Below are positions 1 to 64,000 of a stretch of DNA of 64,000 bases, piece after piece (positions within the stretch are counted from its first letter, which is position 1; every line of letters starts with the position of its first letter). Under the pieces are notes generated by a model, which made no database searches, was not told the origin of the DNA, and saw only the letters and a list, made by a program, of their open reading frames with translations. The translations under genes were made by a program, and so were the position numbers. This stretch comes from Octopus bimaculoides (lineage: Eukaryota), in assembly GCF_001194135.2 (NCBI RefSeq), contig NC_068988.1, positions 79,076,567 through 79,140,566 of the forward strand, read 5' to 3'.

Positions 1-1640
1 TTATGGGTACCATATGCTATCTCCATCTACCGTCCTACAGAATGCTCTATCTATATACTATTTTGATTATCCAATACTGTTTGTTCACATGTACATTTGT
101 GTATTCGGGAAATCCAGTCGGTATCTTCAGCTAGTTGAAAATGACTGAGCAGATTTGTGAGACTTTTACGGCCACATCTCCTTTCAACTAGCCCCACACA
201 ATCCAGATGTGTATCTAAGATAATGCTCCAATCGCTCACTGGCACTAAAGACTTCCAGATTCCAGAAGAAGCTCAGTTATCCTGCCCCAATCGGAGCATA
301 AACGGCGACTAGAATAAGGGCAATATTTTCGCTGTTGTTCACGTCTAGAACCACCAACTTACCGCCACGTTCCAGGAAGATCGATCATGTCTCGAGGACC
401 AGGCCTTTCCAAAACGGCTACACCGTCCAGCACCCCGTTCAGTGTCAAGTATGAGGTGCAACGATTTCAAAATCACCAAAAATGGGTGCTAATACGCGTA
501 TGTCGTAAATCTTGGCCTCACCCATCGCTATCACATTTAAATTTAGAGAACTTAGGTCAACGAACTGACGACCCTGCTTCCAAGGTGACCCATTCCATTT
601 GATTGAAAAATGCCACATTGATTGAAAAATAAAAGGAAAAAGAATCGGTTTACTTACCTATGTGATGTACCTGAAGCGAACGACTCGGTCTTTTTTGAAT
701 TTTAAGTTTCCTTTTGAAAATTACTTTGGAGCATTTTGCAAGTCTTTACGATTAGGTATACCACTTTATTGGTAAAATTCTCCCTCAGTATTTTATATGT
801 CCACAGGTCCAACTTTATTAATTCCAATTATTTTTTCAATTTGAAAGTACAGGTCCTGAGTATCTCTCCCACTTTCAAAATTTCTGTTTTTATTTTCCAC
901 TAAGGACATCAGTTTTTCTTTTATTTGGGGTGAGAGTGTGCTGTGTTGATACATTTGCGTATTAGTCTGGTGTATGTGTTCTCTTAGCATTTTTTTTTTT
1001 AGGTGGGTATTGGTTTTGGTGACGGCAAGTTGTGGATTTGTACGTGTTTGGTGTGCGTGTGTTTTGGGTGATGCTGTCGTAGTTCTGTCGCCCGTTCGAA
1101 GTAGCTGTATTTGTTTTTGTTTGTTTGTTTTTTTTATTTATCTGCATGGCCGCCTCTCATACTCGCAAGATATTTCCATGTCGGAAAGATCAGATGTAGA
1201 AAGGGCTGGATATATCTTTGCGTATGTGGCCATGTATCTGTTTAAAACAAGTGGTGACAGAGGGCGAGTAATAGTAATGGAGTTAGGTTAGATATCTTCC
1301 TGGGTGGCGGGCTTTGGTTTTTCTTGTTGCGGGTGTCATTTTTGCCCTCACTACTGTTGTTGGTACTGGTCTTGCTGCTATTGCTACCGATTTTTCTGCT
1401 ATACGCCGTTGCTGCTGTTGGGATTGTGGTATCGTCAGCAATAAGAGCCCTCTTATATCCCGCTTTTGATGACGTCAGAAACATCGGACGTGGCATTTTT
1501 ACCACACCAGAAACATCTTGACTTTTGACCCTTAACCGCGATATGCAGATTCACTCCATTCAGTAGATGAATAATGCTTAGGTTCATTTCCATTACCCCA
1601 GTCTTATCTGGTGGTAGTTCTCCATTGTGGTCTTTTTATA
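1..1640 (-). mobile_element. Decayed Tx1/L1-clade LINE fragment: ORF1 zinc knuckle to ORF2 APE endonuclease
   Basis: Minus-strand translation gives HIAVKGQKSRCFWCGKN.HVRCF (CCHC knuckle with a frameshift, ~1470-1540). It also gives GKLVVLDV...LVAVYAP, DWSIILD and YIDRAF (APE motifs, ~30-400). Organisation parallels the 37163-39100 LINE; stops and frameshifts present. Confidence 0.8.
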
Positions 1641-2126
1641 TTAGATACAAAATGCCTGGATTTCTCTAAATAAATAGCAGACCATTGCTTATCTTGTTTT
1701 TAGGAACATCTACACTGTATACGTATTTACTGTAAGAAAGAAAGAAAAGCTGTATTCATCTTCAGACATATTTTTCTAGCATGAATATTTTATTTGTATG
1801 AACGCTTACTCCTACACACGCACGCACACGCACACACTCACACACACACGCACACATGTAGACATGTGTGTGTATGTGTGTGTGTATGTGTGTGTGTTTG
1901 CTTATGTTTCTCACTGTCCAGCGTCCTTGTTTGTTTGTTTTAAAGTATATATGACACATAAAACAGATTGCTTGGAGATACATGGTGTATTTCATAAATA
2001 TGCCTGTTCAAGTACCATGAAAACATGAAACTATTAGTAGCTCTTTCGGTTATGTTTTAAAGTGATATTTATCTCCCACTGGATGGAATACATTTTGTTG
2101 ATTCTACTTCTATTGGATATATATAT

Positions 2127-2290
2127 AGGAATGGCTGTGTGGTAAGTAGCTTGCTTACTAACCACATGGTTCCGGGTTTAGTCCCACTGCGTGACACCTT
2201 GGGCAGCTGTCTTCTACTATAGCCTCGGTCCGACCAAAGCCTTCTGGGATGATTTGGAAGATTGAAACTGAAAGAAGCCCGTCGTATATA
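2127..2290 (+). mobile_element. SINE family A (tRNA-derived head plus CORE-like segment), 5' part
   Basis: A-box TGGCTGTGTGG, B-box-like GGTTTAGTCCC, then CCTTGGGCAG..CTTCTACTATAGCC and an internal (TA)/(TG) tract. Matches the copies at 30436, 35860, 59625 and 63335. Confidence 0.85.
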
Positions 2291-2552
2291 TATGTGTATG
2301 TGTGTGTGTGTGCGCGCGCGCGTGCGTGTATGTGTATGTGTGTATGTGTGTATGTGTATGTGTGTATGTGTGTGTGTGTGTTTNNNNNNNNNNNNNNNNN
2401 NNNNNNNNNNNNNNNNNNNNNNNNNNNNNNNNNNNNNNNNNNNNNNNNNNNNNNNNNNNNNNNNNNNNNNNNNNNNNNNNNNNNNNNNNNNNNNNNNNNN
2501 NNNNNNNNNTATATATATATATATATACATACATACATACATACATACATAC

Positions 2553-2599
<47 letters not shown>

Positions 2600-3014
2600 C
2601 ATGCATACATGCGTGTATTCGCATGTAAAAGCATATATGTGTGTCTGTATATACATCATATACAAAACAGGGTATGCTATGCAACAAACTTTTGATTTAT
2701 TGAAATTATCTCTGCCTCTAAATCATGTGCACAAAAAACAAATGACAATTAAGACCAGCTGACTATGATCAGGAATCTAAAATACTCCAAAACCAATATT
2801 TAGGGAGAGGTCAGGATTACTGTCTATAGATACCAGAACAGTTGTGGGCATATGTTTCTGCATCAATACGTGTCATCAACAGGATAAATGTTGGAAGCTA
2901 GTTCCGGCAACCACGGCGGATAATTTTAATATCGAACATGTAGAGTTTGCTGGCCTAGTCGATTTAAATGACTATAATTAAATTAGTTGTTTAATTTATC
3001 ACGAGTGGAAGATT

Positions 3015-3195
3015 TTTTCCCGAGCCAAGATTTGTAAGTCTTCTTTTTTACTCGGACGGCATTTTTAACTTCCGAGTTAAAACGGGGGTTATTTTGTCAC
3101 GAGATTCCACAACGAACCTCTTTCGCCCACAGTATTGTTCTTCAAAGAATAAGCTGCCCAACAAAGCAGTCTCCATTCTGTTTCGACATCCTCAG
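3015..3195 (-). mobile_element. RTE-clade LINE fragment (EN-RT linker)
   Basis: Minus strand reads EDVETEW...CGRKRF...NSEVKNAVRVKKKTYKSWLG across frameshifts, resembling the RTE linker region. Confidence 0.6.
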
Positions 3196-3196
3196 T

Positions 3197-3620
3197 TTGT
3201 ATAGGAAGGTCTCACACCTATTCTAACCTTTGGTTATGAATATTGGATAACAAGTGAAGATGCACGATCGTGGATTAAAGCGACAGAAATGAAATTTCTC
3301 TAAGAGATCTCCGGAGAAACGACAAAGTTTGTAACTCGGTTACAAGTGAATCTCTCCAGGTCGAGCCGCTACTTCGCTTTAAGAGGACACAGCTTCGGTA
3401 GTACGGACATGTAATTAGAATGTCACAAGAAAGAATCGCAAGAAGGAAGGAATCTTCGAAGCAATTCAACTGACCACAGATCTAAGGGTTGACCAAGAAC
3501 AAGATGGTTGGATAATATACATAGTCTTAGTAAGTCACGCATATGAATCCATCCAGAAAATCTAAAGACAGTTTTTTTTTAGATAGGACCCTATGGAAAA
3601 AGTGCCTAAGGACTCTATCC
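3197..3620 (+). mobile_element. RTE-clade LINE C-terminal fragment
   Basis: LY..LTPILTFGYEYWI...IKATEMKFL...YGHVIRMSQERIARR...RSKG*PRTRWLDNI, a typical RTE post-RT region. Confidence 0.75.
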
Positions 3621-6600
3621 CGACGACCCCTCCCAAGAATAGTGGGCGGAGAAGATGGATGTAAATTTCTTTCCAGCATGGTCTTCGCCGTAATTGCTGT
3701 TATAGTCTAAACAACAAAAGGTCTGAAAGGTAGAGTTTCATTGTCAGTATATGATTGTACAGAGTTCAGGAAAACTAATTAGTTGGAAATATGAAACAAG
3801 CGAATCCAAGAGTCTGAAACTGTAGTATTAACAGCTTCGAGGTTGGAAGTAACCAGCTTTCAGTTGTCACACATGGAACAGTAAACTCATTGTCAGCACG
3901 TGTACCAAATTTCAGTGTCATGATTTAACGAGTAGCTCATCAAATAAGGAAACAATTTCTTCTATTTACTTGTAAGTAACGGGTTTACTCTGTTGGAGTT
4001 AGGGCCTACCTAGAGACAAACGGCTGCTGTCAGATGAGACGATGGACTCTCCTCAAGTACGATTTCTTGATATTCTAGTATTTAAAAAAAGTCTCGTTAT
4101 AATCACAATATTGGATATTCCAAGTGCAATTGGATGCAAATGTAGTGAGAGTAAATCGTTTAAGGAAATTAACAACTTTATTTACCAGAAAGGTAACACA
4201 AATCGAAAATACAGTCTTCGATGATGTACAGTTAATATACAACATAGCATCGATGATAGAATGCAAATAATTTTTGTTTTCTTTTTTTATCGTTGTAGAG
4301 TAAATGAGAACGAGCTAGTTCAACAGCTACGTATAAGTAAATGTTTAATAATGAAGTGGCTTCTTTGCATGAACTACGGCCATTCTGTGTTTGACGAGTT
4401 TCTTCTTAAACCACAATGTTGATATTGTGACTTACACTATGAACCGGCTGCCATCTACAGACTTCTCTACACTTCTTGAAGTGATCAATTATATTAATGA
4501 ACACTTTCTCAAAGTATTTGTCATACGAAAGAACTACATTCACAGATTGTTATATCTTAGAGAAGAAACAATTAGATGCAAATTATAGCTGTTGGCTTTG
4601 AGTATAATGCTAATTGATAACAAGAGGTAATTCGACATATCGAAGTGTCGGGGTATTGACCGACATGTATCGTGTTGCGGGATACATTCGATCCAGTGAC
4701 AACAAGATCGTGCTCTATGGATTTACCTTTAGCTTGACAGAATGTAGCGATAGTTTAATTTAGGTGATATAGTTTAGAAATGGTTGGGCTCTGCCAGTTT
4801 CTGATAATTATAGGCTCTACGTAAATTCTTTAGAGGTCAAGTGCTAATTAAGTTTTGTGAATTTAATTATCAACGTCATCATTATCACAAACACCATCTT
4901 CATCAATACATCTCCACTTCAATGACCAACAGAGAGGATCTCGAAGACACTCGATCTCATTCATGTTGAAAAAGATTAAATAACACATTAGAATACCGTT
5001 AACCCTAAGTATCCCCAGAAAGACGAAATAATCATGGCGTGAATATCTTCATTTATAGTCAGCTCAATCAAGGCAAACGGGGAACTAGGCAGCACCACTA
5101 AGCCTCTTCTTTGATATTAAGCGTCATTATGAAAACAGAAAAAAACAAAATGCCTGTCATAATTAAATTTACTTTTCATGCATTTTTTCCTGATATTTTT
5201 TCATAACTTTTATATTTGATTACTCTTATTACAATTTGAGTCCATAGAAATATTTTAATATTTTATGAATGACGTGATTTTTTAAGGAAATAAATTATAT
5301 CCTAATCTCAAGAGCAAAACGTAAAATGAATGATTGAACAGTTCCCCGTCGTTTGTATCTGTTGACGGCCACTTAATAGTAACTAATTTTTCTCTTTCAA
5401 TATGCCTTAAAGAAGTCAAGTGGCATCATTGATAACATCATACTTATGAATGGGATGGGGAATATATATAGTTTACACTAGCAGCTTCTGTTCAGCGAAA
5501 CTGTTCACTTGACGCTTACATATTCTCACGATACAAAAGCGTTTTTCTTTAATTTTTTTTATTTGAGTATTTATTTTTTATAGGAAGAACGGCAGCGTCT
5601 ATGACCTTTTTGCAAGACTTTTGAGGCTAGTGGGAGGAAAGAAAAAAATTATTATCAAACCGTTGTTCTGGTCTACATGCTTACAACAAAGTAGGTTCTA
5701 ATTAAAAGTATCAAAGGCCTACGTAGAGGTGTTAAAATGAGTTGTGGATTAGATCTACCATCGCTAAACATTGACTTTTGATTCGATTAACGCACATCTA
5801 TAGACTCCATTCATGAGTCATGTCTTGAATTTTTAGCTTCCTTTTAGATGGCACTATCGTGGTATATAATTTTTCGAATGGCCCTCAACGCTCGGTTCTA
5901 TCTCCAAGCTTTAATACAAGAACGACCTACATGTCTCCATCTCCAACAACACCCTTTCTTTCCTCGCTAAGTATCACCGACACCTAGCCTAGACACGCCG
6001 TACCAATTCACTGTCTGTGTAAACAGAGAATGAAAATCTGTTTTATGAGTGTCATGTCGAACTTGACTCACTCTAAAACACAAATACACAATCACTACGC
6101 ATATCAAAAGACCAATAGCTTTAGCATGAACAAAGCGCAATTAGATCCCTCAAGATGGCACGTTCTCATTATAGCAAACACAGTGCCTGCATCAACTAAT
6201 GACTTTGAAGGTTAATAAGGGTTCAATTTCAGGTTTCGTAAGGAAAGGATTTTAGTCGAGACCGCATTTTGAAGGCACTTGTTCATCACCTCCTGAGTGT
6301 GAAAGGCAAAATCAAAACTAGTAGAATGTAAAAGGAGAAAGTAATTTGTCACTTGGTTTGACACTATCACTTCCCTGTTGGGTGGTTTTAGCGGAACCCA
6401 CTCTATTACAAGCATTCGAGCTAGGTCTCTGAACATTAAATACATTTCTCCTTTCACTTCAACAATCATATCGCCTTGAAAATGTTCGTGTGTTATGCTT
6501 TTAACCTTGAGGCGAAGTCATTAAAATTAATATAAAGAGACGTTAATCAATAACAGAAGACATTTAATCCTGCATTATACTTTTTCTGCGATACTATCCT

Positions 6601-7199
6601 CGAAGTTGTAATAATCGATATTACGTAGTGAAAATTTGAAAATTAAATTCCTATCAATTATAAATATTCTACAACAAATGTTTTCAGGGCAATGTTAAAC
6701 GCTTGATTACCGTCGAAGGGGTTAACGCCAAAGTAGTAGCTAGAGAAGAAGTAATGAATATGGAACTCAAGCGATGAATATGGACCTACAAGTAGTAAAT
6801 ATGACACTAAAACGGTGAAAATTATACTAAACCGGTCTATGGTGGATAATTTGGTTCTTTTAACTTTCGTCACAAAAGTAGGGTCTCTACACTGAGACTG
6901 TTTCAGTTTTCTGTTATTTAAAAGTTATAAATTCAATTGCCTATCTGGTCAAGGGGAAAGAAAATTCACTCGACTGAGATGAAAACACTGAGTTATTACA
7001 ATCTATACGCACAACTAGATGCTCTATCTCAGCAACAAAACTGTTTTACCTAATGACAAATGATATATTATTAAGAATCAAATCTTATTAGCTTGAGATG
7101 TGATCCAATTGTAATTTTCGGAGAAATTAATAAAAAAGTAATGAACCTTTAAATATTGGAGTTTTGAAGGATTTCAACCAATTTCGATATACTGAAAGC

Positions 7200-7690
7200 T
7201 GGAATCACCATATGTTCCCACGGAAAACTATTCAAACCAAACAATTTTACCCCATCCATATCAATAAGTGTGAATGAAGGTGTCCGTTGTTAGAAGAAAC
7301 GCCAAGTATCACTACCAGAAAACAGGTTACCATGTATTTGTAATTTTGCGGAAAAGAAGTTAATTTGCAGGAAGTTGTCTTCCACAACAACTCTAGTTGT
7401 GTTTACTTACTCTGCATGAAAGAACTAACGGCTGTCTGTTTCTCCAAGAAAGAGCTGGAAGTGAGAAGCAGCAGCGTGTATGATGATAACGATTACATGA
7501 GAGGACTGTGTGCAGTTCCCTAATCTTTGTAACCTAGTGTCGATTGGTTGTTCTGGAAAGATTGTCAAAATTGACGAAACAGTATACTCTGAATAGAAGT
7601 ACAACCGAGAAAGGGTGCTACCGGAAAAGTGTGTTACACTAATATCCCAGAGATACCCAGTTCCGATTCTCGGCAAAGAACGACACAGCG
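7200..7690 (+). mobile_element. Merlin (IS1595/ISXO2-like) transposase remnant
   Basis: IGCSGKIVKIDETVYSE*KYNRERVLPEK at ~7543-7630 matches the Merlin motif IGGPGxIVEIDES..KxKYNRGR. Confidence 0.6.
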
Positions 7691-8138
7691 TCGAGTCTGA
7701 CAACTGGTAATCATCATTTTATGATTGATTCATATCTCTATGAGTTTATGCGACCTGCTTCAGTATTTTTCATCTTTAAAGGTTGTGTATCGCTTATTAT
7801 TCATTTCTCATAAAACAACGCATAATAAAAAATATATATATATCCAAGGCAGGCTGACAAAAAGAAAAAAGAAAAAAGGTGCGGAAATGTGGCAGTTCCG
7901 ACTTCCGGTTTATCGAGATTGCAAGACACAGATTGGCTGGAATTAAAGGAAAAAAAAAAGATTATTTTTATGGCTTGTAACTTTATTATCAATTTCCTCC
8001 AAAATGACACCAGAAATGAATGACACCAGAAATGAATGACACAATATTAAACAAAAGAAATGTCGATTTATCGTCTAAAATCTAACAAGAATGAATTATA
8101 ATTTATTTATTTTTATTTTAGATATTCATTGCGCGCGC

Positions 8139-8141
<3 letters not shown>

Positions 8142-8204
<63 letters not shown>
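8142..8204. repeat. (CA)n microsatellite; one of many CA/TG/TA/CATA tracts (also ~1800-1900, 12207-12237, 16447-16529, 21132-21178, 53692-53790, 57590-57722, 62060-62594)
   Basis: Directly visible dinucleotide runs. They generate the HTHT/CVCV/YIYI pseudo-ORFs. Confidence 0.98.
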
Positions 8205-8210
<6 letters not shown>

Positions 8211-9389
8211 ACAGTAAACAAAAGGCGAAGACAGGTGAAGGAACATCAAGCAGGTGTATTAGTTTAACTCTTGGAAAGAATGGAAATGTCTTTGACATTT
8301 CGATCCTGCCCACTTCGACAGAAAGGAGTAAGAGGAAAAAAAAAACGGAGAGGGAAAAACTGTGAAGGGGTTAACGGTTCAACATGATGAAATGGCCGAA
8401 GATTTTAATGATAATATTGATAAACACTCTACTGTTATTATTACTATTATTACGAGCCACTTTGTTTAGTACTGCGCTCCTTTCTGTTAGGATCCCTACA
8501 AAAGTGACTTTCATAATTCTCATAGTGACCACATGCAAATACACACACATATATTTGTACAAAGCTGATGACTCATCCGGCTCCTCCTCACATTTCCTGC
8601 CTCGATACGACCTCTCGGACAATGAACATTCACCTTTGTAGTCACCTTAAAGACCGGATTGGATGAAAAACCCTGGGAAATCAATATACTTTATTTCAAG
8701 TACTGATTTCATTTTCCTTTGCAAAATCGTAAAAGTGTATTTTATATACAAACATACAAACCAACATACATATAAATATACATGTATGTGCTTAAGTATT
8801 TACGTATGTATGTTTGTGTTGTCGATTAGTCCTAGATTTATCTCGTTAAAATTTATGATGAAAGGCTTTCTAGTCGTGGCAATCCCGTATGCTATGAGCT
8901 ATATGGTTCAACATAGCTTTTATCTAGTGTTGTGATTTATGAGTGTTCTGACTGCTAATTTTGGCTGATTAAGAAATCATGTGTCAGCTGTCTGTTCGAC
9001 AAAATTGTTTGCAAATAAACCAATTTTTTTTTTTTTGCCTTTCTCCTCTAATTATAAAGTCTGGTTCCTTCCCCTCTTCTGACTTACATTTTCTTTTACC
9101 TATTCAGAGTAGGTGACTGAACTAACAGGCTAGTCTTTTCGTTACCTCAAAGGTAGCCACATTGAGTAGATTCTTGATTTTTAAAGAAATTTTGTTATAT
9201 GAGGACAGTTTTTACCTCTCCTGTGTAACTAAATTGTATTTCTTATTACATGCGTACTTGTCCTATTATGCATTCAGCAAACGGAAATCGCGTGTGTATT
9301 TATCAAACCCTGACATACCTGATGGCGAAAGTGTTTAGAATTAAAAAGTGTTTGCCATAGCTATCATACATCTCTTTTTACTTCTGTAA

Positions 9390-9540
9390 ACACTGGGCTT
9401 AATGCTTGGTGGCATTGTTTGAGCTTTACATTCTGACTTCAAATGCCGCCAAGATCAACTTTGTCTGGACTCTGAAGCCGATGTAATCGACAAGATTCTT
9501 CCCCACAAATTTAAAACCTTGTGCCTACAATAGATAAGTT
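9390..9540 (+). mobile_element. Degenerate SINE family B copy
   Basis: TTTACATTCTGACTTCAAATGCCGCC...GATGTAATCGAC...CCTTGTGCCTA aligns to the copy at 21988-22210. Confidence 0.55.
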
Positions 9541-10902
9541 TTTTAATGAAAATATATTTCAAGCAAATCTAAAATATTTCTAAAAGGAAGATATAAAATT
9601 GTATATGGCAAAAGAAGCCCGTTATATTTTAAATTACTCGTCAGTTTGGACTGCTTCTTTTCTTCGTTTCCTATCCGTGTATTTCATTTCGTACCCTTTA
9701 GAAAATGATCTTATTTGATAAGAGTTATTATAATTCTACGAATTATGAAGCCATTAGCAGATAGCTTCAATAGTACGAGTCGTTGGTTCAGTTTTGCATT
9801 TCGGTATGTTTACAGGAATGTTTTATTCTTTAAATTATTAAGGAAATCTCTATAGTTTGCTACATTTAATTGACAGTGATAATAATTGAGATTTTTCAGT
9901 CATGTATGCTACATATCGACTGATAAATATCACTACAATAATCGCCGATTTAACAGATCGTCAGACAATATACTACGAAGTATTTAGTTACATCCCTTCT
10001 TTATTTTCTAAGTTCAAAATTACACGGGCTTCAACTTTGATTTTCATCTTAACAGGGTCAAAAAGTGACATTGGAGCATTGGAAACGACTCTTCCCTTCA
10101 CACAAACTGTATGGCTTTACTAAGAAATCCTTACTTATTTAATTTGATTTTTTTTTTCATTTGCATTTAAAATAAGAGTTTTTTTTTCTTCTTGAGTCAC
10201 AAAAAATTAGATAGAACAAGAAAGACAATCAAGATTATCAAATGCTTCGTGCGAATGACCGAAATCTTTCAAGCGATTAGCACAATAAAAATAAAAGATT
10301 GCTATTATTCGTAAGTCTGTTGTAAAATGATGATAACTGATAGTGAATATGTTAAACGACAGCCATCAATCATTTTGAAAATCCTCAAACCCAGCGGTTT
10401 TCCATTTGCCAACCAATCGATACGAAGCCGGAATTACATGTCATAAGTCTTTAAGGTGATGGCATTTTAATGTTTTTTGTTGATACAGTCTCTATCAATG
10501 TTGCTGTACTTAGACTAATTTTTCACAAATAAATTATTAAGTTTTTTCTTTGGCTGTATTGAATCTTCTGGTTAAAACATATCGCATATCATTTTATAAA
10601 AATTCGAGGATCAATTCTGAAAGAATACTTTTTCCTATCAGCATTTTCATCTGTTTTTCTTTTTGGGTCTGTGTTTGAAAGATTCCAATATATGCAGTTG
10701 TATTTGCTTATGTTAAATAGAATGTCTACTTTTCAATGTTTAGGGAGAATTAACTAAAATCATCCGAGTTGTCTTTCTTGGTTCGCTATGTATAGTATCA
10801 ATTCGGTCTATTAGATAAACATCCAGTCTTCTGTATCGGTGATTCCATTTGCTTGAATAAAAGGGCATACAGACTTAATGAAGTAAATATTATTATATAT
10901 TA

Positions 10903-11030
10903 AAGGTGGTGGATTAGGAGAATCGTTAGAGTATGGAATAAAGTGCCTTGTGGTATTTCTTTTTGTTCTTTGCAGTTTAGGTTCAAATACCACCGAGATC
11001 AACATTGTCTTTCATTTCAGGAGAGGGTTT
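10903..11030 (+). mobile_element. Degenerate SINE family B 5' part
   Basis: AAGGTGGTGGATTAGGAGAATCGTTAG...GGTTCAAATACCACCGAGATCAAC resembles the family B head. Confidence 0.5.
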
Positions 11031-11171
11031 TACTGTTGAAATCTGTCTGTCAAGTATTAGGATCCATTTAATCGACAAAGCCATTCCCCTCAAATTGCTC
11101 CTATATTGGTAACAATTATTATTGATACATTTTTATCCGAAGATATTTGATTTTGCATCAAATTCTTTTCC

Positions 11172-11361
11172 CGAAATTTTGGAGGAGAGGCCCAATCGAT
11201 TAGATCGAGCCAGTACGCAACTGGTACTTAATTTATCGACCATGAAAGGATGAAAGGCATAGTCAACCTCGGCGGAATTTGAACGCAGAACATAAAGGTA
11301 GACGAAATACCGCTAAGCATTTCGCCCGGCGTGCTAACGTTTCTTCCATCTCGCCGCCTTA
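11172..11361 (-). mobile_element. SINE family B (tRNA-derived, Nin-type-like), near full-length
   Basis: Reverse complement gives GGCGGCGAGATGG..GAAACGTTAGCACGCCGGGCGAAATGCTTAGCGG...GTACCAGTTGCGTACTGG..CGATCTAATCGA, matching 21988-22210. Confidence 0.85.
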
Positions 11362-11820
11362 CTTTTGCATCAAATTCTATGATAGCTAGATTATCTCCCT
11401 TGATTCATTACTGAGTTTCACTAAATAACTTTCTCCCTCAAAGTTTTGTTTATTTATCTATCATTCTACATTTGCAGGCGTTCATTCATGAGTATGTTGA
11501 CAACTGGCTTTAACAATGTCATTGCGTATAAGAACGCCTGTTATGTCGTCTGTATATTTGCATCATTATTTTCCTTAGCGGGTCTAACAGTGTGTGTGTG
11601 TATGTGTGTTTGTGCAAGCGCGAGCATGGGTGAGTGTGCGCGTATGTGTGTCCGGTTAGTTTGTGTAAATAATGACCAACAACTAAACAAGTCAGTACAA
11701 CTGAATACCGTGGGAACTGACGAGGATTCACAGGAAAACAGGTGAAATGTCACGAGGTGAACTGAATAAAATATAAGATAAAAAAGGAACTTAAAGACAA
11801 AAAAGGTTAATTTTTAACAG

Positions 11821-11882
<62 letters not shown>

Positions 11883-11960
11883 GATGATGATGGTGGTGGT
11901 GGTCGTCGTTGTGGTGGTAGTGGTGGTGGTTGTGCTAGTGGTAGTGTTAGTAGTAGTCAC
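11821..11960. repeat. (GTA)n grading into (GTG)/(GAT) trinucleotide repeat
   Basis: Directly visible. Similar tracts occur at 13447-13550 (ACT/GCT), 20575-20640, 24860-24932, 25258-25318 and 55098-55153. Confidence 0.95.
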
Positions 11961-12206
11961 TTAGAGGAGTTGACTGGGAAATATACCGTCGTAAGCCACC
12001 CCATACAAATGACGAAAATAGAAAAACAGAATATCAATTTGCTGATACGGTGCAACAATTTTGGTATCTGTTTTCAAGCCAGGTGACCTCCCATATTACG
12101 TAACATACCGTCATCTTGTCGTTTGCTTCAACAGCAACAGAGTTTGCTGAAGATTGATGCGTCAAAATCCTTCATACGAACGAGTAAAACAAAGCAGCTA
12201 CTGGCA

Positions 12207-12238
<32 letters not shown>

Positions 12239-12645
12239 TCAGTCACAAAGATTATTTAAGTTGTGAATCTTTACACAAGATGCATATGATTATTATTTAA
12301 TATAAGTGTGATATAATGCTGTCTAGGATATGTATAACAACAAAAACTTCCCAAATGTGAGAGCAGTATTCTGTTTTGGAATACACTAGAGCTTTGAAGG
12401 CTTATGGTAATTGTTGGAGATTGAAGTATGTTTTGGCTTTCAAAAAGGCATTTTGTGATGCACACTTTTACAACTGGAGTTATGTAACCCATAGTCTTAC
12501 TATTATTTACTATGTTGGAATTATATCGAGGGATAAATGTCATAAATAAGAAATTTCGATTATCATGCTAGTTTTAAACTGTAGAAAACAAAATTAATTT
12601 TAAAACATTAATACGATTATATGCATCAGGATGACAAGCTCAAAT

Positions 12646-12855
12646 ATTAATCAGTGTACCTAAAATGAACAGAATTGCATGCCCAATTAACGGTCCTAAA
12701 GCGACCAGTGTCACATTATAAAACATCAATTATCGTACCTAAATCAGCCGGGGTGACATGTTAAATCATCAATTAGCGTAGACAAAGTGATGTTTCAAAC
12801 ATAAAACAGCTTACGTAAAGGATGATATGTTTAAGTATTAATTAGCATACCTAAA
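12646..12855. repeat. Decayed minisatellite or cluster of five copies of a 19-bp motif (ATYAATTAGCGTACCTAAA)
   Basis: Copies start at 12646, 12682, 12725, 12768 and 12837. Two of the spacings are exactly 43 bp. Confidence 0.75.
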
Positions 12856-13449
12856 GGATTAATATTAATTATTTTTTTCAGATTTTAATTAAACAGCGTG
12901 CTAAATTATTAAATGCGATTCCTCTCAGTTGATTGGTTTTAAAGTGCCTTTAAAATTTTCATTGAATCTTTCGGCACAAATCTAATATGAGTATGAAGGG
13001 ATATGCATTCAGTTTAATTGAGCTGAGTAGAACATTAGTAGATATCCAATAGAGACTAAGTGAATAAATACAGTCATCCCTAGTGGGACTAGAATACATG
13101 ATGTGCAAGTTCAAATCTAAATACAGAAAGGCATGGGGATTACAAATTCCACTTTGGATATTGGCTTATTATAAAAGTGTGCAATATTTAACAATGATGG
13201 TGAAGATTAATTTAACTTCCGCTTTACTCCAGACACTCCTTGCACATCATTAATAAACTTAACTGTGAAGCATTACCTTATAGCCCTAACATTTTGGTTT
13301 AACTTCTTATTGTCTTTTCTACTCTTCCTTCTCAGCTTAATAAGCACGCATAATTAGTCTATTTAAATATGTCGCTGCAACTATTGCCATCATAACTACA
13401 ATGTATGCCTGTTTGACGCTATTTTTATGCCCCTACCTATCAGTAACAG

Positions 13450-13484
<35 letters not shown>

Positions 13485-16400
13485 TTACTACCACCACCAC
13501 TACTACTGCTGCTGTTACTGCTACTGCTGCTGCTGCTGCTGCTGTTGCTGCTCTTTCTCCTGCTGCAACCTCTTACCCTTACTTCCAAACTGTATTTTCT
13601 CTTTTGTTAGAAAGTGAGGGGAAATTGCACGGATCATAGACATGGGGAAATGGGCAGCGATCTAGGGTGTTAATCTTCGGTGCTTCTGTGGATTAAATGC
13701 TGTGTGAAACTGAAGTGAGAAGAGACTTTTGTTTTACTTCGTTACAAATTCTAAGTTAATTTCATTTGATTGTTCAATTTTGTAAGAGACAACATTTTGT
13801 TTTGTTCCGCTCTTTGCTGTATATATTTGCATTTTTACTATTTATTTTTCACTTATTTATTCATTTATTCTTTAGTTGTCAGCTTAGAATGAAACGTGTT
13901 TTGATGGAGCGTGCCCGGTGTTATTTCTTTAAGATAATCCTTGTTCAGGCACGAGCAGCTGTCCACTTACATATTAATCCTGTTTAAAAAGAGTCACGAC
14001 TGGATTTTTGAGAGTATTTATAAAACTCAGAGAAAGATTCTTGAGTGAGTGACAAGTGATTGTCATATAATCAGATACATTGATCAAATATATAGTTAGT
14101 ATACTTTCTTTCTTCCTAATGATGAAAAAAGACTCTAAAATAAGACTTGGATGCCACACACATCATAGAGTTGCTATTACTGTTGACCTCAAACCTTTAG
14201 GAACGTAAGTTCAAATGCAGTAACAGGGATATAGTATATTCACTGTTAAGTCCAGGCAGCTGTTTAACTTTCTTTGTCAAGAGGTGCTTGTTATCGAGTT
14301 CTGTATTTTTAGGATAATAAAGAAGATAAATATTATGAGTTACATGTCCTAGAGCTGTCACTGGAAGCAACTAAAGAACAGTTAAAGCAGTTCTAGAAGA
14401 AAATAGTTTTCACTCGAACATTAGCATACATTTCTCTCCTCTATATGTGTGTGCGCGCACTTGTGTGTGTATGCGTGTCTGTGTGTGTGTGCGAGCAACG
14501 TGACAGGGCATGTGCATGCGCGAGCGTGCGTGTGTGAGTGTGTGTTTATGTATGTGAGTGTATGCCATACAGACTTAAGCAAGTTTCCATTTTGTTGCCA
14601 TTTCACTTAACTGACGTCGCTAGTGCCCTGGAGAAAGGCATAAATATAAAGTCTTATCTACGCCACTTCATGTTGTAAGTATGGAATTTAATGAGTTTGT
14701 AGAAAATCAATGACGGAACAATATCGAAGAATGTTTACACAACACCTTACAACAGTTATTTCGTTTTATATTAATAGAATCGACTTGCGTGGTTAGCCAG
14801 ATTTATATTCAAGTATGACGAAAGAAAAAATATGACACGTATAACAGTTTTATGAGACAAGTAATAATCATAATGTAATATTATATGAATATGCGCAATG
14901 TTTGAGAGCTCAATCATATCAAAAAGGAATTAGATTTATTAGTTAAGGAATTTGTTGATTATGCAAGCTCATATTACTCGCTTTATTAGTACATACGATA
15001 GCGATTTGTGATAAATCGTTTCACGGGTTACACCGTGCTCAATACTTGAGTAACATTTTATCTCCAGATACAGATTTCTTTAGATTAGAAACACGAACCC
15101 AACATTTGTAAGGAAAGATGTTCAATTAAATTGACTATAAGATAGAAATAATATTTATTTTACTAACATTGCAGAAAAGATAGTCAAAGTCGACCCCGCA
15201 ACTGTATTTGAAACCAAACGAAACAAAATATTATGAAATATCCAAGTTAGTCTCTGCCTACTCTCCACCATTTTAAGGCAAATAAATATTGAACCTATTT
15301 CCTTCAAAGATAAATGGCAAAGTGTCTGAACTGAAATAACAGTTCTATAATTTCCGTTGTTGTGACCGTATAATTATGATTATATGTCGGCCTGTTGGTA
15401 AAGTCAGTAACGTTATAAAGAATATTTAGAATATGGTAACAATAAAAGTCTTTCAAAATTGATTGTTTGATATTGAGTTATGACATGATATTGTTCTGAA
15501 TGGTAGCATAAGTAGAACTGCAGTATTCTAATAAGTGTGATCTAAATGACCAAACGGATAAGCAGAGTTTTGGATTCAGAGATGATCACTAACTTAACAT
15601 CTATCCCAAGATTTTTGCTTTGTATCTGTATGAAACAATTAGTTTTGCTTGTTGGCAATAATTACCAGATCTGATAGCAATATTACTGACAATAAACTCA
15701 TACTAAATGAATTAGCGTAACGTCATTAAATTTAAGAAATTCTTACGAGCCTCTCTCTAATAGGAAAAGTTAGTAACATTACAATAAGGCTAATGTTTTA
15801 AGTCTTGATTTCAATTCTTTCAATGAATTATTGAATACTTTTGCCAACACTTTGTCCTAATGAAATAACGTCTTTGTAAAAATGTGTGGAACTTTATCAT
15901 TTCCTGGCGTTTCTTTACCTACTCATTCTGTGTAGCTCTGAACTCTTGTGTTGCTCTTGCTCTCCACGATTGTGAAAGTGCCATTTTTGTTGCTTTCAAC
16001 ATTTATGTCCGTCGTGATCCTTTCGTTGTCAATAGTCCTCCCAAGAATTCTTTTGCATATTATGCTGATTTCTTATTTCTATTCAGTGCTTGATTAACAA
16101 TTTATGGTAAAGTGGAACTGCTTGTTTCGGTGAAGCAATCATTATCGCTTTTCACTCTTTAAAGTCTTTGCAAGTTATGCATCCTTCATTTTTCGTTATA
16201 GTTTTGTAATATTTGTCAGTTGACTTTATTCCTGCATTTTCCTTATTGAATGAAAGATTCTTTTCATCAGTATGTTTGTTTTCTTCGTTGTTTGCCTCAG
16301 TTTAATCGTTCTTCTTTGAGTAGTTTCGAGGGAGAACCCACCTTTCCTTTGTAACTACTGCGGCTGCTGTATAAATTAACACATTCTGAAAATACTGATG

Positions 16401-16485
16401 TTCCCATCCATTTCTATCAAGTCTGTGAACACTAAGTTTGCAGCTTACACACACACACACACACACACGCACGCACACACACACA

Positions 16486-16529
<44 letters not shown>

Positions 16530-17384
16530 NNNNNNNNNNACACTCACACACAAATAATTCTGGCCATATCGTGGTAAACTCATGCGTTTTTCGAGAGAAA
16601 GATTTATCACAAATTTGGAAATTTTAAATGTTCTACTTTTAATATATTATTATATTCAAAATTTCCACCCAAAGGAATGTTCAATTCTCAAATATTTCTG
16701 ATATTCACATGTATTCATATTTTTGTTTGTATAGTTCTAGTTTTTGTTTCATTGATCGGTATTCTATAAGTAGTTTTAGAGTATATTTTGTTTGCTTTAC
16801 AATGTTAGTTATATTTCCACGACTTATGTTCTCACTATATATTACCTTAACGATTTTATTCTGATTATTTGCATGTTTGTTTCAGCTATTTTGTGTCTGA
16901 TATATTTTTGGTTTTGAGAACGTATCTTCTTAAATTATTTAATTGAGATCTAAGTTGCTTTTTGATCCAGTTTATTTTCTCTCTACGTGTAATTTCCGGT
17001 AATCCCATTCGGAAGTTTGAGTGTATTCTTTAAACTAATTTTCTTTTATTTGCATCAAACGAAAAACAATGATTGAAATTTATCTATATTTTTACCAGTT
17101 TATTGTCTTACTTGGTTGCGCTTTTCCTTTTTAACTTAGAAACAAATGATATGGCTTTCATTCGTGCTGTTCGACATTTGGGGATTTGGAGCGAATAAAT
17201 ATGCCTGATGCTGATTTAACCTGTACTCTATTAGTGTGTGGCTAATTGGCGGCAATTGATCGCAAAAACAATGTACTAATTATACAAAATCCTTCAACAT
17301 GTATTCGGTTTTCCTCGTTGTTATTTATCGTTGTTAATGATAATTTTTTTTTTTTTTACTTTTCAATTGTCTTCCGTTACCCAG

Positions 17385-17408
17385 CTGAGCGCAACTTTGT
17401 TGGTTTGG
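17385..17408 (+). other. Candidate 24-nt frame-preserving microexon
   Basis: A long T-rich tract ending TTACCCAG, then CTGAGCGCAACTTTGTTGGTTTGG, then GTATGT. Two of three frames are open (xERNFVGL or LSATLLVW). No partner exons identified. Confidence 0.3.
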
Positions 17409-17890
17409 GTATGTTTAGTGTTCTGCTTTATTTCTGTATTTTGCATAGTTTAAAAGTGTTACGGAAAATGTATGCAATGTCTAGCGAAGCTGCTTACGGT
17501 TAGTTATGTATATTTCCAGATTCTCGGTTATTGGTGATCTACTTATCAAGTTTTTTTTCAATTGTTCTCAAGACACTTATTAAAGGCGCCGCTTCTTTTC
17601 GCTCCTCACGTTTCTGGTTAGTTTTATTTCATGATCTTTATATTTATAATGGTGATACATTATCATTTGTTGGGGCTGACGCTTCGTTTTCTTGCAGTTG
17701 TCGATAACAATATCCGACAAGTTAGACTTATCACTCTGCGTAAACAAACTGAATATCCAAGCCTATAGTCATTGTAATTTCCTGAAATATATTTTTTTGT
17801 CGTTTATACAGTTCATTTTCTATTTGCCCTTCATTGTACTGATATAATTTACAGTGTGAGAATGTTTCTCTCCCTCCGCCACGCTTTTAT

Positions 17891-18490
17891 GCCTGTAGAT
17901 GTTTTATATCTTACATAAAACTGGAGAATCAGCGGTAGTATGGTTAATTCCTTCCAAGCTTCGAATACTCTGTAGTTACTTAATTTCTTCTTCAATCGGC
18001 CGCAACTGAGATGTATTTCGCAACGGCACTCTAGGACTCTCTGTTCCTCATTATTTTGGTGACTATTTGTTCCTTCCAGTAAATTTGCACAGAAATTTTA
18101 TATTCTGTAGTTTTTTTTTCCTTTTTACAAAAGTATTTGTGCACTAAGTGTATAATTATCATTATACTAATTTAGGTAACTATCCAATTATGCACAGATT
18201 AATTTCTTGCGGTCACCTTAATTTGTATTGTATGCTAATTGTAAAACGTATGCATGCCAATACACGTATAGCTTAGAGGGAACCATAGCCTGTAGATGTT
18301 TTATATCTTACATAAAACTGGAGAATCAGCGGTAGTATGGTTAATTCCTTCCAAGCTTCGAATACTCTGTAGTTACTTAATTTCTTCTTCAATCGGCCGC
18401 AACTGAGATGTATTTCGCAACGGCACTCTAGGACTCTCTGTTCCTCATTATTTTGGTGACTATTTGTTCCTTCCAGTAAATTTGCACAGA
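17891..18490 (+). repeat. 203-bp direct duplication (17891-18093 and 18288-18490)
   Basis: GCCTGTAGATG...TTTGCACAGA appears identical in both copies, separated by ~194 bp. Confidence 0.92.
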
Positions 18491-19039
18491 TAGTAAAATT
18501 TGTTTTCAAATCATTAATTAATATCATAACCTCCTCTGAAGGTGAAAACTGATATGGAGTTTACTTTTTTATGAGAACAAACCGACCAATAATGAGTTAT
18601 GGATTCTTTATTAATAAGAATACGAAGTTTTTAAAAGGAGTTATATGTGAGGTATTAAGGCGCTGTTTGTTGTTAATTTGATTAACTTGAAGGCTAACAA
18701 TTTCAGTTGAGACTTTACGGTTATCATTATTCCGTGACATATATTTACGAAAACCTTAAAGAATTTACATAATTTTTGTTAGGCTGTTTCTTGTTTCACT
18801 AGGGCATCATTATTAAAACTGAAAGTAAAATGTTGAACTAATACATTTGTCTACCTGCATCGAAAACAATAAATACCTTATAATCAGAGCACAACACAAA
18901 ACAACACAATTGTACGTACTATAGAAGTCGGGAATTCTAAATACATTGTAAAGTATTAACAAGTCGTCTAAGTTGGGCAATAGGTAAGGGTCTAAGTTGA
19001 TTTACAAAAGCTTATGATGATAGTTAGCTCCTGCTGTTA

Positions 19040-20150
19040 CTGTTTATGACATGTACTTGTGCATGGCAAGGCGAGTCACTTGGCTCAAAAATTTCTTCTT
19101 TGAGTACATTCTTCACTTTCGATCGCGTAAATATTGCATCAGCTGATTTTAAATATACAATGTTTCGTAAACGGTAAAGACCCCCACCCTCGGTCATGAA
19201 TAACCATGGAATTGCACCTGGAAAGTTCCCAAGACACAAGTCCTGGCAGATTTGTTTATGGCAGACCAGCAGTCTTCCAAGTATACCAGCTTCCCCTCTC
19301 CACGCCACTGATGTTATCCAAGAGAAAGGCAAAGGCCGAAATAGCTTGGGACCAGGGATTTCGTGACTCATTTCTACAGCTGAGTGGATTAGATAAAAGT
19401 GCAATAAAGTGTTTTGCCCAAGAACACAATACACAGCCTGAATTGCAGGTTTAATATCTGAAGATAAATAAGTAAAAATCTGGAAGGAAAAGATTATAGC
19501 GGACCTGACAGCAAAAGTCCAAATTTGGTTGGAAGGCACTGAATTCTACATCTACAGAGAAATATTTTCTCAAAATATGACTCCTAAAAATACGAGTGAG
19601 CAGCAATGTAAGGAAACGTATTTGGTTATGTAGGTGGTCTTTTAACTCCAAATTTAGTTCGGGATATTTCTTCACTGGTAGAGTAAATTCTACTGAAGCC
19701 ACCATATTACACCCTTAAAATTTTAGTCGGCAAACTTAAGAAAAGTACAGTTGATTCAGACTAAATATTTTCTGGACTATCTGAGTCAACGAAGCACTTT
19801 TAGAGAATTTCTGCGAGCGGCTAAACCAATGATAAAGTATTATTCTTTTTTCTTACGGAGAAAATATTCAAGCAAATGTCACGTAGAATGAGGATCTACA
19901 AACCTTTGAAGAGCGTCACTGTTTCTCCCGCTTGAAGAAAGTTATATAGCTGAAAACTGCAGCGGAAATAAAATCATTGGCAAGGCGAGGCTACACACGT
20001 GTAGCATTTCAACTGAGGGGTGCGATTTATGGCTGAAATCAAGATTGTGTCTTTGTTTTCTACAATAGAGACAGAGGAGATTTGAGTAATGAATGAAACG
20101 AATGTTTTCTCTGTATATGTCTGTCGTAATGCTTTTGCAGTTACAGTCTC
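19040..20150 (+). pseudogene. Possible decayed NACHT (STAND NTPase, NLR-like) coding remnant
   Basis: Multi-frame motifs occur in NACHT order: VLVHGKA-SHLAQK, FEYILHFRSR, LGHE, VLADL, LQLSGLDKSAIKCFAQEH, IKSLARRG. Walker A GxGK is missing. Many stops and frameshifts; pattern recognition only. Confidence 0.35.
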
Positions 20151-20749
20151 AGCTGACTTATTGGAGAGATTTTTTACAGTTAGCAACAAACTTCGTGGTC
20201 AATCGTTTGCGAATGAGAAGTTTGCGTTGCCATATGACTTTATTTAGTAGCCCAATGGAAACCTTATTTTAGCCTAATAACGACATTATCGTAAATAATT
20301 CTCAAATGTTCTGTGCTTGCTAAGAGTTACAGGTACTTCATCCAAACTAATCTTATAACAATTTTGTGTAGTAGACAGCAGTTGCTAAATATTGTGGGTA
20401 TTCGAGCATTTTTGTTATTATTGGAACATTTTTGTATGACAGCGTAAAAATATCACAGTTATTCTACCTTGTGAGATGAAACTTTGCCAAGATAACTTTT
20501 CCTGTAATAGCAACGATTGCGTCGACTGCTTTTCTTCTTTGAAACTGTAAGACCTAGAGTCACAGTAGAAAATTGTTGTTATTATTATTATTATTATTAT
20601 TAGTAGTAGTAGTAGTAGTAGTAGTAGTAATAATAATAATAAAAGAAATGAACATGAAAAATGAAACGGCATGAAAAAATGTACGGTCAGTTTGCAAGAG
20701 ATGTAGACACAAAAACACATGGTTGTGGATGAGGAGGAGTAACCAGAAT

Positions 20750-20875
20750 AATCCTTTCTTCTATAGGCCTGAATTTCGGAGGAGGAGGACTAGTCGATTA
20801 CATCGACCCCAGTGCTAAACTGGTATTTTATTTTGTCGATCGTGAGAAGATGAAAGGCAAAGTCGACTATGACTC
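20750..20875 (-). mobile_element. SINE family B 3' fragment
   Basis: GTCGATTACATCGACCCCAGTGCTAAACTGGTA...GATGAAAGGCAAAGTCGAC is the reverse complement of the family B body. Confidence 0.75.
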
Positions 20876-20897
20876 GTGTTGTTGTTGTTGTTGTTGT

Positions 20898-21115
20898 TGT
20901 TACCTCAGCATTAGCGAAGGAGGAGGTATTGTTTTACGTCGTGTTTGTTTGTCCGTAGACAAGATACCTCAAGAACTGCTGAATGGATTCTTATGAAACT
21001 TTCAGGGATGTTTGGCCTCGTGAGTGGCACGAACTGATTAGATTTTGGGATCGAATCGGTACCGGACAAGGATTTTAGATTATTTTTTTAATATTTTCTT
21101 TACATGTATATGTAA
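20898..21115 (+). mobile_element. Non-autonomous Helentron/DINE-1-like element (5' part)
   Basis: TTACCTC...GAGGTA short subterminal inverted repeat, a GTTT/GTCC tract, then CTCAAGAACTGCTGAATGGATT..ATGAAACTT. This layout is typical of HINE/DINE-like elements. Confidence 0.5.
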
Positions 21116-21128
21116 AGTTTCTCATAGT

Positions 21129-21178
<50 letters not shown>

Positions 21179-21987
21179 NNNNNNNNNNNNNNNNNNNNNN
21201 NNNNNNNNNNNNNNNNNNNNNNNNNNNNNNNNNNNNNNNNNNNNNNNNNNNNNNNNNNNNNNNNNNNNNNNNNNNNNNNNNNNNNNNNNNNNNNNNNNNN
21301 NNNNNNNNNNNNNNNNNNNNNNNNNNNNNNNNNNNNNNNNNNNNNNNNNNNNNNNNNNNNNNNNNNNNNNNNNNNNNNNNNNNNNNNNNNNNNNNNNNNN
21401 NNNNNNNNNNNNNNNNNNNNNNNNNNNNNNNNNNNNNNNNNNNNNNNNNNNNNNNNNNNNNNNNNNNNNNNNNNNNNNNNNNNNNNNNTCTGACCCGCTA
21501 GAAAGAGCAGCAAAAGACTACATACCACAAAAATAGGGATAATTTCCAAAGGGAATGAAAAATAAAAACATTTACCAATCTATATTCCGTACCATGGTTT
21601 CAAGTCAATTTAGTAAGAAAAAAATATATCTTACAATGGTCGGACTATCATCGGCAGAATGACCAGACAACATATGAAACACGAGTCATAGGGAGCATGG
21701 CTTATGTTCATATGTTTAATTTTCCAAATTTACCGCGTATTTGCGGTTTACCTAATCGGCAGCAAATACAAAAAATGCCGATTTTCTTTCAGAAATTAGC
21801 CACCCTTTCTTCTGGACAAGTACAGTGTATCGGTGTCACTCTTAGGATGGGAAGGCTCTGTGTATTTTCAACATGCTTGTGGTCTTGATATGCATCATCA
21901 TCATCTCTCTCTTTATCGAACCGGCAGAAATGTTTGGTGGCATTTTTTCCGGCTCTCTACGTTATTATTATTATTACTATTATTATT

Positions 21988-22210
21988 AAGGCGGCGAGCT
22001 AGCAGAAACGTTAGGACACCGGGCGGAATGCTTAGCGGTATTCCGTCTGTCTTTACGTTCTGAGTTCAATTTCCGCCGAGGTCGATTTTGCGTTTCATAC
22101 TTTCGGGGTCGACAAATTAAGTACCAGTTGCGTACCGAGGTCGAACTAATCGACTGGCCCTCTCCCCAAAAATTTCAGGCCTTGCGCTTCGAGTAGAAAG
22201 GATTATTATT
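21988..22210 (+). mobile_element. SINE family B, full-length with (ATT)n tail
   Basis: GGCGGCGAGCTAGCAGAAACGTTAG head, B-box-like GAGTTCAATTTCC, GTACCAGTTGCGTAC..GGTCGA..TAATCGAC body, ATTATT tail. Confidence 0.88.
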
Positions 22211-24760
22211 ATCAAGTAGTCTAATTTTTTTATCTCGTACTTTCACTGCACTACTAAGCACTGCTCAGTGTGCCCTGGGTAAGTGCTGTGGTTTGTTGTG
22301 GTGCTCATATTTTCACTATATTGAAAGTGTTTTACGTACGATGTGTGTGGTGCCTAGTGGTGCTATTTTCTGTATCTTATATATACTTGTAAATCCTGGT
22401 GTTTTTGTTATGTATTTATCTGAATGTTTTTTTTTTAATACCTAATGGGGAAACTATAATACTAATTGTTTCTGTTTTTAGGCTCCACTTTCCAGTCACC
22501 TCTATTTCCAGATCTCTGTATTTTGAAAGTTTCCCTGTTTCTTTTGGAGAAATATTGTCATCTGTTCGAACTGATACATCGATTAGAAAGTATTTTTTCC
22601 TTAGTGATCTCTAAAATCTATATCCTACTTATTAGTCTTAACTTCTCTATCTGTGTGTATTGGCATATCCCAGAGTATGGTTGCTTTCTCAATTTCTGTG
22701 ACCTTTTCCGTCGTGTGCCTATACCATCTTTTTCTGATGTTATTCCATAGTGTTGGCATAGCTTCAAGTGTATATAAGTCCCAACTCTGTCGTGTCTGTA
22801 AATATATTCCTCCTTAACCGGTTTGGGCGGTCAGAGACAATATGATTTATTGCTTCTTCTCCATCACCACATATTCTGCAGTTACTTGTATTTCTTTTTT
22901 TGGTGATGTCTGGTGGGAAAGCTTTGATCACGAAGGGGCTTTTCTTGCTATCGTTTTATCATGATCCGTTGCTGTTCCAGTTTTAGTTTGGATTTCAGTT
23001 GTTTTACAACTTCTGTTGTTTCTTCTTTGTTTTTTTTTTTCATTGTTGTTAGTTACTATGACTTCTTTTTTGTATTTGTCATCTTCTTTAAAGATTAAAA
23101 ACAGTTTTTGTTTTATTTGTGTTTTATGGCTATTTATATTAGTTTTCTTTGCTTCTACTGTAAGCTTTTCTGTAGTCCTATGGTGGTTACTTTGTAATAG
23201 TTTTCTAGCTGTTTAAGGTCCCTATCACCTTCGATACGTTGTATATATAACCTTTCTATGTCAGATTTTGGGTGACCTAAATCCGGTCATTATTTTTCTT
23301 GTTTTCCTGTCTATTTTGTAGCTGTAACTTATAACTGGGACGGCTAGAGTGTTAACTATTAACTTGTTTTTCCGAATTGAGTTCTGTATTAATCTAACTC
23401 GTCTATAGCATTCTTTTCTTATCTTCTATTTCATTTGTGTGTGTTGTATTGTATCTAGTTCATTGATTCCTAAGTATTTGTATGTCTGGTTTGGTCTAAA
23501 TCTCTTATTTCATTTGCTTTCTCTAGTGTGATGTTGCTACTTTTAATTGGTCTTCTTCGTTTCAAGGCTACTATGGCACATTTTTCTAAGCTAAATTTTA
23601 TGTTTATTTCTTTGGTAAATCCATGTACTGCCTGTAGTGATGTTTCTAGCTGTTTATCATTTGTAGCGTACAGTTTTAGATCATCCATATAGAAAAGGTA
23701 GCTGATTGTTTTGCCGTAGCAGTTATATCCACATCCAGTTCTGTTTAGCATGTCAGATAAAGGTGTCAGTGCCAAACAGAAAAGGAGTGGAGAGAGCATG
23801 ACTCTCTGGAATATTCTTCTTCTAATGGTGGTGGCTTTGGTTTTTATGAGTCCCTCTTTTGTCTGGAGCTGTAGCACTGTCTGCCATTTATTCATGGAAT
23901 GTTTTATATACTTTATGATTATTGGTGCTACCCTGTTCATTGCTAGTGATTCTAGGATCCATGTGTGGGGAATACTATCAAAATCATTTCGGTAATCGAT
24001 CCAAGCCCTACATAGCTACAGTAACTGATCTTTACAGCCGTATGAGCCCTTGCAGCAACATTTCTGCTCTTTTGAAAACAGGTTGTTTTCTTTCATATGT
24101 TTGCACATTCTCTGCGATATTATTGCAGTAAAAGCTTTATAAATGGTAGAGAGACAAGTTTTGCGGGTTTACCGTTTCAGTGGATTAGTTTTCCCTTCCG
24201 TGAGCCATTCAGGCATTGTTTCCAACTCTTCTAGTATTTCATTAACTTTCTCATCCAGATTTTTTATGTGTTCCTGTTAGGTATTTTAACCAGAAGTTGG
24301 GGATCTTGTCGAGCCCGGGTGCCTTCCAGTTGCTTAGTTTTTGCAGTGTCTGGATAACCTCTTCAGCTGTTATAGGGTTCCAGAGTTGTTAATGTACTGT
24401 GTTCGTTGTTTTGATAGATCTTTTCTAAAGTTGTTCCTGTGCCGACCATATTTCTTCCCAAAATTCTTCCTCTTCTTCTGCTGTTAGTGCTGCATTGCTC
24501 TCTAATTTATTTTTGCCAAGTTCTCGGTAGAATCTTTTGGGGTTGGAGTTGAACTGTTTGTTTTGTTCAAAGAAACGTTGGCGTTTCTCATACCGGCAGT
24601 TTGTTTGTGCGTTGGCGAGGATATCTTGCTTTAGCTGTTCTTTTACCTCAGATATACCTTGTTCTGTAATTTTGTATTTACGTAGTATTTTTCTTCTTTT
24701 ATTGTTGCTTTATAGTGTTGATTGTCTACCAATTTCATTGAAAATTAGGAGATCCTTGTC
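22211..24760 (-). mobile_element. R4/Dong-clade LINE (RT plus REL endonuclease), decayed, with its 3' end
   Basis: QNKQFNSNPKRFYREL (N-term); LSPLLFCLALTPLS and FYMDDLKLYA (RT, ORF 23470-23940); YRHDRVG (RHD); ILWDMPIHTD...LIDVSV...KYRDLEIE (REL); QKIAPLGTTHIVRKTL (C-term). Confidence 0.88.
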
Positions 24761-24769
24761 ACCGGGATA

Positions 24770-24860
24770 TCCTACGTCGACTATCAAGCATGTTCTTTCA
24801 TTTTTTTCACCACGACAGTATCCTGTTTCCGACGTCTGGTCAGGTGATCGCACTGAATCA
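24770..24860 (-). mobile_element. R4/Dong REL fragment from a separate copy
   Basis: IQCDHLTRRRKQDTVVV...CLIVDVGYPGD (PD-D/ExK region), abutting a (CAT)/(TAT)n tract. Confidence 0.6.
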
Positions 24861-24889
24861 TCATTATCATCATCTTCATCATCATCATG

Positions 24890-24931
<42 letters not shown>

Positions 24932-24934
24932 TTA

Positions 24935-25256
24935 TGTTTGACTTTTGCTTTCCATCTGTACAAGTTGACTCCAAGTTTCACCAACAGACCTCAAGAGACA
25001 ACAAGTTAGAAGTTCATGTTGGTGTTATGCCTAGGGTGCCATATATTTGGTTTTCTCCATAGTTTTGTTCTGGAGAATGTTTAAGAAACCATAAGAAAAT
25101 TACGTGTTTGTTTTAAAATTTGAGATTATATAGACAGCATTTAACGTAGGATTTGGGCAGTTCCCATGAGCACTATCTTTTGAATTTCCACCATTTTGGG
25201 GTTTTCTGGTATCTGAGCTAGGTAGCAATCAACCCTCTTTGCTATCATTCCTAGGG

Positions 25257-25258
<2 letters not shown>
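24935..25258 (-). mobile_element. R4/Dong LINE 3' end (5'-truncated) flanked by (TAA)n on both sides
   Basis: ALGMIAKRVDCYLAQIP...EIQKIVLMGTAQILR followed by a 3' UTR. (ATT)n at 24888-24932 and 25258-25318. Confidence 0.8.
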
Positions 25259-25317
<59 letters not shown>

Positions 25318-25739
25318 GGAAGCTGTTCACCTCACGCTTACAGTAAGTCATGGGTGCCTATTGATATCTTTTCTGTACATACTGACATTCGATCCACAAC
25401 TGCGGAAATTTAAGCACCATGTTCAGACTGAGCTACGAAAAAGCTATGTCGGAATATGTGGACTATGAATCTGTAATACTGTGAGACTCAACGGAAATCA
25501 AAGTTGTTCACGATATGCCAAATTTAAGCCTGTGATTGGCAAAAAAATGAATTAGTAAACCGAGCGCATGCTGTTAAACAATATCTTGAGACGTTGGGGT
25601 AATGGTCCTGTTAGGTTTCTTGGATGCTGGTGCGGTTCGAATATCCAGCTGGATAGGAATTAGAACGAGACTAACAATATATTTTCGAGTCTCACCAAGA
25701 AACGGGTTGAGAAAAAGTTATACTTTGGTTAAGTTGGCT

Positions 25740-26510
25740 GAACATGTTAACTTTTTTATATGGTATTGCACTGATCGTCGTGCGTTCCCTGACTTTGTGT
25801 GGCAGTGTCAGAGGGTCGCTTTTTTGCTTCTTGTGAAAGAGGAACTTTATACAATTAAAAGAACTGCAGTGCTGGGTTAAACGAAAACCACGCTAGGGCC
25901 TCCTGGCATCTGGAATATTGTCAGATGTTCACAGCCACTTAAGTCTGGCAATACAATCGGAGAACTTCCGTGACAGTGACATATAGACAACTAGTAGGGG
26001 AAAGATAATTCTCGGGAAACTCTAGGCGTCACTATGACTCAGCTGGCTAGTTTGTTCTGCGCAGAAACTATAGATAATTTGTAGAAGTTCTGGCCTTACA
26101 ATGATATCTGGGTGGAGAGATGCCAATCCGAGACCAACTTTAAAAGCTCGGAAGTGTCGCCAGCCGGATCTGTCGGTTATGGGTGCAGAGCGGCGAAACA
26201 CTTTTACACATACTTGTTCAGTAAACTTGTATTACTGACCTGTAGGTATATTTTCGAACACATCTATAGATTCGTCTATCAGCCATGTTGAAGTAGTTTT
26301 TCTCTTCAGGAAGTGGTTGTAATGTGGACGGGACAGAATAGGATCGTCGCGAGGCGTCTTCCTCTTTGGACAAGCCCTCGCCAACTTTTTCAAGTTTTAA
26401 TTGAAGGGAAAGATGAGGAAGGAGGAGGTGCTGCACTCCAGTAAAATCTTTAAACGATTGGTGAGGCAGGCGAATGTGGCACATGTGAACGGGCTTAGTC
26501 TTAGCATGCA
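25740..26510 (+). mobile_element. Tx1/L1-clade LINE ORF2 C-terminal fragment
   Basis: LFCFL*KR, TLGVTMTQLASLF..IDN and KEVV.WT...ALANFFKF.LKGKMRKE resemble the end of ORF2 at 40050-40800. Confidence 0.65.
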
Positions 26511-26649
26511 TTTGTACATACACACATGTATGATTAGAGTGCTAATGCGTTGAGTAAAGCACGGTTTGGATTACCTGGTGTCATCCGCAATTGGGGTATA
26601 TTTCCGTTGGATCTACTTCAGGAATTCCGTAGTGTTAGTTTATATAATA

Positions 26650-27600
26650 ATCAGCAAATGAAACAGAAGATGGATTTGCTATTAGTCTTTATTCCGTACG
26701 ACGATCGTTTCGGCCCATCCTGCGACTGTCTTTTATGTCTGGGATGATGTACTTCATATTGTGCTGCATGAGTTTTGCAGTCTGGGCCATTTCAGGTACA
26801 TGCATACATAAAGTGGTGTCCCGTTAAAAATACTGAGTTCAGGCAGTCTTGTTGGTTTTTGACCGCTTCGTTAGGAAATAGGGTTTGGCTGCGATTGTCC
26901 TTATGTTAAATATTCATAAATAATTGTAAATAATTGTAAATATAAAATATAAATTGTAGAAGGGAAAAGAAGATATACAGCAGAAAGTGTGTGGGAAGGG
27001 ATATAGATAGGGTGAAACCTGTTAACGAAGGATAAGATATAGAAGGGGTGGGGCCTGTTAAAGAGGGATTAGATTGCGTTAAGTTTAAAGGTAATACACT
27101 TGCTAACACGGGGGAGGAATGGGATGTGTATAGGCACATAGATACACATTCACACACAAACACGCACATATACTGACACAGAGACGTAGGCGCCCACATT
27201 CACCCTGACCCACGCGGTCCGTAAACACTTACAGTCCTACGATTAATGATCGGAAGATAAATGCAGTAAAAGTCTGTCATCACAGTTACTTTGACATGAA
27301 GACGGGGGTCTGGTAGGTGTCATGTGACAGACTGTGTTACGCATGCTTTATCAATAGCACGTTGGGTTGTCGTTCGTCCATCGGTCACAGTCGACATGAC
27401 ACACTCGTACGTATAAAAGTATATGTATTCACATGTGTACATACATAATGATATATTTAACTACACATGTGTGTGAACTGATGCAACACAAAATGATGCA
27501 CATCAAACTACACAAAAGGACAGTTGCAGAATGGGTCAAAACGATAGTCGTACGGAATAAACACTAATACCAAATCCACCTTCTGTTTCATTAATCGATT
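26650..27600. repeat. ~115-bp inverted repeat pair (26650-26770 and 27480-27600)
   Basis: AATGAAACAGAAG.TGGATTTG.TATTAGT.TTTATTCCGTACGAC.ATCGTTT...; 8 mismatches in the first 74 bp by hand count. Confidence 0.85.
26890..27400 (-). mobile_element. Probable L1/Tx1-type LINE 3' end
   Basis: Pyrimidine-rich 3'UTR-like tract on the minus strand, preceded by a degenerate C-terminal W-containing reading. Confidence 0.4.
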
Positions 27601-27605
27601 ATATG

Positions 27606-27652
<47 letters not shown>

Positions 27653-27895
27653 TATATCATATATATTGTATATATACATATTTGCATGCACACACACATA
27701 TACAGACATATGTCTATATACAATTACACCTCCACCCTACACATACATGCATGCGTGTGTGTGTATGTGTGTAAGNNNNNNNNNNNNNNNNNNNNNNNNN
27801 NNNNNNNNNNNNNNNNNNNNNNNNNNNNNNNNNNNNNNNNNNNNNNNNNNNNNNNNNNNNNNNNNNNNNNNNNNNNNNNNNNNNNNNNNNGTGCG

Positions 27896-27971
<76 letters not shown>

Positions 27972-30435
27972 CATACATACTTACAAACCTTGAAAAGGAA
28001 ATTTTTCGATCCCGTCGTATTTGTGACTTGAAATAGAAAGCCAGCGTTACAAGAAAAATGCAACATAACGATGGAATATTCATCGATACAATAATTAACA
28101 GACTAAAATATGTAGTGACGTCAATATGATTGATTGAAACGTTTGAAGTCAGGCCCCTGCAAAGTTGAAGTGCAATGTTTGAAACCTGAAACAGAAAAGA
28201 CAATCGATTTAGCACCTAACTAGAACATTGGAAAAACTAGGCGCTGAGTGCATGTTCCACTGGAATTTTGTTTATAACTTTAAATCACCCTGAATATGAG
28301 ATAGTGTCTCTGGCATGTCAAACGTATTAACGTTGTTCGAGTATGTGGAAATTAATTATGAAAAAAAAAAGAAAAAAGAGATACATCTTCGATTCGATAA
28401 AAAAGCAGATATTAAACCATTACGAATAGAATCATTCGTTGATTACGTATGAATTCAACATTCTTATTTAACTGGCATTTACTTTTAAAGAGGGGCAAAC
28501 GAACAGCGATAACACATTCAGTTGAATCGATAACTCATGAAACATCAATACTGTTCATATATTCCCTTTTCTCTCAGTTTTAGAAATATTTCCGTTAATC
28601 GCATAACTCTTCATTGATAATGGGTCTCTAATCCGTAGGATCCAAGTTTCTATTTCTGAGTAGCAGTCGCTTCAGATTATTCATAATGCAGGCGATCTCA
28701 CAGACTTTAATCATACTAATTGACAGGGAATGATGGAAAATACTGCCCTATCTTCATTGATGCTATTTACATGTGTCTTTTCTTTTCACATCGTCCATTA
28801 TAAAGTTGGCGTTGTCATTGTAATCCTTCTGAAATTGTCTTTTATTTCTTGATCCTTCCATATTCCTTTTGTATGAGTGCTTAGTCTATCCTCTAGATCT
28901 TTATGTACATCTATTTAATAAAACAGCAGAAGTTCCATACGTGATGATACTTATTTGATAAAGCTCATAAATGAAGTAGGTTAACATTATTTTTGCTGAA
29001 TATCCCTTTTGTGATTGCACCTAATACAATCAGCTCTTTGAAAATGACCGAATCTTACTACAATTATTAATGACAATAATGAAATATTCTCCCACCCCAC
29101 CTCTTAACTACTTGATTAGATGTATTTCTGAACATGCAAAGAATTCGTCTCATAATAAATAATCACAAAGTAAGTTGTTAATCTACACAGTATTTTTGAC
29201 TCCGGCCTCAAGATTTGTTTCCGTAAACTTCCTTTAATCGCTATTCCAATCAGCTTTCCATTATACTATTACGGATACACGTACATGTACATTACAGTGT
29301 TGAAATTCATCACTTTCGACCTTTTCAGCTGACATCTTGTATCGTCATTTTCTTTTGTCAAGGAAACGATAATCAACAGACAACTCTTTCAGATCTAGTT
29401 CAAAATATAGTTCATCGCTAAGCAACCATTACTATCGTGTCTGCGGGAATAGATATTCAACGGATGTCACCTTCGGTTCTTCCCCTTTCCAATCCACAAA
29501 CATTTTCACTTAGATGAGTATTCCTTTTTCTTCGGTTAAATTCAACGTGAAAAGGAAAAAATAAACAGCTAACTTTTCAATATTGTATTGCTACAGAGTC
29601 TTTTCTTCGCCTTTTGACTTGCCTAATTCCTTAGCAACAAAATAATAATAAAATATACCGCAGTTGTCTGCATATAGCCATATTTATTTTTAATACCTTT
29701 TATCCATTTTTACGAGATAGTTAAAATAATACTTAAAGTAGGTAGCATCCAACTTCCAGTCAACAATATTAAGAGAAATATAATTTAGTGTTTGTAAATA
29801 CACGTTAAACCCCGCCCACGAAGACTTCAAAGCTATACTATGCACATAAACATATTCATGGGGAAATTACATAGCTGTTATAGAAGTTTACTACTAATTT
29901 TATTTTAATATTTCTTGTGAGTTTGGCTCTCAACATCGGAACCGAGTTATATCCCATATAACTTAAGTTGTTGCTAATGCATTGAATAAATTACACACAA
30001 AAGAAAAAAAACTCTTAATGAATTAAAATATGCTTCTTCGGTGGAGAAAATAAACAAAGTTCACAAGCAGTAATTTATGGTGAGACAGTAATGATACAAT
30101 CATAAGAAATTAAGAATTAATTTCACAGAAAGTTCAATTGATGAGCTTGGAGAGAGAGCGAATCTTTGATAGCAGACAAGGTGACAGCTATGGACATCTT
30201 TTGATCTTATTAGACCTCGTAAAGGAAACATAATCCTCGCAAGCTTTTGTTCTTTAGTGAACAAAGGAAATCTGTTACAAACAATTTTGGCCGATCAAAT
30301 GTGCATAATTATAACGGCGAGTAAGAAACATAACAGTTACTAGTTACAACCTGCTACATATTGATTCCACTCCTCAGTATAAGCAGTAATTAGACTAATA
30401 GAGTAAGGGATACGTATATACATATATACTCTTTT

Positions 30436-30657
30436 TTCTTTACTTGTTTCAGTCATTTGACTGCGGCCATGCTGGAGCACCGCCTTTAGTCGAGCAAATC
30501 GACCCCAGGACTTATACTTTGTAAGCCTAGTACTTATTCTATCGGTCTCTTTTGCCGAACCGCTAAGTTACGGGGACGTAAACACACCAGCATCGGTTGT
30601 CAAGCGAAGTTGGGGGGGACAAACACAGACACACAAACATATGCACACACACACACG

Positions 30658-30714
<57 letters not shown>

Positions 30715-30876
30715 GACGGGCTTCTTTCAGTTTCCGTCTACCAAATCCACTCACAAGGCTTTGGTCGGCCCGAGGCTATAGTAGAAGACACTTGCCCAAG
30801 GTGCCACGCAGTGGGACTGAACCCAGAACCATGTGGTTGATAAGCAAGCTACTTACCACACAGCCACTCCTGCGCA
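30436..30876 (-). mobile_element. SINE family A, full-length
   Basis: tRNA head at 30876, CORE-like CCTTGGGCAAGTGTCTTC, internal (TA)(TG) tract, 3' body ...GGCGGTGCTCCAGCATGGCCGCAGTCAAATGACTGAAACAAGTAAAG. Confidence 0.92.
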
Positions 30877-31033
30877 TATAATATGCACATATAATATGTG
30901 TTAGAACGATCCTATGTTAACAGACCACTAGAGAGTAACGAGATTTGAGAAAAATTCAAGATGGCTTCGGAAGAATAGGCCTCCATTGATCAGATCAGGC
31001 CACGGAAGCGGCGTAATTTTTCTTATATTTCAG

Positions 31034-31348
31034 GAAGATGTTGACAGGGAGCTGCAGTATAGATTATTCAGTGACATCCGCTCAGCCACTCTCATCCGAT
31101 GGGATCAGACACTACTCGAGAATGTCTTGAAAGGAAGGTATACACGGCAGTTACTACATTCCTTCAGTTGCAGTGATATGGAACATTCCACCCTCCTGTT
31201 TCGCTTCATCTGGAGACTTCGTGACCATCGAACTACTTCCCCAAGAAGTGGAATATCATTACCTGAAACTCGCAATTGCCAACAATGTTCAGCAACCTAC
31301 TCTTTCCATCAACAGGAAGAAAGAATTTTCTTATTGTTGCCACCAAAG
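31034..31348 (+). other. Unidentified coding-like segment; candidate 315-nt phase 0-0 exon
   Basis: Acceptor TTTTTCTTATATTTCAG, 105 open codons (EDVDRELQ...LLPPK), donor AAG|GTATGC. An overlapping second ORF runs 31173-31517. No family recognised. Confidence 0.3.
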
Positions 31349-32559
31349 GTATGCCCTGTTAATGGACTTCAAGCCACTGGCAGCTGAAATACATATATAC
31401 AACCCTAGAAGGGGAGAGTATTTAATCACTGCCGGCTGTACAGGGTACAGTCCGGCCCATGATGGTCATCCTACCTCAATTTTAAACATAGACCGTCAAA
31501 TTTGGTTACCCACATAAATGCTGCCACCGCTAATTTGCTGCCTAACTTACCAGCCAATACACTCAAACCTACCTTGTGTGGTATCAAATACAATGAACTG
31601 ATGTCGCTTAGTGCACTCTACTACTGCATGCAGGCATAGTGGTGGCAGCTACTTGCTAATATTTATGATTAAAGAGAACTGATGCCACGTCTGCATCATT
31701 GATCTCACGTGATTTGAGTTGCCCGATAGCGGTCGAACATAAAAAATCCATGTTAAATCTGTCTCAAATCCCGTTACTCTTCTCTAGATATCAGATGAGA
31801 TGGGTTCGTCCGATCAGCCCTTGGAGCTCTAAGTGATATAGAACTGAGTCAAGCTGTTATTAAGAACTATATGCAATTCCTGCCAAATGTGAGTGCCGCT
31901 TTATTTCGGTTGTCCACTTACTTGTATATACATATACTTGCACGCACGCGCACTCGCACCTTCACACGCGTATACACACACACATGTTCAAAGAAGTACT
32001 GAAGAATATATAAATGATTAGCTCTAGTTGTGAATGGCTGTGAATTTGGCAGGCCAACAAATGAATGGTAAAGCAAACGCAATTCAACAGTAATATTTCG
32101 TAGATTATTGTAAGTGATGTGGTTTCGTGCTTGGAAGGATTTCTAGTTCAACGCTTTTAGCGAAAAATGGCATTCAATTATCGTACTCTTTAAGACCAGT
32201 GTATATTATTCTTCGCTGTACTCATATTTACATATATTCAGAATGTGAAACCTACGGCAAAATTTTCTTTGTCAGAAATACAGCGAGACATATTTAACTC
32301 AATAACAACTATTTTACCGCATCTATTTCTATTTTTAATTTCTTAAACCAACTTTCCTTCATGTGTCCCTGAAGCTTACAGAAAGGACATTTAGAACAGA
32401 TCGATCTGCCATCTCCTCATACACATGCATACGCATACATGCATACACATACATGCATACGCATACATGCATACATATATACCAAAATATACACATATAC
32501 ACGAGCATATACACATATACACACATATACAAATATATACATAGGTACGGGATGCATTC

Positions 32560-33190
32560 CAGACATTTTGAGACGTTTTCAAGAGAAACAGATGGACTTG
32601 CTTTGTTTGGCTTTCTTGAGACTGGGGGAGCCAAGAGTCTTCCATTGGCAATCTGAATCTCGATATTTGGATCATATCAGTAGATCCAGCTTTTGTAACT
32701 AGTCCCCAGAAACTCAGGTTCTCTTGGACTGGTTATGTGCTCAACTATTTCCGTGTTTTCACCAACGTATCTTTCCACTTGTTCGTCACTGAACACTCTG
32801 GGATCAAACTTTCTACAAATCTTGCACATGTCCAGATCTTGTATGCTTGTCTTTATAGACACACGAAGAACTTCATCCAGAAAATTGCGAATTTTTTCCA
32901 ATAGCTCTAACGTTCTGACACTCCACTCCTTCTAAAACATTTCATCGTTTCTTACTTCCTCTCTACCACCCTCGGACCTCTTTTGTCAGTAAAAAACAGA
33001 TGTTTGACTCATACAAGTTAATCCGTAAGCAATCTGGAGTATTTCTAGCGTTTTTGCTCAGTTTAACACAAATCTTTATTGCACAGCAAGTTTCCAAATT
33101 GCTTTCACGTCCCGACTGCATTCTGCAAAGTAGTCAGCTGTGGCAAATAGTGTATAGTATCGTGTGTTAAAAATGTTGTCACAGCTGTCT
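32560..33190 (-). mobile_element. Mariner transposase remnant (N-terminal half)
   Basis: AIKICVKL...LEKIRNFLDE...KICRKFDPRVFSDEQ...SWIY.YDP...QWK.LGSP..RK, the mariner WVP(R) and first-Asp (DESWIY) regions. Confidence 0.8.
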
Positions 33191-35306
33191 CCTTCAGTCT
33201 GGAATAACAAAAGTTGGCAGGTTAGCTTATTAGATAAATAGTAATGACATCATAAAATTACAATAATCTAAGACAGTTAAGAGTGCTTCTCTTTAAAAAA
33301 GATCTCAAAACGTCTGGAATGCATCTGGTACAAACATATTTTGTAGAGTAGAAAGAAACATTTCAAAACATATTTCAAAAATATCATTAGCTTTTACTAT
33401 AAATTTTTCCATGAGTTACATGAAAATATCACCAAGTATTTGATAATTACATAATTAACTCTAGCTATTAATGCACACTCATAATACATTCATATCGGCA
33501 GATTGGCAGGAAGAAAGGCATCACATCTCACCCAAAAGGCTATACCTTCACTACGCAGGAGCAATCAATAGTCCCTGTAAAATGAAGAAGAGTACATGGT
33601 GCCTGCATACTAAGAGGGAATAAATTCCCTTCTATACTACTACATGTCACAGAAAATATCTCGTGTCGTTTCAACGCGAAAGATATCCCCCATATCATCA
33701 ACAGTTTCCCAGATATGTTTGCAAACTACTATCTTGCTCTGATATTTGACATTGTTGCCAAAAACTATTTACAATATTCGATTGTATTGTCGCGATGTTC
33801 ATGTCAGTAGCATACCAGAACCAGAATATATCGTCATCTTTATGGATAAGGGATGTTTCTGGAATACTCCAATAAAAAAATCAATCCGGTATAAACAAAA
33901 AGAACAGCAGTCATGCAGTGTTAAATATGCCAGCTGTCCAACAGATTGGGTCACTAGGCTCTGCAGGTCACGTTTAAAAATCAATTGGGATGGTGAGATT
34001 TTCTATGAAAGAACAAAAGAAACTGTCTCTCATCCTTTAAATCCGAGAATAGTAAGGATTCATAAAACATTTCAAAACACACACAATTTCATTTGTATAT
34101 TGCATAAGTCGTTACTCCAAATTATTAGTTAATCTAAATCTGAAGCTAGTTTAGTACTGATTTCCACAGTCACTTTTTCACAACATTTGTATAAAATCAT
34201 GAAAAATAAATCAAGTCGAAAAATTATCTGTGAAAAAATACAAATTGTCTAACCAATTCCTTGACTTTGCAAAGGTTCTAGTCACTTGAATTGAAATCAT
34301 ACTGGTCGTTTTTGCAGAAGATTTTCCGAGAACTTTAGTTTATCATGATTATTATTTCAATTAACCTACTTACTTCACTGGTACTTAAATGATCGGTAAC
34401 AAGTGAAGAAAAAGGTGTAAATGACCAAGGTAGGTTTTGAAATGAGAGCGCAGAGAGACGTAATATTGCATTTTTTATATAATTCACTTGAATTCTTCTT
34501 ATATTCTCCCCTTTTTGTTACTTTACAAGATCAGAGAGGACATACGTCGTGATGGAGAGTTTCGTAAACATGTTTTCAAGCATGTCCAAGCATAATCACG
34601 GTGAAATGAGCGAAGTTAGTGAAACAAAATGTTTAAACTAGTACAGAATATAACAGACTATTTGTACATGACGGCGTGTTTACTGTAACAACCAGACTCA
34701 CCGAGAAAGAGAAAAAATATTCTGTGTGGTAAAAAGGAATGAAACGAATAATATAGACAAGTTTGCTTTTGTAAACGTAAAAATTTTTTTTAAATTATTG
34801 ACATGAAATTTTTTTTTCTTTGATTTCATTCTGAAATTTTGTTTGATGTTCAAAGGATAGTTTTTGATTTATAATTATAGCTGTGATTTTATTGATTTTT
34901 ATTTCAGTTAAATTTACTGAAGTTTTTTTGTTTCTAATTTGATTAGTTTTATGGTCTTTAGTTTTATTTTATTTCTGTGTCATCACATTCAAAGACAAAT
35001 TGTTATTTTCCCATCCTACTAAAATTGCTTCTCATATTTTTTAACAAAGTCCAATCATAGCTCACTTTAATTTATCGTCTCTTTCAATATTCGATCTATA
35101 TTATTTTGTATTCTTTCTTTGTTGTTTGCTGTAGTAATTATTTCGGTTTTGTTCCAATTCTCTATTTTGTTGATGTCGCCATGTCTTGATGTACTTTTAA
35201 TAACTATTTACATGAAAAGTGTATTGATTACTTTACGTAACGATATTATTCAATGCAGTATTTATAAATTATGTAAGAAATTATTTTTCGTATCTAATTA
35301 TGTCTG

Positions 35307-35337
<31 letters not shown>

Positions 35338-35859
35338 NNNNNNNNNNNNNNNNNNNNNNNNNNNNNNNNNNNNNNNNNNNNNNNNNNNNNNNNNNNNNNN
35401 NNNNNNNNNNNNNNNNNNNNNNNNNNNNNNNNNNNNNNNNNNNNNNNNNNNNNNNNNNNNNNNNNNNNNNNNNNNNNNNNNNNNNNNNNNNNNNNNNNNN
35501 NNNNNNNNNNNNNNNNNNNNNNNNNNNNNNNNNNNNNNNNNNNNNNNNNNNNNNNNNNNNNNNNNNNNNNNNNNNNNNNNNNNNNNNNNNNNNNNNNNNN
35601 NNNNNNNNNNNNNNNNNNNNNNNNNNNNNNNNNNNNNNNNNNNNNNNNNNNNNNNNNNNNNNNNNNNNNNNNNNNNNNNNNNNNNNNNNNNNNNNNNNNN
35701 NNNNNNNNNNNNNNNNNNNNNNNNNNNNNNNNNNNNNNNNNNNNNNNNNNNNNNNNNNNNNNNNNNNNNNNNNNNNNNNNNNNNNNNNNNNNNNNNNNNN
35801 NNNNNNNNNNNNNNNNNNNNNNNNNNNNNNNNNNNNNNNNNNNNNNNNNNNNNNNNNNN
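35338..35859. other. Assembly gap (others: 2384-2509, 16530-16539, 21179-21488, 27776-27890, 41499-41929, 42895-43063, 51952-52316, 59911-60514, 62595-62843)
   Basis: N runs, nearly all bordered by microsatellites. Confidence 0.99.
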
Positions 35860-36080
35860 AAACACAGACACACAAATATATACACACACATACATATACA
35901 TATATATACATATATACGACGGGCTTCTTTCAGTTTCCGTCTACCAAATCCGCTCACAAGGCTTTGGTCGGTCCGAGGCTATAGTAGAAGACACTTGCCC
36001 AAGGTGCCACGCAGTGGGACTGAACCCAGAACCATGTGGTTGGTAAGCAAGCTACTTACCACACAGCCACTCCTACGCCT
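35860..36080 (-). mobile_element. SINE family A (3' part lost in gap)
   Basis: Near-identical to 30610-30876. Confidence 0.92.
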
Positions 36081-36110
36081 AAAATTCGTTTAAGATATTT
36101 TTTCAAAATC

Positions 36111-36165
36111 TTCTTAACTGAAGAGGCAACGAAAACTGCCAAAACTGACGCATCAGTATCAAGAA
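36111..36165 (+). ncRNA. Type I hammerhead ribozyme motif, copy 1 (G12 to A variant)
   Basis: Stem I TTCTTAA/TCAAGAA; core CTGAAGA (36118-24); stem II GGCA/TGCC; AAAA in place of GAAA; stem III ACTGA-cgca-TCAGT; cleavage triplet GTA (36156-58). Confidence 0.8.
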
Positions 36166-36464
36166 TTCTCGATCGGTACTTTTCGGACGACTTTAGTCCC
36201 TGTTAGTGTATATGTTTTCATTCATGTGCATTAATTACAACACTATAGCGGTTTAGCTCTTATTTCTAGAAATGTAGGTGTTTCCTCACACCCTAGTCTC
36301 CTTTAGTGAGATTCGTAATTATCCTTTTTGATGAAACATTGCAAACTGCTGTTTATATTAATTTTACATATACACATTAGCGAATCGCTGAATCATTCAA
36401 TTATTTGAATGACGGAAGCATAAATACTAATGGTCAATTGAGTCCGGAAAGTGCCGAACAATCG
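36111..36464 (+). mobile_element. Hammerhead-containing repeat unit (retrozyme-like monomer of ~358 nt when joined to 41288-41298)
   Basis: 36111-36297 aligns to 41292-41475 at roughly 80% identity by eye. The intervening 36298-36464 joins to 41288 via the duplicated GCCGAACAATCG. Confidence 0.65.
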
Positions 36465-39400
36465 CCTAGTCGAGCCTTTTTTCTGCTATCCGTTATTGTT
36501 GAGTGAGTTCGTTTTTGTTCGTTTAACGTTATTTTGTGTATGCTACTTGGATTTGAACTGTTGTCTTTTTTTACAGTAATTTTCGCCATACGGGGCTGAA
36601 AATTTCTGTCCCTTTTATTTTTTTTCTCTTTTATATTTTACTTGTTTCAGTCATTTGACTGCGGCCATGCTGGAGCACCGCATTTAATCGAGCAATTCGA
36701 CTTCAGGACTTATTCTTTGGAAGCCTAGTACTTATTTCTATCGGTATTTTTTGCCGAACCGCTAAGTCACGGGAGCGTAAACACACCACCACCGGTTGTC
36801 AAGCGATGTTGGGAGGACAAACACAGACAAACAAACATACACACACACATACATATATGTATACAGGTGGTGAGCTGGCAGAAACGTTAGTACGCCGGGC
36901 GAAATGCTTACCAAGTCCACTCACAAGGCTTTGGTCGGCCCGAGGCTATAGTAGAAGACACTTGCCCAAGGTGCCACGCAGTGGGAATGAACACGGAACC
37001 ATGTTGTTGGTAAGCAAGCTACTTACCACATAGCCACTCCTGCGCCTATGGACTTTTTGATACCTTTGTGGTAACTTTTGAAATTTTTTTGAAAATTTTT
37101 CTTGTCGTCTTCGACAAGTTGTTATGAGATTTGTCTTAGCGTCAAGAAAATACTTTCCCGTGATGGGAAAAGGTAGTAACGAGGAAACTGAAGGCGTAAA
37201 GGAAAAACAATCGTTTTCAGACGCAGTGGGCAGTACCGTCACAGAGTTAGAGGTGCAACAGGACCAGCTGCTTAAGGTCCGGGAGTTAATTAAGTAAAGT
37301 GGCAATGAAATTAAACTGGTGCCACCACAAGAAAAGATTCAGGAATGATATGCTAAAACAGTAGTGTACAAGGTGTATAACCTAAAAGAATAGAAAATTA
37401 TGGACATGGAAAACGAAATAGTTGAGAAATGTTTGTCAAATTCGCTACGTCAGTCGAGGTGCCAGGAGCGCAACTATCGAAGCTCAATTTGACTCGGCTG
37501 ACGTAGCGAAAGTGATATCTACGCAAATGCTAAAACATAATGAAATTATGCTGCTATCCACTTACTTGGGAAGAAGGACAGCTAAAGTGAACATGGAGGA
37601 TATCCTAAGAGATTACGATGTAATGTGGGTAGCAGCAGCAGTGTTGTATGACGTCGAACAAAAGATCTCAATGCTGCAGATGAAAAAAGAAAGAGGCCGT
37701 TAATTGGATGGGCCAAACCCTCGAGTTGCTAGTACAGGCCGAAAATAATGTACTAGAAAATTTGCCAGATAGGGTGTTTATTGAAGAGGGGCTATCCATG
37801 CGGATAGCAGTGGAGGGACGTAGGCCCAGGTGTTTTAAATGCGGTGAAATGGGTAACGTTCGCTCCAACTGTGTTTAAAAAAAGAAGGCTAGCGAAGCCC
37901 CTCCTCAGAGCACAGAGAAAGAGAAGGTGAAAACAAGCACAACAATAGCAGCAAAAGAAAAAAAGGAAACCGGGAACTAAAATGATGACAACGCACAGGA
38001 AGAAATGGAATTTACACATGTGATATACAAAAGAAAGAAAGCAGATACCCTGGACTTGCCACCCCAAACAAAAAAATTAAACACAGAAGACACACAACAG
38101 AAAGAATTTCCCAGTCCTGTCCCTCAGGCACTGTGTTCGTAGGAACACAGTTCGCCCAACCCCTCCCCACAAAACAAGACAAAAATTTTTTTATTAAAAA
38201 TTTGAAAAGAAGGATTAAAAAGTTTATAGATACGTTAACCATTCAAAAATTAAACTGTTCAGAAAAACAATACACAAAGTCGGACGTTAGATTTGCAAAG
38301 GTAAATGAGGAGTGGAAGGAGAAAATCCTTCAAGAACATTTAAAAAATAATTTGATAAAAGACGTTACGATGGAAGTGATGAAGGGAAAACTAATAATAA
38401 CCCCGGCAGCCACACCTACCCAGAGCCCGGTGGCAACGCCGGTAAAAAGTCCTGCAGCTTCGGTAACAGAGGGGTAAGACGGAGAAGCAGGCAGACACAC
38501 ACTGCAATGCTCCCTACCCCTTTCTATCAATGATTAAGTTGGGCTGTGTGAATGTGCGTGGAATGGGGTCAAAATGGAAACAAATTTGTTTCCTGCATGA
38601 CCTCACGACATACGGAGTGGATGTGGCTATTGTAACTGAGTCTAAGATGAGCGGGGCCCAAGCGTTGTCGCCCCTTCTTATCATGAAGACCTTGGACTTG
38701 CACTGAACCCAGAAGGTAGGCTGGTCGTTCTGGATGTGACTCCCGTAAATAAACAGTCCTTCAGGTTGGTACCTGTCACAGCTCTGAACAAGGATGGGCA
38801 GTCGGGTTTTTTTCGAGACCTAGAGCACGTTGTAGTGACGTCAAAAACGATAGTTTTAGTAGAGGACTCGATGCGCGGGTGTTGGCTCAACTAATAGGAA
38901 AGGGAATCCTAGCCTCAAGGGTCAACTAGAGAGCTTTAATCTAGTAGACCGTTACCGACTGGATGAGCCGAACGTTCCACAGTAGACGTGGAGTAACAAC
39001 GATGGCTCAAACAGGTCGTACATAGATAGGGTATTCTTTAGGAAAAGAGATAAGGAAACGTTTAGTTGTTCACGGTTTCACATTTTTCCTCTACGCAGAT
39101 AACAAATTTGTGATGTGTGAGGTTCAATCAGATAAGTGTCATAGACAGGGACCCAGGTACTGGAAGATGAACAAGTCTATTTTGACTTCAGAAGCCTTCC
39201 GTACCCGGACATTATGTGGTACCATCATTAACAACAGATGGTGGCACGCCCTCAAAAGAGCCATCCGTTCGGAGTCCATTAGACTTAGCAATCAGCTAAG
39301 TTTAGATAGAACTGGATTAGATGGCGATTTAGTTGAGAATTTAGACGAGATAATGGAATCTGGCTCTGCATCCGGAGTGCTGGCGGTGAGAATGGTCTTG

Positions 39401-41275
39401 TACCGTCACCTCAACTCCAAGCACGAAGGTTGCAGAGTTAGAGCTAAGTTACGTGCAAGGAAACGAGAGGGCATTAACGTTGCCGGATGGGCACGTCGTG
39501 CAGAGAGTCAGAGAGGTAAAAACGCCTCTATAAAGTTTTTAACGGACGAGCAGGGGCGCAAGATCTATGGACAGGAGGAGATGCAAAAAGTCTTCCATCA
39601 GCATTTCACTCGCTTGTTTGGAGGAAGCGGTTCGACAGACAGAGCGAGGGAAGGCCTTAAAGGACTTCCTAGCCGATGGACCGCGGCTTTCAACACGTGA
39701 GGCGGGATGCTGTGAAGGACTGATTACTCCCGCGGAATTTAAAGAGGTGCTGGCCGAGTGCAACAGGAAGAATTTGCTGGTGTTGGATGGTCTGCCCTAT
39801 GAGTTCTATCAGTGTATGCCGGACTTGTTCGGGACGTACTGGCTAACGTCTATACAAACTGTCAACAGAAAGGGAGAATTCCCAGTTCTGTGAGCCGGGT
39901 AGTGGTGACTTTGGTCCAGAAAGACCCGAGCAAGTAATTATAGGCCCATAACTCTACTTAATGTAGAGTTAAAGATTTTGGCCGAAGTATTAGCAAAAAG
40001 GTTTACGGCTATCGTGGAGAAGCTTGTAGGGAAAGCACAGACATGTGCAAATCAGGAAGGGCGGAGGTGGTACAGGTGTTCATTGTATCTGTAATCACTT
40101 ACCGCCTGACAGTTGTCCCTAACCCCGATTCATGGCTAAACAAGTTGGAACGACTTCTTTTCTGCTTTTTGTGGAAAAGAGGAAAGCCACTTGTGAGGCG
40201 CTCTATCTGCTGCCAGGAACCGTTAAAGGGTGAGTTAGGAATGCTTTGGCTAATGATGCGCAGGCATGCGTTAAGGCTGAGACATCCCTGGCGCCACCTG
40301 GAGGGTGATAAGATGTGGAGTCCCTGGAAGAGGAATTCTTCCCGTGACCGGCCTCTATGAAGAGATTCAAACCCGGTTTCATTAAAAGACGTAACCTGAC
40401 CTTATGACAAAAGGAGTGCCGACAGGCACACACGCTGATCCACTAGACGGGCAAGGCCGGCAGCGGGAATACCACCTCGGTATTCTATAGAGGGCTGGTA
40501 GAGGCTAAAAATGATGACGACCTAGGAGGGGCTCTGGGGTTCGATGAGAACCAGCTTACCAACCTGTTTGAAAATACTTTCAGGCTGGGGTATTTGGATA
40601 ATTACCAAAACTTCCTGAACTGGCAGTGTTATAGGAATGCTCTACCTGTTCGCGATAAGTTATCAAGGCACGGAATATCAGTGTCACCGATATGTCCAAA
40701 ATGCGGGCTGGACAACGAGACCGTTCAGCACGCTTTTGTACATTTTCGGGAGCTGTCAGGCTTGATAAGTTACGTACAACACGTGTTGTCGCATCTGGGA
40801 CGAGTACAGTTGTTGGTTGGATCTATGATTAAGATGGTATCGCCGGGTAGATCTATGATTAAGATGGTATCACCAACTGGACTCTCGATAGGGAGGAATC
40901 GTGACAGGGTCCTTCGTCTCCGGCTCCGGATTGCTGACCTACTTCAGATACCAGGACTCTGCCGCGGAGCGTGTATGAGAAAAGATGGAAGGGAAGTGAT
41001 GAAAAAAGTGGGTGTCAGGAACCCAGCTTGATTATTGATGGAGGAAGAATGGATAGCTGTGGGGCCTTACAGGTTGCCGGGTAGGTAGATAGAACTTGGA
41101 TTTAATCGATTGTTTAATTGATTCATTTTATAACATAAGGAATATCCAAAGTTATCGAATTATTTAAAATCTTGAAATTTTTAGACGAACTCATTTGACA
41201 TTTTGGGTGTAATGTTGTGTCCTGCATTGTCCTATTCCATGTATGATTTTTATAATCTTAATAAAAAATTCAAGA
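36465..41275 (+). mobile_element. Near full-length Tx1/L1-clade LINE, decayed and internally deleted, with 12-bp TSD
   Basis: ORF1 from ATG 37163 (SFSDAV; RPRCFKCGEMGNVRSNC knuckle). ORF2 from ATG 38530: CVNVRG, SYIDRV, GPRYWKMN, LDGLPYEFY, YRPITLLNVELKIL, CPKCGLDNETVQH. AATAAA at 41260. TSD GCCGAACAATCG at 36453-64 and 41276-87. RT catalytic core is absent. Confidence 0.9.
36636..37048 (-). mobile_element. SINE family A inserted in the LINE 5'UTR, carrying a ~45-bp family B head in the opposite orientation
   Basis: Family A 3' body 36636-36865; GGTGGTGAGCTGGCAGAAACGTTAGTACGCCGGGCGAAATGCTTA at 36866-36910; family A head 36911-37048. Confidence 0.88.
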
Positions 41276-41292
41276 GCCGAACAATCGAGCAG

Positions 41293-41345
41293 TCTTAATG
41301 GAAGAGGCTACGGAAATTGCCGAAACTGACGCGTCAGTATTAAGA
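41293..41345 (+). ncRNA. Type I hammerhead ribozyme motif, copy 2 (C3U4 to UG variant)
   Basis: Stem I TCTTAA/TTAAGA; TGGAAGA (41299-305); stem II GGC/GCC; GAAA; stem III ACTGA-cgcg-TCAGT; triplet GTA (41337-39). Confidence 0.8.
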
Positions 41346-41929
41346 ATTCTCGCTCGGCATTTTTCGGACGATTATGATTCCTATTAGTGTATATTTCCAT
41401 TCATGTGCATTAACTACAGCATTAGAGGAGTTTAGCTCTTATTCTAATAATGTGGGTGTTTCCTATCACCCTAGTTATATATATATATATATATATATNN
41501 NNNNNNNNNNNNNNNNNNNNNNNNNNNNNNNNNNNNNNNNNNNNNNNNNNNNNNNNNNNNNNNNNNNNNNNNNNNNNNNNNNNNNNNNNNNNNNNNNNNN
41601 NNNNNNNNNNNNNNNNNNNNNNNNNNNNNNNNNNNNNNNNNNNNNNNNNNNNNNNNNNNNNNNNNNNNNNNNNNNNNNNNNNNNNNNNNNNNNNNNNNNN
41701 NNNNNNNNNNNNNNNNNNNNNNNNNNNNNNNNNNNNNNNNNNNNNNNNNNNNNNNNNNNNNNNNNNNNNNNNNNNNNNNNNNNNNNNNNNNNNNNNNNNN
41801 NNNNNNNNNNNNNNNNNNNNNNNNNNNNNNNNNNNNNNNNNNNNNNNNNNNNNNNNNNNNNNNNNNNNNNNNNNNNNNNNNNNNNNNNNNNNNNNNNNNN
41901 NNNNNNNNNNNNNNNNNNNNNNNNNNNNN

Positions 41930-41970
<41 letters not shown>

Positions 41971-42229
41971 TCCGTTTATATATTTGTTTTGCAAGATTTT
42001 TGATGTGAAATCGTGTGTTGAAACAGATGTTGTTGTACTTGGGGATGGTCATATTGCCAGTTTAGCCAATAAAAACACACGCACTGTATATCTGGTGTTA
42101 ATTTGCTTCAGCTTTATATTACATTACCTTACATTAATCCTATTTCGACCAGAATTCTTTCGTCACACTTCTGTTACCTCATCAGTGGTCCTTTGCTTTC
42201 TTCTTTCTTATGTGTGTCCCACCTTGCTA

Positions 42230-42748
42230 ACTATCAGCCCGCTTTGTGCAGCTCCAAGTGAACAGTTGTTGTGGAAATTGGGATCTCGAGGTGGTCATTA
42301 AACTCTGCAGCAATTTTGGGAGCTGTACTTTTGTGATCCTTTCTAACAATTCACGTAAGAGTCGGATGGTCCTTATCTGAAAGCTTTGGTTTTCTTCTGG
42401 AGTTTTGTTTCGACGAGGAGGTTTTCCCCTCTTTCTCAAAGGGTGTCATTACTTTCGACACGGTACTTCTTGATACTTCAAACATTTCGGCTGTTTTCGC
42501 GATACTAGTGCCTGCCATACGAGCACCAACAATTTGACCTCTTTGAAAGTCCGATAGATCTGTCATTTTAATGAATTTTAATAACCTCTTACTGATTATA
42601 TATGAAATAGAGACAGCAATTTTAGCAAAACATATTAAGCAACACTAATAATAAATCAAAAAGCATAAAAATAAACGAGCTTTTGACGGTTTTATAGATA
42701 TTTCAAAATTATGATGCTAGGTGTTTCCATTGTTTTGTCCAACCCCTG
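42230..42748 (-). mobile_element. Tc1-like transposon, 5' TIR and transposase N-terminus
   Basis: TA followed by TIR CAGGGGTTGGACAAAACAATGGAAACAC at 42748. MTDLSDFQRGQIVGARMAGTSIAKTAEMFEVSRSTVSKVM (ORF 42351-42566) is a Tc1 HTH. Confidence 0.9.
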
Positions 42749-42857
42749 TATATATGTATATATATATATATATATATATAGTTCAAATTCATAGGAAAAC
42801 AAAAACAAAGTCAGGTGTACGAACAAAAAGCAGGTGTATTAGTTTGACACACTTTTA

Positions 42858-42894
<37 letters not shown>

Positions 42895-43068
42895 NNNNNN
42901 NNNNNNNNNNNNNNNNNNNNNNNNNNNNNNNNNNNNNNNNNNNNNNNNNNNNNNNNNNNNNNNNNNNNNNNNNNNNNNNNNNNNNNNNNNNNNNNNNNNN
43001 NNNNNNNNNNNNNNNNNNNNNNNNNNNNNNNNNNNNNNNNNNNNNNNNNNNNNNNNNNNNNNNGAGAA

Positions 43069-43133
<65 letters not shown>

Positions 43134-43749
43134 AAGAGAGAGAGGTGGGGAGAGTGAATAGATAGGAATGAATTACGCAGGTGGGTACTGTTGCTGCACA
43201 CTGAGTAATCTTAAATCGTATCCACAAAAGGGGCCATCTTTCTGGTTGTCATAAAGTTCCTCAAGGCCTCTAGTCCAAGGATGCGTTCTCCCTTGACCTC
43301 AGCCTTTTCTATCACTACTATAAGGGCTTCTATTCCTTGCAACTAGTTGGTGTTCTACCTTCTCTATTCAGGCACTCCCGACCCACGCGTCACATTTGCA
43401 GTGTATCCTCTCATCCCAGATCCTTCATAAGTATCTAAATTTAGTTCTTCTTTCCGAAAATATCAACCTCTGGATTTCGAGTCCTGCGCTTACATTTTTA
43501 AATTACGTTTCTAAAAATTTCCTCGGATTTTTTTGTTTTAAACACACTTGGAAATTCCTTTCAGAACGCCTCCCTTAACATTTCAAAAGGCCCGAAGATT
43601 CCTCATCCTCTACTCTATAGTGATGAAACAAATGCAACAGATTCTCGATACTATTATCACTCATGCAGTGTTTGCTTTCCATGAATCTAATGTTGGATGA
43701 AATAAATGAGTTCAAATGATTGGCGATCTTTATTAAATCCATTTGAGAT

Positions 43750-44120
43750 CAAATACCTCCGCGGTCGAATTTGCCTTTCATAATTTAGGGATCAATAAAA
43801 TAAGTGCCAGTTGAGCAAGGGGTTCGATGCAATCAACCTTAGCTCGTCCTCCGAAATGTCTGGCTTTGTGCCAATATTTGAAACCAATATTATTATTAGT
43901 AAGACGGCTGACTGGCAGGATCGTGAACATGCCGGGGAAAATGCTTAGCGGTATTTCATCTGCCTTTACGTTCTGAGTTCAAATTCCGCGGGGATCGACT
44001 CTGACCTTCATCATTTTGGGGTTCATAATATAAGTACCAGTTGAGCACTGGGGTCGATATAATCGACTTACCCTCTTACCTGAAATTTCTGGCTTTGTGC
44101 CAAAATTGGAAGCCAATAAT
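43750..44120 (+). mobile_element. Two tandem SINE family B copies (3' part 43750-43895; full-length 43902-44120)
   Basis: Both carry AAGT.CCAGTTGAGCA..GGG.TCGAT..AATC and TGGCTTTGTGCCAA.A.TT.GAA.CCAATA.TATT tails. Fainter remnants occur to ~44920. Confidence 0.8.
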
Positions 44121-45429
44121 TTTATTAGTGATTGTGGACATAATCTCTTGGTTAATTATTGCGAGAAGATGTGGTGTACTTTATTTGTTATAGACGCTTT
44201 TATATCGTTGACTAAGTTTAATCTACGCTTTGTTTATACACTAGATATGTTTTCATAATTGTTAACCAATTTTGTAGGGAAATGGATGGCAAAAGGCAAA
44301 GTCTGGTATGAAGCAAGATATAGAGTTACAATCTGTAAAATGCTGCACAATTTGCATGTTTAGTATTTACTCCCTGTCATTTACATTCTGTGTTCGAATT
44401 CTGTCAAATTCAAATCTGCTTTTCATCCTTCTATATGCCATAAATAAGGTACCAGTTAAATAGTAACGATAGGTATCATAATAGCGATAGGTGTCATAAA
44501 CGTAACCACTACAAAAGGTGCTTTGTAGTAGTTACATTTATGAAGGGAAGTTGCGATGGAACTGGAGCACTAGTAAAATTGATTTGTGGTCAGTTTTACC
44601 TTTCATTCTTCAGGATTGACTTGAAAACTGGAATTATTATAATTGACTACATTCATGTCTATAACTTGCTGCTTACTATCGAGGAGGAAATCAATATTTA
44701 ACACATTTTATCGACAGTTGAGTTGTAGAATCAGTACAGCTCTGAACAATATACACTGCAATATATAGTTAAGTTCCTTTACAATTTCAGTCAAAATCCC
44801 ATTACGGTCACCTCTGTCTTTTATTCTTTCTAGGTCGATACTAGCTGAGTACTGGAGTCGATTTAAAATGACACTTCTCCACGAAGTTGTGTGGCCACAA
44901 ATTTGGGAGTTAAAGGTATATAAAACTAGTCTAGGGTTTGAGGGAATTATTTAACATCTATTTCAATAATTCTGTACTTAGTTTTAAATTATTCGTGTTG
45001 CTTTTATTTTTCTATACATTATTGAGTTATGGATCAATGCAAAATGAAAAGCGAAAGAAATTAGAGGAGGAGACACAGAAACCATCGCACACCCACACAC
45101 TCTAAACCAACACAGTTACAAACAACTCCAACACTACAAACACCAGTAACATTACAACCATCTCAACAAACGAAAACACATAACAATCCAGACCAACAAC
45201 ATGAACAGCACTCCCAAGGGATCATCAATTAGACGTCCATAGACACAAAAACTCAATAAATCATATTCAAAAATACTCAGATTTTACTCTAAATGAATAC
45301 ATCGCACTTCTACACAACACTACTATTCACATGAAAATTATAAAAACAACGCAACAAACTGAAAGCAAAATATTCGAAAGGCGTGGGAGCTGTTCGCGGG
45401 ACCATAAACAAATGACTCTACAAATATAT

Positions 45430-45615
45430 GCTTGTGGAGACACTCACAAGTAGGCTATTTTCGGTGGATATGAGATTTACTTACCTCCATTCCAACTGGG
45501 AATGGGAAAGGAATTGCATTATTGTTCCGGAAATGTCTGAAGTTCAAGATAAGGGCCAACATCCTGGATCCAAATGATAAGTCGGTGGTCCTGAATCTGA
45601 AGCGTAAGAGATATT
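45430..45615 (+). mobile_element. Tx1-type APE endonuclease fragment
   Basis: TGNGKGIALLFRKCLKFKIRANILDPNDKSVVLNL resembles G.A.LFRK...LDP.GR.VVLD. Confidence 0.55.
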
Positions 45616-45685
45616 AAAACTCGGAGTAGAATTCAATTCTCAAAAGGGAAGAAGATAGGAGAGATTGATTTTAAAAACAGGAAAT

Positions 45686-45725
45686 GTGACTAAAGGTGAC
45701 TAAAGGTGACTAAAGGTGACTAAAA
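45686..45725. repeat. (GTGACTAAAG)x4 10-bp tandem repeat
   Basis: Directly visible. Confidence 0.95.
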
Positions 45726-46849
45726 GTGGACTGACTCGGTCTGTGAACGATTGGCAGTTTATGATGGTAGCAGTTCACTGTGAGCCTTTGATATAGAGCG
45801 TTGAGTCTCGTGTAATAGTATATACCAATTTACATATTAAACATATTCCTGAAAACTGGTACGTATATATTAATGACTTGCAGGCACACGTTATGCAACC
45901 ATATATTACCATGTATATACATACATACACACACTTAGTTACTCACTCACGTATAAGGATATATACATATGGTGGTCAAGTTCCTATGCGAAGTCTTCTA
46001 AAACGGCAGCTTGATTCGAATCCAGGCTTCGAAAATTTGTTTCCTTGTCTCACGGGCCTTTAACGTCCAATCATCCGTCAAAATTCACCTTATAAAGTTA
46101 GTACTTGCCGAAATTCCAGGAAAGAAACTAGCTTCTTGAAAAAAGACTGTTCTCTTTACTTCTGCTTGTATAGTGCTGTCTCCCTTCTCTCCTTCCCTCT
46201 CCCCCCCTCTCTCTCTCTTTGTTTCCAAAGTCTAACGTTGATGTCATATACTATTTTACCAACACGCATTAAATTTTTCAACAGCTATAATCCATGTCTC
46301 TACGATTAGCTCATTTTATCTTCTATGACTAGTTTCCCCTCTTATATCACCAAACAAAGACATTTCCAAATATTTATAGCCCAATTGTTACGTATAATGG
46401 AAAATATTCCTACATACTAGAAGCGTCACTAGATTAAAACCATTAACTAGACATGCTTAACGTATGCGCATCGATGGAAAGCCAGAGGCTGCAGCGTTTG
46501 CAAAAGAAAGTGGAATAGGCCTGTGTGACATATACAATGGCAGTGTAAAAAGAATGCGCTGGTCTGAAATGATGCTGCTATGGCTGAATTAAATTCGAAT
46601 TATGCTCTAGATGAAAATCAGTATCTATACAACGTATATTGCAGTGTGCCAGGTTTTTTTTTTTATATGAAATCGTTTGTTGAGTGAGATGTTGCTGAAG
46701 TCTGGTTGGGTCATTGTGCCAATACGACCTCACGTTTTGATTCTAGTTCACTTCTTTTTAAGATTATTATTCAACTGGTAAACTAATTAATTGATATATT
46801 TCTTGACTACTCGTTTGATTGACTAATTGAAAGTGTTGTTGATGCCAAG

Positions 46850-47010
46850 TGCACCAGCTTTGCTTTCACTGACTGGAATATTGTTCCCTTTGACTAGAAC
46901 CCACTGGTCAGTGATGTAAGACTGCCAATAGATCTGGCTATACGGAAACCATACTGGCCGTCATTAAGATGACAGAGGGAAGTATTTGAGAGAGTGCACC
47001 AGGACGATGG
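46850..47010 (-). mobile_element. LINE RT fragment (Jockey/CR1/I group)
   Basis: LNDGQYGFRIARSIG on the minus strand matches the QYGFR..RS RT motif. Confidence 0.6.
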
Positions 47011-49089
47011 TTGATATGCTTACAGTGATGGTATAATGAGGATATACTTATAGTGATTGTACAGTGACCATACTGTGATAATATACTGATAATGATATAT
47101 ACCTATGATCCTGGAATATCATGAAGGATGTCTGCAAATGAAAAGAAGCTCATGAAAAGTTCATTCAAGCAACTATATAATTGTCTAAAAAGTGAAATAG
47201 GACCAGTACAAGTTTTAATTGGTAAAACGACCTCCCGAGCTACAACGCGCGCGCGCGCATAAACACAAGCACATTAATACGCCTGTACGCCTGCATGTGC
47301 GTGTATGGTATGCACGCGCAACACGTAAGTATTTGCGTGTAGAAAGAAGAGTAGATTATTACAGAATCGTTTGAATATGTGTATTTACGTGTGTTTGTAA
47401 GTATATGGTGCTTAAGTATGTCGAATTTGTGTTTGCGTAATTATCACGATATATGACATGGCGATAAAGAAGGAAAAGAGTTGCATCAAACATTATTATT
47501 CAACCATAGAGTATCAACGATTAAGAGATTAAGAAAAAAATTATCAGAACCTATTTTGTTGAAATCTGACCTAATATCTTTCTGAAGTTCGTGAAATATA
47601 CTCAGTAAATTACTTGGGTTACAGTTAAATTGAATGCTTTGTGCCATATTTCTTTCGTTTTGGTCTATATTTGTATGAGCATATGTAAAATGTATGTATG
47701 CGCGAGTTCATGGAAATTGTTTTGGTGTGTTCCTTAGAAGAAGAAATATGCTTACATAATTTAACAATGTTTTTAGACTCTGAAAAAACAATCGATGTTT
47801 CAAAATACAGCTTTTGTGTGCCCTCTTTTCAAGCGAAAAAACGATTTTGCAGTGAACCATAAATAATATTGACCAGATCAACACATTTTGTTCTCTTGTG
47901 GAATGAGTTTTATAACGATACAAATGTAAATAGTAACCCTTCATTTAGGCATTGTTCTCAAATCAAATTATTTTAATAGGTAAAAACGACCCTCCTAGGC
48001 TACAACACACACACACAAACACACACACACTCACACACACACATACACACGCACATACACACACAAGCACACTCATACGCCTGTACGCGCGCGTGTGCGT
48101 GTGGTATGCGCAATATTTGTGAATTAAACTACCATCCGCTACTTATTTGATTAATACACGCTTACATAAACACACATAACCCACCTTTATTCATACATAA
48201 GCGTGCACGTGTGTAGTGTTTCAAAGAATTTACGTCAATAGTAGTAACTGGATATTCCTTGGTTATTTTGAAAACATCATTACAGGAAGAATTTTATAGA
48301 GAAAGGTAAATTAATATAATTGCTTTTGAAATTGTATTTTGTTTGAAATATTTGATTATTTAGATGATGTAAAAGTTCCAGTAAATAGTCGTGAATGTTC
48401 AATCTAGGTTGGCAACTCTTCTGGAAGCTTGAGTCCTTGTTATAAGTTTGTCAACTCTAACTTGAAAGTTGTAATCTATTATTTTTCACGTTAAGAAGTA
48501 AACTATCTTAACTATAAAACGAAATCGAAAACAGTCTGTTTATAATATTATTCTGCGATTGTCCAACAAAATAGAAGTTGTGTCAGCCCTTATTTCTATA
48601 AAAGTTCATATTACTGGACTTGAAGCTTTAGTTCCAATAGACGAAGTATTGGAAGTTGCATTACTGAGCCGCTTTGTCACAAACGTCTCATTAATACAGA
48701 TCTAGTTATGGTTCTACGAGTCTTAAAATGTGGCCTTGAGGTAATTAATACCGCTTGTGAAGGGATTTGGTATGCAAAATCAGTGTGTGTGTGTGTGCGC
48801 GCGTTTATTTATATTCTGTGTGGTCACACTGAAGCTCTGCCACTAGTGACAATGTTTGTTGAGTTCAAACTCATTTCCCGATCGTCTCACCAAAACTGAT
48901 CTGAGTGAAGTAGTGAAGGCAACAAAGCTGCCCTTCCTTTATCTGGTATCCCAGACTTCATCTGGTATCTCAGATAAAAACTTGTCTAAATGTTTTTAAT
49001 ACAACCACATATACACTTCGTAGATCACTGAGTGTTTTGAGTTTTCTTCTCTTTTTGTCTTGTTTTTTCTTTAACAATGTATTGAAAAG

Positions 49090-49860
49090 TTGCGGATAAA
49101 TGAACCCAAGATTGTTCGTGTATTGGATCCTTACTCTAGATGGAGAGGGTGGCAGGCTTGTTACTATACTGTGACGTCCATTTCGATGACAAGTATAGTT
49201 TTCAATTTCGATGTTGGGTGCTAGACTTTACATGTCATTCGCGTTTTCTATGCAGAGCATACAGACTCAGTTCTTTTACCCTCTTCAAGTGATGCATCTG
49301 TTGCACCTTTTTGCTGTTGTATAACCTCGAATTCCGCTGTTTGTTTGACTCTCTGTGACAGCCTTCATTAGGGGCAGTAATCTAGGTGACTGAGAAGGAA
49401 TGTTCTCCATAGGGAACAGCATCGTTTCCTTTTCCCATGACGTGAATGATCTCAGAATCTAACAAGACTGTCGCTTGCACATTATTACTATCTTAGTAAT
49501 GTGTACTCTAAGAATGTTTGGAATTTCTCCCCGTTCAACTGTATGTTGGTTTCTTTACCCCTCTGCGTTCAGGTCTTTCTGTTGTTTTCAATTATCGCTA
49601 GGATCCTTGAATTATTAGCTTAGCAGATAAGAGTAGCTGACTATATGACTGACGGCCTGTCAGAGAGAACCACCACGAAGACTAGTGGTTCTCTATAACT
49701 TCCTGACGGATCCCGCTTTGAATCGTCTTCTCAGAGCGAGTATCTTATGGTTCCTCTCTATCAAAAAGTCACGTGGCCAGTCTCTTAGGTTTTCCATCGA
49801 TAATAATTTCACGCACTTTTTGAAATATTCCGTGATCGGCTTTGTTGAAGGGCTTACCAA
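49090..49860 (-). mobile_element. CR1/L2-group LINE RT and C-terminal fragment
   Basis: KPFNKADHG (KAFDKVDH-like), QKDLNA, QLNGEKFQ, SHLDYCP and LKELSLYAL.RKRE across frameshifts. Confidence 0.75.
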
Positions 49861-51399
49861 AATGCATACATGTATGCACATGCGCGCGCGCACACACATA
49901 TGTGTGTATGTATATGCACATATATATATATGTATGTATATATATATATATATATATACATATATGTGTGTGTGTATATATATATATATATAAACACACA
50001 TACACACCTTAATTTTAAGTTTTTCATCCGTTTATCATTTAAAATGAAAACGACATTAAGAAGATTCGACGTTCTAACCTTCGGTTCAAGAAAACACCAT
50101 TTTGATACCACTATGAAACGGAATAACTATAGCCTTTGCTTTTAATTAATATCTACTATAGCGCTACCAAAACTCTTTCGTATTACAATTTCTACTTTAG
50201 TATTCAGTTCGAAATGAATATATATATACAAAAGGACAAATAAAGACAAAGTGTAAGGTAAAATACAAAATAATATCGTTTGTCTTAAATAAAATATCCA
50301 CATTTGAATTTTTTTATTTGATTAAGATTTAATTTTGTAATGTTTCTTTAGGGAAATAGCTGAAATGTAATTTAGACTATCTATACCAACTAATTTTGTT
50401 CAGTGTTTATCATTTACTGTATTCATTTCGCTGTGACGAAGCTGGGATATGGCTCTCTGTGATATAAGCGACTAATTCTACTCCAATACTTAGTTTCCCG
50501 ATTTTGTAAGAATAAGGGAAAGCAAAATTGACTGGAACTCAGAACGTAAATGCGCCTGCGCAAAAGACATCATGTATATTGTAAGACGTTCTACCATCAC
50601 GCGTAAGGATAAATACAAAGTCACCTTGCTTAGTATATAAATACATACAAATTCAATTTCATGTTAATGATGCTGTTTTTGTTGCTTAGCTCTTGAACAA
50701 CATTGTCTAAAAGACATGCAATCAATAGGCATACCATTCATAAAATTCTGTCTTTGTATAAGTAAAAGTACATTGTTGAATGTGATCTTTACATTTTTAA
50801 GACAACAAGGTGTGAATTGACGAAAATTCAACTGATATTTCTAGTGAATCTTTTTATAGAGAAAGATTCATCTAATTGGGTACAAACGATAGCAATCATT
50901 ATATCTGTAAATGTTGATTATAACATATTTGTGTTCTCAAATCGAATATTATCGGAGTCAATTGTGCATTTTATCATGCTGGGTTACGTAAAGTAAGTAC
51001 CAATATTATACTGAAGTATCATTAATACATGCTACACTACAATTTTATTCCGCGTTAAGGAAGAACACTGGCAATAAAAGAATAGTTGTCCAGGGTAATT
51101 GCTTTAATGCAAAATATTTTCATTTATAGATCTTGTTAGAGAATATCGAATTCAATGAGTCCGTTGTCTTTATTTTTTTTTTATTAATCCTATTGACTAA
51201 TGCCGAAGAAATTATCTGGTGTGCATTGATTGACTCTAGACCTACTTCAGTCTAGTTTTCAAAACACTAAAAGTTGGGACAGAATAATACCCATGCAGTG
51301 AACATTTTTGCTGCCAGTTTAGATAGATAATGATGCTATGTAGTGGGGTAAAGTCGTATACATAATGATGACAGACACACTCCAACGCCTGGCCCACTG

Positions 51400-51750
51400 G
51401 TTTGCCGTTTCTGTTCTATGTATTTTCTTATTGCTGTTATAATAATTTGTTTCCCGAAACTGGTACGTCTTGTATCGTATCCATTTAGGAACTAGTCAAC
51501 TACTTTTCACTATCGTTCTGTCCCACACCCACAAGCACTGCAGTAACCAGAATACCCAATCTTTCTTTTCCACAATGTCAGCTGCCTGGAATCTCTTCCC
51601 CATCTTGTGTATCGATTTACATCACTTTAAACAGAACAATGACAACACCACTCTCACCATTCTCGGAAGGTTTACCACAGGCATTGTCTCTTCTTTCACA
51701 GCCACCAAGTAAAAGCCTTTTTCTGTCAGTGCAAGCAGTACATTATCAAG
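51400..51750 (+). mobile_element. LINE 3' end (Jockey/CR1/I group)
   Basis: QSFFSTMSAAWNLFP...DLHHFK (ORF 51470-51712) matches the terminal SFF.R...WN.LP...FK motif. Confidence 0.6.
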
Positions 51751-52642
51751 ATACCATGATTATCAGTATATCGTCACTGTACCTCCACTTCTAGCATATC
51801 TTATTATACCTTAACTATTAGAAATCATCGCTATCACTATATCGCCTCTACGCCAACACTATCATCAATATCCGTATACCATCACTATAGTATCACTATC
51901 AACATATTGTCATCATACTATCAATATTAGTATACCATCACTATATCCTCGNNNNNNNNNNNNNNNNNNNNNNNNNNNNNNNNNNNNNNNNNNNNNNNNN
52001 NNNNNNNNNNNNNNNNNNNNNNNNNNNNNNNNNNNNNNNNNNNNNNNNNNNNNNNNNNNNNNNNNNNNNNNNNNNNNNNNNNNNNNNNNNNNNNNNNNNN
52101 NNNNNNNNNNNNNNNNNNNNNNNNNNNNNNNNNNNNNNNNNNNNNNNNNNNNNNNNNNNNNNNNNNNNNNNNNNNNNNNNNNNNNNNNNNNNNNNNNNNN
52201 NNNNNNNNNNNNNNNNNNNNNNNNNNNNNNNNNNNNNNNNNNNNNNNNNNNNNNNNNNNNNNNNNNNNNNNNNNNNNNNNNNNNNNNNNNNNNNNNNNNN
52301 NNNNNNNNNNNNNNNNTTATATCTAAAGACATTATGGCATATTTGTCGTCTACATTAAGTTTCTTGTGACTTGGTTGAACTATATTTTATATCCGTTTAT
52401 TGGTATCTAGATAACTTTAAATGTTAGTCCAATTAGTGCGCTACTGTTAGAACCTTTAACATGTCAATATCTAAGATATATTCACGTTTAAGAAGTTATT
52501 CATCTCCATGATAACACACTTATGGCAGTCACTTGCGTATTTATATGTGAATTTATTAATGTATTTAATTGAATTTTCAGCTGACCGTTGCTGATCTTTC
52601 TAATTGTTTGATTTATTTATTTTTATTTATTTATTTATCTAT

Positions 52643-52674
<32 letters not shown>

Positions 52675-53711
52675 TAGTGTTTTAATTTATTCTATATATC
52701 CATCTTCATTAGCTGTAAAAACAAAAGTATCTCTTTTATCACTTCTCTCATAATAATGCTTTTATTGTTCGCAAGTTCGTTAATTGTTTCTCTTAATATC
52801 GTTAGTGGGCGTATACAAATGTCTATAGGAACGGATATTAAGTCAATTATATCGTTTAATTAACAACAGCGTGTAGGCATCCACATTAGAGGTGTGGTAA
52901 TTTTTCGAGGAATACTCTGCAGTCTAATTTCAAGTGGCAATTCTATCGAATTCTTTCATAATCTGGAAAGGCACGGAACCCTCATGTTTTATGTTTAAAC
53001 GCAATACTTGACTGCATTCTAAAGCATTCGTTATACATACTTATATTGTATTATAGTCAAGACGGTAGCACGATAGACTAAATACATTTATGATATAATC
53101 CAAGAAAGCAGTATCTTGTGCAGGTCTTTTCACACAGATAAAGGCGGTGTTATTGATGCTTAATTATAACTTTTTTAAAGTTGGGGCAGTTTGGGCTGGT
53201 GCGTAGAAGGTTATAGTTGATGGGGAAAATGTTTGAGAACTTTAGTATGCTGGCTTTATTTTGTTAGACAATGACTGAATAATATAGCAGAGTGAAAGTG
53301 TATTAAAGCGATTCTACAAGACTGGGAAACAACATGATGCTTCAGAGAAGTCGGAAGCGCCATAAGTTTAATAAAGATATAAGGATAACACACAGCACTT
53401 GGTGAACAAATCACGGTTTTCCAATCAGTCAGCTGGCAGTTTTGGACACAGCCTAGGATATCTGGACTGTCCCTGTGACGTCTATTTATCCACCAAGGTT
53501 TCTAAATTATGTTTTGTTTATCTTGTATACCTTAACGTACAAGAAACTGGAAACATATCTGAAGCTGCTAATTCATCTAGAGAAAGTAAGGCGTGAATGT
53601 AACCCTAATAATACAAAGTTATTTGGTTTCTTATTTGCATCTGAACTAGCAAATGGTATTAATCCATTACATTTTAATTTTTGTTGGTTTATACACACAC
53701 ACACACACACA

Positions 53712-53784
<73 letters not shown>

Positions 53785-53929
53785 ACACACATATTAGTTC
53801 TTGATTTATATATATGCAAGAACATTAGATGGACTTGATGCATATCTGAAACTAAACACTACAAGTAAACAATGATTACCTTTTTGAGGAGCAATTTAAG
53901 CGGGGGTGGGTGGTGATGAGTACATATAG

Positions 53930-54720
53930 AGAAATATTTCTTCTCGCAAGTTATATCTAAAAGCATTGACTTTTTGTGAATAACAGGTCTGGGCTTTCAT
54001 ATTCTTCAATGGCTGTAGTCGGAGTATGGTATATTCTGGGAATCTAGGATTGTCGATATGCTTATTTTCACTAAAGGATCTAATTCAAGGCTTTTGACAT
54101 TAATTTGAACTGTATGCTTTTCAGCTTATTTTCCAGTTGTATGTCACTCTACATCTCAGGCTTGTTAGCCTTTTCTTGATTAAGATTCCTATCTGACTGT
54201 GCGTTTGTGTACAGACGTTTACATGTTGATAAACATTTATTTCTCTTATCTTTAAATTTCTTATATTTATCAATCGTATATTTATTTATAGATAAATCTA
54301 CATTTAAAGATAAGATAAATGTCTTATCCTTAAATGCAGCGTTGTCTAGTCTTTTAACTGAAGTAAATTCAGTGAGTGTTAATGAATCTTGGATGATCTT
54401 ACATTTGTTCTGATTAGTCAGTTTACTTGCTAGACATATTCTATTTTGAATAACCCTGGAAATTCAGCAATTATAACCGTGACATATTGATAGCACTTTC
54501 AACAGATCGAACTACTGCTGATCTAGAAAGATCTCTGCGCATTTGGATTTTATTTAGCCCAAGGTCAGCACTAGTAAGTCAGACCTATTATCAAAGTTGT
54601 TCCAACCGAGACAACCTCATAATTCTTTCAGTTAATGAACATACGTTTTATTCAATGTATCTTTCTATTTTCAAAAATGCTCAGGTGGGATTTGCAAGGA
54701 TTATGTTTTCCTCCTAATAT
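53930..54720 (-). mobile_element. Highly decayed RTE-like LINE
   Basis: QIGILIKKRL and neighbouring EN-like fragments. Segment order is unclear. Confidence 0.35.
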
Positions 54721-55095
54721 AAAACAATCAGTCATCTATATTTGTCATGTACTCAGTTGATAGTTCATTATTTCTACCTTAGTGTTATTGATTTCTGGCC
54801 AAAAAACTTTGAAATTGTATACCATGAGGTTGACATCTGTAACTGATAGAACATGAAGTGAAACGTCTAGTACACAGATGTTAAGATTTGCGAGTACTTA
54901 AGAGCAACAGAGGATCAGTTCATTACATATTATCGTAGGTTCTTTAGTCTTTGACTGTTGTTGTCTGATTGGCTTAATGCGAAGAAATAGTACTAAAATC
55001 AAGTTTCCTAAAATCAAGCGTCAAATACTTCTGCATCAATATAAATCTTAATCTTGTATCACAATTGGACAAATAAAACTAATTGTCACCTGGTT

Positions 55096-55154
<59 letters not shown>

Positions 55155-57645
55155 TAGTCTTTAGGCTCTTGTGAATCCGGATTAAGTAATCGCACATTCA
55201 AAATCTCTCACGATTTTGTTATAATAGAGCAGCAACATTTAGAACCACTTTATCCGGTGTATTTACTGTGACTTTTAAGGTGGTTGGGTTTGAGTTCGAT
55301 TTGGCTGTTCTTTCTGACGATTCAAACTGTGATGTAAGGGATCTGTTACCATCTTATTTTACTCAATTCCATACGTATAGAGCAGTTTTCTTGCTTTAAG
55401 ATTTATTCCAATGAAAGATGTAGAGCAACACTAATGCCATACGTTTGTTGATTACGTTTATAGGTAATACATAGAAATAATCCTTTTCTAAGACCGATCC
55501 ACGCTTCTATGATTCTAAAATTCTTCATTATTGACGATTTCTCTGGGTTGATTCTTTTTCACTTTTCTGTACAGTGATTTTAATGTTAAAAATTTAGCTA
55601 AAATGATGACCTCTTCCATATTCGCAGTTGAGTATGGAAGAGGATATGATAACAATGAAAGACGTAGAATACGGCCACGTTGGAGAAGAAACTGAACAAG
55701 AAAAAGCAGAAAAACCAACGACGCATCAGAAGGAATGACGTTGTAGTGAAGGTAAAAAGAAGTTTTACTCCATGTAGGGAAAGCATATTACAGATTAGGA
55801 AAGAAGCTTACTTCAAAAAATATTGTGAGTATGAGATTAACTGCTCGAAACTGTAAAGCTAAGACAAGCAGTTAAGAGTTTAGATAAACTACAAGCGAAA
55901 ATCAAATTTCAGAGCATAACATAAATTATGCAGTTTCTATTGTAGTAGAATTTCTTAGAGTAAAACGGACAAAGATAAGGAGACTAGAGAATTACGTCCA
56001 GCAGCTCAATAGAATATTTTTGGAGGATAAATGCTTTTATTTTTCAGGGGTTTATATGATTATTATATAGATACAGGGTTCGATTAAATATGCCACAACC
56101 CTTCCCAAAATGCTTAACCTACTGCTAATGTAATAAGCCATTATTAATTTTCATTAGTAATGCAGCAGACGAAATATTTTACAATATTTTGTTGCCTCCT
56201 GTTATGTTGTGTTTAGTTCTTCTGGGGATTGACTGTGTGTCTCGTTCTTCCAAAATAGGTACTGAAAAGCAATGAAGTTTACAAGATTGTACTCCCCTAA
56301 AATGCTGTGAATTTGAGACAATGTTTGAGTACCATTGACATTGTTGGATGGCAGAAGTTGCGGTAATGAAGCAAAGGGAAGATGTCATAAAGGAACCAAG
56401 GAAGGCAGAGGGGTGAGAGATAACAAAAGTTTAAGGGATTGTGGGTGAAGGATTTACAGAAGGCGGGAGATGATAAAAATTGGAAAGAATGGTAGATGGG
56501 GTGTGGATGAGAGAAAAAGCAGGAATATTGGGGCGGGAATGGCAAAAAGAGTGGAAAGGACAAAACGTCCCTCTGCATTTTGATTTCATATTTGATAACA
56601 GCATCTTTTCAGAAGCGATAGAAAAGTTATACTAGTAATATACGACTGTTAGTTGTTGATGTAGTTTATATTGTAGTTGCTGCTGTTGATTTTGACCATG
56701 TATATCTTTTAACAGGATCGATTTGTTCGACTAAAAATATAATCTAAGGCAGTTCCCCTGCATGGTCACAGTCTAAACAAGTAAAAGAGAAAAGCTATAA
56801 ACTGTATCTTTCGAACGTCATCAAAGCTCCAAGCCTTAATCCGGTGTTTGGAACAACCACTCTGTGACATTGACACGTTCGTATTGTTTATTGTTGTTGC
56901 GTAGTCACGGGCCACTTATGACAAAGAAGAACTATAAGGAAAGGCTTTCCAGCCGTGCGCATTCCCTCCCTTTGAAGATATACAGAAGAAAATTAAGCTA
57001 ATGTACCCCACGCTATAAAAATGGGAGAATGTAATATAAGCAAAGTAACGCCACGTTTTCTAGCAAATAGATCAACCATGTAGAGCGCCTTTATTGTCTT
57101 ATCGTTTATTCATTTAAATGAAGGTGATTCAAAACGTTTAAATCAACGGAACTGTTCAAAGGTATTAGTTTTAATTCTGGAAATATGTCGTGATAATTAC
57201 TTAGCTTCTCTATTCGTTTGGTTCTTAGACATCTTAGGCAGCTGGTATCATGTATATGATGTATATTAGTATGTTATTCTCTACAGTTATAGATATTCTT
57301 TTATTATTCGAGTTTTATGGAAGGATTTACACTTCGACACGTAAATCACCTAAATATAGAGCAAACCCCATCAAGATCCCCGCACTACGACATAGTCAAA
57401 TCGTTTAGCTTATGTTCAATACTCGGTCGTCATAATTCTAGGGAAACAACGCGAATGTTTCAAAACATATTTCCACTGACCGCAACAATATAATTTGAAT
57501 AATTCACAAGTATTAAACTGTGCTCTAATTGCACCATAACCAACCTTCGATACTAATTTACAAAAGAAATATATATATATACACGTGCACGCACGCATGC
57601 ACGCACGCATGCACGCACGCACACGCACGCACACGCACACACATA

Positions 57646-57722
<77 letters not shown>

Positions 57723-57724
57723 CA

Positions 57725-58420
57725 TTCAGACACCATAAGGACACCGCAATTCGTCCAACGAGTTCAAAATATTATTGAGGATTATCTCAGGAAGTCAATG
57801 AGTTCTATCGCCAAAGAACGTTAGGTGTTGGTGTGGGCTGTCAGAACAGTGATGCAAGAGAATATTCGACACATTAAGAATATTCGATATATTTATAAGG
57901 AGGACATGTTTTGCAAAGACAGAAAAACCGTTTGTTCGTGCAAAGTTGTTACTTAACGCAGAAAAACCTTCGACCAATACTAAATGTCTAACAGAAGACG
58001 TAACAAATAGTTATGTTTAGGTCCCTCTGATATCCCCGGAGTGGTTTACATTAAGTCTACATGTGATGGCTTTAGGAGTGGTGTGTAACAGAGGTTGTCA
58101 TGCCACATTACATTTTTCTACAGGTCTTAGAATCAATGCTGCTGGACATGTTGACATGTTGGAGACCGTTGTTAAGCACTGAGAGTCCTAGTAACCAAAG
58201 AATGAATATCAGACATTTTTTACGATCATGTAACACAAAATTTGTGCCCTCCACACTCGCTAGATTTAAACCTCGTGGACTACTACACTTGGAATGTTGT
58301 AGAAAGGGCGACTAATCGACATCGTTACAGTATCATAGTTTCACTGAAGGCCCCTATTGTCCGTGTCCGATTGCTAGCATGAAACGGCTCCTGTCCCGGA
58401 TTGACGCATTCGTCGCAGCT
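57725..58420 (+). mobile_element. Tc1/mariner (maT/DD37D-like) transposase remnant
   Basis: HSDTIRTPQFVQRVQNIIEDYLRKSMSSIAKE (HTH); RINAAG..MLETVVK; SLDLNLVDYYTWNVVER (SPDLNP.DY..W motif). Confidence 0.75.
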
Positions 58421-58519
58421 AAACGCAAAATCATTGAATAATCTTATAAAAAAGCTTGTCCAGAGTGCGTAACTTTTTATTAAAAAACATAGAGTTCTGT
58501 TATTAAATCCATTTATATA

Positions 58520-59369
58520 CGAGGTGGTATACAAAAGTTTCCGGATTAATTCTGCAGTGCACCAACAGATGGCAGCACACGGTTGCGTGCATGATGAGAG
58601 CTGGCAATGACCTTCATAAGGCAGTGTGCTGAGTGACATCATTGGGTTTTCGTTACAAGTTGTGAAATTTGTGTTTTTGTGATCTGGTGTATGCTGTAAT
58701 AGTCATGAACAGAAACAATAAGCCAACGCGAAGTTCTGTGTTAAACTTGGGACGTCTGCTTCAGAAACATTGAGCATGCTTCGGCAAGCTTACGGCATCG
58801 AGGCAATGGGTCGTACGCAATGTTTCGAGTAGCACAAGCGCTTCAAAAGCGGAAGAATGTCCCTAAAAGACCTGCCAAAATGTGGTATTGGGCATCGAGA
58901 ATTCGTCCCCCAGTGCCAGTCCGTCAATCAAGAATTCCACAGTGACCTTTTGAGGCGTATGAGGGAGGACATTCGGTGAAAGTGACTGGATCGGTGGTGT
59001 GCGAAGAAATGGATTCCTCACGGCGACAATGGACCCTATCACCACTGAGCTCTCCTCACTCGTGGGTTTCTCGCTAAAAACATGGTATCGCCCCTATTTG
59101 TCAGATTTAGCACTCGCGTACTTTCGTCTCTTCCCCAAGAGGAAAATGCAGCTCAAACGTCGTCGTTGTTGTGATCGAAAACGAATCGCAGAACGTCCTC
59201 AACTGGCTTAGGGAAAACGACCTCCAGGCCGGATTCCAAAAGTGGGAGGAACGCTGGGATCGGTATATTGCTGCGCAAGGGGACTATTTTGAAGAAGATG
59301 ATGTTAAGTCTTAGATAAGTAATTTTTCATTAAACATAAGTAGTCCAAGAATCTTTTGATACCGCCTCT
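58520..59369 (+). mobile_element. Internally deleted mariner element with both TIRs
   Basis: Left TA plus CGAGGTGGTATACAAAAGTTTCCGGATTA; right TAGTCCAAGAATCTTTTGATACCGCCTC. KFCVKLG...HKRFKSGR is fused to HREFVP..QSVNQ, PYLSDLA and KWEERWDRYIAAQGDYFE. Confidence 0.9.
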
Positions 59370-59624
59370 TTCCTGAAATAAATCTTGCCTTCTGTATACA
59401 CGCACGCGCACACACACACACACTCATGCACATGCGCGTGCATATACATATATATGTGTGTGTATGAATTCATACACGCACATTTCAAGATCATCTGATT
59501 AAAGAATATCCGGCGAAAAAATTTAACTGATGAAAATTTAGTAAAATTTAATAAATATGAATTTATCAGTTGAACGAACTATTACCATAAGTATTTGTTA
59601 CTTTGTTTTTTTTAACCCCTTGTA

Positions 59625-59910
59625 CTACGAAGGGGACGTAAACACACCACCATCAGTTGTCAAGTGATGTTGGGGTGACAAACACAGACACGCAAACACA
59701 TACACACACAGACATATATATATATATATATATACATATATACGACGTGCTTCTTTCAGTTTCCGTCTACCAAATCCACTCACAAGGCTTTGGTCGACCT
59801 GAGGCTATAATAGAAGACACTTGCCCAAGGTGCCACGCAGTGGGAATGAACCCGGAATCATGTGGTTGGTAAGCAAGTTACTTACCACACAGCCACTCCT
59901 GTGCCTATAT
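59625..59910 (-). mobile_element. SINE family A (partial)
   Basis: Aligns to 30570-30876. Confidence 0.9.
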
Positions 59911-62051
59911 NNNNNNNNNNNNNNNNNNNNNNNNNNNNNNNNNNNNNNNNNNNNNNNNNNNNNNNNNNNNNNNNNNNNNNNNNNNNNNNNNNNNNNNNNN
60001 NNNNNNNNNNNNNNNNNNNNNNNNNNNNNNNNNNNNNNNNNNNNNNNNNNNNNNNNNNNNNNNNNNNNNNNNNNNNNNNNNNNNNNNNNNNNNNNNNNNN
60101 NNNNNNNNNNNNNNNNNNNNNNNNNNNNNNNNNNNNNNNNNNNNNNNNNNNNNNNNNNNNNNNNNNNNNNNNNNNNNNNNNNNNNNNNNNNNNNNNNNNN
60201 NNNNNNNNNNNNNNNNNNNNNNNNNNNNNNNNNNNNNNNNNNNNNNNNNNNNNNNNNNNNNNNNNNNNNNNNNNNNNNNNNNNNNNNNNNNNNNNNNNNN
60301 NNNNNNNNNNNNNNNNNNNNNNNNNNNNNNNNNNNNNNNNNNNNNNNNNNNNNNNNNNNNNNNNNNNNNNNNNNNNNNNNNNNNNNNNNNNNNNNNNNNN
60401 NNNNNNNNNNNNNNNNNNNNNNNNNNNNNNNNNNNNNNNNNNNNNNNNNNNNNNNNNNNNNNNNNNNNNNNNNNNNNNNNNNNNNNNNNNNNNNNNNNNN
60501 NNNNNNNNNNNNNNGTGTGTGTGTGTGTATGTATTGGGATTCAGTGATCATTTGACAAATTTTCGCTCTATATCTGTATTTGGTAAAAAGCATTTTTGTA
60601 TTATTTTTTTGCGTTTAAGTAACTGTTCTTTTTGTAACAAAATGACATTGCTTTAGAAAGTAAAATGATTAGTAAGTAGTATGTTGTGGATTTATTCTCT
60701 TCTTTAAAGTATTAATCGCTTTCTTTTTCCTTATTTCTAGTTTGCAAAACGTGTATTGTGCGTTATTTGGAAAGTAGCAAATATTGCCCAATCTGCGATG
60801 TTCTCGTACATAAAACTCGGCCCTTGCAGCACATTCGGTGAGTAACAATTATATCTGAATTAACTAAAAACATTATCGACTTTTCGATCTCGTTATATTT
60901 TGTCTGAATTAGGAACATTTCAGATAATATCACTTCTTGTAAAACAAATATGAGCGTTTGCATTTACATAGACCGTTTGAAAATATGATACACTATCTTG
61001 CCTCATTTCAAATCCTAGGTGAATTGTCTTTCAGCTTACTACTTTGCTGTTGTTGTATACTGTTTGGTCCCAAGTCATGAGTGAGTAAACATATGATAAA
61101 ATACAGAGAGTATGGGATCATTCCGTGTGTTTGGAGTATAATTTATTCGGCACTATCATAGACAGATATACTACCTTCAGTAGGGCTTGATTGAAGGAGA
61201 TTTTACTTATTTCCGGCAGGGCAAGAGACTCCGCAGAAGATTCTCACACTGCCTGAATAAATTCTGAGATTATTCAAAACAAAAGAACAGGAAAGAATGT
61301 GGGTGACATTTGTTGCTAACCGTCTAGATATTAGTCCCAAATATGTTCTCCCACATACCGTCAAACTAATAGCCTATCCAATGCTGAAATATCAAAAGTT
61401 TACACTAATAAAACAGTTGAAATACTGCGAGAGGCTGAAAAATAAAACTGAAAATCTACTCCTTGAAGCAAAACTATGAAAAGTATGCAGCGATACATGT
61501 ATGAAATATTCTGAGGAGTCCTAAAACTGTGGGATGTAAAATTATAGCTATCCTGGAACTGGACACATAAGTGCAAAGGTTCCTACCTAACCCATCTAGA
61601 GACAGGATCAGATACTGTAATCGCTTATGGTTCAAAGGTCTTGAAGTCTTAAATTATTTGCTCTAAATGTTAAAACGAATACTAGGGTTAGATGCTGATG
61701 TTTTAAGATACAAATTGACAGTTTTTGTTATTAAGAATCCTGAAGAACTTATACCACAGCAAAGATCACAAATGAGGGCGACCATTAAGCGAAAAGCAGC
61801 AACGGAGTGGAAACAGAATGAAAGTAACATTAATAGCGGTGCCTTGACATGGGCAAAGCTGTCGAGCTGCAACAAGGTGGAGAGTAATTGAGCATACACA
61901 AACCCCCCCACACACACACGCATGCACACATATATTCACACACACACACTGATATAGATATACATATAAAGAGAGAGAGACACAGAGAGAGATAGTGTGT
62001 GATATCTATGTACTTTAAACGATTTATAAATCCTTACGTACAGATATAAAC

Positions 62052-62118
<67 letters not shown>

Positions 62119-62461
62119 CACATTCACACGCGCGCGCGCGCGCGCATGCATATACATGTATATGCATACATATATGTGTGTGGACGTGAATATTTGCGTA
62201 ATGCGTGCATGTGAATGAATATATATATGTGTTTTGTATGTGTCTGCGTATGCATGTTTATGCATGTTTATTAATGTCCCACAACTTACAAGTTAACAAA
62301 AATGCGTGTTGGGGTTAAGTCGATAGATAAATAAAGCTTTCGCCGCAGTTTAGTTAGCAAAACAAGTTTCTACTTGAATAAAAAATATAGAAATATAGAG
62401 AGAGACGTACGTGTATATATGTACACACATATATACATATACGAAAATGCGTATATCGAGA

Positions 62462-62566
<105 letters not shown>

Positions 62567-63334
62567 ATATGCATATATATATGTATATATATATNNNNNN
62601 NNNNNNNNNNNNNNNNNNNNNNNNNNNNNNNNNNNNNNNNNNNNNNNNNNNNNNNNNNNNNNNNNNNNNNNNNNNNNNNNNNNNNNNNNNNNNNNNNNNN
62701 NNNNNNNNNNNNNNNNNNNNNNNNNNNNNNNNNNNNNNNNNNNNNNNNNNNNNNNNNNNNNNNNNNNNNNNNNNNNNNNNNNNNNNNNNNNNNNNNNNNN
62801 NNNNNNNNNNNNNNNNNNNNNNNNNNNNNNNNNNNNNNNNNNNNGTTTCAGCACACGATTTCACATCGTGAATCATGCAAACAAAAAGAAAAAATTTCTA
62901 AATGCAACAAATGCAAAATTTCAATGAAAGGATTTTTTGAAATTTAGTTTAAGCTAAGGATGTATTGCAATAGCTTAAAGAATACAAAACAAATTAAGTT
63001 TAAATATTAGTGTCGATGCGTGAAACGTTGAGACATGTCAGTAAATGGTGTTTAAACCATTTAGCATATAGTCATAGTCGGTGATATGGCTGCAGCGGAC
63101 CTTGTTCGGTATGCGACATTCATAAGTCTCAAACAATGACGAAACACCGATGTCTGTTGCTCCGAGAAAGGACTTGATGTGAATTGTATCGCTTGATTGT
63201 GACTTACTTTCAGGTGTTTTTTACACCAGGCGCATAGAGAATATATTCTCTTACGCCTAAACACCGCAGCCAATTCCCGGACTAACAACACATCTTGTGT
63301 ACGTATGTTCGATTTTGTTTGTATATATATATAT

Positions 63335-63745
63335 AGGCGCAGGAGTGGCTGTGTGGTAAGTAACCTGCTCATCAACCACATGGTTCCAGGATCAGTCCCA
63401 CTGCCTGGTCCCTGGGGCAAGTGTCTTCTACTATAGCCTCGGGCCGACCAAAGCCTTGAGTGTGGATCTGGTAGACGGAAACTGAAAGAAGCTCATCGTA
63501 TATATATTTGTGTGTGTGTGTGTGTGTATGTATATGTTTGTGTGTCTATATTTGTCTCCCCAACACTGCTTGACAACCGTTGGTGGTGTGTTTACGTCCC
63601 CATAACTTAGCGGTTCGGCAAAAGTAACCGATAGAATAATTACTAGGCTTACAAAGAATAAGTCCTGGCGTCGATTTGCTTGACTCCAGGCGGTACCCCA
63701 ACATGGCTGCAGTCAAATGACCGAAACAAGTAAAAGAATATAAGG
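63335..63745 (+). mobile_element. SINE family A, full-length
   Basis: AGGCGCAGGAGTGGCTGTGTGGTAAG head through ...CAGTCAAATGACCGAAACAAGTAAAAGAATA tail. Confidence 0.92.
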
Positions 63746-63764
63746 ATATATTTACATATACGAC

Positions 63765-63925
63765 GGGTTACTTTCAGTTTCCCTCTACTAAATCTATTCA
63801 CAGGCTTTCGTCGTCCCGAAGCTAGAGTAGAAGACACCTAACCAAGATGCCACGCAGTGCTGAACTGAAACTATGTGCTTGGGAAGCAAACTTCTTACTA
63901 CGTAATCACGCCTGCACCTACTTTT
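63765..63925 (-). mobile_element. SINE family A 5' part, diverged, tail-to-tail with the previous copy
   Basis: CGACGGGTTACTTTCAGTTTCC...GAAGACACC..CCAAGATGCCACGCAGTG. Confidence 0.8.
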
Positions 63926-64000
63926 CGGTTGTTCAAGCGGTCTTTCATGACTTTGCTGGTGTGCATCTCCATTTTGGATATATATATATATATATATATA

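What the first reader, a model, noticed from the sequence alone, without database searches (positions are those of the whole stretch)
36111..41475. Two type I hammerhead ribozymes define a ~358-nt retrozyme-like tandem unit hidden by a LINE insertion
Seen: both 36111-36165 and 41293-41345 fold as stem I / CUGAnGA / stem II / GAAA / stem III / GUA / stem I, in the same orientation, within ~190-bp repeats of about 80% identity. Copy 1 has G12 to A; copy 2 has C3U4 to UG. Their consensus (TTCTTAA CTGAAGA GGCA-loop-TGCC GAAA CTGA-cgcg-TCAG TA TTAAGAA) is a complete hammerhead. Removing the TSD-bounded LINE puts the two cores 358 nt apart. Established: tandem type I hammerhead repeats of a few hundred nt (non-LTR retrozymes) occur in metazoans and give monomer circRNAs, and Penelope-like elements also carry hammerheads. 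Inference: this is a relic of an octopod retrozyme or self-cleaving repeat family, possibly undescribed, with active copies elsewhere.
Basis: partly seen in the sequence, partly recalled or inferred. Interest (0 to 1): 0.85.

Follow-up and report, generated by a model that had tools for sequence, protein, structure and literature searches.

The report
Decayed hammerhead-ribozyme tandem repeat relic
Two copies of a 358-base repeat, split apart by a later jumping-gene insertion, each carry a mutated and almost certainly dead hammerhead self-cleaving RNA motif, so this is most likely the fossil of an already known kind of small circular-RNA retroelement, not a working or new system.

Summary
The sequence facts hold. 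Two same-strand repeats (36112-36297 and 41293-41475, 83% identical) each carry a type I hammerhead-shaped motif. Copy 1 has G12A. Copy 2 has C3U and U4G. A 16-23 nt duplication flanks a 4.8 kb insertion made of a decayed LINE and a nested SINE. Removing that insertion gives a 1.5-unit tandem with a 358-nt period.

Neither copy is an intact hammerhead. No Rfam hammerhead model matches, even at E<=10 on an 81-nt slice. A one-mismatch motif turns up by chance in about 6% of shuffled windows. There is no covariation, and the motif is no better conserved than the rest of the repeat.

Other features still point to real hammerhead ancestry:
- The two copies are mutated at different core positions.
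- G12A is a CpG-to-CpA change.
- Helices I and II have the canonical 6 and 4 bp.
- Helix III is palindromic.
- The period, GC content (0.37) and self-paired monomer (z -4 to -5.4) match metazoan non-LTR retrozymes.

The insertion is a LINE, not a Penelope-like element.

No other copy could be retrieved, so the existence of a family or of active members is untested. My verdict is a probable dead relic of a known element class, of modest interest.

The parts
36112..36469 (+). Repeat unit 1, one full 358-nt period
   Evidence: Homology to unit 2 starts at 36112. The period is 5181-4823 = 358. GC is 0.37. The RNA fold is -95.7 kcal/mol with z = -5.4.
36111..36165 (+). Hammerhead-like motif, copy 1. 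Helix I 36111-17 with 36159-65; core CUGAAGA 36118-24; helix II 36125-28 with 36137-40; A12-A13-A14 36141-43 (G12 changed to A); helix III 36144-48 with 36153-57; A17 at 36158
   Evidence: Read directly from the sequence. The descriptor hit has one core mismatch. There is no Rfam hammerhead hit.
36158..36159 (+). Position equivalent to the self-cleavage site (GUA, then U)
   Evidence: Inferred from the hammerhead numbering applied to the sequence. Cleavage itself was not tested.
36170..36221 (+). 5' arm of the long imperfect hairpin that continues helix I
   Evidence: nhmmer finds an inverted match to 36412-36460 (E 0.017). The two arms are paired in the minimum-free-energy and centroid folds.
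36412..36460 (+). 3' arm of the same hairpin
36449..36464 (+). Left copy of the target-site duplication, AAGTGCCGAACAATCG (similarity continues to 36471)
   Evidence: It matches 41272-41287 at 15/16 positions, and over 23 nt at 19/23 (D11).
36465..36625 (+). 5' end of the insertion, unassigned (presumed LINE 5' UTR)
   Evidence: No similarity to the repeat or to anything else in the window. The LINE assignment is an inference.
36626..37048 (+). Nested SINE-like element
   Evidence: Other copies lie at 30429-30878, 63334-63735(-), 59633-59907 and 35942-36081.
37049..41271 (+). Decayed LINE. It has a CCHC knuckle near 37800, an endonuclease-like start near 38560 and RT N-terminal pieces at 39690-40030. 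The RT core is missing. The RT thumb lies at 40043-40360 and the zf-RVT domain at 40594-41031.
   Evidence: Frame translations. PF13966 zf-RVT, E 3.5e-8. LINE-1 ORF2p match, E 1e-5. No GIY-YIG-like motif.
41272..41287 (+). Right copy of the target-site duplication, AAGAGCCGAACAATCG (similarity continues to 41294)
   Evidence: D11.
41292..41346 (+). Hammerhead-like motif, copy 2. The core reads UGGAAGA at 41299-41305 (C3 changed to U, U4 changed to G). G12 is intact at 41322. Helix III 41325-41338 is a perfect palindrome. There is a U-U mismatch in helix II.
   Evidence: Read directly from the sequence. The descriptor hit has two core mismatches. There is no Rfam hit.
41293..41475 (+). Repeat unit 2, partial (183 nt), cut off at a (TA)n microsatellite
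   Evidence: 83% identical to 36112-36297.
41476..41498 (.). (TA)n microsatellite abutting the 3' end of the array, followed by the assembly gap 41499-41929

Best explanation
This is a dead, 1.5-unit tandem insertion of a small non-coding retroelement that carried one type I hammerhead ribozyme per 358-nt unit. That makes it a non-LTR retrozyme-like element, a class related to the terminal repeats of Penelope-like elements.

Inferred life cycle, taken from the known class:
1. Tandem units are transcribed as an oligomeric RNA.
2. Each hammerhead cuts after A17 (GUA, then U), releasing 358-nt monomers.
3. A host RNA ligase circularises the monomer. The rest of the monomer forms a long imperfect hairpin that continues helix I.
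4. A reverse transcriptase supplied by an autonomous element copies the circle more than once around and integrates it, here ending at a (TA)n microsatellite.

What the sequence shows at this locus:
- The two units have since drifted to 83% identity.
- Copy 1 lost the general base G12, by a CpG-to-CpA change.
- Copy 2 lost C3 and U4, and one helix II pair.
- A LINE, itself later hit by a SINE, inserted 5 nt before the unit boundary and duplicated 16 nt of target.

Neither motif should cleave today.
For: - The motif geometry is correct, with 12 of 13 and 11 of 13 core positions intact.
- One-mismatch hits are expected at 0.059 per window, and none of 1000 shuffles gave a perfect hit.
- The two copies are damaged at different core positions, so every core position is canonical in at least one copy.
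- Both CpG-context differences, at G12 and in loop 3, read CpA in copy 1 and CpG in copy 2. This is the expected direction of decay (sequence).
- The 23 nt directly upstream of copy 2 recur 337 nt into unit 1. This circular permutation implies a tandem or circular template (D11).
- The 358-nt period and GC of 0.37 fit the published class: 150-450 bp units with GC below 45%, and 350-390 bp in mussel (PMC7229834).
- Helix I is 6 bp, helix II is 4 bp and helix III is palindromic, as described for canonical metazoan type I hammerheads (PMC4209133).
- The monomer RNA is unusually self-paired. Its z-score is -5.4, or -4.0 in my own run, where 2 of 80 background windows reach -4 or below. An internal inverted repeat underlies this.
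- The unit has no coding capacity or protein relatives.
- Penelope-like elements are an annotated TE order in Octopus vulgaris (PMC13282606). This is relevant if the window is octopod.
Against: - No Rfam hammerhead family matches either copy, even at E<=10 on 81-501 nt slices.
- Neither copy has an intact core.
- With only two sequences there is no covariation: 0 compensatory changes and 3 disruptive ones.
- The motif is no better conserved than the rest of the repeat, 84% against 82%.
- Minimum-free-energy folds prefer alternative pairings.
- A one-mismatch motif alone is expected by chance in about 6% of windows.
- Part of the monomer's stability is strand-symmetric; the reverse strand has z = -2.9.
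- There are only 1.5 units and no other copy in 64 kb.
- No relative was retrievable elsewhere.
- The LINE target lies within 2-7 nt of the point equivalent to the array's 5' end, a coincidence of roughly 2-4%. That leaves room for two separate insertions instead of one split array.
Confidence: 0.65

Rival explanations
1. The hammerhead resemblance is chance, inside an ordinary old duplicated or tandem repeat (a fragment of some unrelated, uncharacterised repeat). No ribozyme was ever encoded here.
For: - One-mismatch motifs occur at 0.059 per shuffled window and two-mismatch motifs at 0.63.
- Three unrelated two-mismatch hits sit in this very window.
- Rfam sees nothing.
- There is no covariation and no extra conservation.
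- The complete 'consensus' is a best-of-two pick.
- About 2.5% of background windows fold as stably as the unit.
Against: - The chance that a one-mismatch motif falls inside one particular 360-nt repeat is about 3.5e-4 (derived).
- The second copy restores exactly G12, and at a CpG site.
- The period, GC content, canonical helix lengths, palindromic helix III, circular permutation and self-paired monomer all independently match the known class (PMC7229834; PMC4209133).
Confidence: 0.2
2. The repeat is a stranded terminal piece (a pseudo-LTR or tail, in partial tandem) of an autonomous Penelope-like element, not a separate non-autonomous retrozyme family.
For: - Penelope-like elements carry type I hammerheads in their terminal repeats and insert as partial tandems, often at microsatellites such as (TA)n (PMC4209133; PMC8557442). 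Unit 2 ends exactly at (TA)n.
- A 2026 preprint finds that vertebrate retrozymes are close relatives of these terminal repeats (10.64898/2026.07.22.740005).
- Penelope-like elements are annotated in Octopus vulgaris.
Against: - No Penelope-type ORF is attached or anywhere in the window. There is no GIY-YIG-like motif, and the only RTs are LINE-type.
- The hammerheads of these elements are described as minimal, with helix III absent or 1-2 bp and helix II long (7-8 bp in Schistosoma, 6 bp in D. virilis). Here helix III is 5 bp and helix II is 4 bp.
- The full 358-nt period is self-contained and self-paired.
Confidence: 0.15
3. The two repeats are the terminal direct repeats (LTR-like) of the 4.8 kb RT-encoding element that lies between them.
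For: Two same-strand repeats of about 185 nt flank an RT-bearing element about 5 kb long.
Against: - The element is a LINE: it has zf-RVT, LINE-1 ORF2p-like RT pieces and an A-rich 3' end. LINEs have no terminal repeats.
- The LINE is bounded by its own 16-nt duplication, which lies inside the repeat unit (D11).
- The shared segments are circularly permuted (R...A on the left, A'R' on the right), not collinear as LTRs would be.
Confidence: 0.03

Closest known systems
Metazoan non-LTR retrozymes (Cervera and de la Pena 2020, PMC7229834), especially the Mytilus galloprovincialis repeats of about 350-390 bp
   Same: - Short head-to-tail units (358 nt) with low GC (0.37).
- No coding capacity.
- One type I hammerhead-shaped motif per unit.
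- Highly self-paired monomer RNA, with helices II and III of the hammerhead-like motif forming as free hairpins outside the long hairpin in the predicted fold.
- The host phylum is Mollusca, if the window is cephalopod.
   Different: - Only 1.5 units are present, and both motifs carry inactivating core changes.
- Helix III is 5 bp and fully palindromic, where 1-2 bp is described as usual.
- A multi-copy family, circular RNA and self-cleavage are all unshown.
- No sequence similarity to published retrozymes could be tested.
Hammerhead motifs in the pseudo-LTRs of Penelope-like elements (Cervera and de la Pena 2014, PMC4209133; Craig et al. 2021, PMC8557442)
   Same: - Type I topology.
- Partial-tandem insertion architecture.
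- Abuts a (TA)n microsatellite.
- Likely shares the same reverse-transcription machinery.
   Different: - No RT plus GIY-YIG ORF is attached.
- The motif is not of the 'minimal' kind: helix III is 5 bp, helix II is 4 bp and helix I is 6 bp.
Classical type I hammerhead satellite repeats (newt satellite 2, Schistosoma Sm-alpha), Rfam Hammerhead_1 RF00163
   Same: - Core order of helix I, CUGANGA, helix II, GAAA, helix III, UH, helix I.
- G10.1-C11.1 and A15.1-U16.1 pairs.
- Units of a few hundred nt arranged in tandem.
- A palindromic helix III that could also pair between neighbouring units.
   Different: - It does not score against any Rfam hammerhead model, even at E<=10.
- The core is broken in both copies.
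- Loop 1 to loop 2 tertiary contacts were not evaluated.

Membership tests
Hammerhead ribozyme, type I | Invariant core: C3 U4 G5 A6 N7 G8 A9, G12 A13 A14, A15.1-U16.1, H17 | tested here: not met
   Copy 1 has A at position 12 (36141). Copy 2 has U3 and G4 (41299-41300). Only a best-of-two pick between the copies is complete.
Hammerhead ribozyme, type I | Three helices around the core, with a G10.1-C11.1 pair and helix I open-ended | tested here: met
   29 of 32 pair cells are standard, against 21-50% when the partners are slid. Helix I is 6-7 bp, helix II is 3-4 bp and helix III is 5 bp.
Hammerhead ribozyme, type I | Scores against a curated covariance model (Rfam Hammerhead_1, HH9, HH10 and clan) | tested here: not met
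   There are no matches at gathering score in the window. No hammerhead family is listed at E<=10 on slices of 501, 351 and 81 nt.
Hammerhead ribozyme, type I | Covariation supporting helices I-III | tested here: inconclusive
   Only two sequences are available. They show 0 compensatory changes and 3 disruptive single changes.
Hammerhead ribozyme, type I | Site-specific self-cleavage in Mg2+ | not testable with these tools
   This needs in vitro transcription. G12 is the general base (PMC6155905), so copy 1 as it stands is expected to be inactive.
Non-LTR retrozyme | Head-to-tail repeats with monomers of about 150-450 bp | tested here: met
   The period is 358 nt once the duplication-bounded insertion is removed, but there are only 1.5 units (D4 and D11).
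Non-LTR retrozyme | One functional type I hammerhead per monomer | tested here: inconclusive
   There is one hammerhead-shaped motif per unit at the same offset, but both have broken cores.
Non-LTR retrozyme | Low GC (below 45%) and no coding capacity | tested here: met
   GC is 0.37. The longest ORF is 56 aa and runs in from the SINE. A six-frame peptide search found nothing. Eleven of 30 codons differ between the copies in the one shared open frame.
Non-LTR retrozyme | Highly self-paired monomer RNA | tested here: met
   The fold is -95.7 kcal/mol against -68.9 +/- 4.9 for shuffles, z = -5.4. Two of 80 background windows are as extreme. An internal inverted repeat is present.
Non-LTR retrozyme | Multi-copy dispersed family, expressed as circular RNA | not testable with these tools
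   There is no other copy in the 64 kb window. No cephalopod genome or transcriptome can be searched by DNA here. The metagenome scans were empty.
Penelope-like element pseudo-LTR | Flanks or adjoins an ORF with RT and a GIY-YIG endonuclease | tested here: not met
   The intervening ORFs are LINE-type. There is no GIY-YIG-like motif in any frame of the window.
Penelope-like element pseudo-LTR | Minimal hammerhead: helix III absent or 1-2 bp, long helix II (7-8 bp in Schistosoma, 6 bp in D. virilis) | tested here: not met
   Helix III is 5 bp with a tetraloop and helix II is 4 bp. The description of the minimal form comes from PMC4209133.

The most novel reading that the evidence does not exclude
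The relic marks an undescribed cephalopod family of non-LTR retrozymes. Its hammerhead has an unusually stable, fully palindromic 5-bp helix III. Intact members elsewhere in the genome are still transcribed and processed into circular RNAs of about 358 nt.
Probability: 0.3. Interest if true: 0.5.

Novelty: new member of a known kind. Interest (0 to 1): 0.3.

Why it matters
If the family is real and has intact members, it would extend hammerhead-bearing circular-RNA retroelements to cephalopods. No paper in the searchable library reports them there. It would also add a variant with a long palindromic helix III, which should cleave as a monomer. The locus itself is inert: both cores are broken, and it evolves at the same rate as the rest of the repeat. 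Its value is as a probe sequence for a genome-wide search, not as a functional element.

Tried and rejected
- **Rfam.** I ran the whole window at gathering score and three slices at E<=10. No hammerhead family was listed.
- **Outside copies through proteins.** I searched all six reading frames of both units as one query against 5.8 billion proteins, hoping for ORF fragments from cephalopod assemblies. Nothing scored E<=10. The frames lack start codons, so this route is probably blind.
- **Outside copies through the LINE.** I searched the neighbouring LINE ORF to reach orthologous loci. Nothing scored.
- **Exact look-up.** An exact look-up of a window ORF found nothing on record.
- **Metagenome scans.** Two DNA pattern scans, one for the hammerhead core and one for the conserved non-ribozyme segment, gave 0 hits.
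- **Coding exon hypothesis.** The open frame across the motif (LTEEAT...TDASV...) shows 11 of 30 residues changed between the copies and has no homologues. I rejected it.
- **LTR or pseudo-LTR of the intervening element.** I rejected this because the element is a LINE with its own target duplication, and the shared segments are circularly permuted.
- **Thermodynamic folding as a test of the hammerhead.** This was uninformative, because alternative hairpins compete.
- **Similarity between the 5' and 3' ends of the insertion.** Only the 16-nt duplication was found.
Full report
**1. The observation**

I read both stretches directly.

- Copy 1 (36111-36165) is TTCTTAA CTGAAGA GGCA-acgaaaac-TGCC AAAA CTGA-cgca-TCAG T A TCAAGAA.
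- Copy 2 (41292-41346) is GTCTTAA TGGAAGA GGCT-acggaaat-TGCC GAAA CTGA-cgcg-TCAG T A TTAAGAA.

In hammerhead numbering, copy 1 is canonical at every core position except A for G at position 12 (36141). Copy 2 is canonical except U for C at position 3 and G for U at position 4 (41299-41300).

The G10.1-C11.1 and A15.1-U16.1 pairs are present, and A17 is a permitted H. Helix I is the open helix, so the topology is type I.

On a two-row alignment with the hammerhead structure, 29 of 32 pair cells are standard pairs. Only 21-50% are when the 3' partners are slid by 1-3 columns.

The motifs lie at the same offset in two direct repeats, 36112-36297 and 41293-41475. These are 83% identical and are the only copies in the window by BLASTN and nhmmer.

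**2. Is it more than chance?**

I wrote a deliberately loose type I descriptor:
- helix I of 6 bp with at most 1 mismatch;
- helix II of at least 3 bp;
- helix III of at least 3 bp including A15.1-U16.1;
- 13 scored core positions.

In the real window it returns copy 1 at one mismatch, copy 2 at two, and three unrelated two-mismatch hits.

In 1000 dinucleotide-preserving shuffles there were no perfect hits and 59 one-mismatch hits, or 0.059 per window. Two-mismatch hits average 0.63 per window.

The motif alone is therefore only suggestive. In a genome of gigabase size there would be thousands of such chance hits.

What lifts it above chance is the context. The probability that a one-mismatch hit falls inside one given 360-nt repeat is about 3.5e-4. 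The second copy also restores exactly the base the first has lost.

**3. Anatomy of the locus**

The 23 nt directly upstream of copy 2 (41272-41294, AAGAGCCGAACAATCGAGCAGTC) recur at 36449-36471 (AAGTGCCGAACAATCGCCTAGTC). That position is 337 nt into unit 1 (D11). It is also the best local alignment between the two flanks.

The shared segments are therefore circularly permuted: repeat then box on the left, box then repeat on the right. That is the signature of a tandem or circular template. The spacings, 5181 minus 4823, give a period of 358 nt.

Between the two boxes lie three segments:
- 161 unassigned nt (36465-36625);
- a SINE-like element (36626-37048) with several other copies in the window;
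- a decayed plus-strand LINE (37049-41271).

The LINE shows a CCHC knuckle, an endonuclease-like N-terminus, RT N-terminal pieces and the RT thumb, and its RT core is missing. It also has a zf-RVT domain (PF13966, E 3.5e-8). Its RT piece matches human LINE-1 ORF2p at E 1e-5.

No GIY-YIG-like motif occurs in any frame of the window. The intervening element is therefore not a Penelope-like element, and the two repeats are not its terminal repeats.

Unit 2 stops at 41475 against a (TA)n run and an assembly gap. The element is 358 + 183 nt, or 1.5 units.

One caveat remains. With a 16-nt duplication, the LINE target lies 5 nt before the point in the period at which the array begins. That is a coincidence of a few percent. 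A less parsimonious alternative is two separate insertions, a precise monomer plus a partial copy. Even then, the partial copy contains the unit junction, so the template was still multimeric or circular.

**4. Features of the unit beyond the motif**

- GC is 0.37.
- There is no ORF of note. The one frame open across the motif in both copies differs at 11 of 30 residues and has no homologues, so it is not coding.
- The 358-nt RNA folds at -95.7 kcal/mol against -68.9 +/- 4.9 for shuffles, z = -5.4. In my own run z was -4.0, and 2 of 80 random 358-nt windows reached -4 or below. The reverse strand gave -2.9.
- The stability comes from a long imperfect hairpin. Positions 36170-36221, just 3' of the motif, pair with 36412-36460, which includes the duplicated box.
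- This hairpin continues helix I, while helices II and III form as free hairpins.

**5. State of the ribozymes**

G12 is the general base of the reaction (PMC6155905), and copy 1 has lost it. Copy 2 has lost C3 and U4 and carries a U-U mismatch in helix II. From established mutational knowledge of the hammerhead core, neither should cleave.

The motif is 84% identical between copies and the rest of the repeat is 82%. The three differences inside helices all break pairs, and none is compensatory. The locus has therefore drifted neutrally since duplication.

Both differences in CpG context, at G12 and at the last base of loop 3, read CpA in copy 1 and CpG in copy 2. This favours G12 as ancestral. 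That is an inference from the usual direction of CpG decay.

The best-of-two sequence passes as a complete hammerhead, and its hammerhead fold is within 0.7 kcal/mol of the optimum. It is a pick between two sequences, not a consensus.

**6. The Rfam test**

There are no matches at gathering score in the window. No hammerhead family is listed at E<=10 in slices of 501, 351 or 81 nt.

The broken cores, the 14-nt helix III and the 8-nt loop 2 may explain part of this. As tested, this membership criterion is not met.

**7. Comparison with what is known**

Metazoan non-LTR retrozymes are tandem units of 150-450 bp. They have GC below 45% and one type I hammerhead per unit. They are expressed as highly self-paired circular RNAs of about 170-400 nt, and the mussel units are about 350-390 bp (PMC7229834).

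Canonical metazoan type I hammerheads have a 6-bp helix I, a 4-bp helix II and a short helix III with a palindromic loop. The motifs of Penelope-like elements are 'minimal', with little or no helix III and a long helix II (PMC4209133).

The present motif has the 6-bp and 4-bp helices. Its whole helix III is a 14-nt palindrome in copy 2. Helix III is 5 bp, longer than described as usual. It resembles the retrozyme kind more than the Penelope kind.

A 2026 preprint argues that animal retrozymes derive from Penelope terminal repeats, that 75% of families reach at most seven units, and that monomers and dimers are common (10.64898/2026.07.22.740005). The line between the two is therefore thin.

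Penelope-like elements are an annotated TE order in Octopus vulgaris (PMC13282606), so a reverse transcriptase of the right kind would be available if the window is octopod. I could not verify the species.

The JC distance between the two units is 0.195, or roughly 0.1 per copy. On that paper's scale, where a copy-to-consensus distance of 0.09 corresponds to about 25 My, the duplication is some tens of millions of years old. This is a rough inference that assumes the same rate.

**8. What could not be done**

No cephalopod DNA can be searched with these tools.
- Six-frame peptides of the unit found nothing among 5.8 billion proteins.
- The LINE ORF found nothing.
- An exact ORF look-up found nothing.
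- Two metagenome pattern scans found nothing.
- No paper in the library mentions hammerheads or retrozymes in cephalopods.

Whether a family exists, whether its consensus core is intact, and whether anything is expressed all remain open.

**9. Verdict**

The most likely reading (0.65) is a dead 1.5-unit array of a retrozyme-like, hammerhead-bearing non-autonomous retroelement, later split by a LINE and a SINE.

The rivals are:
- a chance motif in an ordinary repeat (0.2);
- a stranded Penelope terminal piece (0.15);
- terminal repeats of the intervening element (0.03).

The element belongs to a known class. At most it is a new member in a lineage where the class has not been reported. Interest is 0.3.

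Noticed in passing
window 30429-30878 (+), 36626-37048 (+), 63334-63735 (-), 59633-59907 (+), 35942-36081 (+), 2127-2257 (-), 63786-63920 (+): A SINE-like element of about 420-460 nt with an internal (CA/TA)n microsatellite occurs at least seven times in the window at 77-94% identity. One copy is nested in the LINE that splits the repeat, and another ends 31 nt upstream of unit 1.
   Followed up: partly
window 23470-24015 (-): A second, unrelated reverse-transcriptase fragment with an intact FYMDD motif (Pfam RVT_1, E 1.4e-15). It is another LINE-type relic.
   Followed up: partly
window 42354-42644 (-): A Tc1/mariner-like transposase N-terminal helix-turn-helix fragment (HTH_28 and HTH_SB hits). 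It lies about 880 nt downstream of unit 2, beyond the gap.
   Followed up: partly
window 40815-40874: A 30-nt tandem duplication at 90% identity inside the LINE 3' ORF, which repeats the peptide SMIKMVSPG.
   Followed up: no
window 20970-21014 (+), 54985-55030 (-), 3160-3201 (-): Three other hammerhead-shaped hits, each with two core mismatches and minimal helices, and none inside a repeat. About 0.6 are expected in shuffles, so real sequence gives somewhat more. I treat them as chance.
   Followed up: partly
window 35309-35337 and 41476-41498 / 41930-41970: The assembly gaps on both sides of the locus (35338-35859 and 41499-41929) are bordered by (TA)n runs. The array's 3' end abuts (TA)n directly. 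(TA)n is a reported target preference of some Penelope-like elements, but I did not test whether that is meaningful here.
   Followed up: no
window 36288-36297 and 41466-41475: Both units carry CACCCTAGT about 175-185 nt into the unit, and unit 2 ends exactly there. The CCCTAG part is one base away from the reverse complement of the TTAGGG telomeric repeat, a feature linked to hammerheads in endonuclease-lacking Penelope-like elements. A single near-copy could easily be chance.
   Followed up: no
window 36545-36564 / 41094-41113 and 37073-37088 / 41167-41182: Two short, roughly collinear matches (16-20 nt, 80-88% identity) between the 5' and 3' regions of the LINE insertion. They are not significant in a local alignment against shuffles.
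   Followed up: partly
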